This document shows positions 1 to 64,000 of a DNA stretch of 64,000 nt, one piece after another. This DNA is from an uncultured Candidatus Saccharibacteria bacterium. Lineage in GTDB: Bacteria > Patescibacteriota > Minisyncoccia > UBA6257 > 2-01-FULL-56-20. The translations under genes were made by a program, and so were the position numbers. Numbering within the stretch: position 1 is the first letter of the stretch; the number at the start of each line of letters is the position of its first letter. Location of the stretch: the NCBI GenBank assembly GCA_964360585.1, contig CAYHXC010000004.1, positions 15,366 through 79,365 of the forward strand. The letters are read 5' to 3'. The notes beneath the pieces were generated by a model. That model was given only the letters and a program-made list of their open reading frames with translations. It ran no database searches and was not told where the DNA came from.

Positions 1-10
1 GGCAGGCGCA

Positions 11-1744
11 ATGACAAGCGGAAAATTGTTAGAAAAGCCCTTTGGAACTACAATAAAAAGTATGGTTGTTCAGCCACGCGATCTGCAAACAAAAGTTTCC
101 CATATTCGCCGTGATGCCGAAGAGCGGGCCGCCCAAGCGCGCGCCAAACAGTCGGGAACTGGGTATATTGATATCCGAAAGGCGCCAACCTCACTCGATG
201 CCTTACGGCTTTTAACCGAAGAACAGGCCCGGAAAGCCCAGGTGGCGGTTATTCAAACAAAACCTGGAGAGGCGGCGCTGGCCGCCTATGATCCGCGGAA
301 TGAGGAAGTAAAAGCAGTGGAGAAGATTCTTAAAGAAAAAGGTTTGACGGTGAAGTTGTTTACCGTTTCCGAGGATGGACTTGAAGAGGTGTGGAAGATG
401 TACCGTTTCGTGCCGGAGGAGGTGAAGGAGATTACCGGAAATGTTGAGGTGAGTAAGGCTGATTTTGATGAGACAAAGGCCCGGCTCAAAGATTTTCATG
501 GCGTGGAGAAAGAATTTGTCGCGATGGATTTTGAGCATGTTGGCACCACGAAGTTTTTTGAGCTCATCTTGGTCGGCGCGATTACGAGCCGCGCTTCCGA
601 TATTCACTTGGAGGCCGAGGAGAAGGGCGCGCGCTTCCGCTATCGTATTGACGGTGTGTTGCATGATGTTTCGGCGGTGGTGCCAACACGGAATTTTGAA
701 AATATTGTGACGCGCGTGAAATTATTAGCCGGCTTAAAACTGAATATTAAATCAGAAACACAAGATGGCCGCTTTACTATTCGTCTTGCGGAGAAAGATA
801 TCGAGATGCGTGTTTCGATTATTCCTTCGCAGTACGGCGAGACGATCGTGATGCGTATTTTGGATCCGGCCGGAATTAATGTGACGTTGGAACAGCTTGG
901 TTTTCGGCCAGACGATCTTGAATTAGTAAGGCATGAGCTCAACCGTCCGAATGGTTTAATTCTGAATACCGGTCCGACTGGTTCCGGAAAAACGACGACG
1001 CTCTACACTTTCTTGCGATCGGTCAGTAGTCCTGAGATGAAGGTAATTACGATTGAAGATCCGGTGGAGTATCACTTGCCGGGGATTTCGCAAACACAGA
1101 CCGATGCCAAGGCTGGCTACACCTTTGCGAGTGGTCTGCGCGCTATCTTACGCCAGGATCCGGATATTATTCTCGTCGGTGAAATTCGTGATTTAGAAAC
1201 AGCGGAAATTGCGATGAACGCGTCTTTGACCGGCCACTTGGTTTTCTCGACGCTCCACACGAACGACGCTTTGGGCGCCGTGCCGCGATTTGTGGACTTG
1301 GGCGTAAAGCCGGCGATCTTGGGACCGGGCTTAAGTTTGGTTATCGCTCAGCGTCTGGTGCGGAAGCTGTGCGAGAAGTGTAAAAAGCCAGCCGAGATAA
1401 ATGACGATATGAAAGGAAAGATTCAGCACTTCCTCGACACACTGCCGAAGCGTATAGACCGAAAGCCATACGAGAACTATAAAATCTACGAACCGGTTGG
1501 CTGTGAGGTGTGTGGCAGCTTTGGTTTTAAGGGACGACTGGGTATGTACGAGTTTTTCCGCAACACCCCCGAGCTTCAGGAGATGATCGCGCAGGGCGTA
1601 ACGGTAGTGGCGCTCCGCAAAGAAGCCAAAAACCAAGAGATGATTTTCCTCCAACAAGACGGAATCTTAAAAGTTTTACAGGGAGTTACATCCTTCCCCG
1701 AAGTGGTAGATGTGACGGGAGAAATCGAGTGGGAAGAAAAGTAA
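11..1744 (+). CDS. pilB: Type II secretion / type IV pilus assembly ATPase (GspE/PilB family)
   Basis: Walker A GPTGSGKTTTL, Walker B DPDIILVGEIRD, His box, C-terminal tetracysteine CEKCKK...CEVCG; 577 aa. Confidence 0.8.
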   Translation: MTSGKLLEKPFGTTIKSMVVQPRDLQTKVSHIRRDAEERAAQARAKQSGTGYIDIRKAPTSLDALRLLTEEQARKAQVAVIQTKPGEAALAAYDPRNEEVKAVEKILKEKGLTVKLFTVSEDGLEEVWKMYRFVPEEVKEITGNVEVSKADFDETKARLKDFHGVEKEFVAMDFEHVGTTKFFELILVGAITSRASDIHLEAEEKGARFRYRIDGVLHDVSAVVPTRNFENIVTRVKLLAGLKLNIKSETQDGRFTIRLAEKDIEMRVSIIPSQYGETIVMRILDPAGINVTLEQLGFRPDDLELVRHELNRPNGLILNTGPTGSGKTTTLYTFLRSVSSPEMKVITIEDPVEYHLPGISQTQTDAKAGYTFASGLRAILRQDPDIILVGEIRDLETAEIAMNASLTGHLVFSTLHTNDALGAVPRFVDLGVKPAILGPGLSLVIAQRLVRKLCEKCKKPAEINDDMKGKIQHFLDTLPKRIDRKPYENYKIYEPVGCEVCGSFGFKGRLGMYEFFRNTPELQEMIAQGVTVVALRKEAKNQEMIFLQQDGILKVLQGVTSFPEVVDVTGEIEWEEK

Positions 1745-1790
1745 AAACTGTTGATTCTGGTAACTAAAGGTTGTAGAATCGGGGCACAAT

Positions 1791-2324
1791 ATGGACATCT
1801 ACACGGGGGCAGGAGTAGTCATTGGGATCATAGTCCTTTGTTTCATCGTCAAGGGGCTTATTGATGGAACATACCATATCTCAGAAGTGACTCTTGCCCC
1901 GCCCTTTCTGAAGTTTTCTAAAACCAGCAACATAGCGTCTTCGCGGAATATTATTGTAGAAACTAACACGGGGAATCATAATGATGACTTGAATATCACG
2001 CCTGCCATCATACATGATTTTCACAGCAATCTTGGGCCTCTGAAAAGTGATAGTGATGCAAAAAGATTTGAAGAGATTAAAGTTTCGTGGAAGGTTAAGC
2101 TATTTTCAGCTTGGGAGGATAAAGAAAATTATGTTTTATATATGACCTCCACAGATCAAAGAATGGGAGTTCCGCATCTATTTTCTATATACTGTAATGT
2201 CCCTATAAAAAAATACCCCAAGATTAAAGTTTTAGATAAAAATAAAGTTTTTACAGTAAATGGAATAGTAGCTACTACAGGAAGCTGGGAAGCTCGTCTA
2301 AGAGATTGCGATCTAATATTTTAA
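1791..2324 (+). CDS. hypothetical membrane-anchored protein
   Basis: N-terminal hydrophobic helix; AT-rich ORF, no motif recognised. Confidence 0.35.
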   Translation: MDIYTGAGVVIGIIVLCFIVKGLIDGTYHISEVTLAPPFLKFSKTSNIASSRNIIVETNTGNHNDDLNITPAIIHDFHSNLGPLKSDSDAKRFEEIKVSWKVKLFSAWEDKENYVLYMTSTDQRMGVPHLFSIYCNVPIKKYPKIKVLDKNKVFTVNGIVATTGSWEARLRDCDLIF

Positions 2325-2388
2325 TTCTATATTGATTGCTTCTAATAACCTTTCCAGATTTATAAGATGTTGTCAGAGGTTTCAATTT

Positions 2389-2880
2389 ATGTCCAAGTTC
2401 ACAATCGTAAACGAACAGGATGAGGTTATTGGTTATAAAGATTTGTCGATGATAACAGGAGGGGACATCAACCGTTCTGCTGCGCTTTGGATTACAAACG
2501 ACGAAGGGAAAATTCTTCTGGCCAAGCGGGCATTGATGAAAGAAAGAGAACCAGGAGTATGGGGACCAGCCGTTGCCGGAATGATTGAAGAAGGCGAGAC
2601 ATACTACTCCAATATCGTAAAAGAAGCGGAGGAAGAAATTGGGCTTAAAGGTATCCAGCCTACAGAAGGACCAAAAATCAGAGTTTCTCAGAAACATAAT
2701 TACTTTTGTCAGTGGTATCTTTTGGTTTTTAATGGAAGTCTTTCCGATTTAAAAATACAGGAGGAAGAAGTTTCTGAACTAAAATGGTTTTCTCCGGAAG
2801 AGTTAAAAAGGCAGCTCATAAACTCTCCAGAACAGTTTATTGATTCCGCGAACGGCTGGATCGAGTGGTTTCGGCTGTAA
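2389..2880 (+). CDS. Nudix hydrolase
   Basis: Nudix box GMIEEGETYYSNIVKEAEEEIGL (Gx5Ex7[RK]ExxEExGu); start taken at internal ATG 2389 (MSKFTIV) after AGAGG-like RBS. Confidence 0.65.
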   Translation: MSKFTIVNEQDEVIGYKDLSMITGGDINRSAALWITNDEGKILLAKRALMKEREPGVWGPAVAGMIEEGETYYSNIVKEAEEEIGLKGIQPTEGPKIRVSQKHNYFCQWYLLVFNGSLSDLKIQEEEVSELKWFSPEELKRQLINSPEQFIDSANGWIEWFRL

Positions 2881-2957
2881 AAAACCTTCCAGAATGGCGA
2901 AGAAAAATTGACTTTGGGAAGAGAGGGCTATATAAAGTCTATAGTGGAGGAAGGAAG

Positions 2958-3248
2958 ATGCTTTTAAAGAGTCTTGTTCAGGGGCTAGGATCTCTCGTTG
3001 TCGGATCTCGAGGCGAAGATGACGACTTCCAGGGGGAGTTGCAGATCAAGACTTCAGAAGAAGTTCCTATGTCTCGGATACGGGAGCTGTGTGAACAGCA
3101 CTATGCTACGCTTGAAGCGGAATTTCGGGACAAGCACGGGGGAGAGAATTTTTGCAGTTGGGGCATTTGGCGGAATGACGATCCCCGGGCCGTAATTGTT
3201 ATTACGAAGGCGGGAAGTTTGATTCTCATCACCCTCTATCCGTCGTAG
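2958..3248 (+). CDS. hypothetical protein
   Basis: ORF with GGAGGAAGG RBS 5 nt upstream of ATG 2958. Confidence 0.35.
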   Translation: MLLKSLVQGLGSLVVGSRGEDDDFQGELQIKTSEEVPMSRIRELCEQHYATLEAEFRDKHGGENFCSWGIWRNDDPRAVIVITKAGSLILITLYPS

Positions 3249-3335
3249 ACACAACCGTCTCAATGCAAGGCGGTTTTTTATTTGCAAAAAGATGGGCGGG
3301 ACGTTAGGATGATACGAGTTTTTTGAGGAGGCGAA

Positions 3336-3695
3336 ATGAAGGGAATAATAAAAAAGATCGACAAAGTACGGCAGGCATTCTCGGATGTGGTACGAAACTA
3401 TCCGATTGACGATGTGAAATGGAGAAGGATGATTGAAGCCTTTCGGGCAGTTACTTCTGACGAAGCATTTGATCGATGGCCTCAGTCTCTCCGATTCAGT
3501 ATCACATTTTTGTACGATGTCCTTATGTTCACGCCGCGCGAGCAAATCACCAAAGAAATGTTGGTGGTAGTGGCGAAAGAGTTACGTAGGATCAGTGCCT
3601 GGAAAGGTGACTGGAAAGAGTGCCACATCCAAGTCTATGAGGCTATTCGCGCCACTGATTTCGAAACCTTTCCCCAACCACTCGAAGAGCATTAA
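3336..3695 (+). CDS. hypothetical protein
   Basis: GAGGAGG RBS upstream; 119 aa, no motif. Confidence 0.4.
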   Translation: MKGIIKKIDKVRQAFSDVVRNYPIDDVKWRRMIEAFRAVTSDEAFDRWPQSLRFSITFLYDVLMFTPREQITKEMLVVVAKELRRISAWKGDWKECHIQVYEAIRATDFETFPQPLEEH

Positions 3696-3785
3696 ATCGT
3701 GAGTCCTTCGTGGATTCGCGATTTTTTATTTAGTTGCGCCAAGGCTTTGAAAATCGTAGAATAGGGAAAGTTTGAGGGAGGCTTA

Positions 3786-3998
3786 ATGAGAAAGCGCTTA
3801 AAAAAGAAGATCAGAGGACCAATTCCTTTGAGAAAGTGGAAAGGTCCTTCAAAAAGAGAAGTAGCTTCTCGACGAAGGATTCTGAAGAAACATCCTATCG
3901 CCTCAGTTCTCTTCGCTGTGGCGGATGGCTTCCGGAAGATGTCCGGAAGCAGAAAAGTACATATTACTATTGGTGGTCACGACGACAGCGATCTGTAG
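3786..3998 (+). CDS. small basic hypothetical protein
   Basis: GAGGGAGG RBS; K/R-rich N-terminus; 70 aa. Confidence 0.3.
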   Translation: MRKRLKKKIRGPIPLRKWKGPSKREVASRRRILKKHPIASVLFAVADGFRKMSGSRKVHITIGGHDDSDL

Positions 3999-4071
3999 CC
4001 GCTTGCCTTATCAATGAGGCGTGCGGTTTTTTATTACTCGCATAAAACTGCGGGCGGAAGCCCGTGGAGAG

Positions 4072-4821
4072 TCACTTTCGGTCGGGGATCATATCCCAGA
4101 ATGCTTCGAAAAGTGTTTTCTGTGTTTTAGCGAGCTCTACACTTTTAATAACCAGGATCATTCCTTCGGAAGCAGGGGAGATAAAAGCGACACGATCACC
4201 GAATATAATCGTAGTGCAAGAAACTTTATAGGTGTGCGGCAGAATTTTTGAAACGCGATTTTCTTTTTTATCTTTCGCAATAATTTCTTTAGCATACTCG
4301 GAGAAGGATAAGAGCTGACGGCTGTGAATTCCTTTTTTCACTTTTTTCTGAATAATTTGATTCGTAATATAGCCGTTCCGGACAAAGCCTAACATTTCTT
4401 TCGGATCGGTGATGATCATGTAGTCTTTGATGCCAGATTCCAAGACAAATTTCCAGGCTTTTTTAAATCCTTCACTGCCGCTTAAAAAATAAACGCGGGG
4501 TTTTTGATTCTGTTCGGTGTAGATTGGGGTAAACAAAGGAAGTGTTTTGGAAAACGATTCGACGTTCTCGCGAAGACTTTCAAGAATTGTTTCCGGCTTT
4601 TCGGCGACGTAGTACGTATGTTTTTTAACGGTGGTTTTAGAGACGAGGCCGCGCGCCTCAAGAACTTCCAAGATGGCGTACATGCTGGTTCGTTTAATTT
4701 TGGCTGTCTTGGCAATATCTTCGACGGTGCCATCGCCGAGCTCAAGAAGTGCTAAGTAGGTTTTAGCTTCGTTCTCGGAAAAGTTCGCTTTCTCGAGGGA
4801 CTGGAGTAGTTGCTTGTGCAT
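4072..4821 (-). CDS. TrmB-family transcriptional regulator
   Basis: N-terminal wHTH LSENEAKTYLALLELGDGTVEDIAKTAKIKRTSMYAILEVLEARGLV typical of TrmB; start at second Met. Confidence 0.6.
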   Translation of the reverse strand: MHKQLLQSLEKANFSENEAKTYLALLELGDGTVEDIAKTAKIKRTSMYAILEVLEARGLVSKTTVKKHTYYVAEKPETILESLRENVESFSKTLPLFTPIYTEQNQKPRVYFLSGSEGFKKAWKFVLESGIKDYMIITDPKEMLGFVRNGYITNQIIQKKVKKGIHSRQLLSFSEYAKEIIAKDKKENRVSKILPHTYKVSCTTIIFGDRVAFISPASEGMILVIKSVELAKTQKTLFEAFWDMIPDRK

Positions 4822-4949
4822 GCCTTGAATATAGCAAAACACCATGGAAAAGATAGCTGAAATGTTGTCGGAAATAAAAACATTTTCTATTTGAATTGGT
4901 CGAAAAAAATCTATAGTTCATCTCAGATCGTTTAAAAGGAGGACGACAG

Positions 4950-5312
4950 ATGGCCTTAACAGTGTTTGAAGCGTTGGTCTTAGCCCACTTGATCGGCGAC
5001 TGGCTCTTCCAGACCGAGTATGAGGCCATGAACAAGGCGAAGGGCAAGTTCTTGAACGGTGCGATCATAAAGCACTGCTTCACCTACACCCTGGCTTTCG
5101 TTCCTGTCTTCGCTTGGTTTGGAATTCCTCTGTGGGGCTTGGCGGTCATCTACGCCACGCACCACTTTCTCGATCGTCGTTGGCCGATCATCTGGTTCAT
5201 TCGGACCTGCAAGTTCACGGACCAGAAAACCATCGACGCTTTGTTCTGGCTGGTGATCGCGGTTGACCAGGTAGTTCATGTCCTGATCCTGGCCGCGATT
5301 GCGATTGCCTGA
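4950..5312 (+). CDS. DUF3307-like small membrane protein
   Basis: AAAGGAGG RBS; motif HLIGDWLFQT...HHFLD, 3-4 TM helices. Confidence 0.5.
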   Translation: MALTVFEALVLAHLIGDWLFQTEYEAMNKAKGKFLNGAIIKHCFTYTLAFVPVFAWFGIPLWGLAVIYATHHFLDRRWPIIWFIRTCKFTDQKTIDALFWLVIAVDQVVHVLILAAIAIA

Positions 5313-5320
5313 ATCGACCG

Positions 5321-5352
5321 CAACCCCTCGCTTTTCGAGGGGCTTTTTATTT
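5321..5352 (+). terminator. rho-independent terminator
   Basis: CCCCTCGCTTTTCGAGGGGC hairpin followed by TTTTTATTTT. Confidence 0.7.
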
Positions 5353-5404
5353 TACAATCCTTGCCGTTGAAGGGCGTGAGCCCGTGGTTCTTTACTTGCA
5401 GAAT

Positions 5405-5440
5405 AAAAAAGTCCTAGTGGATAAACCACTAGGACTATGC
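5405..5440 (-). terminator. rho-independent terminator for 5435..5896
   Basis: AGTCCTAGTGG-ATAAA-CCACTAGGACT hairpin, preceded on + by A6 (T-run on minus strand). Confidence 0.65.
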
Positions 5441-5896
5441 GGCTCGAGGCAGTATTTTTAAATGCGCGATTTTTTTCCTCTTGCTATTATCTTCGCGCTC
5501 GGCAGGTCGGAGATACAGAGTCTCGTTTCTATTGCCATAGGGTTTCATCCGAACGCGGCGCTTTGCCAGTTTTTCCGCCACTAACTGTTCAAGATATTCG
5601 GTGATTTGTTCCAGTGAGAATACCTTTCCCAAGGTGCTTTCAAGGGAAATTCCCTTTTCTTCGAAAAGCAGAGATCGGACCTCATCAGCCGTTCTCCACT
5701 TCGAGCGGCTAAGAGTTGCCTCAACGTCATCTTTTGTTATAGGAGACAGGGTCAACGCGCGATAGGCGGCGCCAAAAAGCGTTCCCACAAGACCGACAGC
5801 GAGAGCTTGTGAAATCGAATTCGTTGCCCATCCAGTGACAAGAAAAAAAAGAATTCCCGTGAGGAGTGCAGTCCTTAAAACAGTACCTTCTTTCAT
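5435..5896 (-). CDS. hypothetical membrane protein
   Basis: two N-terminal TM helices, charged C-terminus. Confidence 0.4.
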   Translation of the reverse strand: MKEGTVLRTALLTGILFFLVTGWATNSISQALAVGLVGTLFGAAYRALTLSPITKDDVEATLSRSKWRTADEVRSLLFEEKGISLESTLGKVFSLEQITEYLEQLVAEKLAKRRVRMKPYGNRNETLYLRPAEREDNSKRKKIAHLKILPRAA

Positions 5897-6028
5897 CGTA
5901 ATCCTCCCCGTGAGCTAATTAGGTTGTAGCAATTTTTTTTATTTTCTCCAAATTGGAGCGATGAAAAAAGAAGAGAAATTTGATCGGATCCTTGCTTTAT
6001 GGGATAGAAGAGTCTAGGGTGAGCATAT

Positions 6029-6580
6029 ATGGCTTTCTTTAAGAAACCAGGAGGGTTCGGCGGTGGTCGCCGAGAGGATAGAGGCGGGGATCGTGGCGGC
6101 AGTCGCTTCGGAGACAAACCGCGTTTTGGCGGCGGCAAACCCAGCTTTGGCAACAAGGGCGGATTTCGTGGTTCCGATGATCGCGGCGGTTTTGGCGGAC
6201 GTCCTCCAGTCCAACTTTTTAAAGCCACGTGCAGTAATTGCGGGAAAACCTGCGAAGTGCCTTTTCGACCGACAGGAGAAAAGCCGGTGTATTGCAATGA
6301 TTGTTTTGGCGCGACCAAGGGCCGCGAAGGCGGCGCCCGCAGTTTTGAGAAAAGAGATTTCAAACCACGTGAATCTTACCGACCGAGAGAGGTTGTTCCA
6401 GCGCCCGCTCCAGATAAGCGGATTGATGATCTCAAGAAACAACTCGACGCGATTCAAAGAAAGCTGGATGACGTAATGCAGCTTATTACCGCCACAAAAA
6501 TTAGCGCTGTTTTGACCAAAGTGGAATCAAAGAAAAAAGAAACCACTGCCAAAAAGAAAGTTGAGCCAAAAAAGAAGTAA
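6029..6580 (+). CDS. Gly/Arg-rich (RGG-like) protein with CxxC...CxxC zinc ribbon and Lys-rich coiled-coil tail
   Basis: GGFGGGRREDRGGDRGG repeats; CSNCGKTCEVPFRPTGEKPVYCNDC; C-terminal KKK tail. Confidence 0.5.
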   Translation: MAFFKKPGGFGGGRREDRGGDRGGSRFGDKPRFGGGKPSFGNKGGFRGSDDRGGFGGRPPVQLFKATCSNCGKTCEVPFRPTGEKPVYCNDCFGATKGREGGARSFEKRDFKPRESYRPREVVPAPAPDKRIDDLKKQLDAIQRKLDDVMQLITATKISAVLTKVESKKKETTAKKKVEPKKK

Positions 6581-6594
6581 GGAATTTCTAAGCC

Positions 6595-7101
6595 ATGCAG
6601 GTTCCTTGGCGCCGATCAGATAAATTCAAGAAAGTTGATGATGGTCCGGTGTATATAACAGAAGAAGGCCTCAAAAATTTAAAAGAGAAATTAGTTCATC
6701 TAAAAAAAATACTGCCCGGCTATATTGCCGAGGCTAAGCGTACAGCGGCCTACGGCGATCGCTCGGACAATGCCGAGTATAAACAGGCTAAGGGAATGTT
6801 GCGGCGGACGAACTATCAGATTTTGGAAATTGAAGGTCAATTAAAAAGAGTTTCAGTTATTTCTTCGAAGGAAAATACATCCGGCGTGGTGCAATTGGGT
6901 TCGACAGTTATTTTAAAAACTCAGGATGGGAAAGAAAAAACATTTCAACTTGTCGGACCAATGGAAACAAATCCTGGTGGCGGACGAATTTCTCACGAGT
7001 CGCCGTTAGGGAGCGCGCTTTTAAAAAAGAAAGCTGGAGAAAGGGTAGTAGTAAAAACTGCGAAGGGATCGGAGGAATATCTGGTTCTCGAGATCAAATA
7101 A
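6595..7101 (+). CDS. greA: transcription elongation factor GreA
   Basis: GreA N-terminal coiled coil and C-terminal FKBP-like domain, motifs AAYGDRSDNAEY and GSTVILKTQDGKEKTFQLVGP. Confidence 0.8.
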   Translation: MQVPWRRSDKFKKVDDGPVYITEEGLKNLKEKLVHLKKILPGYIAEAKRTAAYGDRSDNAEYKQAKGMLRRTNYQILEIEGQLKRVSVISSKENTSGVVQLGSTVILKTQDGKEKTFQLVGPMETNPGGGRISHESPLGSALLKKKAGERVVVKTAKGSEEYLVLEIK

Positions 7102-7102
7102 A

Positions 7103-7138
7103 AAAGCCCTGATCGATCGAAATCGATAGGGCTTATGC
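7103..7138. terminator. bidirectional terminator hairpin
   Basis: AAAAAAGCCCTGATCGATCGAAATCGATAGGGCTT between convergent genes. Confidence 0.6.
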
Positions 7139-7594
7139 TGCTTTTTTTCTGGCGTTTCGCGCCCGGATCATTTCCTGAATGTTACGAGCGATACTTTCGG
7201 GTACGATGCAGTACTGCCGCTGATTGAGAGGAGTTGGTTTCCCCTTCGCTCTCCACACGAGCGGCGGGCGGCGAACAAATACCACCACCGAGGAACTTTC
7301 CTCCAGCTTGGAGAGATATCTCTCGACTCGTTCAACGAGCCTTCTCTTTGTTGCCGCGTCTTCAATGAAGACACTTCTGTGCGAGAGAATTTCAACGCAT
7401 ACTTCGAGGGCGGTTTTTCCCACGCCGCGATTGTTCCCTAGAATTTTGGCGCACGCCGCCACGGCTGTTTTTTCTTCGACTCGATTCAGAACAGAGAGCA
7501 CATCTTCCTGTCGAATGAGAGGTGCAAGCCATTCAGATAGCCTCGTGATACTCACGGATGTTTTCCGGAAAAGTCTGCGCCCCCAATTTTTCAT
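7133..7594 (-). CDS. hypothetical protein
   Basis: 153 aa ORF, slightly GC-rich, no motif recognised. Confidence 0.35.
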   Translation of the reverse strand: MKNWGRRLFRKTSVSITRLSEWLAPLIRQEDVLSVLNRVEEKTAVAACAKILGNNRGVGKTALEVCVEILSHRSVFIEDAATKRRLVERVERYLSKLEESSSVVVFVRRPPLVWRAKGKPTPLNQRQYCIVPESIARNIQEMIRARNARKKAA

Positions 7595-7773
7595 TGTATT
7601 CCTCCCTCGTGAACTGCCCCCTTTATAACAAACTCCCAGCTTTTCTTCAACTAGGCGGCATATTCCTCCATATTGTTTTCGTATTTCAAGCGTATGAAAA
7701 TCAGAGTGAAGATTAAGTGAACAATAAAAAAATCGCCGAGGGGAGCGATTTTGAAAATGTTCTAAAAAATAAG

Positions 7774-8952
7774 TTACTGTCTGATACGGATGTTAATTAG
7801 TTCTTCACTATTCTTTTTTTCTACGGCCACAGTTGTTGTTCCCTTTAAAAGATCGCTGTGTACTTCGACGCCAATCGTTCCGGAAACACTGCCGCCATGC
7901 TCGCTTGAACTTCCAGTCTCCAAGGGGAGGGCTTCGTCGCGATCAGCATCATTTTTCTCGTCAGTTTGCATCTCACTTCTCACATCTACTGCCGTCTTGG
8001 ATTCGTGGGCGATCCGAATAGCATCATTTGCCAGGTTGAATGCTTCGCCGTACAGACCAGCTTCATTTTTTACTTTGGCTTGGATCAAAAGTTCGTCGGA
8101 CAGCGTAAGAAGAGCTTCGATTTCCGAGGCATTCTCGAGACGTAGTTTATTCTCTTTTTTTGCCACGTATTTTTTTGTTTCGAGCAGTATCTTCCCAGCC
8201 GCCTTAATCTTAGCGTTCGCGGCGTGTTCGGTGCTTGAGCTGTTATCGGACTTAATTTTTTTCTCTAGTCGAACCCGGGTTTCGGTGGCGGATGAGAGCG
8301 CCTTACTGATTTTTGTTTCCAGTCGAGAGGGAGGGGGCGCGGCTTCAGGGAGGGCGATTTTTGCGCTCATCATCATTGTTGCTCCGGTGTCGCTTTGTGC
8401 GGTGCGAGCAGCAATTTTCTCATGACCCTGAAGTGTGCCCTCAAATCGCGCCGCTAAACTCGCGGCCTCACGTTCCTTGCCATTTTCCTCAAGTTTTGCC
8501 ATATGCTCCAGTGTTTTTTCCTCATGCGTTTCAAACTCGTCCGAGAGTTCGGTTTCAGTTTTCGCGTCAAGTTTCCCTTGTAGCGCGAGGCGCGATGCTT
8601 CTTCGAGACGACGACTGGCCAGTTCAGCCTCCCAATCGCCTTTAGCCTCTACGCCAAACGAGAGAGCGCCCACGACTGGTTCGTTCACCTGTTTTTTGAC
8701 AATATAGAGCAGATCGCCGGGCAATGTTTTCTCGGCTGCCAGCGAAGTTCCTCCGCCGATCAAAAAGATAATCACAAAAATGATAGCGGGCACTTTGGTA
8801 AGTTGGTACAAGAAATGACGACCGACAGGTTTTTTGATAGCGAGATCAGCCTCAATGAGACGGCTTAAATTGCCGCGAATGATATTTTTGCGTTCAAGGT
8901 CGAGACGGATCTCGTTCCGGGCTTTTTTCAGTTGTTCAAAAAGTGGTTCCAT
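7774..8952 (-). CDS. putative anti-sigma factor (single-pass membrane protein)
   Basis: located immediately downstream of the ECF sigma gene; cytoplasmic N-domain, TM helix VPAIIFVIIFLIGGGTSLAA, extracytoplasmic coiled-coil domain. Confidence 0.5.
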   Translation of the reverse strand: MEPLFEQLKKARNEIRLDLERKNIIRGNLSRLIEADLAIKKPVGRHFLYQLTKVPAIIFVIIFLIGGGTSLAAEKTLPGDLLYIVKKQVNEPVVGALSFGVEAKGDWEAELASRRLEEASRLALQGKLDAKTETELSDEFETHEEKTLEHMAKLEENGKEREAASLAARFEGTLQGHEKIAARTAQSDTGATMMMSAKIALPEAAPPPSRLETKISKALSSATETRVRLEKKIKSDNSSSTEHAANAKIKAAGKILLETKKYVAKKENKLRLENASEIEALLTLSDELLIQAKVKNEAGLYGEAFNLANDAIRIAHESKTAVDVRSEMQTDEKNDADRDEALPLETGSSSEHGGSVSGTIGVEVHSDLLKGTTTVAVEKKNSEELINIRIRQ

Positions 8953-8957
8953 GGATT

Positions 8958-9455
8958 TTAAAGTAACTTCTTTAAGGATTGCATTGCCCGATTGAGTTTT
9001 ACGGAAACGTTATTGGCCGTGATATTCATTATTTCGGCAATTTCCTTAGGGTCAAGGTCGTCAAAATAGCGAAGAGTGAGAAGCGTTCGTTCGTCTTCTT
9101 CGAGATCAGCCATCTGTTCTTTGATGTTTGCAAGAAGGGTGTTCCGTTCGATGTCTTTATGTCCGGCATACGACGGTTCGGCAATCTGATCATTCTCGAG
9201 CATCGCATCAAGTTCCGCCTCTTTTTTCTTTCGCGATTCGTCGATGATCAAGTTTGTGGCAATTTTATAAAGCAGAGCGCGGATGTTTTCTATCTCTTTT
9301 CCGTCGGACATATAAACCCAGAGTTTAGTAAAGGCTTCCTGCATTAGATCCTCGGCGCGAGCCTTGGAGTAGACGCGAAAGTAGCAGTGGCGGTAGATCG
9401 CCTCGGCATGGTCATCATATGCTTGGAGAAAAATATTTTTCGGATTTCTTGCCAT
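8958..9455 (-). CDS. ECF-type RNA polymerase sigma-70 factor
   Basis: region 2 (EDLMQEAFTKLW) and region 4 HTH (EIAEIMNITANNVSVKLNRAMQSL); 165 aa. Confidence 0.8.
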   Translation of the reverse strand: MARNPKNIFLQAYDDHAEAIYRHCYFRVYSKARAEDLMQEAFTKLWVYMSDGKEIENIRALLYKIATNLIIDESRKKKEAELDAMLENDQIAEPSYAGHKDIERNTLLANIKEQMADLEEDERTLLTLRYFDDLDPKEIAEIMNITANNVSVKLNRAMQSLKKLL

Positions 9456-9588
9456 AGTCTGTGACGTTGAGATTGGGTCCTTCTTTCATATTATATACCA
9501 CTACTCGTGGTCAAGGAGGTAAGAGGGAAGTTCATGATCCGTCGTACATACAAAGGTCGCGTATTATGAACCTTTTACATTTAACTCT

Positions 9589-10521
9589 ATGAACAAAAAA
9601 ACATTTATCGTTTCGTTACTCGCAGTAGCCGTCCTCGTCGGATCTCAGGCTGTCCTTGCGAAAGAGCAAGTAGCGCACAAAGAAAATAAAAAAAGTGAAT
9701 CACATCAAGAAGTGAAAGCGCATACTTCTGTTGCGCCTTCAATTCCCTCCAATACTTCCTTAGAAATTGGACAAAATGGTCGAGTCAACATATCCGATGC
9801 ACGCGTCATGAACATTTCTGGATCAGTCATAACAGCCACGACCAGTTGGGGTGGATTCACCATGGTCTGGACGATCAACGTGAATGGCAATACAAACTTC
9901 AACGCTCGCTATGGCGGAGTCTTGAATCTCGAGAATATTGCTCCCGGCGATCACATTAGTGTCAAGGCGACGATTACCGGAAACGGCCCGACAGTGCTCG
10001 CCTCGGCCATCACCGATCTCTCGATGCAACGTCGAAACGCTACCTTCTTGGGAACCATTACGAGTATTAATTCGGGAGCACAGAGTTTTGTGGTGAATAC
10101 GAAAGAGCGTGGTTCGCAAACAATTCTTGTTTCCTCGTCGACTAAGTTTTTGGGAACGCTCAACAACTTTTCTGCTCTGACTATCGGAGCCAAGGTGCAG
10201 ACGAGTGGTATCTGGAACTCAGATCAGAACTCGCTTCAAGCCGCTCATGTTTTGATCTCCAAAGAGAAACAGAACGAAGAGCGTGTTTTCCAGGGAACGA
10301 TCAAATCAGTGAATGCCTCCACGACACCGCAAACAGTTGTGGTGCACATTGAAAACAGTGATCAGACAGTTACGCTTGCCGCTGACACGGTGATTCTCAA
10401 TTTCTCCTGGCAGCATGTACCGCTTACTGCCTTCAAAGTAGGGGATATACTTCGTGTCTATGGTATCGGCCAGGATCTTTCGATCGGCGCCACCGTGGTT
10501 CGAGATATTAGTCTGAAATAG
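9589..10521 (+). CDS. secreted protein with repeated beta-rich domains
   Basis: signal peptide MNKKTFIVSLLAVAVLVGSQAVLA; internal repeats (ISGSVITAT / ITSINSGAQ / IKSVNAST). Confidence 0.5.
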   Translation: MNKKTFIVSLLAVAVLVGSQAVLAKEQVAHKENKKSESHQEVKAHTSVAPSIPSNTSLEIGQNGRVNISDARVMNISGSVITATTSWGGFTMVWTINVNGNTNFNARYGGVLNLENIAPGDHISVKATITGNGPTVLASAITDLSMQRRNATFLGTITSINSGAQSFVVNTKERGSQTILVSSSTKFLGTLNNFSALTIGAKVQTSGIWNSDQNSLQAAHVLISKEKQNEERVFQGTIKSVNASTTPQTVVVHIENSDQTVTLAADTVILNFSWQHVPLTAFKVGDILRVYGIGQDLSIGATVVRDISLK

Positions 10522-10532
10522 GAGAAAGTGTG

Positions 10533-10562
10533 AATCAAAAAACGGCCTTCGGGCCGTTTTTG
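10533..10562 (+). terminator. rho-independent terminator
   Basis: AAAAACGGCCTTCGGGCCGTTTTTGC. Confidence 0.75.
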
Positions 10563-10589
10563 CTTTTTACATCAAAAGGGTAGATCGAC

Positions 10590-10717
10590 AAATTCGAAGT
10601 CCTAAATACGAAACTCGAAACAATAATCAATGCTCAAGTTTTCAAATATTTTTAAACTTTTAGAATTTTCTTTCAAGCGAATTGTTTCGGATTTCGAAAT
10701 TCGATTTTCGTGTTTCA
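10590..10717. repeat. MITE-like TCGAAA-rich element, copy 1
   Basis: inverted ends CGAAACTCGAAACA ... TGTTTCGGATTTCGA; related copies at 39305-39432 and 51202-51247. Confidence 0.55.
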
Positions 10718-10845
10718 GTAAACAAAATAGCCTTTTATCTGGGGGCAATCCCGCAAGCGGGAGATCTTTTGCAAAATAAAATTGTTGCAAAAGGATAGAA
10801 TTACTTCGAGGAGAGATCTCGCCGAAGCCAGACCGTCCTAAGACT

Positions 10846-10985
10846 AAAAGGAATTCCCGCCTCCTTATATGAGGAAGGGGTTAGGGTTTAGGGAATAGGG
10901 GTTAGTAAATGCAAGATTGCATCCACTCTACCCCAAACCCTATCCGCTATACCCTTGTCTCATATAAGGAGGCCACCCCCAGATG
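10846..10985. repeat. long imperfect palindrome with telomere-like G-tracts
   Basis: outer inverted repeat CCTCCTTATATGAG...CTCATATAAGGAGG; core GGGGTTAGGGTTTAGGGAATAGGGG (four G-tracts) and central ATGCAAGATTGCAT palindrome. Confidence 0.55.
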
Positions 10986-11228
10986 AAAAGCTACTATTCA
11001 ATTGATGCCCTATTATATGCGATAAGTCAGCATTTGTCAAGTGCCGGTTCCTCCCCAGTTTTGAGGAGAAACGACCTGTCCCGCCATAGCTTTAGCGGCG
11101 GCGGACAAGAATCAATAATGCCTTAGGTCAAAAAAGGAGTCAAGGCAAGTTCGGGATAACCTCTGTATAGGCAGTGGATAAGGCGTTTTCCGGTTATTTA
11201 TGAAAAGCGCATGTTAGAATGACATACT

Positions 11229-11795
11229 ATGGGATTTGATTCATTACCAAAGAATGAAGGAGATATTTCAGAGGCTGATTTAGAAGCACTGAGACAGGAA
11301 CTGGTTCCCATTTTTGATCCGCGATTTTCCACGGCTGGGCATGGGACGAATTTGGAGGCGGCTGAACAGGCCATTCAGGAAGGTTTGTATGCTCGGCAAG
11401 CTCCGAGTTTGGAAACAACTGCTCTGGGACTTGAGGATAATGATAAAGATTTAAAAAAGATTCTTGCATGGCCGCACGGAAAGCCGCAAGCCATTGTCAT
11501 CATTATGCTTCCACGAGACATGGAACGAACTTACGGTGGAGTGGGCCCCGAGGAACACTTGTGGGAAAGTTCTAATAACGAGTTGAATCCCTACCGCCTA
11601 CCGAAAAAATATATTAAGGGGTACATAAACATAGAAGAAAGAAAGTTAGTTCTCAATCCTGCCTTTGAAGAAAACCCAACGATGCCCCCTCCCATCCTCC
11701 ATAATGCTGACATTTCAAAAATAGGAAGAACCTCAGATACGCCAGTAGAAATTCCTAAGGCTAATTCAGGTGATTCTGGTGAGGACGTTTGGTAG
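11229..11795 (+). CDS. hypothetical protein
   Basis: 188 aa ORF, acidic, no motif. Confidence 0.4.
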   Translation: MGFDSLPKNEGDISEADLEALRQELVPIFDPRFSTAGHGTNLEAAEQAIQEGLYARQAPSLETTALGLEDNDKDLKKILAWPHGKPQAIVIIMLPRDMERTYGGVGPEEHLWESSNNELNPYRLPKKYIKGYINIEERKLVLNPAFEENPTMPPPILHNADISKIGRTSDTPVEIPKANSGDSGEDVW

Positions 11796-11808
11796 GCTTT
11801 TTTGTAAT

Positions 11809-12234
11809 TTAGCCCTCAGGGTTTATAGAAAGGAGTTGAGAAGACTTTTCAATCTCTTCTTGTGATAAATCTTCCCAAAGGTCGCTAATCTGTGTTTTTT
11901 TGTGGAGGGGGTCGTTCGCCTCTCGAGGATGGAGATGGAAGTGGAGATGGCTTACCTTTACACGTCCTTGCGGAATAAAAGGCCGATAGTTCTGCCGGAT
12001 ATCGCAACCAGGGGCTATGTGCTTCAAAGTTTTCTCTTCGAATTCAATTAATAACTCCATGATCTCTTTCCGTTCCGCTTCGGTGGTTTCTGATAATTTT
12101 TCCAGGTGTCGTTTGGGGATTACGAGTAGATGCCCGGACATGAGTCGGGGATTTGAAAGACAAACATAGGCCAGTGCGCCTTCTTTTAAAATCCGGGTTC
12201 TGGTGAGATCGAGATCACAGAATGGGCAGTCCAT
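11809..12234 (-). CDS. HIT-family (histidine triad) hydrolase
   Basis: HIT motif HLHFHLHPR; 141 aa. Confidence 0.75.
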   Translation of the reverse strand: MDCPFCDLDLTRTRILKEGALAYVCLSNPRLMSGHLLVIPKRHLEKLSETTEAERKEIMELLIEFEEKTLKHIAPGCDIRQNYRPFIPQGRVKVSHLHFHLHPREANDPLHKKTQISDLWEDLSQEEIEKSSQLLSINPEG

Positions 12235-12317
12235 TTTTGGATGATACCATAAAGCCGATCCAAGTTTACAAAGACAGGAGAGAGTGTTATTTCTTGGAGT
12301 AGTAGGAAGGGATAGTC

Positions 12318-12638
12318 ATGGGAAAACAAGAACGTGTCTGTGGTAGTTGCACTGCCTGTTGTAAAACTCATCCTGTTTTCGAACTGTTCAAGCTTTGGAA
12401 CGCATGGTGCACAGAATGCCAGGTTGGCAGGGGCTGTCGTATTTACTCCAATCGTCCGAAAGGGTGTCAAGATTTTCAGTGCCAGTGGCTTATGGGATGG
12501 GGCAAGGATGATGAGCGGCCCGATCGGACAAAGTTAGTTCCCGACTTCATTGAGCTTGGAGAACTTGGGTTAACTCTTATGCTCCATGAAGTTACAGAAG
12601 GATCTCTCTTAAATGGCTTTGCGAGGAGATGCTGGTAA
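12318..12638 (+). CDS. Cys-rich YkgJ/UPF0153-like zinc/iron-chelating domain protein (possibly frameshifted)
   Basis: CGSCTACCKTHP (CxxCxxCC) plus additional Cys pairs; ORF stops 10 nt after an overlapping ATG of the next ORF. Confidence 0.5.
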   Translation: MGKQERVCGSCTACCKTHPVFELFKLWNAWCTECQVGRGCRIYSNRPKGCQDFQCQWLMGWGKDDERPDRTKLVPDFIELGELGLTLMLHEVTEGSLLNGFARRCW

Positions 12639-12844
12639 TGACCTGCCGTGGCGAGAACTGTTCGGTGCTACACCTCTTTGAAGAGAGAATCCCGCAGCCA
12701 TACTTGAGTATTGGGGATTGGAATGCCTTCTTGGGCAAGCGTGTCCAGAGTAGTTGGAAGCTACCGATGCTTGACCGGGTTTTCACTGACTACCAAGAGG
12801 CGCTCCTTGCAGTGTTCAAGGGGATTTATGCTGGTCGTGCTTAG
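12629..12844 (+). CDS. hypothetical ORF, possibly the frameshifted C-terminal part of the YkgJ-like gene
   Basis: overlaps the upstream ORF by 10 nt in the +1 frame; ends at the island boundary. Confidence 0.25.
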   Translation: MLVMTCRGENCSVLHLFEERIPQPYLSIGDWNAFLGKRVQSSWKLPMLDRVFTDYQEALLAVFKGIYAGRA

Positions 12845-12848
12845 CCAA

Positions 12849-13520
12849 TCAAATCTCCACCCAATCTCGGAACTGCCCGATTGTCTTGGCGCCAAGGGTG
12901 TAGTGCCGCACTAGCGGGCAGCGGACCCAGTCGGCTTTTAACGGAAAGCGGGCATGGATATTGTGATAGACCGTCAGTCCGAGTTGGGGAGCGTCACCGT
13001 CCCAGAGGACGCCAATAGCACTAAGAGAGGTATTGGCGCTTGGTGTCACTCTCTTTTTGCCGCGTGGTGCGAAGTCGCGCTCCAGTACCGTTGGCGTCTG
13101 GCAGTTGGTAGCTATCGTAAAGGCCTCAAGACCGTACATAGCCGTCTTGATCGCGTAGGGGTCAGTATGGCGACATGTGAGCTTTGCCACGTTGTTGTAG
13201 AGAACGAGCAGCGTGGGCGATACTCCTTTTGCAAGAGTTCGCAGCTGGCGGGCTCCTTTATCAATTTTCTTTCGAGCGCGGTCGCCGGGTTCACCGCCAA
13301 AGACACCAGTTGACCCTCTTAGCTCCAGTTCCTCAATCAGCCGTTGCTCCTCGACTGTAGGATCGAACTGCTTGACCTCAGCGATCACTCGTTCGCCAGA
13401 CAAAACAAGTTCGTAGTCAGGACGCTCCTCTCCCTCATCTTCCGCGGTCTCAATGCGTCTCCAACGGACGTTGTTGCGGTCACAGAACTCCTCGAAGAGT
13501 TGTTCAGATTTGGTTGGCAT
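12849..13520 (-). CDS. PD-(D/E)xK nuclease-like protein (restriction endonuclease fold)
   Basis: RPDYELVLSGERVIAEVKQFD matches the PD...(E)xK core; last gene of a 3-gene overlapping operon. Confidence 0.4.
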   Translation of the reverse strand: MPTKSEQLFEEFCDRNNVRWRRIETAEDEGEERPDYELVLSGERVIAEVKQFDPTVEEQRLIEELELRGSTGVFGGEPGDRARKKIDKGARQLRTLAKGVSPTLLVLYNNVAKLTCRHTDPYAIKTAMYGLEAFTIATNCQTPTVLERDFAPRGKKRVTPSANTSLSAIGVLWDGDAPQLGLTVYHNIHARFPLKADWVRCPLVRHYTLGAKTIGQFRDWVEI

Positions 13521-14355
13521 GTTGACCGTGTGGCGCGGCGCCCCGCGAGTCTTTCGTGACCGCGAGAAACACTAGGCGTTCGTAGAATGCGAGTACCCAG
13601 GCCATGTGGTGAGGATGAGCTGGGTCAAATGTGTAGAATGCATACAGGAAGGCGGAGTCTCCGATGAAACGAGACTGCCCGTCGTTTAGGACCTGCTGCG
13701 TTATGGCCGCCACGCGATGGACGGTTTCTTCGCTGCGGATCGCTGGCGGATGAAAATGCACGATTTTCACCGAGATATCCTGCGGCAGGATCGTTCGCGT
13801 TTCATGGAAAAACAGCCCTCTGATTATTCTCTCCATAACGCGGTTCACACGCACATAGTCGACCTTATAGCCGACCTCCGTGCCCAGCAGGATGCCCGAG
13901 CGTGTCCATTGATCCACAAAGCGCAGACTCCCACTGAATGCCTTCCTAAAACCTGCCTTCCGCGCGTTACTCAAAGCCGAAAGGACGCTCTCGCGTGCAC
14001 GGAGCGCGACGGGATGTTCCCCCGCTTCTCGACTCAGGGTGAGAATCAGACAGAGGTACTCATCGTCCTTGGACGCGTTGCCATTGCACGTCCGGCACGC
14101 TGGCACACAGACCAAATCTCGTTGTGCGACCTTAGGCAGTGTGCACTGAGGCGGCAGATGATCGGCCGTCAACTGCGTGTTACCACCGCAGTAAACGCAC
14201 TGGTCGCTCAGCCAGCGCCGCCTGTAGTGCCTCCTCTTCCCCACGACCACCTCGTTGGTTAGAGAATACCATCCTCGAGAAGTCCAGCAAAGATCATCGG
14301 CCTTCTGGCGTGAGCGAGACCAGTCAGTCGGCCTTGCCAGACTTTCTGCGGTCAC
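13504..14355 (-). CDS. HNH endonuclease domain protein with extended C-terminal domain
   Basis: CVYCGG...TADHLPP...CRTCNGN (CxxC-DH-CxxCN HNH signature); overlaps neighbours by 17 and 32 nt. Confidence 0.55.
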   Translation of the reverse strand: MTAESLARPTDWSRSRQKADDLCWTSRGWYSLTNEVVVGKRRHYRRRWLSDQCVYCGGNTQLTADHLPPQCTLPKVAQRDLVCVPACRTCNGNASKDDEYLCLILTLSREAGEHPVALRARESVLSALSNARKAGFRKAFSGSLRFVDQWTRSGILLGTEVGYKVDYVRVNRVMERIIRGLFFHETRTILPQDISVKIVHFHPPAIRSEETVHRVAAITQQVLNDGQSRFIGDSAFLYAFYTFDPAHPHHMAWVLAFYERLVFLAVTKDSRGAAPHGQHANQI

Positions 14356-15556
14356 GCGCCTCTACTGCCTGAATCAGTGAACGAAGATGTTCGTGCAACC
14401 GCTGCCTTTCCCCAGGAGACATGCTCGCTTCGTCTGCCGAACGTGGCCGCATGTGCCGCTCCCATAGTTTGCACGTGATCGAGTCCTCTTGGGGCGGCGG
14501 GTACCAACCATATTCCCCTTGTCGCTGCCGCCTTTGCTCGTCGCTTAGGCTCTGCCACTCAGCCGCCATCGCGCGGAGGTCCCGCTTTAGCTCTGTCGCT
14601 TGGACAAACTCTTGGTCCTCACGAAGGAAGAGCTTGGCTAGGTCGGCGTGCAGCTTGTCGCCAGAGACGAATGCCATGCAGAAGGGAAGGTAGAAGCAGT
14701 ACTCCAGATCGAGGCGGTTTGTCCGTCTGGTTCCGATCAGTCGGTCGCGGAGGGCGATGATGAAGGACAGCTCGACACGGAGGCAGTACGCTGCGTACGG
14801 TGCAAAGCGATCAAGGTAGGTAGCGCCTGACTCAACCCACCGCATCTTGATGGCATCCCGTGCGCTCGCCGGTAGGTCGTGCTCTTCGAGCAGCCATTCC
14901 AGCAAGGCCTGCTGGATGGTCAATTGCGCAAGGAGGTTATCCAAGGCCTCACGAACCTGGGTGAGGGAGGAACAGGACGGAATGACTAGGTACGCCCGTT
15001 TGAGGCGATCACGATGCACAGTAAGATCTATTTCCGCAGTCGTGCGTCGCCAACGACTTGCCAATGCCTCCTCTGCTTCCTCGAACATTCCATCCTGCCA
15101 TCGCATGATGGCCCAGCGCTCCGGTGGGGTATCGATGAAGACGCCTGCTTGACCGTCCGCGGTGTGAATAGGTTCGCCCCCGCCAACCACACAGCTCCCC
15201 TGCATTGGCACAAGATTGCCCAGTAACGACCCAGCGCAGAGGGTACGGTAGTCCGCATTGATGCCGGAGTCTCCCTCGCGGAGCTTCCGAGCGAGACGCA
15301 CTACTTCACCGGCCGAGAGCAACTGTGAACGTTCAATCTTCTTTAGGTCCGCGAGGATCTCCATGATTAGAATCGGGACGACGTTCACGTAGTAGTGCTT
15401 CTGAAGGAAGTCGATTTCCTCTCCAGAAAGCCCCTGCAGCGCTGACTTGTCCAGGATTACGATGGGACCCATGGGCAGCGCCATGATAGCGCGCGGTGAC
15501 GCACATGGCAGCCCGTCACCGGCACCATGCATTTTGACTTTCGTCGAAGAAGCCAC
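14324..15556 (-). CDS. hypothetical 410-aa protein (first gene of HNH/PD-(D/E)xK operon)
   Basis: long GC-rich ORF, no recognisable motif; likely start at MGPIVILDK. Confidence 0.4.
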   Translation of the reverse strand: MASSTKVKMHGAGDGLPCASPRAIMALPMGPIVILDKSALQGLSGEEIDFLQKHYYVNVVPILIMEILADLKKIERSQLLSAGEVVRLARKLREGDSGINADYRTLCAGSLLGNLVPMQGSCVVGGGEPIHTADGQAGVFIDTPPERWAIMRWQDGMFEEAEEALASRWRRTTAEIDLTVHRDRLKRAYLVIPSCSSLTQVREALDNLLAQLTIQQALLEWLLEEHDLPASARDAIKMRWVESGATYLDRFAPYAAYCLRVELSFIIALRDRLIGTRRTNRLDLEYCFYLPFCMAFVSGDKLHADLAKLFLREDQEFVQATELKRDLRAMAAEWQSLSDEQRRQRQGEYGWYPPPQEDSITCKLWERHMRPRSADEASMSPGERQRLHEHLRSLIQAVEARDRRKSGKAD

Positions 15557-15636
15557 GGAGCTGAGACCTCGTCAGCGAACCGGAGATCGGCGCCGACAGT
15601 TGCCGGCGACGCGGCTTTCGCCGATGATGCTCTGCT

Positions 15637-16599
15637 ATGCGCGGCCACCAAACTAACAAGGCGCTGGAAAGAGAGCGCCAAGCCATCGTGGACTACATGG
15701 CAATGTCAGCCCCCGACGAACGCGCCGAAAGCTTGGAGAAGATTAAGTCCGAACTGGTTCTCGGTCGACAGATTGACGCGTGGGACGTCCACACCGACCG
15801 CGAGCGATGGTGGGTCCTGACGGCGCCGATCAACTTGTACAATCAGAAGCAGTTTCCAAGTCTCGACGTCGCCTTCTCGTTCCATGTTGGATTGATGGCT
15901 CGCGTGATGGAGCACGGCGATCGGACAGCCCGACCCGAGCAGGCCGCACGGTTCACGCGTGCGTGGCGCACTTGGGAGGGCGCTGCCAATGCTCTCGATG
16001 AGGCGGATGCGACAGAGGAGTTTCAGGCGATCGGGATGCGGTGCCGAGAGAGTCTTCTTGCGTTCGTGCGGGAAGTGGCAAAGGTTGCGCACATCGATGG
16101 CACGCCGCCCAAGGCGGCCGACTTCGTCGGCTGGTCTGACGTGTTGGCCAACACGATTGCCCCAAGCGACGGCGCCGAACGACGGCGTGGCTATTTGAAA
16201 GCGATCGCCAAATCGACCTGGGAGCTCGTGAACTGGCTCACTCACTCTTCGAGCGCTACCCGATACGACGCCCACTTCTGCATCGAGGCGACGGAGCACG
16301 CTCTTCGCACGTGGTCTCTGGCGATCCTGCGGCACGAAGTGGGGGTTCCCGAGCGTTGCCCGAACTGTAGCTCCTATCGACTGACCTCATGTTCTCACCC
16401 AATCGGAAAGGGAGTTGTCCAGCACTTCACTTCCTGCGACGTGTGCGACTGGCAAAGCGATCCTGAACACCGGCGTGCACACGGAGGCAAGGAAGAGTCG
16501 CACCACCGCCGAAAACGCAAGCCGACGACACCGTGCGTGTTCGTCGATGTCCCATTGGTAGGCAACCCACCGCCGCCTCCGACGAGGACACGTAGGTAG
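15637..16599 (+). CDS. hypothetical protein with C-terminal Cys4 zinc ribbon
   Basis: CPNCSSYRL...CDVCDW; divergent from the nuclease operon. Confidence 0.4.
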   Translation: MRGHQTNKALERERQAIVDYMAMSAPDERAESLEKIKSELVLGRQIDAWDVHTDRERWWVLTAPINLYNQKQFPSLDVAFSFHVGLMARVMEHGDRTARPEQAARFTRAWRTWEGAANALDEADATEEFQAIGMRCRESLLAFVREVAKVAHIDGTPPKAADFVGWSDVLANTIAPSDGAERRRGYLKAIAKSTWELVNWLTHSSSATRYDAHFCIEATEHALRTWSLAILRHEVGVPERCPNCSSYRLTSCSHPIGKGVVQHFTSCDVCDWQSDPEHRRAHGGKEESHHRRKRKPTTPCVFVDVPLVGNPPPPPTRTRR

Positions 16600-16964
16600 C
16601 GCAGTCAAACATTGCTCGACAAGCTCCCCCACCGGAATGAAACCCGTTCCCATTAGTCAGCGCGGCAAGCTCGGTAACGCCGGCCGTGGATTCGGCCGCC
16701 GCGCGTACATTGCGCGGCTCCGCAAAGAGCTCAGGGACGGTTATCTCCGCGAGAATGAGACCAATCTTCAGCTTGCCAGCGAGTGGTTTCACCTCGATGA
16801 CGGGGCTGAACAAGACGTTGGACTGGGGATGAGCCCAGCATAGCCCAGGCGATCCACTCTTCCGAGCCGCAACGGTTGCCGTTTTTGCCTCGCGGCGTGC
16901 GGCCATGGCCGGGGCGGTGACGCTCAGGATTTGACGAATTGCGGTCAGTGAGTAGACTGAATTC

Positions 16965-17204
16965 ATGCCTCTCAATGTCACCAAGCAAACCGAGCAGGAG
17001 ATCGAAGAAAAGGTCCGTTCCGGCGGCTACCAGTCGGCCGATGAGCTCATCCAGGAAGGCCTGGCGCTGATCGAAGCGCGGGAAGCGTTCCGCCGAGCGG
17101 TCGCCGAAGGCCAGGCGGAGCTGGACCGCGGTGAGTACGTCACACGGGAAGAGTCGCGCCGGCGCATGGCCGAGCTCGCTGACCGTTACCGTCAGCGAGG
17201 ATGA
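16965..17204 (+). CDS. parD: ParD-family RHH antitoxin
   Basis: 79 aa, GGYQSADELIQEGLALIE motif of COG3609-type antitoxins; ATGA overlap with downstream toxin. Confidence 0.7.
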   Translation: MPLNVTKQTEQEIEEKVRSGGYQSADELIQEGLALIEAREAFRRAVAEGQAELDRGEYVTREESRRRMAELADRYRQRG

Positions 17205-17497
17205 GCCAGGCGTATCGGCTCGCCCCCCGCGCCCAGGCCGACGTCGAAGACATCTTCCGCAAAATCGCTGACGACGACTTCGAGGCTGCTCTCCGCGTTG
17301 ACCGAGAAATCGACGAAGCCTGTCTCCTGCTCTCCACGCACCCCCAGATGGGTCACACGCGAGAAGATCTCGGCATTGGCGCGACGTATCGCGTCTGGCC
17401 GATCTACTCCTACTTGATCATCTACCGCCCCGACTCTGATCCCCTCGAGATCGTCCGCGTCTGGCACGGCGCCCAGAAGAAGCCGAGCCTATTCTAG
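17201..17497 (+). CDS. parE: ParE/RelE-family toxin
   Basis: 98 aa, YRLAPRAQADVEDIF...YLIIYR...LEIVRVWHGA typical ParE. Confidence 0.75.
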   Translation: MSQAYRLAPRAQADVEDIFRKIADDDFEAALRVDREIDEACLLLSTHPQMGHTREDLGIGATYRVWPIYSYLIIYRPDSDPLEIVRVWHGAQKKPSLF

Positions 17498-17761
17498 AGC
17501 ATCGTATCATCGCGACGGCCGTCGTTTCCGAACTGCAACGGTTGCGGTTTTCGCGGGATCATCAGGGAAAATCCGGGACTTTTGGGGACTCCGCTTCTTC
17601 GGCGGCGACCCCTCTGGAACCGTTGAACCACAAGACTTTCCAGCGTTTTCTTCGCTCTCGATACCTTTGCACCCATCAACGCGGCTGCATACCAGATCGC
17701 TGGCTGGGGGTTATCGACCACACGTGGTCTCTTCTATACGCGCTCGATCATTCGAGGGATC

Positions 17762-18595
17762 TTGGTTCAATCTAATATTGTCACGCCGGAAGGTGATGGT
17801 ACCGTTATTGTCACGAGCGCGGAGGCAATGAAGGGCGCGACCAAGACGTATTACTTTGATATTTTTAGCTATAACCGCGCTGTGGATGAAAGAATTGATC
17901 ACGGTACGATCCTTAGTGCAAAGCACGTACAGGATCAGATTGTGGCACTTCTGAAAGGAAACGAGGCTCCTACTCACACGACGATTACGAGGCTCAAGCC
18001 GACACGACAATCTGTTACCCGCAAGGTAACAGCGCAGTCCCCAGTCTTACTGCATCTCTTTGACAGTTCAGGTCGCCATACTGGGCCACTGGGTGCACTG
18101 GGCGCGGAGGAGCAGATTCCCAACAGTCGATACGATCGCGGAACCGGGATCCAAACACTCTATTTCGACGATGCGGACACCTACAGCGTACAAATCGTAG
18201 GGACAGGAAGTGGGGTGGTTCACTTGACAGTCGAAGAATTGCTTGGCGAGGCTCTCGTCGAGACGGTAACGTATTCCGGCATTCCGGTGACTCCGGTATC
18301 GACCGCTCAATTTGATTTTGCGACGATGGCGGACTCCCACCGAGTCCACGTGGACGCGAACGGTGACGGCCGTGTGGACTTCGTGAGCCGACCGGATTCA
18401 GAGATGCTGCGAGGAGACCTCGATGGAGATCGAGACGTTGATCTTGTCGACCTCGGGTACGTTTTGGCGGTCCGGAATACGTCCGCGGTGGGGACGCGAG
18501 ATCCTCGGGATTTAGACAGTGACGGCAGGATAACAACCCTCGACGGGCGAAAACTGCAATTGCTTTGCACACGAGCAAGGTGTGCTGCGAACTAG
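17762..18595 (+). CDS. dockerin-domain surface protein
   Basis: C-terminal duplicated Ca-binding dockerin-type repeats DLDGDRDVDLVDLGYVLA and DLDSDGRITTLDGRKL. Confidence 0.5.
   Translation: MVQSNIVTPEGDGTVIVTSAEAMKGATKTYYFDIFSYNRAVDERIDHGTILSAKHVQDQIVALLKGNEAPTHTTITRLKPTRQSVTRKVTAQSPVLLHLFDSSGRHTGPLGALGAEEQIPNSRYDRGTGIQTLYFDDADTYSVQIVGTGSGVVHLTVEELLGEALVETVTYSGIPVTPVSTAQFDFATMADSHRVHVDANGDGRVDFVSRPDSEMLRGDLDGDRDVDLVDLGYVLAVRNTSAVGTRDPRDLDSDGRITTLDGRKLQLLCTRARCAAN
18036..18213. repeat. 178-bp exact direct repeat (copy 1; copy 2 at 18894-19071)
   Basis: identical nucleotide stretch inside two adjacent paralogous genes. Confidence 0.8.
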
Positions 18596-18613
18596 TATGC
18601 TATAATCCAATAC

Positions 18614-19300
18614 ATGAGAGTCAGTGCATCTCCAGAGAGGAGACGGACAGGCGTCGTTGTACTTGCAACGGGCTTGCTGTTCGCGGGATTGCTGATTTGG
18701 AAAGGCACCCACCTAGTTGCTGGTTGGATGAACGTGCCAAGCGAGCAAGAGTCGAGTCATTTCTCTGAGGATGTATCACAAGAGAACAGTGTGAGACCGA
18801 AGGGGCAGGAGAACATTCGACACTCTGATGCTGAAGGGCGTTACCACTACGTGATTGTTGAGAGTAGCGTGCTAGAGCGGGACAACTTATCAGAGTCCCC
18901 AGTCTTACTGCATCTCTTTGACAGTTCAGGTCGCCATACTGGGCCACTGGGTGCACTGGGCGCGGAGGAGCAGATTCCCAACAGTCGATACGATCGCGGA
19001 ACCGGGATCCAAACACTCTATTTCGACGATGCGGACACCTACAGCGTACAAATCGTAGGGACAGGAAGTGGCGAGTTTGCGGTACGGATAGGAGCCTTTG
19101 TCGTGAGTGGATCGGAAGAGAGGTTGGTCGCTCCTTTGATATTTCCGGTTCCAATAGTTAGCACAGCGGACCTACGCGCACAGATGACTATCATCGAACG
19201 CATTGATCAACGAACGAAACTTGAGATTGACGTTGATGGAGACGGAGTGGTGGATGAGAGGCTGCAAAGTCGTCCTGATGCAAACAGGGAGAACATTTGA
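18614..19300 (+). CDS. membrane-anchored paralog sharing a 59-aa identical segment with upstream gene
   Basis: N-terminal TM VVVLATGLLFAGLLIW; segment SPVLLHLFDSSGRHTGPLGALGAEEQIPNSRYDRGTGIQTLYFDDADTYSVQIVGTGSG identical to 17762..18595. Confidence 0.45.
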   Translation: MRVSASPERRRTGVVVLATGLLFAGLLIWKGTHLVAGWMNVPSEQESSHFSEDVSQENSVRPKGQENIRHSDAEGRYHYVIVESSVLERDNLSESPVLLHLFDSSGRHTGPLGALGAEEQIPNSRYDRGTGIQTLYFDDADTYSVQIVGTGSGEFAVRIGAFVVSGSEERLVAPLIFPVPIVSTADLRAQMTIIERIDQRTKLEIDVDGDGVVDERLQSRPDANRENI

Positions 19301-19302
19301 CC

Positions 19303-19902
19303 TCACTTGGTGCCGCCTTGAATTTTTCGTGCAACTCCAAGGCAAAGAAGGGCTGCCAGAAGCAGTTGTAGCGTATCCGGAAGTGGGACAGCCCTTACGG
19401 ACCCGTTCGACACGGTGGCTGTTAAGGGATCTCCGAACGAATCTCCCAGCGCATTGACCGACAGGTCCAACGAACTCTTCCCGGGCGACCCGGAGAGGAA
19501 CGTGATTGTCGCTAGCGTGAAGCTGCCCGCTTGCAGCTCGTCAAGATCGAGCGGATCGTCAAACGAAAGCTCGAACAGGTTCAGCAGTCCAGGAACACTG
19601 CCATCAAAGGATGTAAGGCTACCCAACCCGAAGAGGTCTAGCTGATCGCCGAGCAGCGAATCCCCAAAGATAACGTTCGCGAAGGTCACGACGGTGGGAT
19701 CAAAAAATATGTCGACGTCGAAGGTGCTCAAAGAAGGCGCCACAGCATCGCCGAGACCGGATATCGTCAAGTCGACGCTAACCATGGCCCCTGAGCTGAC
19801 CACTTGCACAGAAGGATTAAGCCCGAGGATTGGAGTGCCGTTGGCACGTGTGGCCAACAGGACGATGGCCACAATTGTGCGCACAAAGACGCGGTGCATC
19901 AT
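19303..19902 (-). CDS. cohesin-like secreted protein with C-terminal hydrophobic anchor
   Basis: signal peptide MHRVFVRTIVAIVLLATRA; beta-rich VSVDLTISGL...FDVDIFFDP; C-terminal LPDTLQLLLAALLCLGVARK (PEP-CTERM-like/sortase-like tail). Confidence 0.35.
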   Translation of the reverse strand: MMHRVFVRTIVAIVLLATRANGTPILGLNPSVQVVSSGAMVSVDLTISGLGDAVAPSLSTFDVDIFFDPTVVTFANVIFGDSLLGDQLDLFGLGSLTSFDGSVPGLLNLFELSFDDPLDLDELQAGSFTLATITFLSGSPGKSSLDLSVNALGDSFGDPLTATVSNGSVRAVPLPDTLQLLLAALLCLGVARKIQGGTK

Positions 19903-20069
19903 TATCCCCCCTGCCGATGCGTTACAGCCGTGTTGATTTGCTATCAATGACAGCCTCACCCACTCCAAGCATTTTTGTCAAACGATGAAATTGCGTCCGG
20001 CTCAGGCCGGATTTTCGCTTTACTTTCGTTTATCCGGTGGTATCATGAATCTCGAACCTAATCGCCCTT

Positions 20070-21083
20070 ATGTTCGGAATAACGGGGTGGTGTGGTGCTG
20101 TGGACATGGACAACAGGGGCCTCATTCTCGGGAATAATCCCGAACATAACGTTCCGGCCATCCTCGGGGGGGCCAACCAGAGCCTGCGATCACTCGCCAA
20201 GGCGTACTTCGTAACCGAAGTAGCCGGGCAGGCTAAGGGGACGATCGAGGCCAAGCACCACGACCTCACCCGGTTCATCGCGTTCTACGAGACGCTCCTG
20301 GGTCACGACGATCCGCGCGAGTGGTACCGATCCGTTACGCGCGAGTTTCTGAAGCAGCTCGCTCACGGCGAACTGTCTCAGGCGACCATCGTCCGCACCT
20401 ACGCCAGCGTCCGGCACTTCGCGCGGTGGATCCACTTCAAAGTGAGGCCCTTCCCGCTCGGCTGCCCGTGCGATGACGTGAAGCCTCCGGCCGAACCTGA
20501 ATCCGAATGGAAAGGACTCAGCCGGGCCGACGAGCTCCGACTCCTCGGAGCGGCGCAGACGCTTCGCATCCGTCCCGGTCGCGGCACGAACCAGGGACTT
20601 CGCGATCACGCCGCGATCGCCGTCTTACTCGGATCAGGACTGCGAGTCTCGGAGTTGTTGTCGCTGAAGCGAGAACAGTACACCGGCCGCGGTTTCCGGA
20701 ACGTCCTCGTGAAAGGCGGTCGCATCCGCGACTCCGTCCCAGTGCAGAAGGAAGCCCGGGACGTACTCGAACAATGGCTCGCCGCCTGCGGCACGGATCC
20801 CGGACCGATCTTCACCACGCGTAGCGGCAGGTCGCTCACGCGCCACCAGCTCTTCGAGATTCTCCAGCGTGTCGCCGACCAAGCCAACGCCCACCGGAAG
20901 GATGGCGAGCCGATCCACGTCTCCCCACACGTGTTGAGACACACCTTCCTCCGAAAGCTCGCTGAGGAGAAGGGCGTCCACTACGCTAAGGAAGCAAGCG
21001 GACACAAAAGCGACTGCTACATCTGGCGGTACGTGAAACCAAGTCAGCAGACACTCGCCGACGCGATCGACGGCTTGGCGTAG
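20070..21083 (+). CDS. tyrosine site-specific recombinase/integrase (XerD-like)
   Basis: catalytic R...HxxR...Y: RVSELLSL, HVLRHTFLRKL, GHKSDCYIWRY. Confidence 0.8.
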   Translation: MFGITGWCGAVDMDNRGLILGNNPEHNVPAILGGANQSLRSLAKAYFVTEVAGQAKGTIEAKHHDLTRFIAFYETLLGHDDPREWYRSVTREFLKQLAHGELSQATIVRTYASVRHFARWIHFKVRPFPLGCPCDDVKPPAEPESEWKGLSRADELRLLGAAQTLRIRPGRGTNQGLRDHAAIAVLLGSGLRVSELLSLKREQYTGRGFRNVLVKGGRIRDSVPVQKEARDVLEQWLAACGTDPGPIFTTRSGRSLTRHQLFEILQRVADQANAHRKDGEPIHVSPHVLRHTFLRKLAEEKGVHYAKEASGHKSDCYIWRYVKPSQQTLADAIDGLA

Positions 21084-21104
21084 CAACACCCGAATGCTAA
21101 CAAG

Positions 21105-22601
21105 TTGCCCCGCTCAGCATCATTCGCCTTGCTCGGGCAACGGCGGTCAGCAAATCGCGCTAAGTGCATTAGTTGTGAAACACCGATGCCCACCTCGGCA
21201 AAACCAAGCGGCGCAGTGGTCGCCAAATTGCGGGCTCTTGCCCTCCAAGAGGAACTGGAAAATCGCCTCAAGCGCCACCATCCCGATGACCTGATTCCAC
21301 ACTTGGCGAGGCGTCTTGCGAATGTCCTCAAGGAACCTCGCCTCATGGCATCTTGGCCACCGCATTTTCTGGCTCACGCTATTGCAGCGAACTGTGCCTT
21401 TCACCGCCCTTGCTACCGCGATGCCATCACCGATGATCGAATCCGACGTCTGGTGAATGTATACCACCAACATCCAGATCCGGTCCCGGACTATTTTCTC
21501 GAGCAGGAGCAGCGCATCGACCTGTTCTTGATCAACACTGCACGTCAGCAGTTCTACCTTCAGCACGGCGAAGCGCAACCCGACATTGCACGTGCCATAC
21601 TTCTCTTCGACGAGAGCGCGTACGGAAAGACGCTCGTCAACATCCGCGCCCACCTTGGCTTCGGCTTTTCCGACTGGATCAAGTTCCTCTTCATACTAAG
21701 CGCGGCGGTGATGAGGCGCCCTGGCATGATCATTGAGCCCAGTTATTTTCACGACATGCCCCCGAGCATTCTCCCCGCTAGCACGATTCGTGCATTGGTC
21801 AGCGCCATCTCCCAATCTGCTCCCGACGTCGCCGCGGCATATCTAAAGCTTCGCTCGACGCTTCAAGGCTTGATATTCAATCTGTACGTCCCCAGTGTGT
21901 TTCTTAAGCGGCCCCTGTTTTGCATGACGGACGGCCATTACGTGGCAGTTCATAAACTATTTCTCCGAGGACTCATCACAGGTGGGCTATTTGATCTCGC
22001 GCGGGAGCATTCGCCAGTGACGTTCGGCGAAGAATTTGGGGACGCCTTTGAACGTTATACAGGTTCCATCTTGGCCGCTATTCCTGAAGCTCGCGTCTTC
22101 ACAGAAAAAAACTTGCAGAAGTACACAGGCAAGAAGGTGTGCGATTTCGCCGTAGTTGGCGATGCGTACGTTCTGTTTGTCGAGGCGAAGGGTACGGAGT
22201 ATCGTTCCTTATTCGCTTCGGACGGTGCCCTCCGCGGTGATAATTCGACCACAAAGCTCGGCGAGGCTGTCGACCAGGTTACATCAACAGCTCGCCTGAC
22301 GAGGAGTGGCGAGTTTCAAGAGCTCTTCGGCGATACCAGCGGGAAAAAGCTAATCGCGGGCATTGTAACGTTCCGCCATATCTATTTCGCGAATGGCGAC
22401 CCCTATTGGACAGATTTTATACTTCCGCGGGTCAAAACGGTCGATGAGGTCGCACTCGGATCCCTGTTTGCTTTTAGGCCGCAGGTCTTTGATATTCGGT
22501 CCTTGGAGATGCACTTTGGAGGCTCTGCGAGGTGGCTTCCCAGTTTTTCATTTGCCGATAAGGGGAGAGAAGAACACCCTCTATGTTCCTCGGAAGATTA
22601 A
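21105..22601 (+). CDS. hypothetical 498-aa protein, possible C-terminal PD-(D/E)xK-like motif
   Basis: KKVCDFAVVGDAYVLFVEAKG resembles a D...ExK nuclease core; otherwise no motif. Confidence 0.35.
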   Translation: MPRSASFALLGQRRSANRAKCISCETPMPTSAKPSGAVVAKLRALALQEELENRLKRHHPDDLIPHLARRLANVLKEPRLMASWPPHFLAHAIAANCAFHRPCYRDAITDDRIRRLVNVYHQHPDPVPDYFLEQEQRIDLFLINTARQQFYLQHGEAQPDIARAILLFDESAYGKTLVNIRAHLGFGFSDWIKFLFILSAAVMRRPGMIIEPSYFHDMPPSILPASTIRALVSAISQSAPDVAAAYLKLRSTLQGLIFNLYVPSVFLKRPLFCMTDGHYVAVHKLFLRGLITGGLFDLAREHSPVTFGEEFGDAFERYTGSILAAIPEARVFTEKNLQKYTGKKVCDFAVVGDAYVLFVEAKGTEYRSLFASDGALRGDNSTTKLGEAVDQVTSTARLTRSGEFQELFGDTSGKKLIAGIVTFRHIYFANGDPYWTDFILPRVKTVDEVALGSLFAFRPQVFDIRSLEMHFGGSARWLPSFSFADKGREEHPLCSSED

Positions 22602-22735
22602 ATTGCCTCCTGATTTTTGGTTTATCATTAATGGTAGAAGCTCTATCATTCTATCTGCCAGTGCTTATCCACCTCGGAAAACGTAGGTGGTTTTTTATTT
22701 TGCCAATAAAAAACCGTTGTCCAAGGGGACGGCGG

Positions 22736-23014
22736 TTAACGGATGGGGAACCAGAGGTAGCCTAAAAGAACGAAAAGAAGCATATGAGCAGAGAGGCCAA
22801 GAAGTCTAGGAAGGCCGTCTCCTACTTGAGGTTTCCAGGGAAGAAAGTTTGCCCAGATTGTTGCCAGGTACACAACAACTGGATTTCTCTTCTCCCATTC
22901 ACGCTGTCCTTCTAAGATCCATTCTCGAGGAGCCCAGCTCCAGAAGAAGAGAGCGAGATAAACAAGTAGTACGATCATGCGCCAGACAAGTTGCGATGGC
23001 TCTTGAGGATGCAT
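22736..23014 (-). CDS. small hypothetical membrane protein
   Basis: two TM helices. Confidence 0.3.
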   Translation of the reverse strand: MHPQEPSQLVWRMIVLLVYLALFFWSWAPREWILEGQREWEKRNPVVVYLATIWANFLPWKPQVGDGLPRLLGLSAHMLLFVLLGYLWFPIR

Positions 23015-23114
23015 GAATGTTTCCTCCTCCTCTATTTTTAGGATTCTCTATTTAATCTGTCAATGTATATACAAAGTAGCTAGTTTTCGGGGAGTGGTTT
23101 AGAATCTGGGGTAT

Positions 23115-24113
23115 ATGACCCAGCCAGTACCCGAGGAGACAATTGATGCCAGTGTTGACCAGGCGCTTCGGCCGCAGAAGTGGGCGGAGTATGTTGGCCA
23201 GGAGAAGATCAAGGAGAACTTGCGGATTATGATCGCGGCGGCCAAGCAGCGCGGCGAGATGACCGACCACATGCTTTTTTCCGGCCAGGCGGGCTTGGGG
23301 AAGACGACCTTGGCGAACTTGGTGGCGATGGAGTTGGGGAGCGGCATTCGGATTACGTCCGGGCCGGCTTTGGAAAAGATGGGCGATTTGGCGGCGATTT
23401 TGACCAATCTTGAAAACGGCGACGTGCTCTTTATAGATGAAGCGCACCGGATGAACCGGATGATCGAAGAGGTGTTGTATCCGGCGATGGAGAGTCGGAA
23501 GTTGCACCTGATGATTGGCAAAGGCCCGGCGGCGCGAAGTATTACGTTGGACCTGCCGGCGTTTACGTTGATCGCGGCGACGACGCGCGAGAGTTTGTTG
23601 TCCGGGCCATTGCGATCGCGGTTCGGCGCGACTTTTCGTTTGGAGTATTACGACCACGACGATATCTCTACTATTATTTCTCGCTCGGCCACGATTTTGA
23701 GAACACCGATTAATGAGGAAGGAATTGGAATCTTAGCGAAGGCCTCGCGTGGCACGCCTCGATTGGCCAATCGTTTGCTCCGTCGCGCGCGCGATTCGAT
23801 GCAAGTGCAAGGCGTGGCGCAGATTACCGAAGCGGTGGCCAGAGAAACCCTGCGGCTTTTGGAGATCGACGAGATTGGTCTTGAGCCGCACGACCGGAAG
23901 ATATTGGAAACGATTATTAAAAAGTTTGCTGGCGGGCCGGTCGGATTAGGAACGCTCGCCGCCGCCTTAACCGAAGATCGCGGCACGCTCGAAGAAATCT
24001 TTGAACCGTACTTGATGAAGATCGGATTTTTACAACGCACCCCAGCCGGCCGTGTGGCGCTTTCTCCGGCATACGATCACCTTAAAATCCGTCGATCAGG
24101 AGAATTGCTTTGA
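23115..24113 (+). CDS. ruvB: Holliday junction branch-migration helicase RuvB
   Basis: Walker A GQAGLGKTTLA, Walker B LFIDEAHR, sensor motifs, C-terminal winged helix. Confidence 0.9.
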   Translation: MTQPVPEETIDASVDQALRPQKWAEYVGQEKIKENLRIMIAAAKQRGEMTDHMLFSGQAGLGKTTLANLVAMELGSGIRITSGPALEKMGDLAAILTNLENGDVLFIDEAHRMNRMIEEVLYPAMESRKLHLMIGKGPAARSITLDLPAFTLIAATTRESLLSGPLRSRFGATFRLEYYDHDDISTIISRSATILRTPINEEGIGILAKASRGTPRLANRLLRRARDSMQVQGVAQITEAVARETLRLLEIDEIGLEPHDRKILETIIKKFAGGPVGLGTLAAALTEDRGTLEEIFEPYLMKIGFLQRTPAGRVALSPAYDHLKIRRSGELL

Positions 24114-24120
24114 AGTAAAA

Positions 24121-24876
24121 ATGATTAAACCATCCGATTATTTTAACGAGTTGCTTGAAAAGGCGAAGCAGGACGACAACATTATTGGCTTCTTTGCAGT
24201 GGGTTCACGAGGCAAGGGGTACGAAAATGAATCTTCTGACTACGATCTCTGTCTTATTGTGAAAAATGAGACCCTCGAAGAGTATAAGAAAAAGTTTGGA
24301 GACAAAGTGCCAGAAGTTTATCTGTCAGTCATGTCTCTCGCGGAGCTTTCGGATTATGCGAACTGGCAGAGCGATTTTCATTGGGATCGGTACGACTTTG
24401 CTCACGTTAAGGCCTTGGTGGATAAAACTGGAGAAGTCCAAAAGATCATTGATGAGAAAGGTTCTTTGCCAAAAGAGAGGCAGGAAGAATTTATAAACGC
24501 ACAGATCGATGCTTATATGAATGGTTTATTTCGGTCAGTGAAGTCGTACAGAAAGAATGATCGGGTAGGAATACGACTCGAATCTGCCGCTTCAATTCCG
24601 CATCTACTCAATATGCTTTTTGCTCTTGAGGGACGAATCGCTCCTTTTCCCGATTACCTTTCCCGAGAACTCAAGAGCCGCCCACTCAAAAAGCTCCCCT
24701 GGCCTTCTGAGAAGTTATTAGAAGCTTTGCTTCGTATTTTGGAAGATGGCGATCTAAAAACTCAACAGGAGCTAGCAAAAACCGTAGAGAAAGTTTGTCG
24801 TGAAGAGGGCTACGGCAAGGCCTTTGATGGATGGGAAGGAAAAGATAAGTGGGCAATGGAATATGCGCGAGATTGA
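24121..24876 (+). CDS. nucleotidyltransferase (Pol-beta superfamily) domain protein
   Basis: GS-X-DXD motif FFAVGSRGKGYENESSDYDLCLIV. Confidence 0.55.
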   Translation: MIKPSDYFNELLEKAKQDDNIIGFFAVGSRGKGYENESSDYDLCLIVKNETLEEYKKKFGDKVPEVYLSVMSLAELSDYANWQSDFHWDRYDFAHVKALVDKTGEVQKIIDEKGSLPKERQEEFINAQIDAYMNGLFRSVKSYRKNDRVGIRLESAASIPHLLNMLFALEGRIAPFPDYLSRELKSRPLKKLPWPSEKLLEALLRILEDGDLKTQQELAKTVEKVCREEGYGKAFDGWEGKDKWAMEYARD

Positions 24877-25441
24877 AGTTAAGGCAAAAGTTGATAGTTT
24901 CGACGAGATCAAAAAGAAACTCGAAGATATGGGGTGTGTATTTTCTGAACCGCTCGTACAGCACGATATTATCTACGCTGAAGAGGGGAAAGAGTTTTTG
25001 GTGGAGGCAAAAGTTGGACATCGGGTGGTGCGGTTACGGCGGGAAAATGGCCCGCTTCGCCAAGGCGTGAGCGAGGCGAGCCGGGCGATTTTTAATATGA
25101 AGCAGCAGCAGTCAAATGAGCTGGATAGTATCGAAAAGGAAACAGAGGTCGGCGATCTGGATGCGATGCATGCGATTCTTCTGGCCTTGGGATTTCGGCC
25201 GGAAGTGGAGGTGAAGAAGAAGCGTTTGAAGACCCATTATCAAGAGTACGAAATCTGTCTCGACGAAGTTGAAAAGTTAGGAACGTTTATCGAAGTGGAA
25301 AAAATGACCGCTGATGAGATTGATGCCGCCAGTGTGCAGGAAGAATTATTCACGTTTCTAGAATCGTTGGGCGTGAAGCGAGATCAAGAACAGAAACGCG
25401 GATACGACACGCAAATCTATAAATTAGAACATCAAACATGA
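24863..25441 (+). CDS. CYTH-domain protein (class IV adenylyl cyclase / triphosphatase fold)
   Basis: N-terminal EIEVKAKV signature of CYTH; overlaps upstream gene by 14 nt. Confidence 0.55.
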   Translation: MREIEVKAKVDSFDEIKKKLEDMGCVFSEPLVQHDIIYAEEGKEFLVEAKVGHRVVRLRRENGPLRQGVSEASRAIFNMKQQQSNELDSIEKETEVGDLDAMHAILLALGFRPEVEVKKKRLKTHYQEYEICLDEVEKLGTFIEVEKMTADEIDAASVQEELFTFLESLGVKRDQEQKRGYDTQIYKLEHQT

Positions 25442-26004
25442 AACGGGCGATTATTGTTCATTGTTGGGGTGGGAGTCCAGAGTATTGTTGGTATCCTTCC
25501 GTTAAAAAGGAATTGGAGGGTAAAGGATTTCAGGTTGAGGTTCCGGCTATGCCCGATACGGACAAGCCCAATTTGCATACTTGGTTGCCGAAACTGAAGG
25601 AGACGGTTGGTCGGGCTGACAAAGATACGTTTCTCATTGGTCATAGCGCGGGGTGTATTACGATACTGCGTTATTTAGAATCGCTGCCTGATGGGGAAGA
25701 GATTGGTGGAGCTGTGCTTGTCGCCGGATTTTTGGACGACCTGGGATTTGCGGAGCTCAAGAATTTTTTTGAAACGCCGATTGATTTCGAAAAAATAAAA
25801 GCGAAGTGTAAAAACTTTGTGGCGATTATGTCTGACAACGATCCCTATGTGCCCCTTGATCGTGCCGCTACTCTCAAAGAAAAACTGGGAGCCGAGGTTA
25901 TCATCAAGCACGGCATGAATCATTTTTCTGGTCCCGTCGATAAGGAAGAGTCGTGCGTTGAACTGCCAGATGTTGTGAGTGTCATAGAAAATTTAATCCT
26001 GTGA
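25438..26004 (+). CDS. alpha/beta serine hydrolase (RBBP9/YdeN family)
   Basis: IVHCWGGSPE N-terminus, nucleophile elbow GHSAGC. Confidence 0.6.
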   Translation: MKRAIIVHCWGGSPEYCWYPSVKKELEGKGFQVEVPAMPDTDKPNLHTWLPKLKETVGRADKDTFLIGHSAGCITILRYLESLPDGEEIGGAVLVAGFLDDLGFAELKNFFETPIDFEKIKAKCKNFVAIMSDNDPYVPLDRAATLKEKLGAEVIIKHGMNHFSGPVDKEESCVELPDVVSVIENLIL

Positions 26005-26061
26005 GAAATTAGAAAAAGGGGATGCGTACCAAGATTTGTTGCCTATGATATAATCAGCTTC

Positions 26062-26849
26062 ATGAAGACCTTGCGGCAGTGCGGAATGATTGTATTTCTT
26101 TTTGGAGGGATTTTATTTTTCGATTCCATAACAGCTTATGCTGCTAATCAAGTATGCCTTGATACTAATAAAATATATGCTGGTTTGACTGAGTGTCGAC
26201 GTGAGTGTGACTGGGCTCAGTGTAAAGGATATGTCGGAAATGTTCAGCCTGGGAATTCAGATCCGCGAGTAGGTTCCCAGCCTTACGGGCCCGCGACTGG
26301 GAAGTGGCAATGTCCAGATAATATTGGATCTAACTTCGCAGTTTTCTATGGAACCGCCGGTGAGTGTCGTGATAATTGCTCTGAGTCTTGCATAAATGTT
26401 TCTAAAGCACCTTCAATGTCCCCTCCTTCTTCCCCTCCGGCTACTACTGAAGATGACGATATTCCCCCTCCCCCAAGAAGAGATGATGTTCCTCCTGCAC
26501 CGCCTCAAACAGAGAATCCTTATTATCCCGAAGAATACGAAACACCCCCTTCTCGTCCTTATCCGACCTTTACCCGGCCGCCAGGTAGTGAAGCTCCTGT
26601 TACTACCGTAGGGGGTTTTTAGGAATTATTGTAGGTGTAATTGATCTTGCACAAGTAGTATTCTGGATTCTAGCGGCTGGTTTCGGTCTTTGGGGCGCCT
26701 ACCTATATCTTTTTTCTCAGGGCAACACTGAGTCGCTGACTCAAGCTAAGAAAATGATGATCTATACAGTAGTAGCGATTTTGCTCGCCATTCTGGCCTA
26801 CGGAATTCCAGCGATTGTGTCCAATTTTGTTTCCATAGGAACAATCTAG
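26062..26849 (+). pseudogene. T4SS-pilin-like (TrbC/VirB2-like) paralog interrupted by +1 frameshift at G5T5 run
   Basis: 26062..26622 encodes signal peptide + Cys-rich + Pro-rich part; 26622..26849 (other frame, no ATG) encodes conserved C-terminal VIDLAQVVFWILAAGFGLWGAYLYLF...AYGIP domain; junction at GGGGGTTTTT 26611-26620. Confidence 0.5.
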
Positions 26850-26890
26850 AGGGTCTTTCTCTGGCCTAATTTTAATAATATAATTTCCTT

Positions 26891-27514
26891 ATGAATAAAT
26901 TTGAAAGAGCTGAAGAGGGAGGGTCTCCAACCCAGGAGGCTGTCGAACGTCGTCTTCCTCGAGAGGCCGCGCTACAACACGAGGAGGGAGTTATGGACCG
27001 GTTTCGTGGAAGAGCAAAAACATTTGCTCGGGCAATGATTATTATGTCCGCTATTTCTTTTGGCGCTATGGCAAGAGAAGCTTCTGCCGGGGAAGGGTTA
27101 CGAGTGGATCAAGGGGAGTCTGTCGAAGAATTCGAAGATAGAGAGGCAGCGGAAGAACGAGCGGTTGCATTTTTAGATACTCTGAGAGGTGCTAAAGCTC
27201 CAGATCGTATCACTCATCCTGGACAGAAGCGTCTCATGGCCGAGGAAGATGGGCGCACCAAGATTCAGATCTTTGCTGCTCAGGAAAAGAATGGTGGCCG
27301 TCCGGTAGGAGAAGGAGAAACAGTCAAGGTAAGTTTTCAGGAACTGTGTGGGACGTTAGATGTTCTGAACCAGGCCAGCGGTGAATTTGCCGATCGTTAC
27401 CTTGGGAATAAAGACGGAAAAGTTGACGGAAGCGACGTAACTGAAATGCAAAAGGCCAGCGTCACGAACCCTGGGTTTAAAGCTCTTGTCGAGTTGACTG
27501 CTCAGTGTCGATAA
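26891..27514 (+). CDS. hypothetical protein
   Basis: 207 aa ORF, acidic, possible internal signal-like segment MIIMSAISFGAMA. Confidence 0.35.
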   Translation: MNKFERAEEGGSPTQEAVERRLPREAALQHEEGVMDRFRGRAKTFARAMIIMSAISFGAMAREASAGEGLRVDQGESVEEFEDREAAEERAVAFLDTLRGAKAPDRITHPGQKRLMAEEDGRTKIQIFAAQEKNGGRPVGEGETVKVSFQELCGTLDVLNQASGEFADRYLGNKDGKVDGSDVTEMQKASVTNPGFKALVELTAQCR

Positions 27515-27518
27515 AAAC

Positions 27519-27791
27519 ATGGAAACACATTTTCGAAAAATTAAACTGCTTCTCGAATCATCTTCGCTTTCAGATTTGGATCGGGACGAGCTACTCGTAG
27601 CACTCCTTCTTGTTACCGATGAACAATTAGGACCCATACACGAGCTTCTTAAAGAGGATATTTCCTGGGCAGATAAGCTATTCGAGAACTATCGAAGCAA
27701 GAAAGGGGCTATCAGACACGATGACAAAGATTTCTGGGAGATGATTATGAAAGAAGAAGAATCGGAGGCTACAAAGCTAGAGAGCAACTGA
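27519..27791 (+). CDS. hypothetical protein
   Basis: 90 aa ORF directly after upstream gene. Confidence 0.3.
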   Translation: METHFRKIKLLLESSSLSDLDRDELLVALLLVTDEQLGPIHELLKEDISWADKLFENYRSKKGAIRHDDKDFWEMIMKEEESEATKLESN

Positions 27792-27960
27792 TCCTTAGAG
27801 GCGTTGGTATCAAAAAGATAATTATTACTAGGCAGAAGAGAGGATGCTATGGGCCTGAAAAAGGGGTCATTTTTGCCAAGCCGCTAGGCTAGGAAAAAGC
27901 GACGATTACTGGAATATTGCCTATTTTCAAGATCTTTGAAGTAACTATAATCAGGGAATC

Positions 27961-28647
27961 ATGCTTCAAATCAGCGAGTGGGTACCAAATCCAAAAGGGG
28001 TGGATACGCAGAGCGAGTGGATTGAGTTCCAGAATACGGGGACGGCTTCTCTAAATACCGCCGGTTGGTTTTTGAAAAACGAAAAAGGTGCGCGGATAAG
28101 TTTGCCGGCGAAGACGCTGGGTCCGGGAGAGTTTTTAACGATCGGGCGGCCGCAGTATAAAGTGGCGTTTCGGAATACGAACGGTGGTGTGGCTCTTTAT
28201 AATCCCGCGGGACAGAAAGTAGATGAAGCTAGTTTCTTAGGGACAGCGCCGGAAGGAAAAGCTTTTGCCGCGCCACGCCGTAGCTTTAGCGAAGGCGGGA
28301 TAGCCAACGACAACACAAACAAGCGTTTCTCCTGGATCCAGCCGACGAAAGACGCGACGAACACCGAAGCAGTTGTCCTTGCCCAAAGTAATTTCCCCAT
28401 CGGAATCCCTTTAAATCCGCCGCAACTTCCCTTCGCCTCGCTCGCCCTTTTCCCTATTCTCATAACCGGCTTCGTTCTCTATACTGTTAAGCAAGATGAA
28501 GTCCTATCGAACCTCCTCTTTGGCGGAAACCAAGACATTCGCGAAAACGAAGCTCTTGCCTATACTCTTATCGAAGAAACCCCTCCAGACGACTTCGTCT
28601 CGTCGGGGCAAGCCGAAAATGGCTACAATTCTCGCTCTAACCGGTGA
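27961..28647 (+). CDS. lamin tail domain (LTD) protein with C-terminal TM helix
   Basis: ISEWVPNPKGVDTQSEWIEFQN...AGWFL matches LTD N-terminal signature. Confidence 0.55.
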   Translation: MLQISEWVPNPKGVDTQSEWIEFQNTGTASLNTAGWFLKNEKGARISLPAKTLGPGEFLTIGRPQYKVAFRNTNGGVALYNPAGQKVDEASFLGTAPEGKAFAAPRRSFSEGGIANDNTNKRFSWIQPTKDATNTEAVVLAQSNFPIGIPLNPPQLPFASLALFPILITGFVLYTVKQDEVLSNLLFGGNQDIRENEALAYTLIEETPPDDFVSSGQAENGYNSRSNR

Positions 28648-29008
28648 GTTGGGGAGTGGGAAGACTGAACTGACACGCAGTTTGCTTCGCGTTTTGGGCG
28701 TGAAAGGACGGGTGACGAGTCCGACATTTACGCTGATCCGGAAATATAAGTTGTCCGCGCGGACGCCTTTTAAGTTGGCTTTTCATATTGACTGCTATCG
28801 TTTAAAAAAACCGGAAGAACTACTGATGCTGGGTTTTCGCGAGATTATCGAAAATCCCGAGCATCTCGTCATCATCGAGTGGCCCGAGCTGATGAAGAAA
28901 TATATTCCGTCGCGATCAACGGTTAAAATTTCTTTGTCGCACGGCTCGCCTCGCTCACGCTTTGGCGAAGCGGGCAAAAAACAAAACGAGCGGATAATTA
29001 GATTCTAA
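28496..29008 (+). CDS. tsaE: tRNA t6A biosynthesis ATPase TsaE (YjeE)
   Basis: P-loop [18 protein letters not shown] motif; true start may be internal ATG 28619 because of 150-nt overlap with upstream gene. Confidence 0.65.
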
Positions 29009-29010
29009 TC

Positions 29011-29736
29011 ATGAAAAAAGTTGACGCCTACGGTGAAGAGCTTTGGGATTTGTATAAGGGGAATATCAAATTAGAAATTGTCGAACGCGACGATAATTTT
29101 ATTGCTACCGGAAATTACGGCCAGGTATATTTTTATGATTTTAAAGATTGGCCAGCGATTGAGAAGAAGGCTATGAAGTTTGCAAAAGGAAAAGTTCTTG
29201 ATGTTGGTTGTGGCGCAGGAAGACATTCTATCTACTTGCAGAAAAAGGGTTTTGATGTGATTGGAATTGATGATTCTCCTCTGGCTATAAAAGTTTCTCG
29301 ATTGAGAGGATTGAAGCAGGCGAGGATTTTGCCCATCGAGAAGATCGATATTCTTAAGAAAAAGTCTTTCGATACAATTTTAATGCTTGGGAATAACTTC
29401 GGACTTTTTGGTAGCAGAACGAAAACAAAACAGCTTCTCAATAAAATGCATCAAATTACTTCTGATAAAGCATTAATCATTGCTCAAACTAGAGATCCTT
29501 ATAATACCAAGAACAAAGACCACCTCGGTTATCTAAAATGGAATCGACAAAGGGGGAGGATGTCTGGCCAGCTTCGTCTGCGAATTCGTCATCGAAAATT
29601 TGTTGGAGACTGGTTCGATTATCTGATGGTTTCTCAGGAGGAAATGAAAGATTTGGTGAAAGGAACAGGTTGGAAAATTGATAGATTTATTTCTTCAAAA
29701 GATTCGCAGTACGTCGCGGTAATTAAGAAAGTTTAA
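29011..29736 (+). CDS. class I SAM-dependent methyltransferase
   Basis: motif [13 protein letters not shown], motif [10 protein letters not shown]. Confidence 0.7.
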
Positions 29737-29742
29737 TTAGCC

Positions 29743-30321
29743 ATGAGAAAAATCGTACTTGCGTCATCATCGCCACGAAGGAAAGAAATCTTTAGCAAAA
29801 CGAAACTGCCTTTTATTGTTGATCTGGGCGATTACGAAGAAGATATGACTTTAAAGATGAAGCCAATAGAACTGGCCAAGTTTTTGTCGCGAGGGAAAGC
29901 TGAGTCGGTGGCCAAAAGACACAAGAATGCGATTGTGATTGGCGCCGATACGTTCATTGCTCACAAAGATATAGTTTTAGGAAAGCCCCATATTTCAAGA
30001 AAAGCGAAAGAAATGTTGAAGATGTTAAGTGGCAAAACACACTCAGTTGTTACTGGGTACACCATCATCGACACGAAAACAGGAAAAAGTATTTCTCGGA
30101 CCAATGAGAGTAAAATTCATTTCAGAAAGATTAGTGATCGAGAAATTGATGCCTATGTTAAAACAGGAGAACCATTAGACAAAGCTGGAGCGTACGCCGT
30201 CCAAGAGCGTGGCGCCGTATTCATAAAAAAGATCGAAGGAGATTTTATGAATGTTATGGGATTGCCTTTGTATGAGATCATGGAAGAGCTCAAGAAATTT
30301 GGAATAAAGCCATTTATGTAA
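29743..30321 (+). CDS. maf: Maf-like nucleoside triphosphate pyrophosphatase
   Basis: N-terminal LASSSPRRKEI, GADT and K..D motifs of Maf/Ham1 fold. Confidence 0.8.
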   Translation: MRKIVLASSSPRRKEIFSKTKLPFIVDLGDYEEDMTLKMKPIELAKFLSRGKAESVAKRHKNAIVIGADTFIAHKDIVLGKPHISRKAKEMLKMLSGKTHSVVTGYTIIDTKTGKSISRTNESKIHFRKISDREIDAYVKTGEPLDKAGAYAVQERGAVFIKKIEGDFMNVMGLPLYEIMEELKKFGIKPFM

Positions 30322-30322
30322 G

Positions 30323-31204
30323 ATGAATAAATCAAAATCGCTGACTTTTATACTTTCCTGTGTTGTTCTTTGGAGTTTTATTCCTGTTGTCTCTAGGCTT
30401 GGTCAACAAGGTCTGGATAACTACCAATTTCTTTTTTGGTCTAGTCTCCTTTCGTTTATTGTTCTCTTTCTCAGCACTTTCATCGTTGGCAAGACAGCCG
30501 ATTTTAAGAATTACTCAACAAGGAAGATCTTAATTGCTTTTGGATTAGGTTTTTTGGGCACATTTCTTTATTATCTTCTTCTCTATTTTGCCTACGCTCA
30601 CATAAGCGGTCTTGAGGTATTAGTGATCCAGTATACTTGGCCAATCTTCATTGTTCTATTTTCCAGCTTCCTTCTTAAAGAAAAACTAACTCCGAAAACT
30701 ATCCTTTCTGTTATTCTAGGCTTTCTTGGTGTGATTTTAGTGCTTACAAGAGGTAATTTGGGTCAACTTTATTTGAGTAATATTTCCATGGACCTTCTTG
30801 TGTTGTTGGCTGCTTCGGTGTTCGGCCTTTTCTCTGTGCTGAGTAAAAAAGCCGACCTTGAACCGTTTACGGGTACGACTCTTTTCTTTTTGGCAGCAAC
30901 CATATTTTCTTTTATTTCGATGCTCGTTCTTTCGAATTTTGTTATGCCAACCAAAGAATCGTTAATTCCCATTCTAGGGAATGGTATTCTCATAAACGGC
31001 TTCTCGTATGTCTTATGGCTGAAGGGTCTGAAGTATGCCGATGCTTCATTTGCGGCTCCATTTGTCTTTCTTACTCCCATACTGGCCGCTATTCTCGTTG
31101 TCATATTTTTTAACGAAGTCTTTTTGCCCGTGTATTTTGTTGGACTTTTGTTGGTAATCGGTGCTGGCTTAATTACTTTGCAGTCAAAACCACGTTCGTC
31201 ATGA
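30323..31204 (+). CDS. EamA/DMT-superfamily transporter
   Basis: 10 predicted TM helices in two repeats. Confidence 0.65.
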   Translation: MNKSKSLTFILSCVVLWSFIPVVSRLGQQGLDNYQFLFWSSLLSFIVLFLSTFIVGKTADFKNYSTRKILIAFGLGFLGTFLYYLLLYFAYAHISGLEVLVIQYTWPIFIVLFSSFLLKEKLTPKTILSVILGFLGVILVLTRGNLGQLYLSNISMDLLVLLAASVFGLFSVLSKKADLEPFTGTTLFFLAATIFSFISMLVLSNFVMPTKESLIPILGNGILINGFSYVLWLKGLKYADASFAAPFVFLTPILAAILVVIFFNEVFLPVYFVGLLLVIGAGLITLQSKPRSS

Positions 31205-31746
31205 AACTCTACAGATTTAGTCCAATTGAAAATCGGGAGCAGTTGATAGAGGCAATTCAGCACACGCATTTTGCTTGTTATCAGTTGTGCAAGCAGGCGC
31301 TCGGATACTATTTACCGAATGCAGGGAACATCGGGATATTTTGTCATTACGATGAGGAGTACGCGCGACTTACGGAGATACGAAAGGAACTGACCGAAGC
31401 ATCGGATAATCTCGATCAGAAATACTATCGGCTACATAATCCCATTGTTGTTTCGGCCAAAGACGATGTGCCAGAAACTACCTACACCCATCTTTATATC
31501 CGTCGACCAGATCCGTATCGACATCAGGTGGGGGACGTGGATTTCTATTTAGAATCCGAGAAGTATGCCGAACTGAAACAATCTTTGTTGGACGGTAAGC
31601 AGATAAAAGGCGCGCGAGTGTTTGACCGACCCGATCTCGACATGATCGAGCTCTACGACCCAGACGTCGATGCCTTGGGGTATATTAGTACGAAGACTAT
31701 GACCGAAAAGGTGCGGGCGAAACTTTCAGACGCAACGAAGCTGTAG
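31201..31746 (+). CDS. hypothetical protein
   Basis: 181 aa, 4-nt overlap with upstream gene. Confidence 0.4.
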   Translation: MKLYRFSPIENREQLIEAIQHTHFACYQLCKQALGYYLPNAGNIGIFCHYDEEYARLTEIRKELTEASDNLDQKYYRLHNPIVVSAKDDVPETTYTHLYIRRPDPYRHQVGDVDFYLESEKYAELKQSLLDGKQIKGARVFDRPDLDMIELYDPDVDALGYISTKTMTEKVRAKLSDATKL

Positions 31747-31765
31747 AATTATAGCCCAATAGTAA

Positions 31766-32695
31766 ATGAGTAAATCGTTCAGATCAGAAAAAAAGAGACG
31801 GGCTACACTTACCAGAAAAGAACGGCGAGCTGTTTTATCTAGTGATTCTTCTTTCGAGTCAGTTATACGAGCGACTTACTTTGATAATTACGATCTTCCC
31901 TGTCCCGTGCGGGTCGATATAGCCACAAAGGGTAAGAAGATTAGATCAGTAGTTCTTCGCCGAAGTCGTCATGGTTCTATAAAAAAAGAAGCGCAGATAT
32001 TTAAAGCTCTCAGTGAATTTGGTCTGCCAGTGCCAGAAGTTCTCAAAGAACCGTTTAAGAACGAGAAAGGAGAGTGGGTGGCTGTATACTCGTTATTGCC
32101 TGGAGAGAATCTCCAAAAACTCAGCATGGGCTCCAAGAAAGATTTAGCTTTGGCAAAACGTCTTGTTGTAGAAGCTGTATTAAAACTAAGCAAGGCCACT
32201 CGTTTTATTAACAAGCACAAAGTATCAAGATTACTCCCTCGCCATACCTTAGTCTCTGAACTGAAGGCAGTAAGTGAACCCGATAATCCATGGATAAGTG
32301 AAGAGATATTCAAATCGACAAAGAAGTATTTGGACGGAGTTATTCCAAAGATCAAAACTCCCCTTATTCTATCTAACGGAGATTACCAGCCTGGAAACTT
32401 CCTCGAACAAAACGGCAAATTAACAGGCTTTCTTGATTTCGAATCACCGTCATTTTCGGATCCGTTAATGGGGTTTGTAAAATATCCTATTTATGATCTT
32501 TATCCTTTGGGACGGACGAATATCGTAGAAGTGTTTCTTAAAAAAGCAGGATTCTCGAAAAAGGATTTTAAAATACGCTTAGCATTAGGTTGTTTGAAAG
32601 TGCTCAAGAAAGAGATACCTATTAGCGGTGGCAATACAGAAATGAAAAAGTACCGCAATAGAGTTTTGAGGTTAATAAAGGAAATAGTTTACTGA
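31766..32695 (+). CDS. phosphotransferase-family (APH/kinase-like) protein
   Basis: Brenner motif ILSNGDYQPGNFL and DFE. Confidence 0.55.
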   Translation: MSKSFRSEKKRRATLTRKERRAVLSSDSSFESVIRATYFDNYDLPCPVRVDIATKGKKIRSVVLRRSRHGSIKKEAQIFKALSEFGLPVPEVLKEPFKNEKGEWVAVYSLLPGENLQKLSMGSKKDLALAKRLVVEAVLKLSKATRFINKHKVSRLLPRHTLVSELKAVSEPDNPWISEEIFKSTKKYLDGVIPKIKTPLILSNGDYQPGNFLEQNGKLTGFLDFESPSFSDPLMGFVKYPIYDLYPLGRTNIVEVFLKKAGFSKKDFKIRLALGCLKVLKKEIPISGGNTEMKKYRNRVLRLIKEIVY

Positions 32696-32697
32696 TT

Positions 32698-33280
32698 ATG
32701 ACCAAGTTTATTTTTTGTTGGTGGATATCCGCAAAGAGCTTCTGATGGTGGCAAGGGTTTAGCTGAAGAGCTGACTAAGGGATTTGAAGAGCCGATTAAA
32801 TTACTTATTTGTTACTTTGCCAGGCCTCGTCTTGGGTGGGAGGAGGATATGCGTGCTGATGAGCTCGTTATTTCGCAACACCTTCAAGGGAAAAAGGTAG
32901 AGTATCAGATAGCTCATCCAGAATCTTTTATTGATCAACTAAAATGGATGAACGCCATGTATATTCGGGGCGGAGAAACGAAAAAACTGATTGAGTTATT
33001 ATCTCAGTCTCCAGGGTGGGAGAAGGAGCTCGAAGGGAAAACAGTGGCCGGAGGTTCGGCTGGCGCCATTGCTTTAGGGAAGTATAGCTATGATTTAGAT
33101 AATCTCGGCCTGGAAGAGGGGCTGGGTCTGGTGCCTGTCAAAGTACTGGTACATTATCGCTCTAATTACAACGCGCCGAATATTGATTGGGACAAAGCGG
33201 AGGTAGAACTGAAAAACTATAAAGAAGATTTGCCCCTCCTCAAATTAGCGGAAGGGGAATTTAGAGTAATTGAACAATAA
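32698..33280 (+). pseudogene. peptidase S51 (dipeptidase E-like) with frameshift at T6 run
   Basis: GGSAGAIALG nucleophile motif; N-terminal exon MTKFIF (32698..) and the main ORF join if one T of TTTTTT (32711-32716) is removed, giving MTKFIFVGGYPQRASDGG... Confidence 0.5.
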
Positions 33281-33346
33281 AAAAGAGCCAACGCAGGGGT
33301 TGGCTCGGGTGGCGGTGGCTGTCGCGTTGTTATTCTCCAAGATCCT

Positions 33347-33706
33347 TCAGAGAAGGTCAGAGAGGAGGTCGCGCAACATTTGTTTGTACGCGTATGGTGA
33401 GTGCCTCAACCGTTTATCGGGTTTGTCGACGAAGAGGTCGTTGTTGAGCAGCTTTTCGTGAAGCTCGTTGATGAGGGAGGCAACCTCAGCAACCTCTGGA
33501 CGCTCACGCATGACGTTGCGAGCTTCTCCGGTTACATGGGTTGACTCGGCTTCCTTGCTTTCCCAGCCCTCGACCGGTGGTTTTTCATTCATACCTTCAT
33601 TTTCAGGGCCGGCGGAAAAATTGTCAAATAGAATGAGGGGTCCTATATTGGGGTATACTGTAGAGGGATTTAGGGGTACGGAAGCGGATATACATGAGAT
33701 TGCCAC
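33347..33706 (-). CDS. hypothetical protein
   Basis: 119 aa ORF on minus strand upstream of polA. Confidence 0.3.
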   Translation of the reverse strand: MAISCISASVPLNPSTVYPNIGPLILFDNFSAGPENEGMNEKPPVEGWESKEAESTHVTGEARNVMRERPEVAEVASLINELHEKLLNNDLFVDKPDKRLRHSPYAYKQMLRDLLSDLL

Positions 33707-33759
33707 GCTCCTGCTGGAGCTCGCAATGACATTTCCTATCTACTAATTACTAACGACTC

Positions 33760-36267
33760 ATGAAAACTCTTCTTCTTATTGATTCACACTCGCTCATTCA
33801 TCGGGCGTATCATGCCTTGCCGCCACTCACGTCGCCGGATGGGAAGCCGGCTCAGGCGCTCTATGGCTTGGGGAGTATTCTTCTGAAGATTACGGGCGAG
33901 GATAAGCCGGACTATATTGCGGCGCTTTTTGATCGGCCGGAGCCGACGTTTCGGGAGAAGAAGTATGAAGCCTATAAAGCCCAGCGACCAAAAGCAGCGG
34001 ACGAACTAGTTAGCCAGTTGATCGAAGCCCGAAATCTTTTTTCTGCTTTCGGCATTCCAGTTTTTGAACTGCCTGGATATGAAGCCGATGATCTGATTGC
34101 TACCTTCGCCCTCCACTACTCGAAAGAAAAAGATGTGTGTGCGGTTATTTTAACGGGCGATATGGATACGATGCAGTTGGTCACGGATAAAAAAATTATG
34201 GTTAGGGTTTTGAAAAAAGGAGTTTCAGAGACGATGCTCTATGACGAAGCGGCGGTCAAAGAACGGTATGGGTTACCGCCAGAAAAACTGATCGACTATA
34301 AAGCTCTTGTGGGGGATAGCTCCGACAATATTAAAGGAGTGGTTGGTGTGGGACCGAAGACGGCAGCTGACCTTATTCAGCGATACGGAAGTTTGGACAA
34401 GATTTTAAAGAGTAAGGATAAGGATAAGAAAGTCCTCCATATCCAAGAGAATAAAAAAGATGCACTTTTGTCGCGAGAGTTGGTGGAGTTGCTGGGAGGG
34501 GCACCCATCAAGATGCCGCCGCTCCAGAAATTACACTGCGAGTCTGATCCAGAAATGATTAAGGCTTATTTCGAGAAGTTTGGATTTGGGAGTTTATTGC
34601 GGCGGATGGGGTTCCAGGAAGCCGCTGTCCAAAAGAAAAAAGAAAAGGAGCCGGTCAAAGCAACCTATCAAAATCTTTTCTCGAATATTGCTCAGCCTCA
34701 AAGTGCGCATACTATTCATGACGAAGTGGTTGTTTTCCGAGGAGGGGTTTTGCCGAAATCTTCCGAGTTGTCTTCCAAGAAAACCAAACTGGGATTTAAT
34801 CTGAAACCGGCCGTGCGGGAAGTGCGGAAGATGGGCGGAATTTTGCGGCCACCGTTTTTTGATCTTGGCGTTGGATTCTGGCTGACTGATTCTGTTCGAA
34901 AAGAATACGATCCGGAAGCTTTCTTCCAGGAGTTTTTTAAGCGGTTGTTTAAAGACTCAGATGAGGATATTTTGGCGGCGCAGAAGTTTTTGAAAAAGAA
35001 ACTGACCGACGATGGATTGATGTATGTGTTCTCGGAAATCGAGATGCCGGTTTTGGATATACTGGCCGATATGGAGCAGTGGGGGATCACGACGAATAAA
35101 GCGGTTTTGAAGAAGGTGGAGAAGAAGATGACTGACGCGATCGCCATTTTGGAGAAGAGTATATATAAGAAGGCTGGTCGTGAGTTCAATATAAATTCTT
35201 CGGGCCAGCTCGGGGAAATTTTGTTTGATAAGCTCGGTTTGGTTTTGCCGCGGAATATAAAGACACCGGGCGGGGCGCGATCGACGCGAGCGGAGGTTTT
35301 GGAGATTTTGAAGGACACGCATCCGATCGTGCCGATGATTTTGGAGTATCGCGAGTTGTTTAAGTTGAACAGCACCTACGTTTCCACACTGCCTGACTAT
35401 ATTGAAAAGGATGGTCGGATGCGGACGGAATATTTGCAGATGGGTACGGCTACGGGGCGGATCGGCTCGGCTTCACCGAACTTGCAGAACATCCCGCGCG
35501 AGTCGTCCTGGTCGCCGGAGATTCGGAAGGCGTTTGAGGCGACCAAGGGATATTCGTTGGTCGCTTTTGACTACTCGCAGATTGAGTTGCGGTTGCTCGC
35601 GGCGGTATCTGGCGATGGCGCTCTGATCCAGGCGTTTCAGCGCGGCGATGATATTCATAGATTGACTGCTTCAAAAGTTTTGAAGATAAAACCGGAGCAG
35701 GTGAAGCCCGAGATGCGTCGCATGGCCAAAGTACTGAATTTTGGTTTGATCTACGGCATGGGCGCGCGGGCGTTTAGTAAGACGAGTGGTTTTTCTCAGG
35801 CAGACTCGGCGGCGTTTATCAAAACCTATTATGAAGAGTTTCCTCGGGTGAAGGAGTTCCAGGAAAAGGTGAAGGCTGAAGCACGGAAGTTTGGCTATGT
35901 GAAGACGCTAACAGGCCGGCGACGGTACTTCCCTGAGATTGTCTCGGGCGCGCCGCAGTTTGTGGCGGCGGCCGAACGCGAAGCGATGAATCATCCGCTT
36001 CAGGGCTTGGATGCGGATATTAATAAGCTCGCGATGATCAAAGTGGCGGAGTGGCTGAAGGATAAGGGCTACTGGGGGAAGGAGGTGAAGTTACTTTTAA
36101 CGATTCATGATGAATTGCTGTTCGAGATTCGCGATGATAAGATTGAGGAGACAGCCCCCAAAATCCGCGATCTCATGGAAGGTGCGTATCAACTTTCCGT
36201 GCCGCTAACGGTACAGATTTCGGTTGGCAAAAACTGGGGATCTCTTGTGTCTCGAAATAAAAAATGA
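33760..36267 (+). CDS. polA: DNA polymerase I
   Basis: 5'-3' exonuclease domain, motif A DYSQIELR, motif B RRMAKVLNFGLIYGM, motif C HDE. Confidence 0.9.
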   Translation: MKTLLLIDSHSLIHRAYHALPPLTSPDGKPAQALYGLGSILLKITGEDKPDYIAALFDRPEPTFREKKYEAYKAQRPKAADELVSQLIEARNLFSAFGIPVFELPGYEADDLIATFALHYSKEKDVCAVILTGDMDTMQLVTDKKIMVRVLKKGVSETMLYDEAAVKERYGLPPEKLIDYKALVGDSSDNIKGVVGVGPKTAADLIQRYGSLDKILKSKDKDKKVLHIQENKKDALLSRELVELLGGAPIKMPPLQKLHCESDPEMIKAYFEKFGFGSLLRRMGFQEAAVQKKKEKEPVKATYQNLFSNIAQPQSAHTIHDEVVVFRGGVLPKSSELSSKKTKLGFNLKPAVREVRKMGGILRPPFFDLGVGFWLTDSVRKEYDPEAFFQEFFKRLFKDSDEDILAAQKFLKKKLTDDGLMYVFSEIEMPVLDILADMEQWGITTNKAVLKKVEKKMTDAIAILEKSIYKKAGREFNINSSGQLGEILFDKLGLVLPRNIKTPGGARSTRAEVLEILKDTHPIVPMILEYRELFKLNSTYVSTLPDYIEKDGRMRTEYLQMGTATGRIGSASPNLQNIPRESSWSPEIRKAFEATKGYSLVAFDYSQIELRLLAAVSGDGALIQAFQRGDDIHRLTASKVLKIKPEQVKPEMRRMAKVLNFGLIYGMGARAFSKTSGFSQADSAAFIKTYYEEFPRVKEFQEKVKAEARKFGYVKTLTGRRRYFPEIVSGAPQFVAAAEREAMNHPLQGLDADINKLAMIKVAEWLKDKGYWGKEVKLLLTIHDELLFEIRDDKIEETAPKIRDLMEGAYQLSVPLTVQISVGKNWGSLVSRNKK

Positions 36268-36362
36268 CCATCTACTGCGTTACAACCATACGCTTCGCCC
36301 TCACTGTACCATCTAAGTACAGTTCGGTTGCGATGCTTGGTTAAGCCTTGTATCTGGCCCTT
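36268..36362. repeat. 'tctactgcgttac...gttgcgatgct' repeat family, copy after polA
   Basis: shares ~60 bp with two copies after gyrA (53735-53935). Confidence 0.5.
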
Positions 36363-36394
36363 TTTTATTTCAATCCACTCACTTACCGCTCTTT

Positions 36395-37744
36395 ATGAAT
36401 CAACTTTTTTCTCGATTTTTGAGCGCTTTTCGTTCCGAGACGATAAACCGTCCGGAAGGACGACTGGTTATTTTTACGCTCATTCTCTTTTTTGCTTTCC
36501 TCGTCTTTTCTTTTTTTTACCTGCCGCTTTCCTTGATTCTTTCGGCGATCGTTCTTTTTCTCTTATCGCTTTTCACACTCTTTCTTCTCCTCGCACAGTT
36601 CACAGTGGTAAAACAGGATACACAGGTTGAGCGGAGCGAGCTCAAGGAAATTTTAGTGAATCTTGAGGATGCACTCGTTGTTTACGATAAAGATTTTCGA
36701 GTTATCTTTTTTAATCCGGCGGCAGAAAAATTATTCCACATCCGGAAAGACGAAGTGGTAGGGAAAATTTTAACGCCGCAAAGCGTGAGTAATGAGTCTT
36801 TGAAATTGCTAACCCAAGTCATTTTTACTTCGCTTGCTCCAGTCATGATCAGTCGCTCGGAGGCGGGTATGTATCCGCAAGTGACGGATCTTTCTTGGGA
36901 GAATCCATTTCTCAATTTTCGGACATCAACCATGCCGCTTCGCGATGAGCTTGGCGAGGTGATCGGGTTTATGAAAATTGTCCGCGATCGGACACATGAG
37001 ATATCTCTTATCAAATCAAAAAACGAATTTATCGCCGTGGCTTCCCATCAACTTCGCACGCCGGTTACGAATCTCAAATGGTCACTCGAGTCATTAGCGA
37101 ATGAAGGGGGATTGTCCGAGGCGGCTCAAGGATATTTAACCAGTGCTATGGAAGGACAAAAACTGCTTTTGGCCGTTATTGAAGATCTTTTGTCGACAAG
37201 CAAGATTGAAGAAGGGCGTTTTGGCTATGAAATAAAAGAAGCAGATCTCGTTGACTTTATTGGCGAAATTTTGCCCTATGCAAAAACAGAAGCGGAAAAA
37301 ATTGGCGTGAAACTGTACTTTGATCGGCCGACCAATCCGTTACCAAAAGTCTTTATGGACACGCAAAAAATTACGATGGTTCTAGAAAATCTTTTGGATA
37401 ATGCTTTGCGGTACAACGTCAAAGACGGCGAGGTGACAGTACGGCTTGTGCCCGTCGAAGGTCAGCCCTTTATTGACGTGCAGGTAAAAGATACCGGCGT
37501 GGGTATTCCGAAGTCAGCGACCGAGAAGTTGTTCACCAAGTTCTTCCGCGCCGAGAACGTTATGAAGTCACAAACGACTGGAACCGGTTTGGGTTTGTAT
37601 ATCGCCCGAAATATTATTCAGGCGCACGGCGGCAGAGTCTGGGCCGAGTCGGAGGAGAATCGAGGAACGACTATGCATTTCACACTCTCAACCGATCGGG
37701 CGTTAGTGCCGACGCATGAGTTGCCGTTGGACCTCATTGCGTAA
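36395..37744 (+). CDS. sensor histidine kinase (TM + PAS + HisKA + HATPase)
   Basis: H-box HQLRTPVTNL, N box, G2 box GTGLGLYIARNII. Confidence 0.8.
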   Translation: MNQLFSRFLSAFRSETINRPEGRLVIFTLILFFAFLVFSFFYLPLSLILSAIVLFLLSLFTLFLLLAQFTVVKQDTQVERSELKEILVNLEDALVVYDKDFRVIFFNPAAEKLFHIRKDEVVGKILTPQSVSNESLKLLTQVIFTSLAPVMISRSEAGMYPQVTDLSWENPFLNFRTSTMPLRDELGEVIGFMKIVRDRTHEISLIKSKNEFIAVASHQLRTPVTNLKWSLESLANEGGLSEAAQGYLTSAMEGQKLLLAVIEDLLSTSKIEEGRFGYEIKEADLVDFIGEILPYAKTEAEKIGVKLYFDRPTNPLPKVFMDTQKITMVLENLLDNALRYNVKDGEVTVRLVPVEGQPFIDVQVKDTGVGIPKSATEKLFTKFFRAENVMKSQTTGTGLGLYIARNIIQAHGGRVWAESEENRGTTMHFTLSTDRALVPTHELPLDLIA

Positions 37745-37779
37745 CTAACAACTAAAAACTTAATACTTATAACGACTTG

Positions 37780-37900
37780 GTGTCATTGCGCCTGCCCATC
37801 CGTAGCCTTCTTGTCCGTCGAAGCTTTAGCGAAGTCGGAGGCGAAGGAGGGAGGAACGTAGTGACAAAGCTGAGCTTAGCTCTGCGTGGCAATCTTAAGA
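37780..37900. repeat. GTCATTGCG structured repeat family, copy 1 (degenerate)
   Basis: TGTCATTGCGCC ... GCGTGGCAATCTTAAGA; interior matches window end 63941-64000. Confidence 0.5.
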
Positions 37901-37937
37901 TACAGACTCTCTTAAGACTAGTCACAGAGGAGAAGCG

Positions 37938-38249
37938 TTGACGGCACGCAGTACTCACGAGATACTAGTAATTATGAATGTATCACATAAGCATCCAGAA
38001 GCGAGGGAGTCTGAGATTTTCGTTCGGAATATGAGCGAGGCGCACTATCTTCTTTTTAGTGATTGGTCTTCACGACGACGCGGACGGGTCGCATATGATG
38101 GTGATGGCAACGCTCTCAACTTTTCCGACTGGCTTCCGGTTTTTATTGAGGTATGGGAACTTGAGGAGCGGCACATTTCCATTTCTGAACTTAGACGAAA
38201 TCTTCTTACTAAAGAACAGGAGGCTTATGGAGTAACTAAGTCGGATTGA
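37938..38249 (+). CDS. hypothetical protein
   Basis: 103 aa ORF. Confidence 0.3.
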   Translation: MTARSTHEILVIMNVSHKHPEARESEIFVRNMSEAHYLLFSDWSSRRRGRVAYDGDGNALNFSDWLPVFIEVWELEERHISISELRRNLLTKEQEAYGVTKSD

Positions 38250-38367
38250 TCTATGTAGTATTTAGGAGCTCGCGGAAAAGATTGTATCGCTTCGTCTTGG
38301 AGAGACTTCGCTTGTTTAAACGTTCGAACGACTAGAACAATTACAACATTTAGAACATAATGGTTCC

Positions 38368-39264
38368 ATGCCGGAACTGCCAGAAGTAGAAACGATCAAG
38401 CGTGATTTAGAGAAGAAGATTATAGGGCACACCATTCGCGAAGCGGCAATTTCAGTGCCGAAGATGGTGAGTCCGAAAGATTTACCGAAGCGATTAAAAG
38501 GTTTCCGTGTTCTTGGTGTTTCTCGCCGGGCAAAATTGCTCATTCTCGAAGGAAAATCTGATTTTCTATTATTCCATTTGAAGATGACGGGGCAGATTGT
38601 CTTACGACCCGCCCAAGATTTTTCTATTAAGGATGGCGAGGCTCGCCAAAGGCGGCAGCAAAAACAGATTATTTTCGGCGGCCATCCGATTATTGGACTC
38701 AAGGAATTGCCGAATAAATATACACGGGCGATTTTTTGTTTTACGAATGGGGATATTTTATATTTCAACGATCTACGGAAATTTGGATACATAAAACTTG
38801 TTTCTAAAACCGAGGGAGAAAAGATTTTTGGAAAGTATGGAGTTGAGCCACTCGAGAAAAGTTTTACGCTCGAACATTTTATCGAGCTTATTAAAAAGGC
38901 AAAAACTGCTCGATTGAAACCGTTTCTTTTGAATCAAGAAAAAATTAGTGGTCTCGGGAATATCTACGTCGACGAAGCCTGTTTCTTGGCTGGAGTTCGT
39001 CCGATGCGGAAAGCGAACACCCTCACGCGCAGAGAACAGGAAAAACTGTGGCGAGCAATTAAAACCATTCTAGCCCTCTCCATAAAACATCGTGGAACCT
39101 CATTTAATACCTATATTGATGCCGATGGTTTAACTGGACGATTCTGGAAATATCGCAAAATCTACGGCCGTCGAGGCGAGTTGTGCTTGGTTTGCAAAAC
39201 CCCTATTGTATACACAAAGCTAGTCGGGAGAGGAACGCATTATTGTCCAAAGTGTCAGAAGTAA
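38368..39264 (+). CDS. mutM: formamidopyrimidine-DNA glycosylase
   Basis: N-terminal MPELPEVE, H2TH domain, C-terminal zinc finger CLVCKTPI...CPKCQ. Confidence 0.85.
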   Translation: MPELPEVETIKRDLEKKIIGHTIREAAISVPKMVSPKDLPKRLKGFRVLGVSRRAKLLILEGKSDFLLFHLKMTGQIVLRPAQDFSIKDGEARQRRQQKQIIFGGHPIIGLKELPNKYTRAIFCFTNGDILYFNDLRKFGYIKLVSKTEGEKIFGKYGVEPLEKSFTLEHFIELIKKAKTARLKPFLLNQEKISGLGNIYVDEACFLAGVRPMRKANTLTRREQEKLWRAIKTILALSIKHRGTSFNTYIDADGLTGRFWKYRKIYGRRGELCLVCKTPIVYTKLVGRGTHYCPKCQK

Positions 39265-39304
39265 ACTGATAACTAAAGACTGATAACTTATAACCCATGA
39301 CGAT

Positions 39305-39432
39305 AAATCCGAAATTCGAATATCGAAACTCGAAACAAACACGGAAATGTTCAAATCCTACAAGTTTAAAATTTTGTGTTTTGGGGCTTCGGTCATTGTT
39401 TCGGATTTCGAGCTTAGGATTTCGTGTTTTAC
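39305..39432. repeat. MITE-like TCGAAA-rich element, copy 2
   Basis: ATCCGAAATTCGAATATCGAAACTCGAAACAA ... TTGTTTCGGATTTCGAGCTTAGGATTTCGTG. Confidence 0.55.
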
Positions 39433-39471
39433 GACCAGTCACTATCCACTAACCCCTAATCACCATTCGCT

Positions 39472-40248
39472 ATGATCCTCTTTCTCAATGGTCCTGATGA
39501 TTATCGTCGCGAAGAGCGCAAGCGATTTTTGATCGACCAGTTTCTTAAAAAATATCCAGGGAGTAGTATCGAGCGATTTTCAGCCGATTCCAAAGAGGGA
39601 AGGGAGAAATTCCATGAGTTTACAATTTCACCTTCGCTTTTTGGAGATAAGCGTTTAGCCTTATTAGATGATCTTTTTGAAACTGATGATGCGGCACTAA
39701 TGAAAGATTTAAAGAACGTTTTAGAGAATCCGCTCATTTGGGTTTTTATTTCGGAACGAGAAAAGATTCCGGCGGCCTATAAATTTCTCCTCAAAAAACC
39801 AGTGACTGCGGAAGAGTATCCGTTTCTTGAAGAGGGGAAGTGGCGTGAGTTTATATCGACGGAATCGAAAAAACGTGGACTTACTCTAAATTCCGAGGCT
39901 ATGAATATTTTCCTTTCCTACTATAAAGATGACACCTGGCGACTCATTACTGAACTGGATCGGTTGTCTTCAAAAAAAGGAGCTATTCAAAAACAGGATG
40001 CTCAGCTGGAGAAGGGAAAAGGTTTCAATCTTTGGGGGATGCTGAATCAATTGAAGGGATCTTCTCGCCCACAGCGTCTGGCGGCTTTGGAAAGGATTCT
40101 CGGGAATGGTGAGCCGGCGGCGAAGATTTTCAATATTCTTGCGACCCAGGCAGGGAGTAGGGTGCAGGAGTTCGCTGATTGGGATGTGCAGATAAAATCG
40201 GGAAAGTTGGAGTACGAAGAAGTATTGTTGGAGTTTGTTTTAAAATAA
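39472..40248 (+). CDS. holA: DNA polymerase III delta subunit-like (HolA)
   Basis: N-terminal LFLNGPDDY, clamp-loader delta architecture, W...L...ELDRL motif. Confidence 0.5.
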   Translation: MILFLNGPDDYRREERKRFLIDQFLKKYPGSSIERFSADSKEGREKFHEFTISPSLFGDKRLALLDDLFETDDAALMKDLKNVLENPLIWVFISEREKIPAAYKFLLKKPVTAEEYPFLEEGKWREFISTESKKRGLTLNSEAMNIFLSYYKDDTWRLITELDRLSSKKGAIQKQDAQLEKGKGFNLWGMLNQLKGSSRPQRLAALERILGNGEPAAKIFNILATQAGSRVQEFADWDVQIKSGKLEYEEVLLEFVLK

Positions 40249-40266
40249 GGATGAGCTATTTGTTTT

Positions 40267-40361
40267 GTCATTGCGAGCGAAGTCGAGTTTAACTCGAAGA
40301 AGCGCGGCAATCTAAGAATATATTCAAGAGATTGCCACGTCACTCCGCTCCTCGCAATGAC
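40267..40361. repeat. GTCATTGCGAG...CTCGCAATGAC structured repeat, copy 2
   Basis: perfect 11-bp terminal inverted repeats; internal hairpins CGAGTTTAACTCGA and GGCAATCT...AGATTGCC. Confidence 0.7.
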
Positions 40362-40422
40362 AATAATACGTAGCGATCAAAAAACGGCCATAGGCCGTTC
40401 TGTGTTTTCTATTCCCTAACCA

Positions 40423-40683
40423 CTAAACCCTAGCCACTGCCCGAGACAGTCTGGATTTCAGGCGACTGGCAGTATTTTTGGTAATCGTATTCCGCTTGGC
40501 GGCTTTGTCGAGAATCTGGAAAACTCCCGGCAGTTTTTCTTTGGCTTTGGTAAAGTCTTTGGCGGTGACGAGCTTACGATATTCCTTAACCGCCTTCTTA
40601 TAGGCTTCTTTGGTTTTAACGTTGCGCGCCTTGTTTGTCTTATTTTGACGGAGGGCTTTTTTAGCCGATGATGTTCTTGGCAT
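40423..40683 (-). CDS. rpsT: 30S ribosomal protein S20
   Basis: 86 aa, SAKKALRQNKTNKARN signature. Confidence 0.85.
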   Translation of the reverse strand: MPRTSSAKKALRQNKTNKARNVKTKEAYKKAVKEYRKLVTAKDFTKAKEKLPGVFQILDKAAKRNTITKNTASRLKSRLSRAVARV

Positions 40684-40838
40684 TGAGGGTAGGGGTTAGT
40701 GATTAGTGGATAGGGTATAGGGAAATGCGATTCCTAATGGGAAATAGTGTATGGGAAATCAAGGAAAGAGTCAATCCTTCGGTGAAGCTCAGGACAGGCT
40801 GGATTATAGAAATAAAAAAGCCACACCGTGAAGTGTGA

Positions 40839-41222
40839 CTAAGGGGATGCTTTGCGGCAGACGAGGGCGAAAATATCTTCGCCGGCGGTTAAGGAGCTCT
40901 CTTTAAGGATGACGACTCCTTTACTTTTTTCAACGAGTTTTTTTCTGGCCAGGGCGACTGCGTGGATACGGGGTTTGTATTTGGCGACAAGTTCTTCGGC
41001 CTCAGTCAGTAGGAGGAGTGATAGAAAAAGAACAGTCATAAGTCCCGCTTCTTTTTCCGCTTCAGCCACGGCCTCTTCGGTAGTCGCAACCACTCTCACT
41101 TCCGAAAAACACGTTTGTCCTAAAGGGAGGGAGTCGAAGAGACTTTTGATGTCACTGGCCATCACCTCGCCTAAACCAAGCGATTTTCGATCTGTAATTA
41201 TAATGAGTGGCTCTTGAGTCAT
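40839..41222 (-). CDS. hypothetical protein
   Basis: 127 aa; terminator hairpin CACACCGTGAAGTGTG downstream at 40810-40838. Confidence 0.4.
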   Translation of the reverse strand: MTQEPLIIITDRKSLGLGEVMASDIKSLFDSLPLGQTCFSEVRVVATTEEAVAEAEKEAGLMTVLFLSLLLLTEAEELVAKYKPRIHAVALARKKLVEKSKGVVILKESSLTAGEDIFALVCRKASP

Positions 41223-41407
41223 GCCACCTCCTTATCGAGATACTACTCATTTTGTACTATGGCTGTCCTGAAGCGTCAATGAATCCTTCGGCCACCTCGA
41301 CGGTTTTGACAAACTCGCCGCTCGGGACAAGCAAGTTCCCTGGCCGGGCAGGCAGGACAAGTAGTTAGTGAATAAAAAAGCCGAGCTCGGGTGAGCTCAG
41401 CTTGGAT

Positions 41408-41782
41408 TTAGTGACGACGGATGAGGTCGAAGGACAGTGCTCCTTCTGGAGCGGGGATCACGACCACTCCAGGAATGCGTTTCAATGGCGGGCGACTGAC
41501 GAGCACGATCCGAACACGAGACGAGGAAACGAGACGCGCAAGAATCTCCGCCTGATGTGCGAACGAATTTGGTAAAAAAAGGACGGTGATTTGCCTCGGT
41601 TCATGCCAGACCATCTCTAAGATGTTTCCCGGTGTTGAGCGAACCCAAACGACTTCGGAGAATCCCGTCGCGATTTGTTCCTCGGGCGAAAGATCAGAAA
41701 ATCGGTCGACTAGTTCCGTTGCGGTATTGTCGGCTGCCCCGTGAAGGTCATTGTTTGCGACAATGAGCAGATCTCCATTCAT
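41408..41782 (-). CDS. hypothetical protein
   Basis: 124 aa; hairpin GAGCTCGGGTGAGCTC downstream. Confidence 0.4.
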   Translation of the reverse strand: MNGDLLIVANNDLHGAADNTATELVDRFSDLSPEEQIATGFSEVVWVRSTPGNILEMVWHEPRQITVLFLPNSFAHQAEILARLVSSSRVRIVLVSRPPLKRIPGVVVIPAPEGALSFDLIRRH

Positions 41783-41815
41783 ATAGTGGCCTCCTTATCG
41801 GTTTCGACTGACTTA

Positions 41816-42241
41816 CTAGTCTGGAAGTGTGATGCCGTTGTGGGCTAGTACCTGGGCCATGGCCTCTATGGTTCTGTGCCCAATCCTGTTATTGCGGATC
41901 TTTCGGAGACCATCTTTTCTTAACAGCAGCAAATCGCGTATGGTTGGAATGCTGGGAACACGTTTCTCAAATGGACTCCAAAGACTTGAGATCGCGGAGA
42001 ACCTTCTTCTTACGGGTACTCCCGCATCAATAAAACGCCCTTTGGTGAAAAAATCTTGCAGAGACATGTCCAGGAAATGTGTGGAAGCAACCTCCTGTAT
42101 GACCGTGGATATGTTCCGAATTGCAAGTGTGAAGACGACCTGCTCTTGAGGTCCAAGGATCCTTTCGGTCTCAGCCCATCGTTCGAGATCCGCTTGAATT
42201 TGGGTAGCCTTACTTTGGAGGAACTCATCCCTGTTAGGCAT
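41816..42241 (-). CDS. hypothetical protein with HhH-like segment
   Basis: IRDLLLLRKDGLRKIRNNRIGHRTIEAMAQVLAHNGITL resembles RNAP alpha-CTD-type helix-hairpin-helix. Confidence 0.3.
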   Translation of the reverse strand: MPNRDEFLQSKATQIQADLERWAETERILGPQEQVVFTLAIRNISTVIQEVASTHFLDMSLQDFFTKGRFIDAGVPVRRRFSAISSLWSPFEKRVPSIPTIRDLLLLRKDGLRKIRNNRIGHRTIEAMAQVLAHNGITLPD

Positions 42242-42333
42242 TAGATTCCTTTCTTTGCTAACTATTGAATACTATATTTGCAATTTTCTGTCAATGAAGT
42301 GGGAACCTTTCGACTCTCTGGTATAATAAGCCG

Positions 42334-42924
42334 GTGATATATAGTCTCTCGGGAAAAATTAAAAGCAAAGAAGGAAACGTGGTGGTTTTAGAGACGGGCG
42401 GCGTGGGATTCAAATTTCTCGCTAGTCATCAGACGATCAAGGCATTGCCAGCGGTGGGGCATGATGCCTTTGTTTATTCGCGACTCTATGTTCGGGATGA
42501 TAGTTTGGAGCTCTATGGTTTTGCGACGGCTGAAGAAATGGAGTTTTTCGAAATGCTTATTTCTGTTTCCGGTGTCGGACCAAAGTCTGCCATCGCGATC
42601 TTGGGTGTTTCCGATATGAGTTCGCTGGCGGCGGCGATCAAAGAAGGTCGGCCGGATTTGTTAACGCGGGTATCGGGCGTCGGGCGAAAAACTGCCGAAC
42701 GGATCATTGTGGAACTGAAGTCGAAAGTGAAGGCCGAACACGCGACGAAAGTTGTCGAAGGAATGGATTCCGATTCTGATGTGGTGGAGATGCTGGTTGG
42801 TTTGGGATATCGAAAAGAGCAGGTGGTGAACGTTTTGCGGGCGTTACCTGAAACGGTGACGAGCGTGGAGATGAAAGTGAAACAAGCGTTAAAGATTTTA
42901 GGTAATAAATCATCAAATGGATAA
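42334..42924 (+). CDS. ruvA: Holliday junction DNA helicase RuvA
   Basis: OB fold N-terminus, tandem HhH motifs LISVSGVGPKSAIAIL / VSGVGRKTAERII. Confidence 0.85.
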   Translation: MIYSLSGKIKSKEGNVVVLETGGVGFKFLASHQTIKALPAVGHDAFVYSRLYVRDDSLELYGFATAEEMEFFEMLISVSGVGPKSAIAILGVSDMSSLAAAIKEGRPDLLTRVSGVGRKTAERIIVELKSKVKAEHATKVVEGMDSDSDVVEMLVGLGYRKEQVVNVLRALPETVTSVEMKVKQALKILGNKSSNG

Positions 42925-43019
42925 AAAACACTGGTGGTTAGTAGTACTGGTTTTTGTTTCATTGGGTATAATTCTCATAGTAAAGTTGCTCTATGGATTT
43001 TGGTTAACTGGATAAAATT

Positions 43020-44366
43020 ATGAAACTAACATTTTGTGGCGGAGCGCAGGTGGTGACGGGTGCAAACTATTTATTGGAGTCAGAGGGCAAAAAAATATTA
43101 ATTGACTGTGGCCTGGAGCAGGGAGGATCATTTGTCGAAGGCAGAAACTTTAATCCATTTCCCTATAATCCGGCCGAGATCGAAGCAGTTTTTATTACGC
43201 ACGCCCATATTGATCACACCGGACTTCTGCCAAAACTCTATCGCGATGGATTTCGAGGGAAAGTGTATTCTACAGAACCGACACGAGAGTTTGCCGAACT
43301 GCTTCTCCTTGATTCGGAACATATCTTAACCGCGGAGGCGGAGCGACATGGTAAAGCCCCTTTGTATGAAACGCAGGATATTGAAGGAATAGTAAAGCTG
43401 TGGGAAGGCCTGAAATATCATCACAAAACCACCGTCGGTCCTTTTGTTATAGAATTTTTTGATGCCGGCCATATCTTGGGTTCGGCATTTATTCGCGTGA
43501 CGGCCGAAGGAAAAAAGGTAGTATTCTCGGGCGATCTCGGAAATTTTCCGGCGCCGATTATCCGGCCCACAGAATTTATTGATGACGCGGATTATTGTCT
43601 CATCGAGTCTACTTATGGTGGACGTGTCCACGAATCATCGGATCAGCGAAAGGTATCTCTCGAGCGAGCGATTGAGGATACAGTCAGAGCTGGTGGTGTA
43701 CTTTTGATTCCGGCCTTTGCCATGGAACGGACACAGGACCTTATCTATCAATTAAACGATTTAGTAGAAGCTGGCCGGGTGCCACGAATTCCGATCTATA
43801 TCGATAGTCCGTTGGCGATTAAACTCACCCTCGTCTACAAAAAATATGAGAACTACTTTAATGAAGAGGCCAGAGAGCAGATCCACGATGGCGATGATAT
43901 TTTAAATTTCCCCGGACTCCATTTTACGCTCACGACCGAAGAATCAAAAGCAATCAACTTTGCGCCAGCGCCGAAGATGGTGGTGGCTGGTTCGGGTATG
44001 TCGCATGGCGGCCGCATCTTGCATCACGAGATTCGCTACCTATCGGATCCTAAGAATATGCTTTTGATTATTGGATATCAGGCAAGTGGTTCAATGGGTC
44101 GGCGAGTGCTTGATGGGGCGAAATCGGTCAGGATTTTTGGAGAAGAGGTGCCGGTGCGCTGTCAGGTGCGATCAGCGACTGCATTTTCTGCTCACGCCGA
44201 TCAACCGCGACTGTTAGCTTGGCTTGAACCAATGAAAGCGAAACTGAAAAAGGTGTTTATTGTGCAGGGCGAGGAAGATCAGGCCAAAGCCTTAGAGACA
44301 AAAGTACGCGAGGAGTTGAAGCTTGAGGCGACTGTTCCGAAGATGGGGGATACAGTGGAACTTTAG
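43020..44366 (+). CDS. MBL-fold beta-CASP family ribonuclease
   Basis: HxHxDH motif HAHIDHTG, beta-CASP and RNA-metabolising MBL C-terminal domain; 448 aa. Confidence 0.7.
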   Translation: MKLTFCGGAQVVTGANYLLESEGKKILIDCGLEQGGSFVEGRNFNPFPYNPAEIEAVFITHAHIDHTGLLPKLYRDGFRGKVYSTEPTREFAELLLLDSEHILTAEAERHGKAPLYETQDIEGIVKLWEGLKYHHKTTVGPFVIEFFDAGHILGSAFIRVTAEGKKVVFSGDLGNFPAPIIRPTEFIDDADYCLIESTYGGRVHESSDQRKVSLERAIEDTVRAGGVLLIPAFAMERTQDLIYQLNDLVEAGRVPRIPIYIDSPLAIKLTLVYKKYENYFNEEAREQIHDGDDILNFPGLHFTLTTEESKAINFAPAPKMVVAGSGMSHGGRILHHEIRYLSDPKNMLLIIGYQASGSMGRRVLDGAKSVRIFGEEVPVRCQVRSATAFSAHADQPRLLAWLEPMKAKLKKVFIVQGEEDQAKALETKVREELKLEATVPKMGDTVEL

Positions 44367-44399
44367 TCCTCGTCCACTTCCCGAGTATACTTATTATAT

Positions 44400-45509
44400 A
44401 TGCCTGCTCTTTACTCGCCTTTTTTCTTTCGCGGCGCGGCCATGGTTATTGCGGCCACGATGGGCGTGGGAATTTTTGCTTTACCCTATGTCGTCGCGGA
44501 AGCTGGCTGGCTCACCAGCTTTTGCTATCTCGTTTTCGTAATTGCGATCACGGTTCAGACGCACAACTGGTACTGGCGCGTGCTTCAAAAAGCGGAAGGA
44601 CAGCGGCTTTTAGGTTTGATTGGGCGACACGGTGGGCGCGTTTTATTTTTCATTGCGTTCCTTTCTATTGTTGTCGGTTTACTTTTAGTCTTGGCGACGT
44701 ATCTCGTTTTAGCCGGATCGTTTTTCAATTTACTTTTCCCCGGACAAGAAAAAATTATCGGCGTGATGATTATTTGGCTTCTGGGATCGTTGCCGCTTTT
44801 AGCCGGCGTGCGACGACTGACGATCCTCGAATCCCTGGGAGCGTTGGCTACATTTTTTATACTTCTCGGACTCTTCTCTCACGCGTTGTGGCAGGGCGGG
44901 CAGTTTCCGGCAGTTCCGGCCGCGACCGCTAATTTTTTCCTGCCATTCGGACCGCTCCTTTTTGCGCTCGCAGGTTGGACGGCGCTTGAACCGATTTACG
45001 ATACCGAGGAGCGGAAAAAAGCGGGCGATGGTTTTCGGGGAGTGGCCTGGGGAACGGTTCTCGCCGGATTTTTCTATGTTGTTTTCGTGACTTCCATATT
45101 TCTTCTGACCTCCGAAATTTCTTCAGACACCATCTCGAGTCTTTCACTTTGGCCTGGCTGGGAGCGCATTCTTTTAAGTTTCTTTGGACTTCTCTTGATC
45201 ACGAACGCCTATATTCCCATCGCCTGGGAAGTGCATACGGCTCTCGAAAAAGATTTATATCTCGGCCGATGGGCGTTTGTCGTGCCGATGGTTGTGCCGC
45301 TCGGTTTGTTTTTAATGGGGTTGAATAGTTTTTTCTTACTCGTCAGTTTGGTCGGTGGATTGTTCTTGAGTCTACAGTATTTAGGAATCGTTTTTGTTTC
45401 TTCGCGAGTACTGGTCTTTTCTAAAAAAGAAAAGATTCTAGCCACTATTATCGCCTTCGTTTTCGCCCTCGCCGCTTTCTATGAGGCGTTGTCGTTCTTG
45501 CTGCGTTAA
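44400..45509 (+). CDS. amino acid permease-like membrane protein
   Basis: ~11 TM helices; N-terminal motif ATMGVGIFALPYVVAEAGW similar to Aa_trans/tyrosine-tryptophan permeases. Confidence 0.5.
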   Translation: MPALYSPFFFRGAAMVIAATMGVGIFALPYVVAEAGWLTSFCYLVFVIAITVQTHNWYWRVLQKAEGQRLLGLIGRHGGRVLFFIAFLSIVVGLLLVLATYLVLAGSFFNLLFPGQEKIIGVMIIWLLGSLPLLAGVRRLTILESLGALATFFILLGLFSHALWQGGQFPAVPAATANFFLPFGPLLFALAGWTALEPIYDTEERKKAGDGFRGVAWGTVLAGFFYVVFVTSIFLLTSEISSDTISSLSLWPGWERILLSFFGLLLITNAYIPIAWEVHTALEKDLYLGRWAFVVPMVVPLGLFLMGLNSFFLLVSLVGGLFLSLQYLGIVFVSSRVLVFSKKEKILATIIAFVFALAAFYEALSFLLR

Positions 45510-46435
45510 AGGTTGTCACTAGGATTTGATTGGGCGATCAGCTCATCTACGGAAAGAGGGTACATAGAGTCAATCATTTTTACTACTTCTTGTATTTGAT
45601 AATCAGTGAGTGAAGTGTTTTTAGTGGGAGAAAATTTGAATACGATTACGGTATTTTCTATCGCAGTTGCTAAATTAGGCGTCCGAACAAAGGTTGAAGA
45701 ATAACGATATGTCGGGTATGCTTTCTTTTCATACTGATACACCGAGAAACCCTTGTCTGTTTTGGCAACCAATGCGCATTGATCTCGGCCTAAATCAAAA
45801 TTCCCTTCCAAATATACATAAGGGCAGTCGCCATCTTTTCTAAGTACGCCTTCACGAATTTCCATTCCCATATTGCTATTGCTTGGATCCAAAATCAGAG
45901 CTGAGATTTCGGGTGTCTCATCTGTGAAAAAATAATCTCGAATCGTATACGACAGAGACTCAGTTTCGGGTGGCGCGTAGATGGCTCGATATACTGTAAA
46001 GGGTAGCTGGCGCAGTGTTGCTTCTACCTGAGCTTGATGTTTCTTCTTGCCAATCTCCTCGTCTGCTTTCGCCGAAGTATCTAACTGGCGTAACAGAAGC
46101 GAGCTTGAGATAACAGTGACCACAATGGTGAGAATAAAAACAACAATGTCCAAAATAAGATCATTTTGAATACGTAGTACTTTGGGAGCGATAAATTGGC
46201 GCAGAAATATATATAGAAAAATACTAACTATAGTGCCAGCAGAGAAGATAAAAATACCTATAAAGGCGGCAAATCCTCCGACTTTGCAAAAAGTGTCACT
46301 CCAGCCTTCTCCTAAACAGGACAGAGATCTTAGAAAGAAAAAAATATAGAACACTACTAGTGTACCACCGATTACTCCCATAAGAGATACAGGCCACCAG
46401 AATGGCCGGAACATCTTTTTAAGCGTTTCTTTCAT
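45506..46435 (-). CDS. hypothetical membrane protein
   Basis: 4 N-terminal TM helices then soluble domain. Confidence 0.4.
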   Translation of the reverse strand: MKETLKKMFRPFWWPVSLMGVIGGTLVVFYIFFFLRSLSCLGEGWSDTFCKVGGFAAFIGIFIFSAGTIVSIFLYIFLRQFIAPKVLRIQNDLILDIVVFILTIVVTVISSSLLLRQLDTSAKADEEIGKKKHQAQVEATLRQLPFTVYRAIYAPPETESLSYTIRDYFFTDETPEISALILDPSNSNMGMEIREGVLRKDGDCPYVYLEGNFDLGRDQCALVAKTDKGFSVYQYEKKAYPTYRYSSTFVRTPNLATAIENTVIVFKFSPTKNTSLTDYQIQEVVKMIDSMYPLSVDELIAQSNPSDNL

Positions 46436-46628
46436 CTTTATATAATACTATAAAAAACGAGGACTTGTTTTCTGTACCCGCTCCACTTTAAAATGCTAGT
46501 TTTTTGTTTCTGTATAAACATAAAGTCTGCGCCTTTCTTTTTTTCTCCGTGCCCTCGGCAGGAATCCCCGCCTGCGCCAAGGCTTCGGCGGGCAGGGAAC
46601 CTGCATCTCAAACTCCCTCCCATGAATG

Positions 46629-46702
46629 TGTCTCCGGGCCGACTTGAACGGCCAGTCTTTGGCTTCGGAGGCCAACGTGTTATCCAATTACACTACGGAG
46701 AC
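46629..46702 (-). tRNA. tRNA-Arg (anticodon CCG)
   Basis: manual cloverleaf: acceptor GTCTCCG/CGGAGAC, D stem GTGT/ACAC, anticodon loop CUCCGAA, T arm GGCCG-TTCAAGT-CGGCC. Confidence 0.75.
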
Positions 46703-46905
46703 ATTTCAGAATCCTAGCCATTGCCTGTCCGTCCGAAGTTCCGTTTTGGCGGAATGAAGGAGGAAACGACGAGGGCGTTCCTTCGCGTAAAGCTTCGGGT
46801 GGGCAAGCGATGACTCACAAACTATACCCATCTTCTTCTGTTTTCTCAAATAAAAAACCGCGTACCTCGGGTGAGGTCGCGGCGGTTTGCGATGCGGAAA
46901 GAACT

Positions 46906-47229
46906 TCAGTCGTTGTCGGGCGACCAGGGGATCTCGGATCCGTCCGGTTGGATGAAGATCGTTGTCCCCGGAATGAGCCGGCAGGCTTTCTCGAAATCAA
47001 CGTTGTAACGATGTTTCATCGTACGACGTGTCTCGGGACCACAGCTGCCGTCGGTGTCGATTCCGTTCCTTGCTTGGAGTTGGGACATAGCACCGGCAGT
47101 GACGTCTCCATAGTTGCCGTCGAACACGATGTCCTTTCCGTAGCCTGCTCCGCAGGCTACGAGTTGGGGAATCAGAGTGTGAGGACCTTTCGATCCTTTT
47201 TCCATGAATGGCGGAATCGGTTGCGCCAT
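46906..47229 (-). CDS. peptidoglycan-binding domain (PG_binding_1) protein
   Basis: FDGNYGDVTAGAMSQLQARNGIDTDGSCGPETRRTM; GC-rich; the longer ORF start lies inside repeat 47303-47401, so internal Met chosen. Confidence 0.45.
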   Translation of the reverse strand: MAQPIPPFMEKGSKGPHTLIPQLVACGAGYGKDIVFDGNYGDVTAGAMSQLQARNGIDTDGSCGPETRRTMKHRYNVDFEKACRLIPGTTIFIQPDGSEIPWSPDND

Positions 47230-47302
47230 ACTTTCGAATCCTCCTGGCACGTTTTTAGCATATTCATTATTCCTTTGTCCAGAAAATGAAAAAGCAATGG
47301 AT

Positions 47303-47401
47303 GTCATTGCGAGGAGCTCCGGCAACCGCCGGAGCGACGTGGCAATCTTTTTTAGATCGCCACGCTACGTCGAGTTGAACTCGACTACGCTCGCGATGAC
47401 A
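47303..47401. repeat. GTCATTGCGAG...CTCGCGATGAC structured repeat, copy 3
   Basis: inverted termini plus internal hairpins GTGGCAATCT...AGATCGCCAC and CGAGTTGAACTCGA. Confidence 0.7.
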
Positions 47402-47413
47402 TATGGAAAGTAA

Positions 47414-47449
47414 AGGGGAGAAAAACCGCCACTGGCGGTTTTTCTCCCC
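47414..47449. terminator. strong bidirectional rho-independent terminator after rpsA
   Basis: GGGGAGAAAAACCGCCACTGGCGGTTTTTCTCCCC. Confidence 0.8.
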
Positions 47450-47454
47450 TTTAC

Positions 47455-48576
47455 TTACTTCTTCAATTTCAAAGCAATACGTTTCTCTTCGGGTTTTACT
47501 GAATCAATAACGAAGGAGTGCTTCTCGTCTAAGACCAATTTCTTTTTCATGTCTTCGATACTGCCAAACTCAGAGACGTGGATCATGCCCTGGAGGCCAT
47601 GGTTCAAATTGATGATGGCGCCGAACTGGTTGAACTGATAAACCGAACCGGAAACATCCTCTCCAGCTTTGAACAGCTCACCGGCATTTTTCCACGGATC
47701 ATCCTGCAAGGCTTTCAAGGACAAGAAGAGGCGATCTTCCTTAATATCAATAATTTTTGCTTCGGCCACTTCGCCCACCTGGATAACTTCCTTCGGGTTG
47801 GCGACGATGCGGTAGCTCAACTCTGAGATGTGGATTAAGCCTTCAACTTGTGGATTGTCGACGAAGCGAACAAAGACACCGAAATTGGCGAGGCTCGTCA
47901 CTAACACTTTCACGAGCTGGCCAACGGTGTACTGGGAGACGAGCTCCTTCACGTTCGAAGCTAACGTTTCGCGCTCGGAGATAATCAATTTGTTCAAGCG
48001 GGGATTGATGTCGATGATTTTCACACTCAACTCCTGGCCGATAAATTTCTTCAGCTCCTCTCCAATTTTTTGTTTATCACCATCGTCAACTTTCGGGTAG
48101 TTTTCCTGCGAGAGCTGGGAGACAGGGAGGAAGGCCTTCAGATCGAAGAGGTCGGCGGTCAGTCCTCCAGTATTCGAACCGCTCACTTTTACCTTGAGAA
48201 CCACACCTTCGTCCTGCGCATCCTTCACTTTTTGCCAGAGTTGCTGCTTGCCGGCTTCGGTCAGGGAGATTTCGATATAGCCAGCTTTGTTTTCCAAAGA
48301 GATAATCTTGGCCGGCAGTTTTTCGCCAGGGGCCATTTTCTTCAGAAGCTCGCGGGCGTTGGCCATCTCCACACCGGAGACGATACCGGTACCAAAGCGG
48401 CCAAGGTCAAAAAACACGCCACGGGAGTTCTTACTCATGAGTTCAGCATCAACTACGTCGCCTTCCTTTATATACTTCACCGTCTGGAGCTGATTCTTCA
48501 AAACCTGCGACAGGGTCTGAGGCAGGTTCTTGCTCTCATCGGTCACTTCGTTCGTTTTTATTTCGTCGGTTTTCAT
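47455..48576 (-). CDS. rpsA: 30S ribosomal protein S1 (four S1 domains)
   Basis: repeated S1 OB-fold motifs (GDVVDAELMS..., GQLVKVLV..., GEVAEAKIID...); 373 aa. Confidence 0.75.
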   Translation of the reverse strand: MKTDEIKTNEVTDESKNLPQTLSQVLKNQLQTVKYIKEGDVVDAELMSKNSRGVFFDLGRFGTGIVSGVEMANARELLKKMAPGEKLPAKIISLENKAGYIEISLTEAGKQQLWQKVKDAQDEGVVLKVKVSGSNTGGLTADLFDLKAFLPVSQLSQENYPKVDDGDKQKIGEELKKFIGQELSVKIIDINPRLNKLIISERETLASNVKELVSQYTVGQLVKVLVTSLANFGVFVRFVDNPQVEGLIHISELSYRIVANPKEVIQVGEVAEAKIIDIKEDRLFLSLKALQDDPWKNAGELFKAGEDVSGSVYQFNQFGAIINLNHGLQGMIHVSEFGSIEDMKKKLVLDEKHSFVIDSVKPEEKRIALKLKK

Positions 48577-48718
48577 ATCGGATAATAGAAATGAGACTGT
48601 CTTGATCTAGTCTCTGTGCTTTACATTAATAATGTATCTTAAATTCAAGATTTTAAGATGCGTTCCAGTATAGGGGACCCCCTTCGGGAAAGCAAGGGTT
48701 CGTTGTAGCTAGTAAAAA

Positions 48719-49960
48719 AGGTTACCGTAATCACCTCGGGTAGATAGTAATTCGGTTACCGTAGTCTCTATGACTATGACAACCAAGAAAAACATACTGC
48801 GAGAACACCTGGCTACGTGGCTGGCAGCCAGAGGAGACAAGAAGAAAAGAGGCGAACTACTGAAGCATATCTGCTTTGTAACCGGGATCAGTCCCAAGTC
48901 AGTACCTCGCTCCTTCCGGCGAGTCCAGCTCCATGATCCTGGGGTCGGTGAGCACCGGGGAAGAAAGACCTACTACACCCCCGATGTCATCCTGGCACTT
49001 CGGGATGTCTCGGAGGTAGCGAACCATCCCTGCGGAGAGAATCTTCATGCCCTGATCGGAGAGTATGTCCGCGTGATGATCCGGGACAAGCACTGGCGTC
49101 ATGATCCGGAGGTAACCAGAAAACTGCTTGAGATGAGCGAGGGAACGGTCAAGGTATATGCTGGTCGGTTTGTCCATCTCCGACAGATGATCCGAGGCAA
49201 GAGCCTAACTAAGGCAGGCAGTATCCGCTCGGCTATCCCTATCCGGATGGGCCCGTGGGAGAGAGCGGGAGTGGGAACGCTACAGGTTGATACGGTAGCC
49301 CACTGTGGGGATACTGTATCCGGAGACTTTGTCTATACCGTAAACGCCACGGATGTCCCCACTCTCTGGGGTGAGCGTCGAAGTCAGTGGCAGAAGGGAC
49401 AGGAAGCCACCGTGAGAAGTATGACAATAATCAACGACCGTGTTCCCTTTCCTGTCATCGAGTGGCATCCTGACTCAGGGAGTGAGTTCGTAAACTGGCA
49501 CTCTAAAGCTTGGTGCGAAGCGCGGGGACAGAAGCTGACTCGGTCTCGGCCAAACCATAAGAACGACAACTGCTATGTAGAAGAGCGCAATGGCCATGTG
49601 GTCCGGAAGTATGTGGGGTATACCCGGCTTGATGTGCGAGAGGTGGTTCTCATTCTGAACCAGTGCTACGATGTCCTCACTCCCTACCTCAACCACTTCA
49701 TTCCCTCACGCCGAATTATAAAAAAGGAACGAGTCGGGGCTCGCTGGAAGATTACGCGAGAGAAGAAGTCCTTGACGCCCTATGCCCGAATGCTTCTTCG
49801 CGCTGATGTGTCGCTCGAGATCAAACACCGATTGCGAGAGGAGCACGAGCGGTTGAATCCGCTCGTGCTGAAGCAGGAGATTGACCGACGACTTGCGAGG
49901 GTGTTTGATGTATGTAAACGCTACGGCAAACCGAAACTACCAGGGGGATTACGGTAACCG
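48719..49960. mobile_element. insertion sequence (DDE transposase, rve/integrase-core type)
   Basis: 13-bp terminal inverted repeats GGTTACCGTAATC (48719-48731) and GATTACGGTAACC (49948-49960); transposase stop codon lies inside the right IR; GC-rich. Confidence 0.65.
48770..49957 (+). CDS. DDE transposase (integrase catalytic core)
   Basis: N-terminal HTH, DDE triad within LQVDTVAHCG / HPDSGSEFVN / YVEERNGHV. Confidence 0.75.
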   Translation: MTMTTKKNILREHLATWLAARGDKKKRGELLKHICFVTGISPKSVPRSFRRVQLHDPGVGEHRGRKTYYTPDVILALRDVSEVANHPCGENLHALIGEYVRVMIRDKHWRHDPEVTRKLLEMSEGTVKVYAGRFVHLRQMIRGKSLTKAGSIRSAIPIRMGPWERAGVGTLQVDTVAHCGDTVSGDFVYTVNATDVPTLWGERRSQWQKGQEATVRSMTIINDRVPFPVIEWHPDSGSEFVNWHSKAWCEARGQKLTRSRPNHKNDNCYVEERNGHVVRKYVGYTRLDVREVVLILNQCYDVLTPYLNHFIPSRRIIKKERVGARWKITREKKSLTPYARMLLRADVSLEIKHRLREEHERLNPLVLKQEIDRRLARVFDVCKRYGKPKLPGGLR

Positions 49961-50012
49961 TTTATTTCTATCTACTGCGGGGTTTATGAATACGAAATAA
50001 AAAAAGCAGAAG

Positions 50013-50225
50013 TTATTCCTCCTGCCTTCCGAGAATTATTTTAGCGAGTAGCCGCTCGGTTGCGTCGCCGGTACGGGTTTTCTCATCCAGAAAATCGTGG
50101 ATTCCGATGAGTCGTCTCACTACTTCTGCAACAGGAATTTTCAGCTGAGTTGCGATTTCTTGCAGGCGTTGTTTAGCCAGCGGTGTTAATTCAGTTGGCT
50201 TGTCGGCCATTTCTATTCCTCCCAC
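50013..50225 (-). CDS. small hypothetical protein
   Basis: 70 aa ORF next to the IS element. Confidence 0.3.
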   Translation of the reverse strand: MGGIEMADKPTELTPLAKQRLQEIATQLKIPVAEVVRRLIGIHDFLDEKTRTGDATERLLAKIILGRQEE

Positions 50226-50293
50226 CCGTTTGTTCTAGTAGTTTTATACCGTACATACGATCTTCGGTCAACCCAATTAATGACTAAAATGGG

Positions 50294-50893
50294 TTGAAAA
50301 TCGATCCGGTTTCGAGTACACTCTTAGGCGTGATAATTACCTATTTTGGCGACCAGTGCTTCCGGGTGGAGAGCGGTTCGACCAGCATTTTAGTGGATCC
50401 CACGAGTAATCGCCTGAAGGGCGACATCATTTTGCGGACCTCGGTTTCGCCTAATGAGATACCAGCCGAGAAGGCGGAGATAACCTTTGCCGGCGAGTAC
50501 GAGATTGGCGGGATTGAGATCCAGGGCTGGCAGTTGGAACAATCAAACGCCAAGCATTTGGCGACCGTTTACGCGGTGACCTGGGAAGGCATTCGGTTAG
50601 TTTTTTTGGATAGCGCCAAAGGGCCTATTCCCACGGAAATTCTTGACCAGTTTGGCGAAGTGGATGTTTTATTTGTGCCGACTGGCGGTGATTTTCTTTC
50701 AGTTGAGGACGCCGTTGCGCTTACCAAAAAAATCGAACCGAAATTTATTATTCCCTATGGACCGAAAGCGGGGAGTGACTTTTTGAAAAAAATTGGACAG
50801 TCAGCTGAGCCACAGGAGAAGATTGTGTTTAAGAAAAAAGAGTTGGAAGCAGTTGATCAAAAAGTTGTGCTCTTAGCCCCGTATAATTCATAA
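50294..50893 (+). CDS. MBL-fold metal-dependent hydrolase (UPF0173-like)
   Basis: ITYFGDQCFRVESGSTSILVDP resembles MKITWLGHS...ILIDP N-terminus; VLFVPTGG. Confidence 0.55.
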   Translation: MKIDPVSSTLLGVIITYFGDQCFRVESGSTSILVDPTSNRLKGDIILRTSVSPNEIPAEKAEITFAGEYEIGGIEIQGWQLEQSNAKHLATVYAVTWEGIRLVFLDSAKGPIPTEILDQFGEVDVLFVPTGGDFLSVEDAVALTKKIEPKFIIPYGPKAGSDFLKKIGQSAEPQEKIVFKKKELEAVDQKVVLLAPYNS

Positions 50894-50896
50894 ACT

Positions 50897-51241
50897 ATGT
50901 CGCCCTTGGGACAATCATTTCTTCATAAGCTCCAGGATTCCGATCACGGTCGCAAGCGGTATATTTTGATTCTGGGGAGTGGATGTACCATGATCGTTAT
51001 TTTGGGAATTTTGTTTTCAACAACATCGCTTTTTCGAGTGGCAGGTGAAAAGCAAACAGCATTAGTTCGTCCGGATTTTTCTCTCTGGAAAAGCATGAAA
51101 GGAGCAAGTATAGTGATAGCCCAATCAGCTGTTGAGCGAGTGAGTTCAGCGGGCAGTGTTTTTAGCCAGAAGAAAAATATTGTTATAAAGCCAACCAATG
51201 AAATCCGAAATTCGAATATCGAAATCCGAAACAATGATTAA
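50897..51241 (+). CDS. hypothetical small membrane protein
   Basis: 114 aa; last 13 codons lie in MITE-like repeat copy 3. Confidence 0.3.
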   Translation: MSPLGQSFLHKLQDSDHGRKRYILILGSGCTMIVILGILFSTTSLFRVAGEKQTALVRPDFSLWKSMKGASIVIAQSAVERVSSAGSVFSQKKNIVIKPTNEIRNSNIEIRNND

Positions 51242-51247
51242 TTTCCT
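51202..51247. repeat. MITE-like TCGAAA-rich element, partial copy 3
   Basis: AAATCCGAAATTCGAATATCGAAATCCGAAACAATGA. Confidence 0.5.
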
Positions 51248-51292
51248 AATTTCAAATTTAGCAGTCCCAGTTTTTAGTTATTAGTTATTATT

Positions 51293-53734
51293 ATGTCCAA
51301 GATTGAAAGACGGGAAATAACTGATGAGCTGAAGGAGTCCTACCTCAATTATTCGATGTCGGTTATCGTGACGCGCGCCTTGCCGGACGTGCGTGACGGT
51401 TTGAAGCCGGTGCATCGTCGCATTTTGTGGGACATGTGGGACAGCGGTTTGACGTTCCAAGCAAAGACCAGAAAGTCCGCGAACATCGTTGGTCAGGTTT
51501 TGGGACGTTACCATCCGCATGGCGACTCTTCGGTCTACGACGCCATGGTACGTATGGCCCAGGATTTCTCGCTCCGCTATCCATTAGTGCACGGCCAGGG
51601 AAACTTCGGTTCGATTGATGGTGATGGCGCGGCGGCCTATCGATATACCGAAACAAAACTTTCAAAGATTGCCGGTGAAATTTTAACCGATATTGATAAA
51701 GAAACCGTTGATTGGCGGCCGAACTACGATGGCACGCGCGACGAGCCAACGGTTTTACCCGGGCGTCTTCCCAATCTTCTTTTAAACGGCAGTGTTGGTA
51801 TTGCTGTGGGTATGGCTACGAACATTCCGCCGCACAACCTGGGCGAAGTGTGCGATGCCACGCTCCACTTGGCTGATAATCCGGAAGCGAGCGGCGAAGA
51901 GCTGATGAAGTTTGTACAAGGCCCGGACTTTCCAACCGGCGGTATTATTTTTGATAAAAAAGTTATTCGCGAAGCGTACTTAACCGGTCGCGGCGGTATT
52001 ACCACGCGGGCTAAGGCCGAGATCGAAGAACGAAAAGGGAAAGGCTTCGATATTATCATCACGGAAATTCCGTATCAGGTGAACAAGTCTGATCTGATTC
52101 AGAAAATGGCTGCGCTTGTGACCGAGAAAAAAATTGAAGGTGTTCGCGATTTGCGCGATGAGTCCGACAAAGACGGTTTGCGAATTGTGGTGGAACTCAA
52201 GAATGACGCGCCGCCGCAGAAAATTTTAAACCAGCTCTATCAGCATACCGACCTTCAAAAAGATTTCCATTTGAATATGATTGCTCTCCAGAAGGGAATT
52301 GAGCCGCGAGTTTTCTCTTTGAAGGAGATTCTCGAGGCCTACCTGGAGCACCGGAAGGAGGTGGTCAAGCGCCGAACACAGTTTGATCTCCGTAAAGCCG
52401 AGGAGCGGGCGCATATATTGGAAGGTTTGGCCAAGGCGCTGAGTTCGATCGATAAGGTGATTGCTTTGATTCGCAAGTCGAAAGACCGCGACGAAGCTTT
52501 TCAGGGTTTGAAGAAAACATTCAAGTTTTCTGATATTCAGGCCAATGCCATTTTGGAAATTCGACTACACACCCTGGCTCGTCTTGAGCGAGAGAAAATT
52601 GAGGAGGAGTTGAAGGAGAAGCGCGATTTGATCAAAGAATTGAATTTAATTTTGAAGAGTCCGGCCAGGATTTTGAAAATTATTAAAGACGAGCTGGCGG
52701 ACATCAAAGGAAAGTATGGCGACGAGCGCCGAACAAAGGTGGTGGCGGGCGGACTCTCGGCCTTCAACGAAGAGGATCTTATTCCAGAAGAGCAGACGAT
52801 TATTACGCTTTCATCGGGTGGATATATTAAGCGTGTGCCACCGGATACGTTTAAGGCCCAGCGTCGCGGCGGCAAAGGCTTGATTGGTTCTGATGTGGCC
52901 GACGAAGATTTTCTGTCGCATTTTGTTACGGCCAGCACGCACGCTTACATTTTATTCTTTACCGATCGCGGCCGCGTGTTCCAAACGAAGGTCTACGATA
53001 TTCCCGTTGGCAGTCGCATTTCGAAGGGGCGAGCCATCCATAATTTTCTGGAACTGTCATCGGACGAAAAAGTGAGCGCCATCGTGACCTATCGAGGAGG
53101 AAATGGAAAACAAACGGACGACGATCCGAAATATCTGGTTATGGCCACGAAGAGCGGTCTCATTAAACGAACGATGCTTGAGGATTTCAAAAATATTCGC
53201 CGCACCGGCATTATCGCGATCTCGCTCCAGAAGGGAGACGCGTTGCGGTGGGTTCGTTCATCCTGCGGCACGGACGAGGTGATTATGGTGACCGGTCAGG
53301 GACAGTCCATTCGATTTAAAGAGAATCAGGTTCGTTCGATGGGACGAACAGCCGCCGGTGTGCGCGGTATCCGCTTGAAGAGCAAGGACGAGGTGGTTGG
53401 TTTTGACATTATCGCGGGCGCGAAAGGAAAATCTGAAGGAAATTTCTTGGTGGTCATGGAGCATGGTTTTGCGAAACAAACACCAATCTCCGATTACCGA
53501 CTCCAGAATCGCGGCGGCGGCGGAATTAAGACGGCCAAGATCACGCCAAAAACTGGCGCGCTCGTCGCCGGTCAGATTGTGGGAAATGCCACAGAACTTT
53601 TAGCGCTCTCGAAGCAAGGACAGATTATTCGAACACCGCTCGAAGGAGTGCGAACGGCCAGTCGGGGAACACAGGGGGTGCGGATTATGAATGTAGGTGA
53701 AAAAGACCGTGTCGCCGGCATAGTATTGATTTAG
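51293..53734 (+). CDS. gyrA: DNA gyrase subunit A
   Basis: active-site AAAMRYTE-equivalent (AAAYRYTE), HPHGD, GyrA box QRRGGKG, C-terminal beta-pinwheel repeats. Confidence 0.9.
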
Positions 53735-53935
53735 CTTTCGTTACAAACTTCGATCTACTGCGTTACGGCCTCCGTTCCGTTCTCAACGTACCATCAAAGT
53801 ACGTCTCGATACGGTACTCGGCCAAGCCTTGTAGCTCATTGTTTGTAAGCGAAAGTAGTTTTCTTTGTTTCTATAAGTTGGTACCGCTCGGTTGCGATGC
53901 TCGATCAAGCCTTGCTCTTCACTCTTTTCCCTTTC
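53735..53935. repeat. 'tctactgcgttac...gttgcgatgct' repeat family, two tandem partial copies after gyrA
   Basis: matches 36268-36362 after polA. Confidence 0.5.
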
Positions 53936-54044
53936 AAATTTTATTGGTCTTTTGTGGGTTCGCACGCTATCGTTTTTAGCGTAAATTGGATCATTTGTTA
54001 TCAGTTTTTAGTTACACGTTTTTGGTTTATACTATAGAGGAACC

Positions 54045-55331
54045 ATGCAACTCTCTCAAAGACAGATTCTTTTTATCGGCATCGTTGTTGTTGCGATCGG
54101 GGCCACTGTCTTTTTTATCTTTTCCAGCTTGAAATCAGGATCGAGTGGCGGGATTGATGATCTGCAGACTCAAAAAAGCAAAAAGCTTTCTGTTTGGGGC
54201 ATTGATGATCCGAGGGCCTTTGCTACGATAAAGAAAAATTTTGAGGGGATAAATAAAACAGTTGTCGTGAACTACTCCCAGATTGACGAGAGTATCATCC
54301 AGGATCAGCTCGTGAACGCTCTTGCTTTGAACCAGGGACCCGATGTGGTCATGATAAAAAATAGGACGCTCGCGGCCAAGAAAAGTTTATTTTTACCGGC
54401 GCCGGCCGCCAAGATGAGTTTTTCAAAACTGCAAAGTCTTTTTCCGACTGTTGTGGAGCAAGACTTTACGGACAAGACGCGACAGGTATACGCCCTGCCG
54501 CTTTCTATTGATACCCTCGCTCTGGTCTACAATAAAGATTTTTTCGATCAGGCGAGAATCATCACGCCGCCCAAAACCTGGAGCGATCTAATCGACATCA
54601 TCCCTAATCTTGTCGAGAAAGGGGATGGAGGTCGGATCGAACGGGCGGCAATCGGACTTGGCGGTTCAACGAAGTCAGTCACGAATGCCGGTGATATTTT
54701 GGCGCTTCTCTACATGCAGAATGGTGTGAACTTGTCTCTCGGGAAACTGGAGCGGAGTACAGTTGGACGGCGAGTCTTCGATTTCTATCTCCAGTTTTCA
54801 AATCCGCGATCGCTCTCCTACACCTGGAGCGATCTCCAGTTGAACGATATTGATAGTTTGGCCACTTTGCGATCAGCGATGGCGCTCATGTACGCCCGAC
54901 AGCTCGAGAATTTGAAAGTCCAAAGTCCGTATCTGCACTATGGCATTGCCGCTATGCCTCAGTTCGGCTCGGCAGTTGACTATGCTGACTACTGGGGTTT
55001 GGCCGTGACACGCGACAGTAAAAACGCGGCGATCGCCTGGGATTTTGTGACGTATGCGACGACGGTAAGTGAGAATGCCTTATCGTATATGAAAGCAACA
55101 AAGCAGCCGCCGGCCTTGCGGAATTTGCTCCAGAGTAACTATGACAGTCCGGAGTTTGGTGTTTTTGCCAAGCAGGCTTTGACGGCGCGCTCCTGGGCGG
55201 TTTTAAATGACGATGAGAGTCGAATAATTTTTTCAGATATGATAAGTTCCTATCTCACTGGCCAGATGGATCAGGATGCCGCTCTCGGTCGCGCCGAAAA
55301 TCTTTTGTCCAGAATTATTGTGAAAAAATAA
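54045..55331 (+). CDS. extracellular solute-binding protein (family 1-like), membrane anchored
   Basis: N-terminal TM, periplasmic-binding-protein type sequence; no adjacent permease. Confidence 0.55.
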   Translation: MQLSQRQILFIGIVVVAIGATVFFIFSSLKSGSSGGIDDLQTQKSKKLSVWGIDDPRAFATIKKNFEGINKTVVVNYSQIDESIIQDQLVNALALNQGPDVVMIKNRTLAAKKSLFLPAPAAKMSFSKLQSLFPTVVEQDFTDKTRQVYALPLSIDTLALVYNKDFFDQARIITPPKTWSDLIDIIPNLVEKGDGGRIERAAIGLGGSTKSVTNAGDILALLYMQNGVNLSLGKLERSTVGRRVFDFYLQFSNPRSLSYTWSDLQLNDIDSLATLRSAMALMYARQLENLKVQSPYLHYGIAAMPQFGSAVDYADYWGLAVTRDSKNAAIAWDFVTYATTVSENALSYMKATKQPPALRNLLQSNYDSPEFGVFAKQALTARSWAVLNDDESRIIFSDMISSYLTGQMDQDAALGRAENLLSRIIVKK

Positions 55332-55335
55332 GGAG

Positions 55336-55830
55336 ATGGTAAAAAAAATTCTTATCTTTTTTGGTTTACTGCTTCTCGTCGGAGTACCCTCGCTTCTTTT
55401 AGCGCAAAGTTCGGTGCCGACAGTTCAAAATGCCTGTACCGTCGAAACGCCAGGTTTTCCGTACTGGGGAACAGGTCCTTCGCTTCTCCCCTGCGGAACG
55501 AATGGCGTAAACTGTCTCGAGTGCGGTTTGTGCGGCTTGCTGATGTTGGGGCAAAGGATCATCTACCTGATACTTTCCTTCCTGATTTTTATTATTGCGC
55601 CACTTCGGTTTATCTGGGGCGGCTTCCAGATTTTTATTTCCCGCGGCTCGTCAGAGATGGTGTCGCACGGCAAGAAGATAATTTACCAGACAGCGACCGC
55701 GCTCGTGATCGCCCTTCTGGCATTCGTGCTCATCCAGACGTTTTTGTGGCTTTTGGGAGGCGTGAACTTAACACAAGATCAGCGTCTTGGCTGGCCCAAC
55801 ATCAACTGTACGCGTAATCTCCGGCCATGA
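55336..55830 (+). CDS. T4SS-pilin-like (TrbC/VirB2-like) small membrane protein, paralog 1
   Basis: signal peptide, Cys-rich segment, two C-terminal TM helices with conserved A..K...Y motif. Confidence 0.5.
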   Translation: MVKKILIFFGLLLLVGVPSLLLAQSSVPTVQNACTVETPGFPYWGTGPSLLPCGTNGVNCLECGLCGLLMLGQRIIYLILSFLIFIIAPLRFIWGGFQIFISRGSSEMVSHGKKIIYQTATALVIALLAFVLIQTFLWLLGGVNLTQDQRLGWPNINCTRNLRP

Positions 55831-56297
55831 TTTCTTCTCTCATATCAGGTAAAATGAAAAAGATGAAGACAATAGTCGCCATCGCTCTCTTACTGTTATT
55901 CCTCACGCTACCACTTCCTTCTTTTGCTCAAGGAACTCCAAGTCTGGGAACAGGCACTCAAAGTCCTGGGACAGGTACTCAAACCCCCGGTATTCCCACT
56001 CCCAGTCCCGCCTTACCACTTCCCAATCTTCTCAACTGCCCCCCTCCTACCGGCCCAAATACTCCGCCGTGCTTTCTCCAGATTTTCCAGGATGTAATCG
56101 GCCGACTGCTCCTTGTTATCTATCCGCTTCTGGCCGGGATGGTATTCTATGGCGGCATGCAGATGATGTTCGCGCGGGGAAATACGGAAAAGTATAAGGC
56201 TGGTCTCAAAACCATCCAGTATGCGGTCATTGGATTTGTCGTTATAGTGCTCTCTCAAGGGCTTGGCCTTATCATAAAAAGTATCCTTGGTCTCTAG
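55827..56297 (+). CDS. T4SS-pilin-like protein, paralog 2
   Basis: signal peptide, Pro/Thr-rich linker, conserved C-terminal two-helix domain. Confidence 0.55.
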   Translation: MISSLISGKMKKMKTIVAIALLLLFLTLPLPSFAQGTPSLGTGTQSPGTGTQTPGIPTPSPALPLPNLLNCPPPTGPNTPPCFLQIFQDVIGRLLLVIYPLLAGMVFYGGMQMMFARGNTEKYKAGLKTIQYAVIGFVVIVLSQGLGLIIKSILGL

Positions 56298-56377
56298 GTT
56301 GCTATTTTGCCCGTCCCTATGGAGTGTGCTACAATAATCCAACATGGAAAGGTCGGTACATTAGTTACTGTAATGTT

Positions 56378-56761
56378 ATGAAGAATCATAAACTAATTTC
56401 CGGAGCTCTCACGTTAGTTACAGTTCTCGTTTCCCCAATGGCTGCGTTTGCTCTGCCGGAGGTGGAACCCATTGTGACCATCAATCCTGTTCCACCGCCG
56501 GAAAGTGATGCAGGTATCACAGATCTTAACGTTGTTCTCCAACTCCTTGTTAATCTCCTGGGCTATGTTCAGGCTTTGTTCTGGATTGCCGCGGTTTTCT
56601 TTGGTCTCTATGCTGCTTTTCTCTACCTCACCGCTCAAGGCGATGGTGAGAAGGTTTCAAAGGCCAACCATATGCTTATCTATGTTGTTGTGGCGGTAGT
56701 AGTGGCTGTTATTGCCTACTCCATTCCGCAGTTCGTCACTACGACGATCACCCAGCCGTAA
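56378..56761 (+). CDS. T4SS-pilin-like protein, paralog 3
   Basis: LLGYVQALFWIAAVFFGLYAAFLYLTAQGD...AYSIP; start verified at MKNHK. Confidence 0.6.
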   Translation: MKNHKLISGALTLVTVLVSPMAAFALPEVEPIVTINPVPPPESDAGITDLNVVLQLLVNLLGYVQALFWIAAVFFGLYAAFLYLTAQGDGEKVSKANHMLIYVVVAVVVAVIAYSIPQFVTTTITQP

Positions 56762-56782
56762 GTTTTTAGATACGTTCTTAAA

Positions 56783-56808
56783 AAGCCCCTTCGCGGGGCT
56801 TTTTTGGT
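56783..56808 (+). terminator. rho-independent terminator
   Basis: AGCCCCTTCGCGGGGCTTTTTT. Confidence 0.8.
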
Positions 56809-56924
56809 TGAGGCCCCCTCTTAAAAATCCTTTCTTTTTTCACGAAAGAGATTCTTGAGAGAGGTTCTTAAGGGGTGGGGAAAAGTCTTGTTCACGAGAA
56901 AACTTCGCGGTATAATCGCTAGTA

Positions 56925-57302
56925 ATGCAGATGCGCCAATTTCTCCTCGGAAGCCTCTTAATCCTTGCGACTTTGTTTTCTGTCATTCCTGTAGTCTTGG
57001 CCGTGCCCCCTGCCACACCTGGTACTGTTCCACCCTGCGTCGGTTGCCCTTTAACGAACGTGAGTCAGGTTGTGAGTTTGATAACTGGCATCGTAAATCA
57101 GATGCAGATTGTGTTCTGGACGGTGGCGGCTGGCTCGGGACTTTATGCCGCCTTTCTTTTTATTCGCGGCGGCAGTAATACCGAATCCTTGAAGCAGGCC
57201 AAGAATCAGATCCTCTACACCGTGATCGCGGTTATTTTAGGAGTGCTGGCTTATGGTATTCCGGGAATTGTGACTGATTTTCTGAAAAACGTACGCGGAT
57301 GA
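56925..57302 (+). CDS. T4SS-pilin-like protein, paralog 4
   Basis: VNQMQIVFWTVAAGSGLYAAFLFIRGG...AYGIPGIV. Confidence 0.6.
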   Translation: MQMRQFLLGSLLILATLFSVIPVVLAVPPATPGTVPPCVGCPLTNVSQVVSLITGIVNQMQIVFWTVAAGSGLYAAFLFIRGGSNTESLKQAKNQILYTVIAVILGVLAYGIPGIVTDFLKNVRG

Positions 57303-57652
57303 TTATACATTTCTTGAGTTCCATCGTAAGTAGGTTAACCGAGAAGGCTTATGCGTATCCGCGCTTCACCGGTCCGCCGGCAGATGCCGGAGGGGCGCCC
57401 ATCAAAACCGTAAACGAGGCTCTCGGCATCATTGTCGCGGTGATTGACTTGGCGCAAGTGGTGTTCTGGATTTTGGCCGCCGGTTTTGGTCTTTATGCCG
57501 CCTATCTCTATCTTTTCGCGCGGGGGGATAAAGAGTCAGTCACCACTGCTCGGCGGATGTTGGTGTATACCGCCGTCTCAATCTTAGTTGCCTTGATCGC
57601 CTACGGTATACCGTCAATTATCGTAAATTTCGTAAATCTTGGAACACCATGA
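57299..57652 (+). CDS. T4SS-pilin-like protein, paralog 5
   Basis: VIDLAQVVFWILAAGFGLYAAYLYLFARGD...AYGIPSII. Confidence 0.6.
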   Translation: MIIHFLSSIVSRLTEKAYAYPRFTGPPADAGGAPIKTVNEALGIIVAVIDLAQVVFWILAAGFGLYAAYLYLFARGDKESVTTARRMLVYTAVSILVALIAYGIPSIIVNFVNLGTP

Positions 57653-58161
57653 TCAAGGGCTACCAGTTTCGCGTGATTTTTTTCCTCGCCACTCTTCTCG
57701 GTGTGTTGCTCATTTTCTCGCCAGCGTTTGCGGCACAGTGGGAATGTCGGTCAACCGGTCTTTCATTCTCAGACGCGGGTTTCTGTCGCTCGCAGTGCGG
57801 CGGCGTGAGCTGTGTTTGTTCCGGGTCGGCTTCGGAGTGCGGTGGCGGTAATAATCCTTTTGCGACGGATCAAACACCGTATCCCCACACCGTTGTTCCG
57901 CCGAATCCCGGTCCGGTGAATGATGTTTTCACGATGCTTGGTGTTTTAACTTCAGTGATCGAGTTGGCCCAAATTATATTTTGGATTCTGACTGTTGGCT
58001 TCGGTCTCTATGGTTCCTATCTCTATCTTTTCGCGGCGGGCAATGCGGAGAAGGCAATACAAGCGAGAAAGGTATTTCTCTACGCCGTAATTGCTGGCGT
58101 GCTGGCTATACTTTCCTACAGTATTCCGGGAATCGTCGAAAGTTTTGTTTTAGGATACTAA
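57649..58161 (+). CDS. T4SS-pilin-like protein, paralog 6 (with Cys-rich N-domain)
   Basis: signal peptide, CRSTG...CGGVSCVCSG Cys-rich, then VIELAQIIFWILTVGFGLYGSYLYLFAAGN. Confidence 0.6.
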   Translation: MIKGYQFRVIFFLATLLGVLLIFSPAFAAQWECRSTGLSFSDAGFCRSQCGGVSCVCSGSASECGGGNNPFATDQTPYPHTVVPPNPGPVNDVFTMLGVLTSVIELAQIIFWILTVGFGLYGSYLYLFAAGNAEKAIQARKVFLYAVIAGVLAILSYSIPGIVESFVLGY

Positions 58162-58166
58162 ATCAT

Positions 58167-58676
58167 ATGAAAACATTTAAAAAAATTAGCCTCGTCGCAT
58201 TTTTGCTCGTTGTGGTGGTTTTCGGATTTTTCCCGCATTTTGCCGATGCCCGTCGAGATGAGAGTAACATTTGTTTTGGAGTCGGGGATGTTGTTATCGA
58301 CCTAAATCTCCCTTGTCTTTTTGGTGGTAAGGTATGCCTCGATGCGGATCTCGCAAACGAATGTCAGCGCCTTGGTGGACGGTGGAGCGCGGTCATGCCC
58401 CAGTATATTGGTCCCGGCGATACGAATGGGCCAGTTGAGGATGTTGAAACTTTCTTAGATCTTCTGGTGTGGTTTATTAAATTCTTCCAGATTGTCTTCT
58501 GGGTTTTGACCGTTGGCTTTGGCCTCTACGCCGCCTATCTCTATCTTTTTGCGGCGGGGAGTTCGGAAAAAGCGGCCCAGGCGCGTCGGGTTTTAGGATA
58601 CACGGTTATCGCGGCGGTCGTCTCGGTTATCGCTTACTCTATTCCGAGCGTCATTGATAGTTTCTTAGCCGGGTAG
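58167..58676 (+). CDS. T4SS-pilin-like protein, paralog 7
   Basis: signal peptide, Cys-containing domain, IKFFQIVFWVLTVGFGLYAAYLYLFAAGS...AYSIP. Confidence 0.6.
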   Translation: MKTFKKISLVAFLLVVVVFGFFPHFADARRDESNICFGVGDVVIDLNLPCLFGGKVCLDADLANECQRLGGRWSAVMPQYIGPGDTNGPVEDVETFLDLLVWFIKFFQIVFWVLTVGFGLYAAYLYLFAAGSSEKAAQARRVLGYTVIAAVVSVIAYSIPSVIDSFLAG

Positions 58677-58682
58677 ATTGTT

Positions 58683-58740
58683 GTCATTGCGATCCGCCAT
58701 CCGCCAACTGGCTGGAGGCGGAGAAGCAATCTTAAATTGT
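58683..58740. repeat. GTCATTGCGA structured repeat, partial copy 4
   Basis: TGTCATTGCGATCC...GAAGCAATCTTAAATTG. Confidence 0.5.
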
Positions 58741-58870
58741 ATTAAGCAGGTTCATTTTCCCAAAAGAAAAAGGCCCTTGAGATGTCTCGCGGGCCTTTTG
58801 GATTTTCGCCTTGCAAATTCTTCAGCGAAACGGTCGGCGTAGTTACCGTTCCACTTATTCACTCACCCGC

Positions 58871-59458
58871 CTACTCGATCCACGGCTCCATCAGAACCGT
58901 CACGGTTTCTGTGGCGTGTCTCTTGAAGCGGAATTCTGCAACGCCTCCTTTCGGAAGCGAGAGAGGTCCGCCTTCGACATACTCGTCTGGTGAGATGCTT
59001 GGATCTCCGTAGATCCGTTGCACCGTGACAGGGATGTCTGAAGACACGGTCGCGCCTTTCCGCCTGCCACTCGCAGTCACGGAGAGGACGGCATCCGTCC
59101 AACACTCGCTCGGATCAGGAGCGATGACAATACTCCCTCCTCCTGCCATCCGAATGTCGGAGAACTTCCTCCCACTTCCGCAGTCGGAGAGTGTGAGTGT
59201 CTTGGGGGGCAAGGCTACTACGACAGGCTGTATTGGTGCTGCCGTGAGGGAAGAGGTGGTCGTTCCCAGTTGTGACTGGGAGTGGTCTTGGTTCCAGGCC
59301 CAGACGAGCAGCTGAATGAGTAGGGCAATAGCCAACACTACCCCCAGGCCAATCCGAACCCACTTGTTGGAGAGGAGGGTCTTGGCATACTTGTCCTCTA
59401 CCGCTACCTCAGCCTTTGCGGGTTTTTCTTTCGGTGCTGGTTTCGTTGTTTTTTCCAT
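58871..59458 (-). CDS. hypothetical single-pass membrane protein
   Basis: Lys/Ala-rich N-terminus, TM helix, extracytoplasmic domain; GC-rich. Confidence 0.4.
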   Translation of the reverse strand: MEKTTKPAPKEKPAKAEVAVEDKYAKTLLSNKWVRIGLGVVLAIALLIQLLVWAWNQDHSQSQLGTTTSSLTAAPIQPVVVALPPKTLTLSDCGSGRKFSDIRMAGGGSIVIAPDPSECWTDAVLSVTASGRRKGATVSSDIPVTVQRIYGDPSISPDEYVEGGPLSLPKGGVAEFRFKRHATETVTVLMEPWIE

Positions 59459-59461
59459 GAC

Positions 59462-60505
59462 CTACTTTTCCTTTTCGGTTTTGAGGAATTCTTCCAGGCG
59501 AGGGATCAGTGTTCCCAGGAGCCCAAAATTTCCTTGAGTGGAGATGACAGCTTTTCTCACAGCCGCGTCCAGAACGATGTCTGCTTGATCTGCGGCCTCC
59601 TTGGGGCTGAGTCCTTCCGCCTTGAACTTCTTGAGAAGATCAATTCGGATGACTCCGGCTTGTGCCCGGAATTCCGCCTGCTTCTCCTCCTCCAAAGCCT
59701 TTTTGGTCTCGGCGGAGAAGTCGACTTTCGGTGTGGCAAAATAGACGATCGCTATGCCATACCGACGCTCGATGTCCGAGGCCTGGCGATTGATGACTGA
59801 GTCCGGTCGTCCGTCCTCGACGAGAGGACGGATCTCCTGCCAGTGCCGTTCATAGAACTCGATCAGATGATCGGTGTCGATCATGGACTGACCTCGGAAG
59901 TTAGGCTCTTCCGGAACAGGCGTCCAGTCTCTACAGATCTCGCAGTCAAGTTCGTGTCTCATGTGGGGCGGAACTTCCATCCGTAACACACAGTTCACCA
60001 GATCTGCGAGAATGCGTCGCTTCTGGATGAAAACGTCGTGTTCGTGGGTGCCACCAAGCGCTCCAAGAACTGACTCGATTGCTTCGGCGATGCCTTGCTC
60101 GATGATCTCATCCGAGATCGAGACGAAAACATTCAAGCCATTAGCGTCTGGAATGTACGGGTCTGCTCGGTACTGAAGATCTCCGGTAACGATCAAACCG
60201 AGGAGATCTTTCGTTGTTAGTTCTGCTGAAACTTTGGTTTTCACCAGTTCCAGCGAGAAGACAGAGATGCGCTCGATGAAGGGGAGCTTGAGTCGGAATC
60301 CTTCCAGGACTATCCGGCCAGTTCGCCCTTTGAACCTCTCAACCACGCCAAACGCGACCTTTTCGATTGTGACGGGCGTGTCGAGGATCGCGGCTATCGC
60401 GATCACGGTCAACACAATTACCATGAATGTGAACATAGCTTTTCCTTCTTTCTCTAATGAGTGAATTATTCTTATTTCGAAGACATCCCGGACCATCCGG
60501 GGCAT
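59462..60505 (-). CDS. SPFH/band-7 (stomatin/prohibitin-like) domain protein
   Basis: N-terminal TM then SPFH core VVERFKGRTGRIVLEGFRLKLPFIERISVF...TKDLLGLIVTGDLQYR; GC-rich. Confidence 0.5.
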   Translation of the reverse strand: MPRMVRDVFEIRIIHSLEKEGKAMFTFMVIVLTVIAIAAILDTPVTIEKVAFGVVERFKGRTGRIVLEGFRLKLPFIERISVFSLELVKTKVSAELTTKDLLGLIVTGDLQYRADPYIPDANGLNVFVSISDEIIEQGIAEAIESVLGALGGTHEHDVFIQKRRILADLVNCVLRMEVPPHMRHELDCEICRDWTPVPEEPNFRGQSMIDTDHLIEFYERHWQEIRPLVEDGRPDSVINRQASDIERRYGIAIVYFATPKVDFSAETKKALEEEKQAEFRAQAGVIRIDLLKKFKAEGLSPKEAADQADIVLDAAVRKAVISTQGNFGLLGTLIPRLEEFLKTEKEK

Positions 60506-60678
60506 CTTTATGCCCCTGGAACTACTCCAGGATTTCTGGATACATTATACCACCAAAAAACGAGATAGTCAATAGTTGTAAAGCCCCGAAAAATGAGGCA
60601 AAATCTGGCGATTTTAGAGTAAATGCCTAGTCCTCATTGGATGTATGCCGAGGAGTTTCATTTATAACCCTAGGTTTT

Positions 60679-60770
60679 TGTCATTGCGAATCGAGTGTAA
60701 CTCGATGCGGCAATCTTTTGGAATTACATGAGATTGCTTCGCCCCGGTCATAGTCGAGGCTCGCAATGAC
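60679..60770. repeat. GTCATTGCGA...CTCGCAATGAC structured repeat, copy 5
   Basis: same architecture as 40267-40361 (CGAGTGTAACTCGA hairpin, GGCAATCT...AGATTGC hairpin). Confidence 0.7.
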
Positions 60771-60847
60771 GAAATTTAATTTCCCAACTATTATTCAGGA
60801 GTTGAGGAATATCTCGAACGAAAGTATGCTTTAGCCAAGCCTTATCT

Positions 60848-60931
60848 GCGGGTGTAGCCGAACTGGTATAGGCGCATGGCTTAGAACCATGTGGGAGCAA
60901 TCCCGTGGAGGTTCGAGTCCTCCCATCCGCA
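60848..60931 (+). tRNA. tRNA-Leu (anticodon UAG), class II with long variable arm
   Basis: acceptor GCGGGTG/CATCCGC, anticodon stem CATGG/CCATG with loop CUUAGAA, 16-nt variable arm, T arm GGAGG-TTCGAGT-CCTCC. Confidence 0.8.
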
Positions 60932-60938
60932 CCTTTGT

Positions 60939-61979
60939 ATGAAAAAACACGTCCACCCATTCCGCGTTATTGTTGCGGTTTCCTGTATTGGTTCAGGCAT
61001 CGTCGCATCGCTTCTGGCCTTAATCGGACCGATTGCTCAAGAATCGAATTTTTTCTCGTATTACATCAATTTGGCCGTAGGTCCGATCAGTGATGCCTTT
61101 TCCTTCCTCTTTGTTTTTTGTTTTGCGGCCATTTTTTCTTTCCTCGCCTTTTCTCTTTTTGCCAATGCTTTTTATCACAAGCGTGATCCGCATGAATTTT
61201 TTTCCTGGGATTTTTTAAAAAAGAATATTCGGTTGCTCGGTCGGGGATTGGGAGAGCTTATGCTCGAGGCCGGGCCGGTCATACTCACCTTTGTTTTCGT
61301 GAGTCTCGCGATGGCTTCTATCAATCCGGTGAACGCGACACACCTTATTGACGACCGTGTTGTCGAATGGGATCGAGCCCTTTTAAACAGCTATCCTTTC
61401 ATCTCATTCACAAACATTTCCTGGCCAGGCTGGTTTATCAGGATCGTTGCATTCTCGTTTATGGATCTGCCGGTTTTTATCATTGCGTTTTCGCTGTATG
61501 TCTTTGCGTTCCAGCGGAAGATTTTTAGAGAAATGGCTGCGGTTTTCTGTTTCTCGCTCGTTCTCATGCTTTTTTTGTGGCAGATTTTTCCGGTCTTGAG
61601 TCCGCACGATCGCTATCTTGATAACGTCTACAATCTGCCGAACTCGCCGAGCATGAACGAAGCGTTAAAAAAGTACGAACCGCAACCGCTTATTGAGAAG
61701 TTCTTGAGCGAGATGCGGGAGAGGAAAAATCAAAGTCTTGGCGGAACGATGCCGACTTCAACCTTGCCGAGCGCGCACGTGGCCTGGGCGACACTTCTTG
61801 TCTATTACGTTTGGCGAGTTAAAAAGCAATTACTGCTCCTCTTCTTTCCGATCGCTTTTTTATCGACAATCGGGACGTTTCTTTTTGCTCAACATTATTT
61901 TGTTGATGTGCCCGCCGGAATTGCGGTAATGATGTTTGCGATCTACCTTGTGCGTTTCACGAATAGGAAACATAAATAA
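60939..61979 (+). CDS. PAP2-superfamily membrane phosphatase
   Basis: PSAH and HYFVDVPAG motifs (PAP2 PSGH / SRx5Hx3D-like); start placed after the tRNA at ATG 60939. Confidence 0.5.
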   Translation: MKKHVHPFRVIVAVSCIGSGIVASLLALIGPIAQESNFFSYYINLAVGPISDAFSFLFVFCFAAIFSFLAFSLFANAFYHKRDPHEFFSWDFLKKNIRLLGRGLGELMLEAGPVILTFVFVSLAMASINPVNATHLIDDRVVEWDRALLNSYPFISFTNISWPGWFIRIVAFSFMDLPVFIIAFSLYVFAFQRKIFREMAAVFCFSLVLMLFLWQIFPVLSPHDRYLDNVYNLPNSPSMNEALKKYEPQPLIEKFLSEMRERKNQSLGGTMPTSTLPSAHVAWATLLVYYVWRVKKQLLLLFFPIAFLSTIGTFLFAQHYFVDVPAGIAVMMFAIYLVRFTNRKHK

Positions 61980-62032
61980 CTGTATATTGTTGATCCCGGC
62001 TCTACTTCTCGTTTTCGGTTATAAGTTTTTAG

Positions 62033-62104
62033 TGCCGGACCCCAGAGTCGAACTGGGCACGCCTGCCTCTTCAGGGCAGCGCTCTACCGATGAGCTAGCC
62101 CGGC
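62033..62104 (-). tRNA. tRNA-Phe (anticodon GAA)
   Basis: acceptor GCCGGGC/GTCCGGC (one G-U), D stem GCTC/GAGC, anticodon loop CUGAAGA, T arm CCCAG-TTCGACT-CTGGG. Confidence 0.8.
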
Positions 62105-62219
62105 AATACTACATAATGTAATTGAATTTAGTTTTATATTCAATACAGGAATGATTTGACAGTTTTATAATAAGTGTTTTACGTTTAGTTCAGCCTAGCG
62201 CAGTCGTGGAGGAAAACTC

Positions 62220-62465
62220 ATGGATACAAAAAATACGATTCCTGTTCCACCAGAGCAGAAACCAGAAGAAGATTGGCCATCCCACATCATGGAGTTGCGG
62301 AGTCAGCTGGGTATGACCCAGGAGGAGTTCGCGCATACTCTCGGAATCACGGTTGGCACGGTGAGCCGTTGGGAAAATCGATGGTTCCGCCCGAGCAAGT
62401 TGGCTCGAGCCACCATTCTGGAATTTGCCCGACGCCACGGTATCCCCATCGGTCAGGCCAAGTAG
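62220..62465 (+). CDS. XRE-family helix-turn-helix transcriptional regulator
   Basis: HTH LRSQLGMTQEEFAHTLGITVGTVSRWE; GC-rich; between tRNAs. Confidence 0.6.
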   Translation: MDTKNTIPVPPEQKPEEDWPSHIMELRSQLGMTQEEFAHTLGITVGTVSRWENRWFRPSKLARATILEFARRHGIPIGQAK

Positions 62466-62500
62466 ATTTCTACTTGGCTTTTTTATTTGTGTCCCCATTA

Positions 62501-62668
62501 GGAAGGCTCAGCATTCCTAGCTCGACCCCTAAAAAGTAAAACCGAACATGGATGCTCGGTTTTGTTCTCTCGGCATTCCCACCAGGAAGGCTGCGCATTC
62601 CTGGCCCAACTCCTCAAAAACAAAACCGAACATACATGCTCGGTTTTGCTCTCTCGGCGTTCCCACCA
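62501..62668. repeat. two tandem ~84-bp units each ending in a tRNA 3'-end-like segment (TTCCCACCAGG)
   Basis: units 62501-62584 and 62585-62668 ~85% identical; each contains hairpin AAAACCGAACAT..ATGCTCGGTTTT and CCAGGAAGGCT..GCATTCCTGG; third unit continues into a truncated tRNA 3' half (T arm CCAGGTTCGATTCCTGG on minus strand). Confidence 0.6.
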
Positions 62669-62795
62669 GGAATCGAACCTGGGTCTACTCCTTACCTGCC
62701 CGCCATTGCCTGCGCCCTCGGTAGGAAGGACAATCATTCCTACCTTGCCATCTCAAAAGAAAAACGAAGCGTGCCGCTTGATTTCTCTCTCTCGG

Positions 62796-62867
62796 TGCCC
62801 TCGGTAGGAATCGAACCTACGTCTAGAGCTTAGAAGGCTCCTATTCTTTCCACTGAACTACGAGGGC
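62796..62867 (-). tRNA. tRNA-Arg (anticodon UCU)
   Basis: acceptor GCCCTCG/CGAGGGC, anticodon stem GGAGC/GCTCT loop CUUCUAA, T arm GTAGG-TTCGATT-CCTAC. Confidence 0.8.
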
Positions 62868-63089
62868 AATTCTGGCAGGCGGGGAAGGGAGTCGTTTTAT
62901 CCATTAAACTATGGGGACTAAATGGATTTCGATTGATTCTATCGCAGAAATCAGATAACTTAAAGGGGCGTTCGGATGGTTATTTCGAAAACACAGATAT
63001 AATTCTGACTGAATTATTCCTATGCTCGGACCGTCGTCCTCCGCAGTGTTTTCTCAATAAATCCTCACTAGGGTTTTACGTAAGGTAGG

Positions 63090-63160
63090 CGGGGTGTAGT
63101 ATACCGGTAGTACGCCTGCTTTGGGAGCAGGTAGACCGAGTTCAATTCTCGGCACCCCGA
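63090..63160 (+). tRNA. tRNA-Pro (anticodon UGG), C1-G72 type
   Basis: acceptor CGGGGTG/CACCCCG, anticodon stem CCTGC/GCAGG loop UUUGGGA, T arm CCGAG-TTCAATT-CTCGG. Confidence 0.75.
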
Positions 63161-63402
63161 CTGAACGAAGTGAAGGAGGGGATGAGCGCGCAAACTGCTT
63201 TGCGCGCGTCCGGAATCGAAGCCCGCAGAGATGTGATTCGCAGTAGCGGATCACCACGAGGGGCTAGCCTAATGCCGAGTCGAGTGACTGACGACCTGCC
63301 GGCAGGCAGGCAGGGAAGAGGATAGGAGGCGATTCCCGGCTGTGCCCTTCCGTAGTTTTAACAAAGGAGGGCAGTCCGACAAGTAGTGATAAGGAGAGGG
63401 TT

Positions 63403-63474
63403 GGACGGTTAGCTCAGTGGTAGAGCATCTGCTTTACACGCAGAGGGTCGCGGGTTCAAATCCTGCACCGTCCA
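63403..63474 (+). tRNA. tRNA-Val (anticodon UAC)
   Basis: acceptor GGACGGT/ACCGTCC, D stem GCTC/GAGC, anticodon loop UUUACAC, T arm GCGGG-TTCAAAT-CCTGC. Confidence 0.8.
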
Positions 63475-63516
63475 CAGATTAGAACACTTGAATATTTCGT
63501 ATGTTATAATCTTTCT

Positions 63517-63885
63517 ATGAGAGAAGAGGTGGAAAGAGGTTTTATTGAAGCTAAAATTAATCTGGGTCCAGATCAAGCGCCACATTTTCACGAAGGAGAA
63601 CTTGGCGAGGTCTTAAATGATATTCGAGAAAAGTGCCCGACATTAGCAGAAATTCTTGAAAACCTTTCTGATAAAGAAGTGGTATTGTTAGAATGGGCCT
63701 TTAATTACGAAAGCGTTGGATTTAGAGATTTGCGAAGAATCGAAGAGGGCGACCCACTGATCGACGAATTGAATAAATGGCATGCCATAACTGATAAAGA
63801 ATTGAAAAAGAAAGATGCTCGACAACTAGCAAGATACATTTACGATCCGCGGCTTTTGAAAACACAGTCTTTCAAAGACGAGTAG
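63517..63885 (+). CDS. hypothetical protein
   Basis: 122 aa acidic ORF downstream of tRNA-Val. Confidence 0.35.
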   Translation: MREEVERGFIEAKINLGPDQAPHFHEGELGEVLNDIREKCPTLAEILENLSDKEVVLLEWAFNYESVGFRDLRRIEEGDPLIDELNKWHAITDKELKKKDARQLARYIYDPRLLKTQSFKDE

Positions 63886-63940
63886 GCTCGGGGCTCCCTG
63901 CCCGCGCTCCGTCGGCCAAAGCCTTTGGCGGCGTGAGACC

Positions 63941-64000
63941 GAAACTTTACTTGTCCGGCGAAGCTTTAGCGAAGTTGGAGTGAAGGCGGGGATCCCTCGA
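63941..64000. repeat. partial copy of the 37820-37870 repeat segment (truncated by window end)
   Basis: CTTGTCCGGCGAAGCTTTAGCGAAGTTGGAG matches CTTGTCCGTCGAAGCTTTAGCGAAGTCGGAG. Confidence 0.45.

Follow-up and report, generated by a model that had tools for sequence, protein, structure and literature searches.

What leaves tandem copies of tRNA 3′ ends inside a bacterial tRNA cluster? tRNA genes are classic landing sites of large islands and prophages, and a preliminary description of a cluster in a Candidatus Saccharibacteria contig read its repeated 3′-end segments as a decayed integration hotspot. Comparison with related loci agrees in outline but not on the inserts. These are probably miniature, non-autonomous tRNA-targeting insertion elements and not decayed prophages.

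Sequence source and annotation

The window is the whole stretch of DNA analyzed, 64,000 nt of contig CAYHXC010000004.1 (positions 15,366–79,365, forward strand; assembly GCA_964360585.1). Its source is an uncultured Candidatus Saccharibacteria bacterium, one of the groundwater Patescibacteria (2-01-FULL-56-20). Of the same genome, a further 2.3 kb was covered. tRNA genes were called using ARAGORN and Rfam, HTH domains using Pfam and NCBIfam, and tandem repeats using Tandem Repeats Finder. A covariance model, R1, was also used. ARAGORN intron mode was run on all loci, gave mostly false chimeras of neighboring tRNAs, and was counted as evidence only for the window. The locus sequence is identical in three independently assembled Hainich replicates and is therefore not an assembly artefact. 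Feature coordinates are reported in Table 1.

Table 1. Features of the tRNA cluster, in window coordinates
Feature	Coordinates	Strand	Basis
tRNA-Phe(GAA), intact; downstream boundary of the hotspot	62032..62104	-	ARAGORN, Rfam; zero mismatches to L139 tRNA-Phe (global alignment)
Conserved spacer upstream of tRNA-Phe (TATTGAAT...ACATTATGTAGTATT)	62105..62145	-	Aligns to L138 and L139
AATCATTCCTG, possible truncated tRNA-Arg T-loop/T-stem 3′ remnant at far edge of XRE segment	62146..62156	-	
XRE/HTH_3 gene, 81 aa	62220..62465	+	Pfam HTH_3
Bidirectional terminator-like hairpin between XRE gene and native tRNA-Arg 3′ end	62456..62489	.	Terminator scan
Displaced native 3′ end of resident tRNA-Arg(UCU), TTCCTAATGGGGACA	62490..62504	-	Last 8 nt and downstream flank match L139 intact tRNA (TGGGGACA followed by CAAAATAAAAAAGG)
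Unit 3 body: CCGAGAG, terminator-like hairpin with T-run, spacer, stem arm CTAGGAA, loop TGCTGAGCC	62505..62573	-	Tandem Repeats Finder, terminator scan, pair counts
Element-borne tRNA 3′-end copy, TTCCTGGTGGGAATG	62574..62588	-	
Unit 2 body, built like unit 3; arm CCAGGAA of its hairpin complementary to next TTCCTGG	62589..62657	-	Tandem Repeats Finder, pair counts
Unit hairpin, CCAGGAA-TGCGCAGCC-TTCCTGG			
Flanks of the two units, GATTCCTGG and TGGGGACACAAAT, which would adjoin without the units			
3′ half of split resident tRNA-Arg(UCU), anticodon-loop TAA to discriminator; acceptor 3′ strand element-borne (TGGGAACG)	62658..62694	-	L138 and L139 alignments; ARAGORN intron mode
189-nt anticodon-loop insertion	62695..62883	-	Single clean gap vs L138 and L139; ARAGORN -i
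GC-rich inverted ends of 189-nt insert, CCCGCCTGCCAGAATT and CAGGCAATGGCGGGCAGG	62868-62883; 62695-62712		
Flanks of 189-nt insert, CTCCCTTC and TAAGGAGT, which would adjoin without it			
Unit 1: CCGAGAG, terminator-like hairpin, hairpin GGTAGGAA-TGATTGTCC-TTCCTACC, second tRNA-Arg 3′-end copy (62713-62727)	62713..62795	-	
Intact tRNA-Arg(UCU), acceptor GCCCTCG/CGAGGGC	62794..62867	-	ARAGORN, Rfam 71.8 bits
5′ half of split resident tRNA-Arg(UCU), GTCCCCATAGTTTAATGGATAAAACGACTCCCTTC	62884..62918	-	34/35 positions match L139 intact tRNA; ARAGORN -i
Conserved leader upstream of resident tRNA-Arg	62925..62970	-	Aligns to L138 and L139
tRNA-Pro(UGG), intact	63090..63161	+	ARAGORN, Rfam
Insertion after tRNA-Pro	63162..63380	+	Spacer length vs relatives; covariance model R1
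tRNA-Val(UAC), intact; allele differs from that of relatives	63403..63475	+	ARAGORN, Rfam

Locus organization and comparison with relatives

As the preliminary description had it, four tRNA genes (Phe, Arg(UCU), Pro, and Val) lie within 1.5 kb, called by both ARAGORN and Rfam. The XRE gene it placed between Phe and Arg is GC-rich as claimed, with G+C of ~0.50–0.53 versus 0.43–0.46 in the flanks. Tandem Repeats Finder recovers its two tandem ~84-bp units ending in a tRNA 3′ end (period 84 nt, 2.1 copies, 85% matches, 62500–62672). Its duplicated tRNA-Arg 3′ end at 62713–62727 is equally real: the tRNA-Arg 14-mer TTCCTACCGAGGGC recurs exactly once, ending at 62727, with a chance expectation of ~5e-4 in 128 kb (two strands). 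Three features had been overlooked, namely the matching 5′ half of the truncated tRNA (62884–62918), the Pro-Val spacer, which belongs to the same family of insertions, and a hairpin in each repeat with a stem that matches the T-stem of the adjoining tRNA.

The comparison across genomes that had been proposed for this locus separates several states. L138 is empty: tRNA-Arg(UCU) is followed by a 50-nt spacer and tRNA-Phe, with no units. L136 has one 81-nt unit and then the conserved spacer. In L139, the tRNA that the window has in broken form is intact. Global alignments against the window contain clean gaps of 189 nt and 168 nt, and of ~228 nt for the Pro-Val spacer; relative to L139, the window holds three clean insertions, comprising the 189-nt insert, the two 84-nt units, and the ~228-nt insert. 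The spacer at 62105..62145 is native flank, found directly after tRNA-Arg in L138 and after the single unit in L136. AATCATTCCTG abuts this spacer in the window, and its counterpart AATCATTGCT abuts the spacer in L139. Matching TCGATTCCTG at 8/10 positions, AATCATTCCTG may be a T-loop/T-stem 3′ remnant of tRNA-Arg. In the alignment, the position homologous to the hairpin at 62456..62489 comes after the intact tRNA-Arg of L139.

The units align to tRNA 3′ ends, and the locus is not the same in all relatives. What stands of the hotspot proposal is a set of discrete insertions at tRNA 3′ ends that differ between relatives; no sign was found of large integrase-encoding elements coming and going. 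On balance, the locus appears to be an ancestral Phe-Arg/Pro-Val tRNA cluster that has received several very small, non-coding, tRNA-aimed insertion elements. The order and age of these events are uncertain because the closest relatives share only 56–58% identity in the neighboring PAP2 protein. Contigs of PAP2 homologues P0002 and P0006 end before the tRNA cluster, and no tRNA cluster adjoins PAP2 for P0007 and P0008. No strain polymorphism is seen among the eight contigs carrying the window's XRE gene or 122-aa protein, all 100% identical to the window, or among the Hainich H51 assemblies, which are all identical. No excised form was found.

The 84-nt units

The two full units are identical at 71/84 positions and end, on the tRNA strand, in TTCCTGGTGGGAA (TTCCCACCAGG on the plus strand). 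Each unit consists of a new tRNA 3′-end copy, then a terminator-like hairpin, and a final arm complementary to the next copy. Unit length is 81–84 nt in all five copies, from two genomes, which are homologous over their whole length. Two hairpins are kept in the five units: 96.8% of cells pair, versus 34–54% with the partner slid, and six hairpin pairs are altered on both sides. The pattern GGAATG-N5-CCTTCC occurs exactly three times in the window, always at this locus, and a 22-nt trailer pattern has 2 matches versus 0 in 100 shuffles. No ORF lies within the units.

The two units occupy a site within roughly the last 15 nt of the resident tRNA-Arg, with the native 3′ end on their distal side. 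After the tRNA-proximal copies (TGGGAACG and TGGGAATG) comes foreign DNA, and these copies are mismatched to the resident 5′ strand at C3.A70; the distal-most copy retains the native TGGGGACA and the native downstream flank. Unit 1 is homologous to 81-nt units in L136 and L108. Those loci lie in OZ246418.1, where unit sequence (93% identical) follows each of two different tRNA-Arg genes separated by 29 kb, and the L139 locus lacks unit sequence in the alignment. Judged by these alignments, the units are foreign in origin. In OZ246418.1, the distal copies do not match the native tRNA ends one would expect. Instead of two insertions, units 2 and 3 could represent a single insert that was duplicated locally in tandem.

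A regenerated target with a displaced fragment, as seen here, is the classical signature of tRNA/tmRNA islands and prophages (Islander, PMC4383910). The repeats could accordingly be read as attachment-site scars of full-size, integrase-encoding prophages or islands that integrated serially into the tRNAs and were later almost wholly deleted. Such a history is rather unlikely. Independent decay would not converge on five units homologous over their full length with two covarying hairpins, and the DNA between the repeats is free of phage or island gene fragments. The units also have larger relatives with a conserved non-coding core across many lineages.

The split tRNA-Arg(UCU) and the 189-nt cassette

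The resident tRNA-Arg(UCU) is broken between C35 and U36 (between CTTC and TAA) by the 189-nt insert. ARAGORN -i calls the split gene independently (c[62656,62918]), reading the 189 nt as an "intron." The truncated tRNA 3′ half noted earlier at 62655–62700 is therefore present (62658–62694), but it is half of this split gene and not an attachment-site leftover. The insert contains an intact tRNA-Arg(UCU) of a different sequence type, together with the unit 1 that belongs to this inner tRNA. This tRNA (62794–62867) is the sole unbroken tRNA-Arg(UCU) in the window, and the disrupted function is therefore supplied by the insert itself.

Neither junction of the insert rebuilds the host tRNA, and the two have no shared core. 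The junctions show no target-site duplication, neither here nor in L024, and no ORF lies within the insert. The insert ends form an inverted repeat (9/11 identical). In L024, the same termini (11/11 and 17/18) bracket a tRNA-Arg inside another tRNA-Arg, so the tRNA-in-tRNA arrangement is seen twice, with the two sequence types swapped between the genomes. A 30-nt cargo-less copy of the GC-rich termini lies in a T-loop at 46567–46596, and similar cargo-less copies lie in frame inside an ORF in L115.

Another reading is that the split tRNA-Arg(UCU) is still functional, the insert being an intron or split-gene spacer with complementary GC-rich ends that join the halves for cutting and ligation, as in archaea. 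Together the halves do make a nearly perfect cloverleaf in which only one pair, C.A, is mismatched, the two ends of the insert are paired for 11 nt right at the junctions, and the outer tRNA of L024 also forms a perfect cloverleaf. Two-sided changes relative to L138 occur at pairs 2-71, 13-22, and 27-43; however, these paired differences are also present in the intact L139 tRNA and therefore predate the split. The junctions form no bulge-helix-bulge: they face each other at the foot of a single uninterrupted 11-nt helix, and bulges of 3 nt with 4 bp between them cannot be drawn. The insertion point varies, falling in the anticodon loop here, in the D-loop in L024, and in the T-loop at 46.5 kb. 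Rfam, even at E up to 10, shows no sign of a group I intron, and the insert is mostly tRNA plus unit 1. The outer gene is dispensable given the intact tRNA of identical anticodon that the insert carries, and release of that inner tRNA by RNase P and Z would cut the outer transcript. A working split gene is thus considered highly improbable.

The insertion after tRNA-Pro

The Pro-Val spacer is 241 nt in the window versus 13–14 nt in L139 and L136. The tRNA-proximal part of the insertion is GAACGAAGTGA, followed by an inverted tRNA 3′-end copy interrupted by a CTGC-loop hairpin (63178–63223) and a structured body. Covariance model R1 scores 47.6 bits at 63174–63224. The displaced native T-loop/T-stem, CGATTCCCGGC, lies at 63330–63340; a 32-nt hairpin insertion (63341–63372) separates it from the native acceptor end, AGTCCGAC, at 63373–63380. 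The ~228-nt element after tRNA-Pro follows the same logic as the tRNA-Arg units.

Related elements in Patescibacteria

In many Patescibacteria, related elements, each with copies of the 3′ end of its neighbor tRNA, lie downstream of Arg, Lys, and Ser tRNAs. They share a common build: the tRNA 3′ end is followed by a hairpin, then the 3′ end in inverted copy, a body, and the 3′ end in direct copy. The larger relatives of the units have a non-coding core common to many lineages, with conserved loops, CTGC in the first hairpin and GUA in the last. Members found with covariance model R1 follow tRNA-Arg(GCG), tRNA-Ser(UGA), and others, and their arms match each adjacent tRNA. Two-element tandem arrays also occur in L034 and L119. 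Among 108 tRNA loci with the same 3′ end, a direct copy lies downstream at 15/108 and an inverted copy at 14/108; shuffled controls have 0. Most of these tRNAs (93/108) have no such module.

The inverted arm complements the tRNA 3′ strand exactly, discriminator included, and the palindrome continues through the terminator. Inverted arms follow the adjoining tRNA even between similar elements in one genome (L112 and L009), which a fixed attachment site would not predict.

The units could alternatively be functional RNA modules of the tRNA transcription units, such as terminators, 3′-end protection, or tRNA top-half mimics, that arose by local or inverted duplication of the tRNA 3′ end and were selected. 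The arm complementarity just described fits this proposal, as do the terminator-like hairpin directly after the tRNA 3′ end in each unit, the covariation of the hairpins, the conserved CTGC and GUA loops of the larger elements, and the folding of the whole region, which is better than that of shuffles (z = −6.9). Against it stand the unit sequence, foreign to the L139 locus, the displacement of the native 3′ end, and the mismatch of the new end to the resident 5′ strand. The module is missing at 93/108 tRNAs with the same 3′ end and matches no Rfam family. As the whole explanation, RNA modules are therefore unlikely. The proposal is compatible with mobile elements and not exclusive of them, since transcription can be terminated by a mobile element too. 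The conserved hairpin loops could reflect an RNA function and not mobility.

Searches of viral contigs and a metagenome scan turned up no autonomous parent element. In the viral contigs, GTGTAGGAATCGAAAA and the unit hairpin pattern gave chance matches only, mostly in coding-looking sequence with no nearby tRNA. GATTCCTACCGAGGGCA occurs there at 8 loci, where the model hits resemble ordinary tRNA genes on a cursory look. The metagenome scan for CCGAGAG-N(40-52)-AGGAAT-N(5-8)-CCTTCCT returned 53 matches, 0 of them beside a tRNA, which is about the chance number estimated by hand. Across the region at E up to 10 and 16 related loci at gathering thresholds, Rfam detects only tRNAs and one unrelated SAM riboswitch. 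A 9.7-bit Rfam hit to a T-arm is the only tmRNA signal, and ARAGORN calls no tmRNA; a tmRNA reading was rejected. A hammerhead-like reading of CUGAGAG-hairpin-CGUG was ruled out by eye, because the GAAA is missing after stem II.

The XRE gene and the nearby recombinase

The XRE protein has only sub-threshold MqsA/YiaG-like NCBIfam hits. It is 70–82% identical to >100 proteins on contigs of differing gene context, and only 46% identical to the XRE protein in the same slot of L139. The gene is absent at this locus in L138 and L136, and no tRNA lies beside its homologues in the contexts examined. It probably arrived by horizontal transfer, as cargo in the slot downstream of tRNA-Arg.

A tyrosine recombinase gene lies ~1.7 kb past tRNA-Val. 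The product is Xer-like (L001:12947–13897) and below every curated cut-off, scoring 107.8 bits against the integron-integrase model (cut-off, 265). It is the only recombinase nearby and lies outside the repeats, and the inserts have no ORF of recombinase size. Both this gene and the acquired XRE gene still in the slot would suit decayed prophages or islands; against them, the recombinase is only Xer-like and is syntenic in L136 and in L138, where the site is empty. Membership of the recombinase in a tRNA-Val element was ruled out by its synteny beside ribosomal protein S15 in L136 and L138.

Proposed mechanism and comparison with known systems

Miniature insertion elements, the preferred reading, would recombine in a tRNA gene, either within its terminal 15–20 nt or in one of its loops. 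They would regenerate their target, which would let arrays grow by repeated insertion or unequal crossing-over. The mobilizing enzyme would be encoded elsewhere, with a Xer-like recombinase or a copy-based mechanism as candidates, and the XRE gene would be cargo that landed in the same slot.

A broader proposal, offered tentatively and with more doubt than confidence, is an undescribed class of recombinase-less, tRNA-specialized miniature elements in Patescibacteria. Members would have inverted and direct copies of the target 3′ end and a hairpin imitating the T-arm/acceptor helix, insert in the terminal nucleotides, rebuild the target, and form arrays. A related GC-ended cassette would inactivate a resident tRNA-Arg, substitute a copy of its own, and so become indispensable. 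Since the arms follow the neighboring tRNA even among sister elements in one genome, they may be copied from the target at insertion; if true, this is a mechanism unlike classical site-specific integration.

Like tyrosine-integrase islands, the inserts supply a new tRNA 3′ end and leave the native 3′ fragment as a direct repeat at the far end. The crossover likewise falls in the last 15–20 nt, from the T-loop onward, the regenerated target permits further insertions, and presence or absence varies between related genomes with boundaries at the repeat. Unlike such islands, the inserts are not kb-scale (81–84, 189, and ~228 nt), have no integrase inside and no cargo genes unless XRE counts, and have an internal inverted arm that matches whichever tRNA adjoins.

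Cis-mobilizable elements are kb-scale deletion derivatives of an integrative conjugative element able to mobilize them. They resemble the present inserts as attachment-site-flanked DNA without recombination genes, and units 2 and 3 stand head to tail as in accretion arrays, with a repeated target segment in common; here, however, viral contigs and the metagenome scan yielded no parent element. Cis-mobilizable elements and integrative-element accretion arrays are among the subjects reviewed in PMC5704250, and tandem islands at the Dehalococcoides tmRNA gene are among those of PMC3146451.

In tRNA-dependent lysogeny of actinobacteriophages, a complete phage, with its integrase and a ~10-bp common core, destroys the host tRNA gene and does not rebuild it (Guerrero-Bustamante and Hatfull 2024, PMC10865867). 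The 189-nt insert similarly disrupts the host tRNA-Arg(UCU) without rebuilding it and carries an intact tRNA-Arg(UCU). It differs in being a cassette with GC-rich inverted ends, no ORF, and no visible core or target duplication. Archaeal disrupted and split tRNA genes have also been linked to mobile elements, with a 1.8-kb recombinase-encoding element and a splicing endonuclease (Sugahara et al. 2012, PMC3293823). There, as here, mobile DNA breaks a tRNA gene, and a fragment lies beside a working copy of the same tRNA; the present case is a bacterium with a 189-nt insert.

Small palindromic inserts tolerated inside genes include the Rickettsia palindromic elements and the GC clusters of yeast mitochondria. 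The inserts described here are likewise GC-rich and hairpin-forming in an AT-richer genome, occur within an RNA gene (T-loop, 46567–46596) and an ORF (L115), and have terminal inverted repeats conserved between copies (window and L024). Unlike palindromic elements, two copies of the terminal repeat bracket a functional tRNA inside a tRNA gene with the same anticodon. Unlike miniature inverted-repeat elements, they show no target-site duplication at this locus.

Integron attC and CTX phage attP are folded single-strand recombination sites, and the CTX attP is used by Xer recombinases. By conjecture, the imperfect inverted repeats of the units could fold into a hairpin mimicking a double-stranded target. 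The units share with these systems the lack of their own recombinase, arrays at one site, and a target regenerated at each insertion. They differ from integron attC in having no attC core motifs, as the arms are tRNA sequence, and in a recombinase far below the integron-integrase cut-off. In contrast to dif/attI systems, the target is a tRNA T-arm.

The locus suggests that the tRNA-landing logic of islands also operates at 80–230 nt, with gene-free elements in the small genomes of Patescibacteria. If mobile, the elements would be an integrative counterpart of miniature transposons and a compact natural system for tRNA-gene recognition by a recombinase or copy mechanism. They would also explain many odd tRNA fragments and pseudo-tRNAs in metagenome-assembled genomes. 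The tRNA-in-tRNA arrangement is a minimal case of an insert that destroys and replaces an essential gene. The split gene is missed by standard tRNA finders, and such loci may be misread by annotators.

The tRNA cluster, from a groundwater population of Patescibacteria, is a miniature variant of a familiar theme, tRNA genes as insertion sites, and the miniature form is new. Features are listed in the table. The preliminary description of neighboring tRNA genes, tandem units and a duplicated tRNA-Arg 3′ end is borne out. All three occurrences of the motif GGAATG-N5-CCTTCC in the 64 kb lie at this cluster, the tRNA-Arg 3′ end recurs once as an exact 14-mer, and the region is identical in 3/3 independent assemblies. 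On the tRNA-Arg strand, the order is tRNA-Arg, unit 1, an 18-nt GC-rich linker, a tRNA 3′ half, units 2 and 3, and the XRE terminator. In unit 1, CCGAGAG comes first, followed by a terminator-like hairpin that has a T-run and then by a hairpin GGTAGGAA-TGATTGTCC-TTCCTACC leading into GAGGGCG.

Features of the tRNA cluster
Feature	Coordinates	Strand	Basis
tRNA-Phe(GAA)	62032-62104	minus	ARAGORN, Rfam
XRE gene (81 aa, HTH_3)	62220-62465		
Tandem repeat (period 84 nt, 2.1 copies, 85% matches)	62500-62672		Tandem Repeats Finder
Resident tRNA-Arg(UCU), other 37 nt	62658-62694		Global alignment
tRNA-Arg(UCU), intact	62794-62867	minus	ARAGORN, Rfam
Resident tRNA-Arg(UCU), first 35 nt	62884-62918		Global alignment
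tRNA-Pro(UGG)	63090-63161	plus	ARAGORN, Rfam
Native Pro-Val spacer	63381-63391		
tRNA-Val(UAC)	63403-63475	plus	ARAGORN, Rfam

The PAP2 protein adjoining the cluster has no close relative (best 56-60% identical), and three of those relatives keep the order tRNA-Leu, PAP2, Phe, Arg, Pro, Val. In the empty-site locus L138 (Logan SRR28842991), a 50-nt spacer and then tRNA-Phe follow tRNA-Arg(UCU). L136 (chromosome OZ246418.1) has a single 81-nt window-type unit and then the conserved spacer. L139 (Hainich well H41) has an intact tRNA-Arg(UCU), GTCCCCATAGTTTAATGGACAAAACGACTCCCTTCTAAGGAGTAGATCTAGGTTCGATTCCTGGTGGGGACA, followed by a terminator, another XRE gene, the conserved spacer and tRNA-Phe. 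Relative to these three, the window insertions are discrete, and native 3′ ends are displaced at tRNA-Arg and at tRNA-Pro. The history was read from global alignments of the window with L138 and with L139. The leader and the start of an L139-type tRNA-Arg(UCU) are kept, and one 189-nt gap separates CTTC from TAA of the anticodon loop. A 168-nt gap, equal to two units, lies 3′ of the resident 3′ half.

The resident tRNA-Arg(UCU) is split, and an intact replacement tRNA lies inside the insert. ARAGORN in intron mode independently calls the split gene, c[62656,62918], with a 189-nt intron; its boundary is off by one base, hence the name Thr. That identity is ruled out by homology to L138 and L139, and the gene is Arg(UCU). 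The insert spans CCCGCCTGCCAGAATT to CAGGCAATGGCGGGCAGG, its ends form an inverted repeat identical at 9/11 positions, and it has no target duplication. In L024, from an unrelated uncultured bacterium, CCTGCCCGCCATAGCCTGA, an intact tRNA-Arg(UCU) and TAGGCGATGGCAGGCGGG interrupt the D-loop of the resident tRNA-Arg(UCU). These termini are those of the window insert (11/11 and 17/18), in exchanged positions around the cargo. The tRNA sequence types have changed places too, the insert type in the window being the resident type in L024. This tRNA-in-tRNA replacement cassette is the most unusual piece of the finding. The nearest described behavior is tRNA-dependent lysogeny (PMC10865867), whereas the entity here is only 189 nt.

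A cargo-less 30-nt pair of the same termini (46567-46596) precisely separates C56 from G57 in a tRNA-Arg remnant downstream of an intact tRNA-Arg(CCG). This second disrupted tRNA-Arg locus (46549-46776, minus) has its 5′ start, GCCCTCGTCGTT, at 46765-46776, then tRNA-Arg(CCG) at 46628-46702, a T-arm split TTC|GATT by the GC-rich palindrome, and CCTGCCGAGGGCAC. A motif of the 189-nt insert, CAGGCAATGGC, recurs at 46717-46727. At another locus (L115, 5823-5895), two GC-rich palindromes CCTGCCCGCC...GCAGGCGGG, similar to the insert termini, lie in frame in an apparently continuous coding sequence, like palindromic elements that Rickettsia proteins tolerate.

The 84-nt units look like integrated DNA. 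In the alignment, their sequence is not present at the L139 locus, so local duplication of ancestral DNA is ruled out. The tRNA-end copies adjoining the tRNA body are TGGGAACG and TGGGAATG, each followed by unit DNA, and the last copy, after the 168-nt gap, retains the native end TGGGGACA joined to the native downstream flank. Opposite the resident 5′ strand, the element-borne tRNA end gives a C3.A70 mismatch. PMC4383910 gives the same pattern of regenerated target and displaced fragment for tRNA-integrated islands.

The identity block of the unit repeats begins at T59 in the T-loop. As a circular permutation, the unit core is TTCC, the T-stem 3′ strand and the acceptor 3′ strand. Then come CCGAGAG, a terminator-like hairpin, a spacer, an inverted arm made of the T-stem 5′ strand and GGAA, and a 9-nt loop. 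At each junction, the arm pairs with the next core in a hairpin (7-8 bp, -7 to -11 kcal/mol) similar to the T-arm that it replaced. Both hairpins are retained in 5/5 known units (three in the window, two in OZ246418.1). Pairing holds in 96.8% of cells vs 34-54% with slid partners, and six pairs are changed on both sides; with n = 5 related sequences only, this conservation is moderate evidence.

Between the two OZ246418.1 copies, which lie 29 kb apart after tRNA-Arg UCU and GCG genes, identity is 93%. These genes (L136 8146-8219; L108 176-247) have one stem mismatch each, C5.A68 (UCU) and C50.A64 (GCG). Their 3′ ends look overwritten by a common TTCCTACCGAGGGCA, but the copies on the distal side differ from the native ends that would be expected.

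The Pro-Val spacer, absent from the preliminary description, is a third insertion with the same logic as the tRNA-Arg inserts. It is 241 nt in the window vs 13-14 nt in L139 and L136. The native spacer AAGTAGTGATA is retained. Before it stands AGTCCGAC, the counterpart of the native tRNA-Pro end (L139, GCCCGAC). CGATTCCCGGC, which lies farther upstream, is identical to the L139 T-loop and T-stem 3′ strand, and a 32-nt hairpin insert holds the two pieces apart. The window tRNA-Val(UAC) may also be a replaced allele; its acceptor is GGACGGT (GCGCGCT/GCGCCCT in L139, L136 and L138), and its anticodon stem and T-arm are unlike those of the three relatives.

A family of small structured elements occurs at tRNA 3′ ends across Patescibacteria. 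Species-representative genomes were scanned with the 22-nt 3′ end of the window tRNA-Arg, a sequence common to several tRNA-Arg isoacceptors and tRNA-Lys(UUU). The scan found 119 loci, nearly all in Patescibacteria. A second direct copy lies ≤450 nt away in 15/108 usable loci and an inverted copy in 14/108 (shuffled controls, 0). The usual order is tRNA, palindromic terminator-like hairpin, inverted tRNA-end copy, often broken by a CTGC-loop hairpin, 60-170-nt body, and direct copy. L034 and L119 each hold two tandem elements. A covariance model built on the 5′ module found further members in L009, after tRNA-Arg(GCG) and tRNA-Ser(UGA), L112 (twice), L070 and L123; the window's Pro-Val spacer scores 47.6 bits. 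[quoted passage not shown] The L009 inverted arm complements the 3′ strand perfectly, also where the tRNA pairs G.U, and contains the discriminator complement. The two L112 elements have similar bodies, with arms GCAGG or GTAGG matching the neighboring tRNA. No Rfam family covers these elements. A GC-rich non-coding stretch after a 122-aa ORF (63886-64000, into adjacent contig sequence L001 11668-11790) repeats GGAGTGAAGGCGGGGAT, a motif at the Pro-Val element start, and CGAAGCTTTAGCGAAG, found near 46800; it may be another member, away from any tRNA.

Because element-internal arms track the target tRNA, a fixed attachment site is hard to reconcile with them. Movement could proceed by short-homology recombination with gene conversion or by a copy-based mechanism. 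We infer that the elements are mobile and non-autonomous; their hairpins may function in recombination, in transcription termination or in both. The sole nearby recombinase is a 316-aa Xer-like protein (L001 12947-13897) that does not reach the curated cut-off of the XerC, XerD, XerA or integron-integrase model. Its gene adjoins ribosomal protein S15, also in L136 and in empty-site L138, and is therefore treated as resident, not part of an island. Some elements exploit Xer, and by analogy this protein is a candidate for an enzyme acting in trans.

The XRE gene is absent from the tRNA-Arg locus in L138 and L136. The L139 XRE gene has the same place and orientation, and the proteins are only 46% identical. 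The window protein is 70-82% identical to >100 YiaG/MqsA-like proteins, whose contigs have differing gene contexts and no adjoining tRNA. From these observations, different XRE genes seem to have landed in one slot, which fits a hotspot. The segment boundaries are not sharply defined; an 11-nt sequence at 62146-62156 is a possible remnant of a tRNA end. No toxin partner gene adjoins the XRE gene. Weak sub-threshold NCBIfam matches to MqsA-type antitoxins, CTX phage repressor RstR and the VC1465 family ('Xer recombination activation factor'; 20 bits vs a cut-off of 70) probably reflect generic HTH similarity.

Contigs of the closest XRE homologues (L205 1-506, L207 1-745) encode a TrmI-like tRNA m1A58 methyltransferase nearby, and the 84-nt units have direct repeats that start exactly at T59, immediately 3′ of A58. 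This is probably a coincidence, but would matter to any model with a reverse-transcription step. Elsewhere in the window, 55336-58676 encodes a run of ~7 small membrane proteins (107-170 aa) with similar C-terminal halves. In a sister assembly, one has a match to Pfam T4SS_pilin, and the run is conserved in L136.
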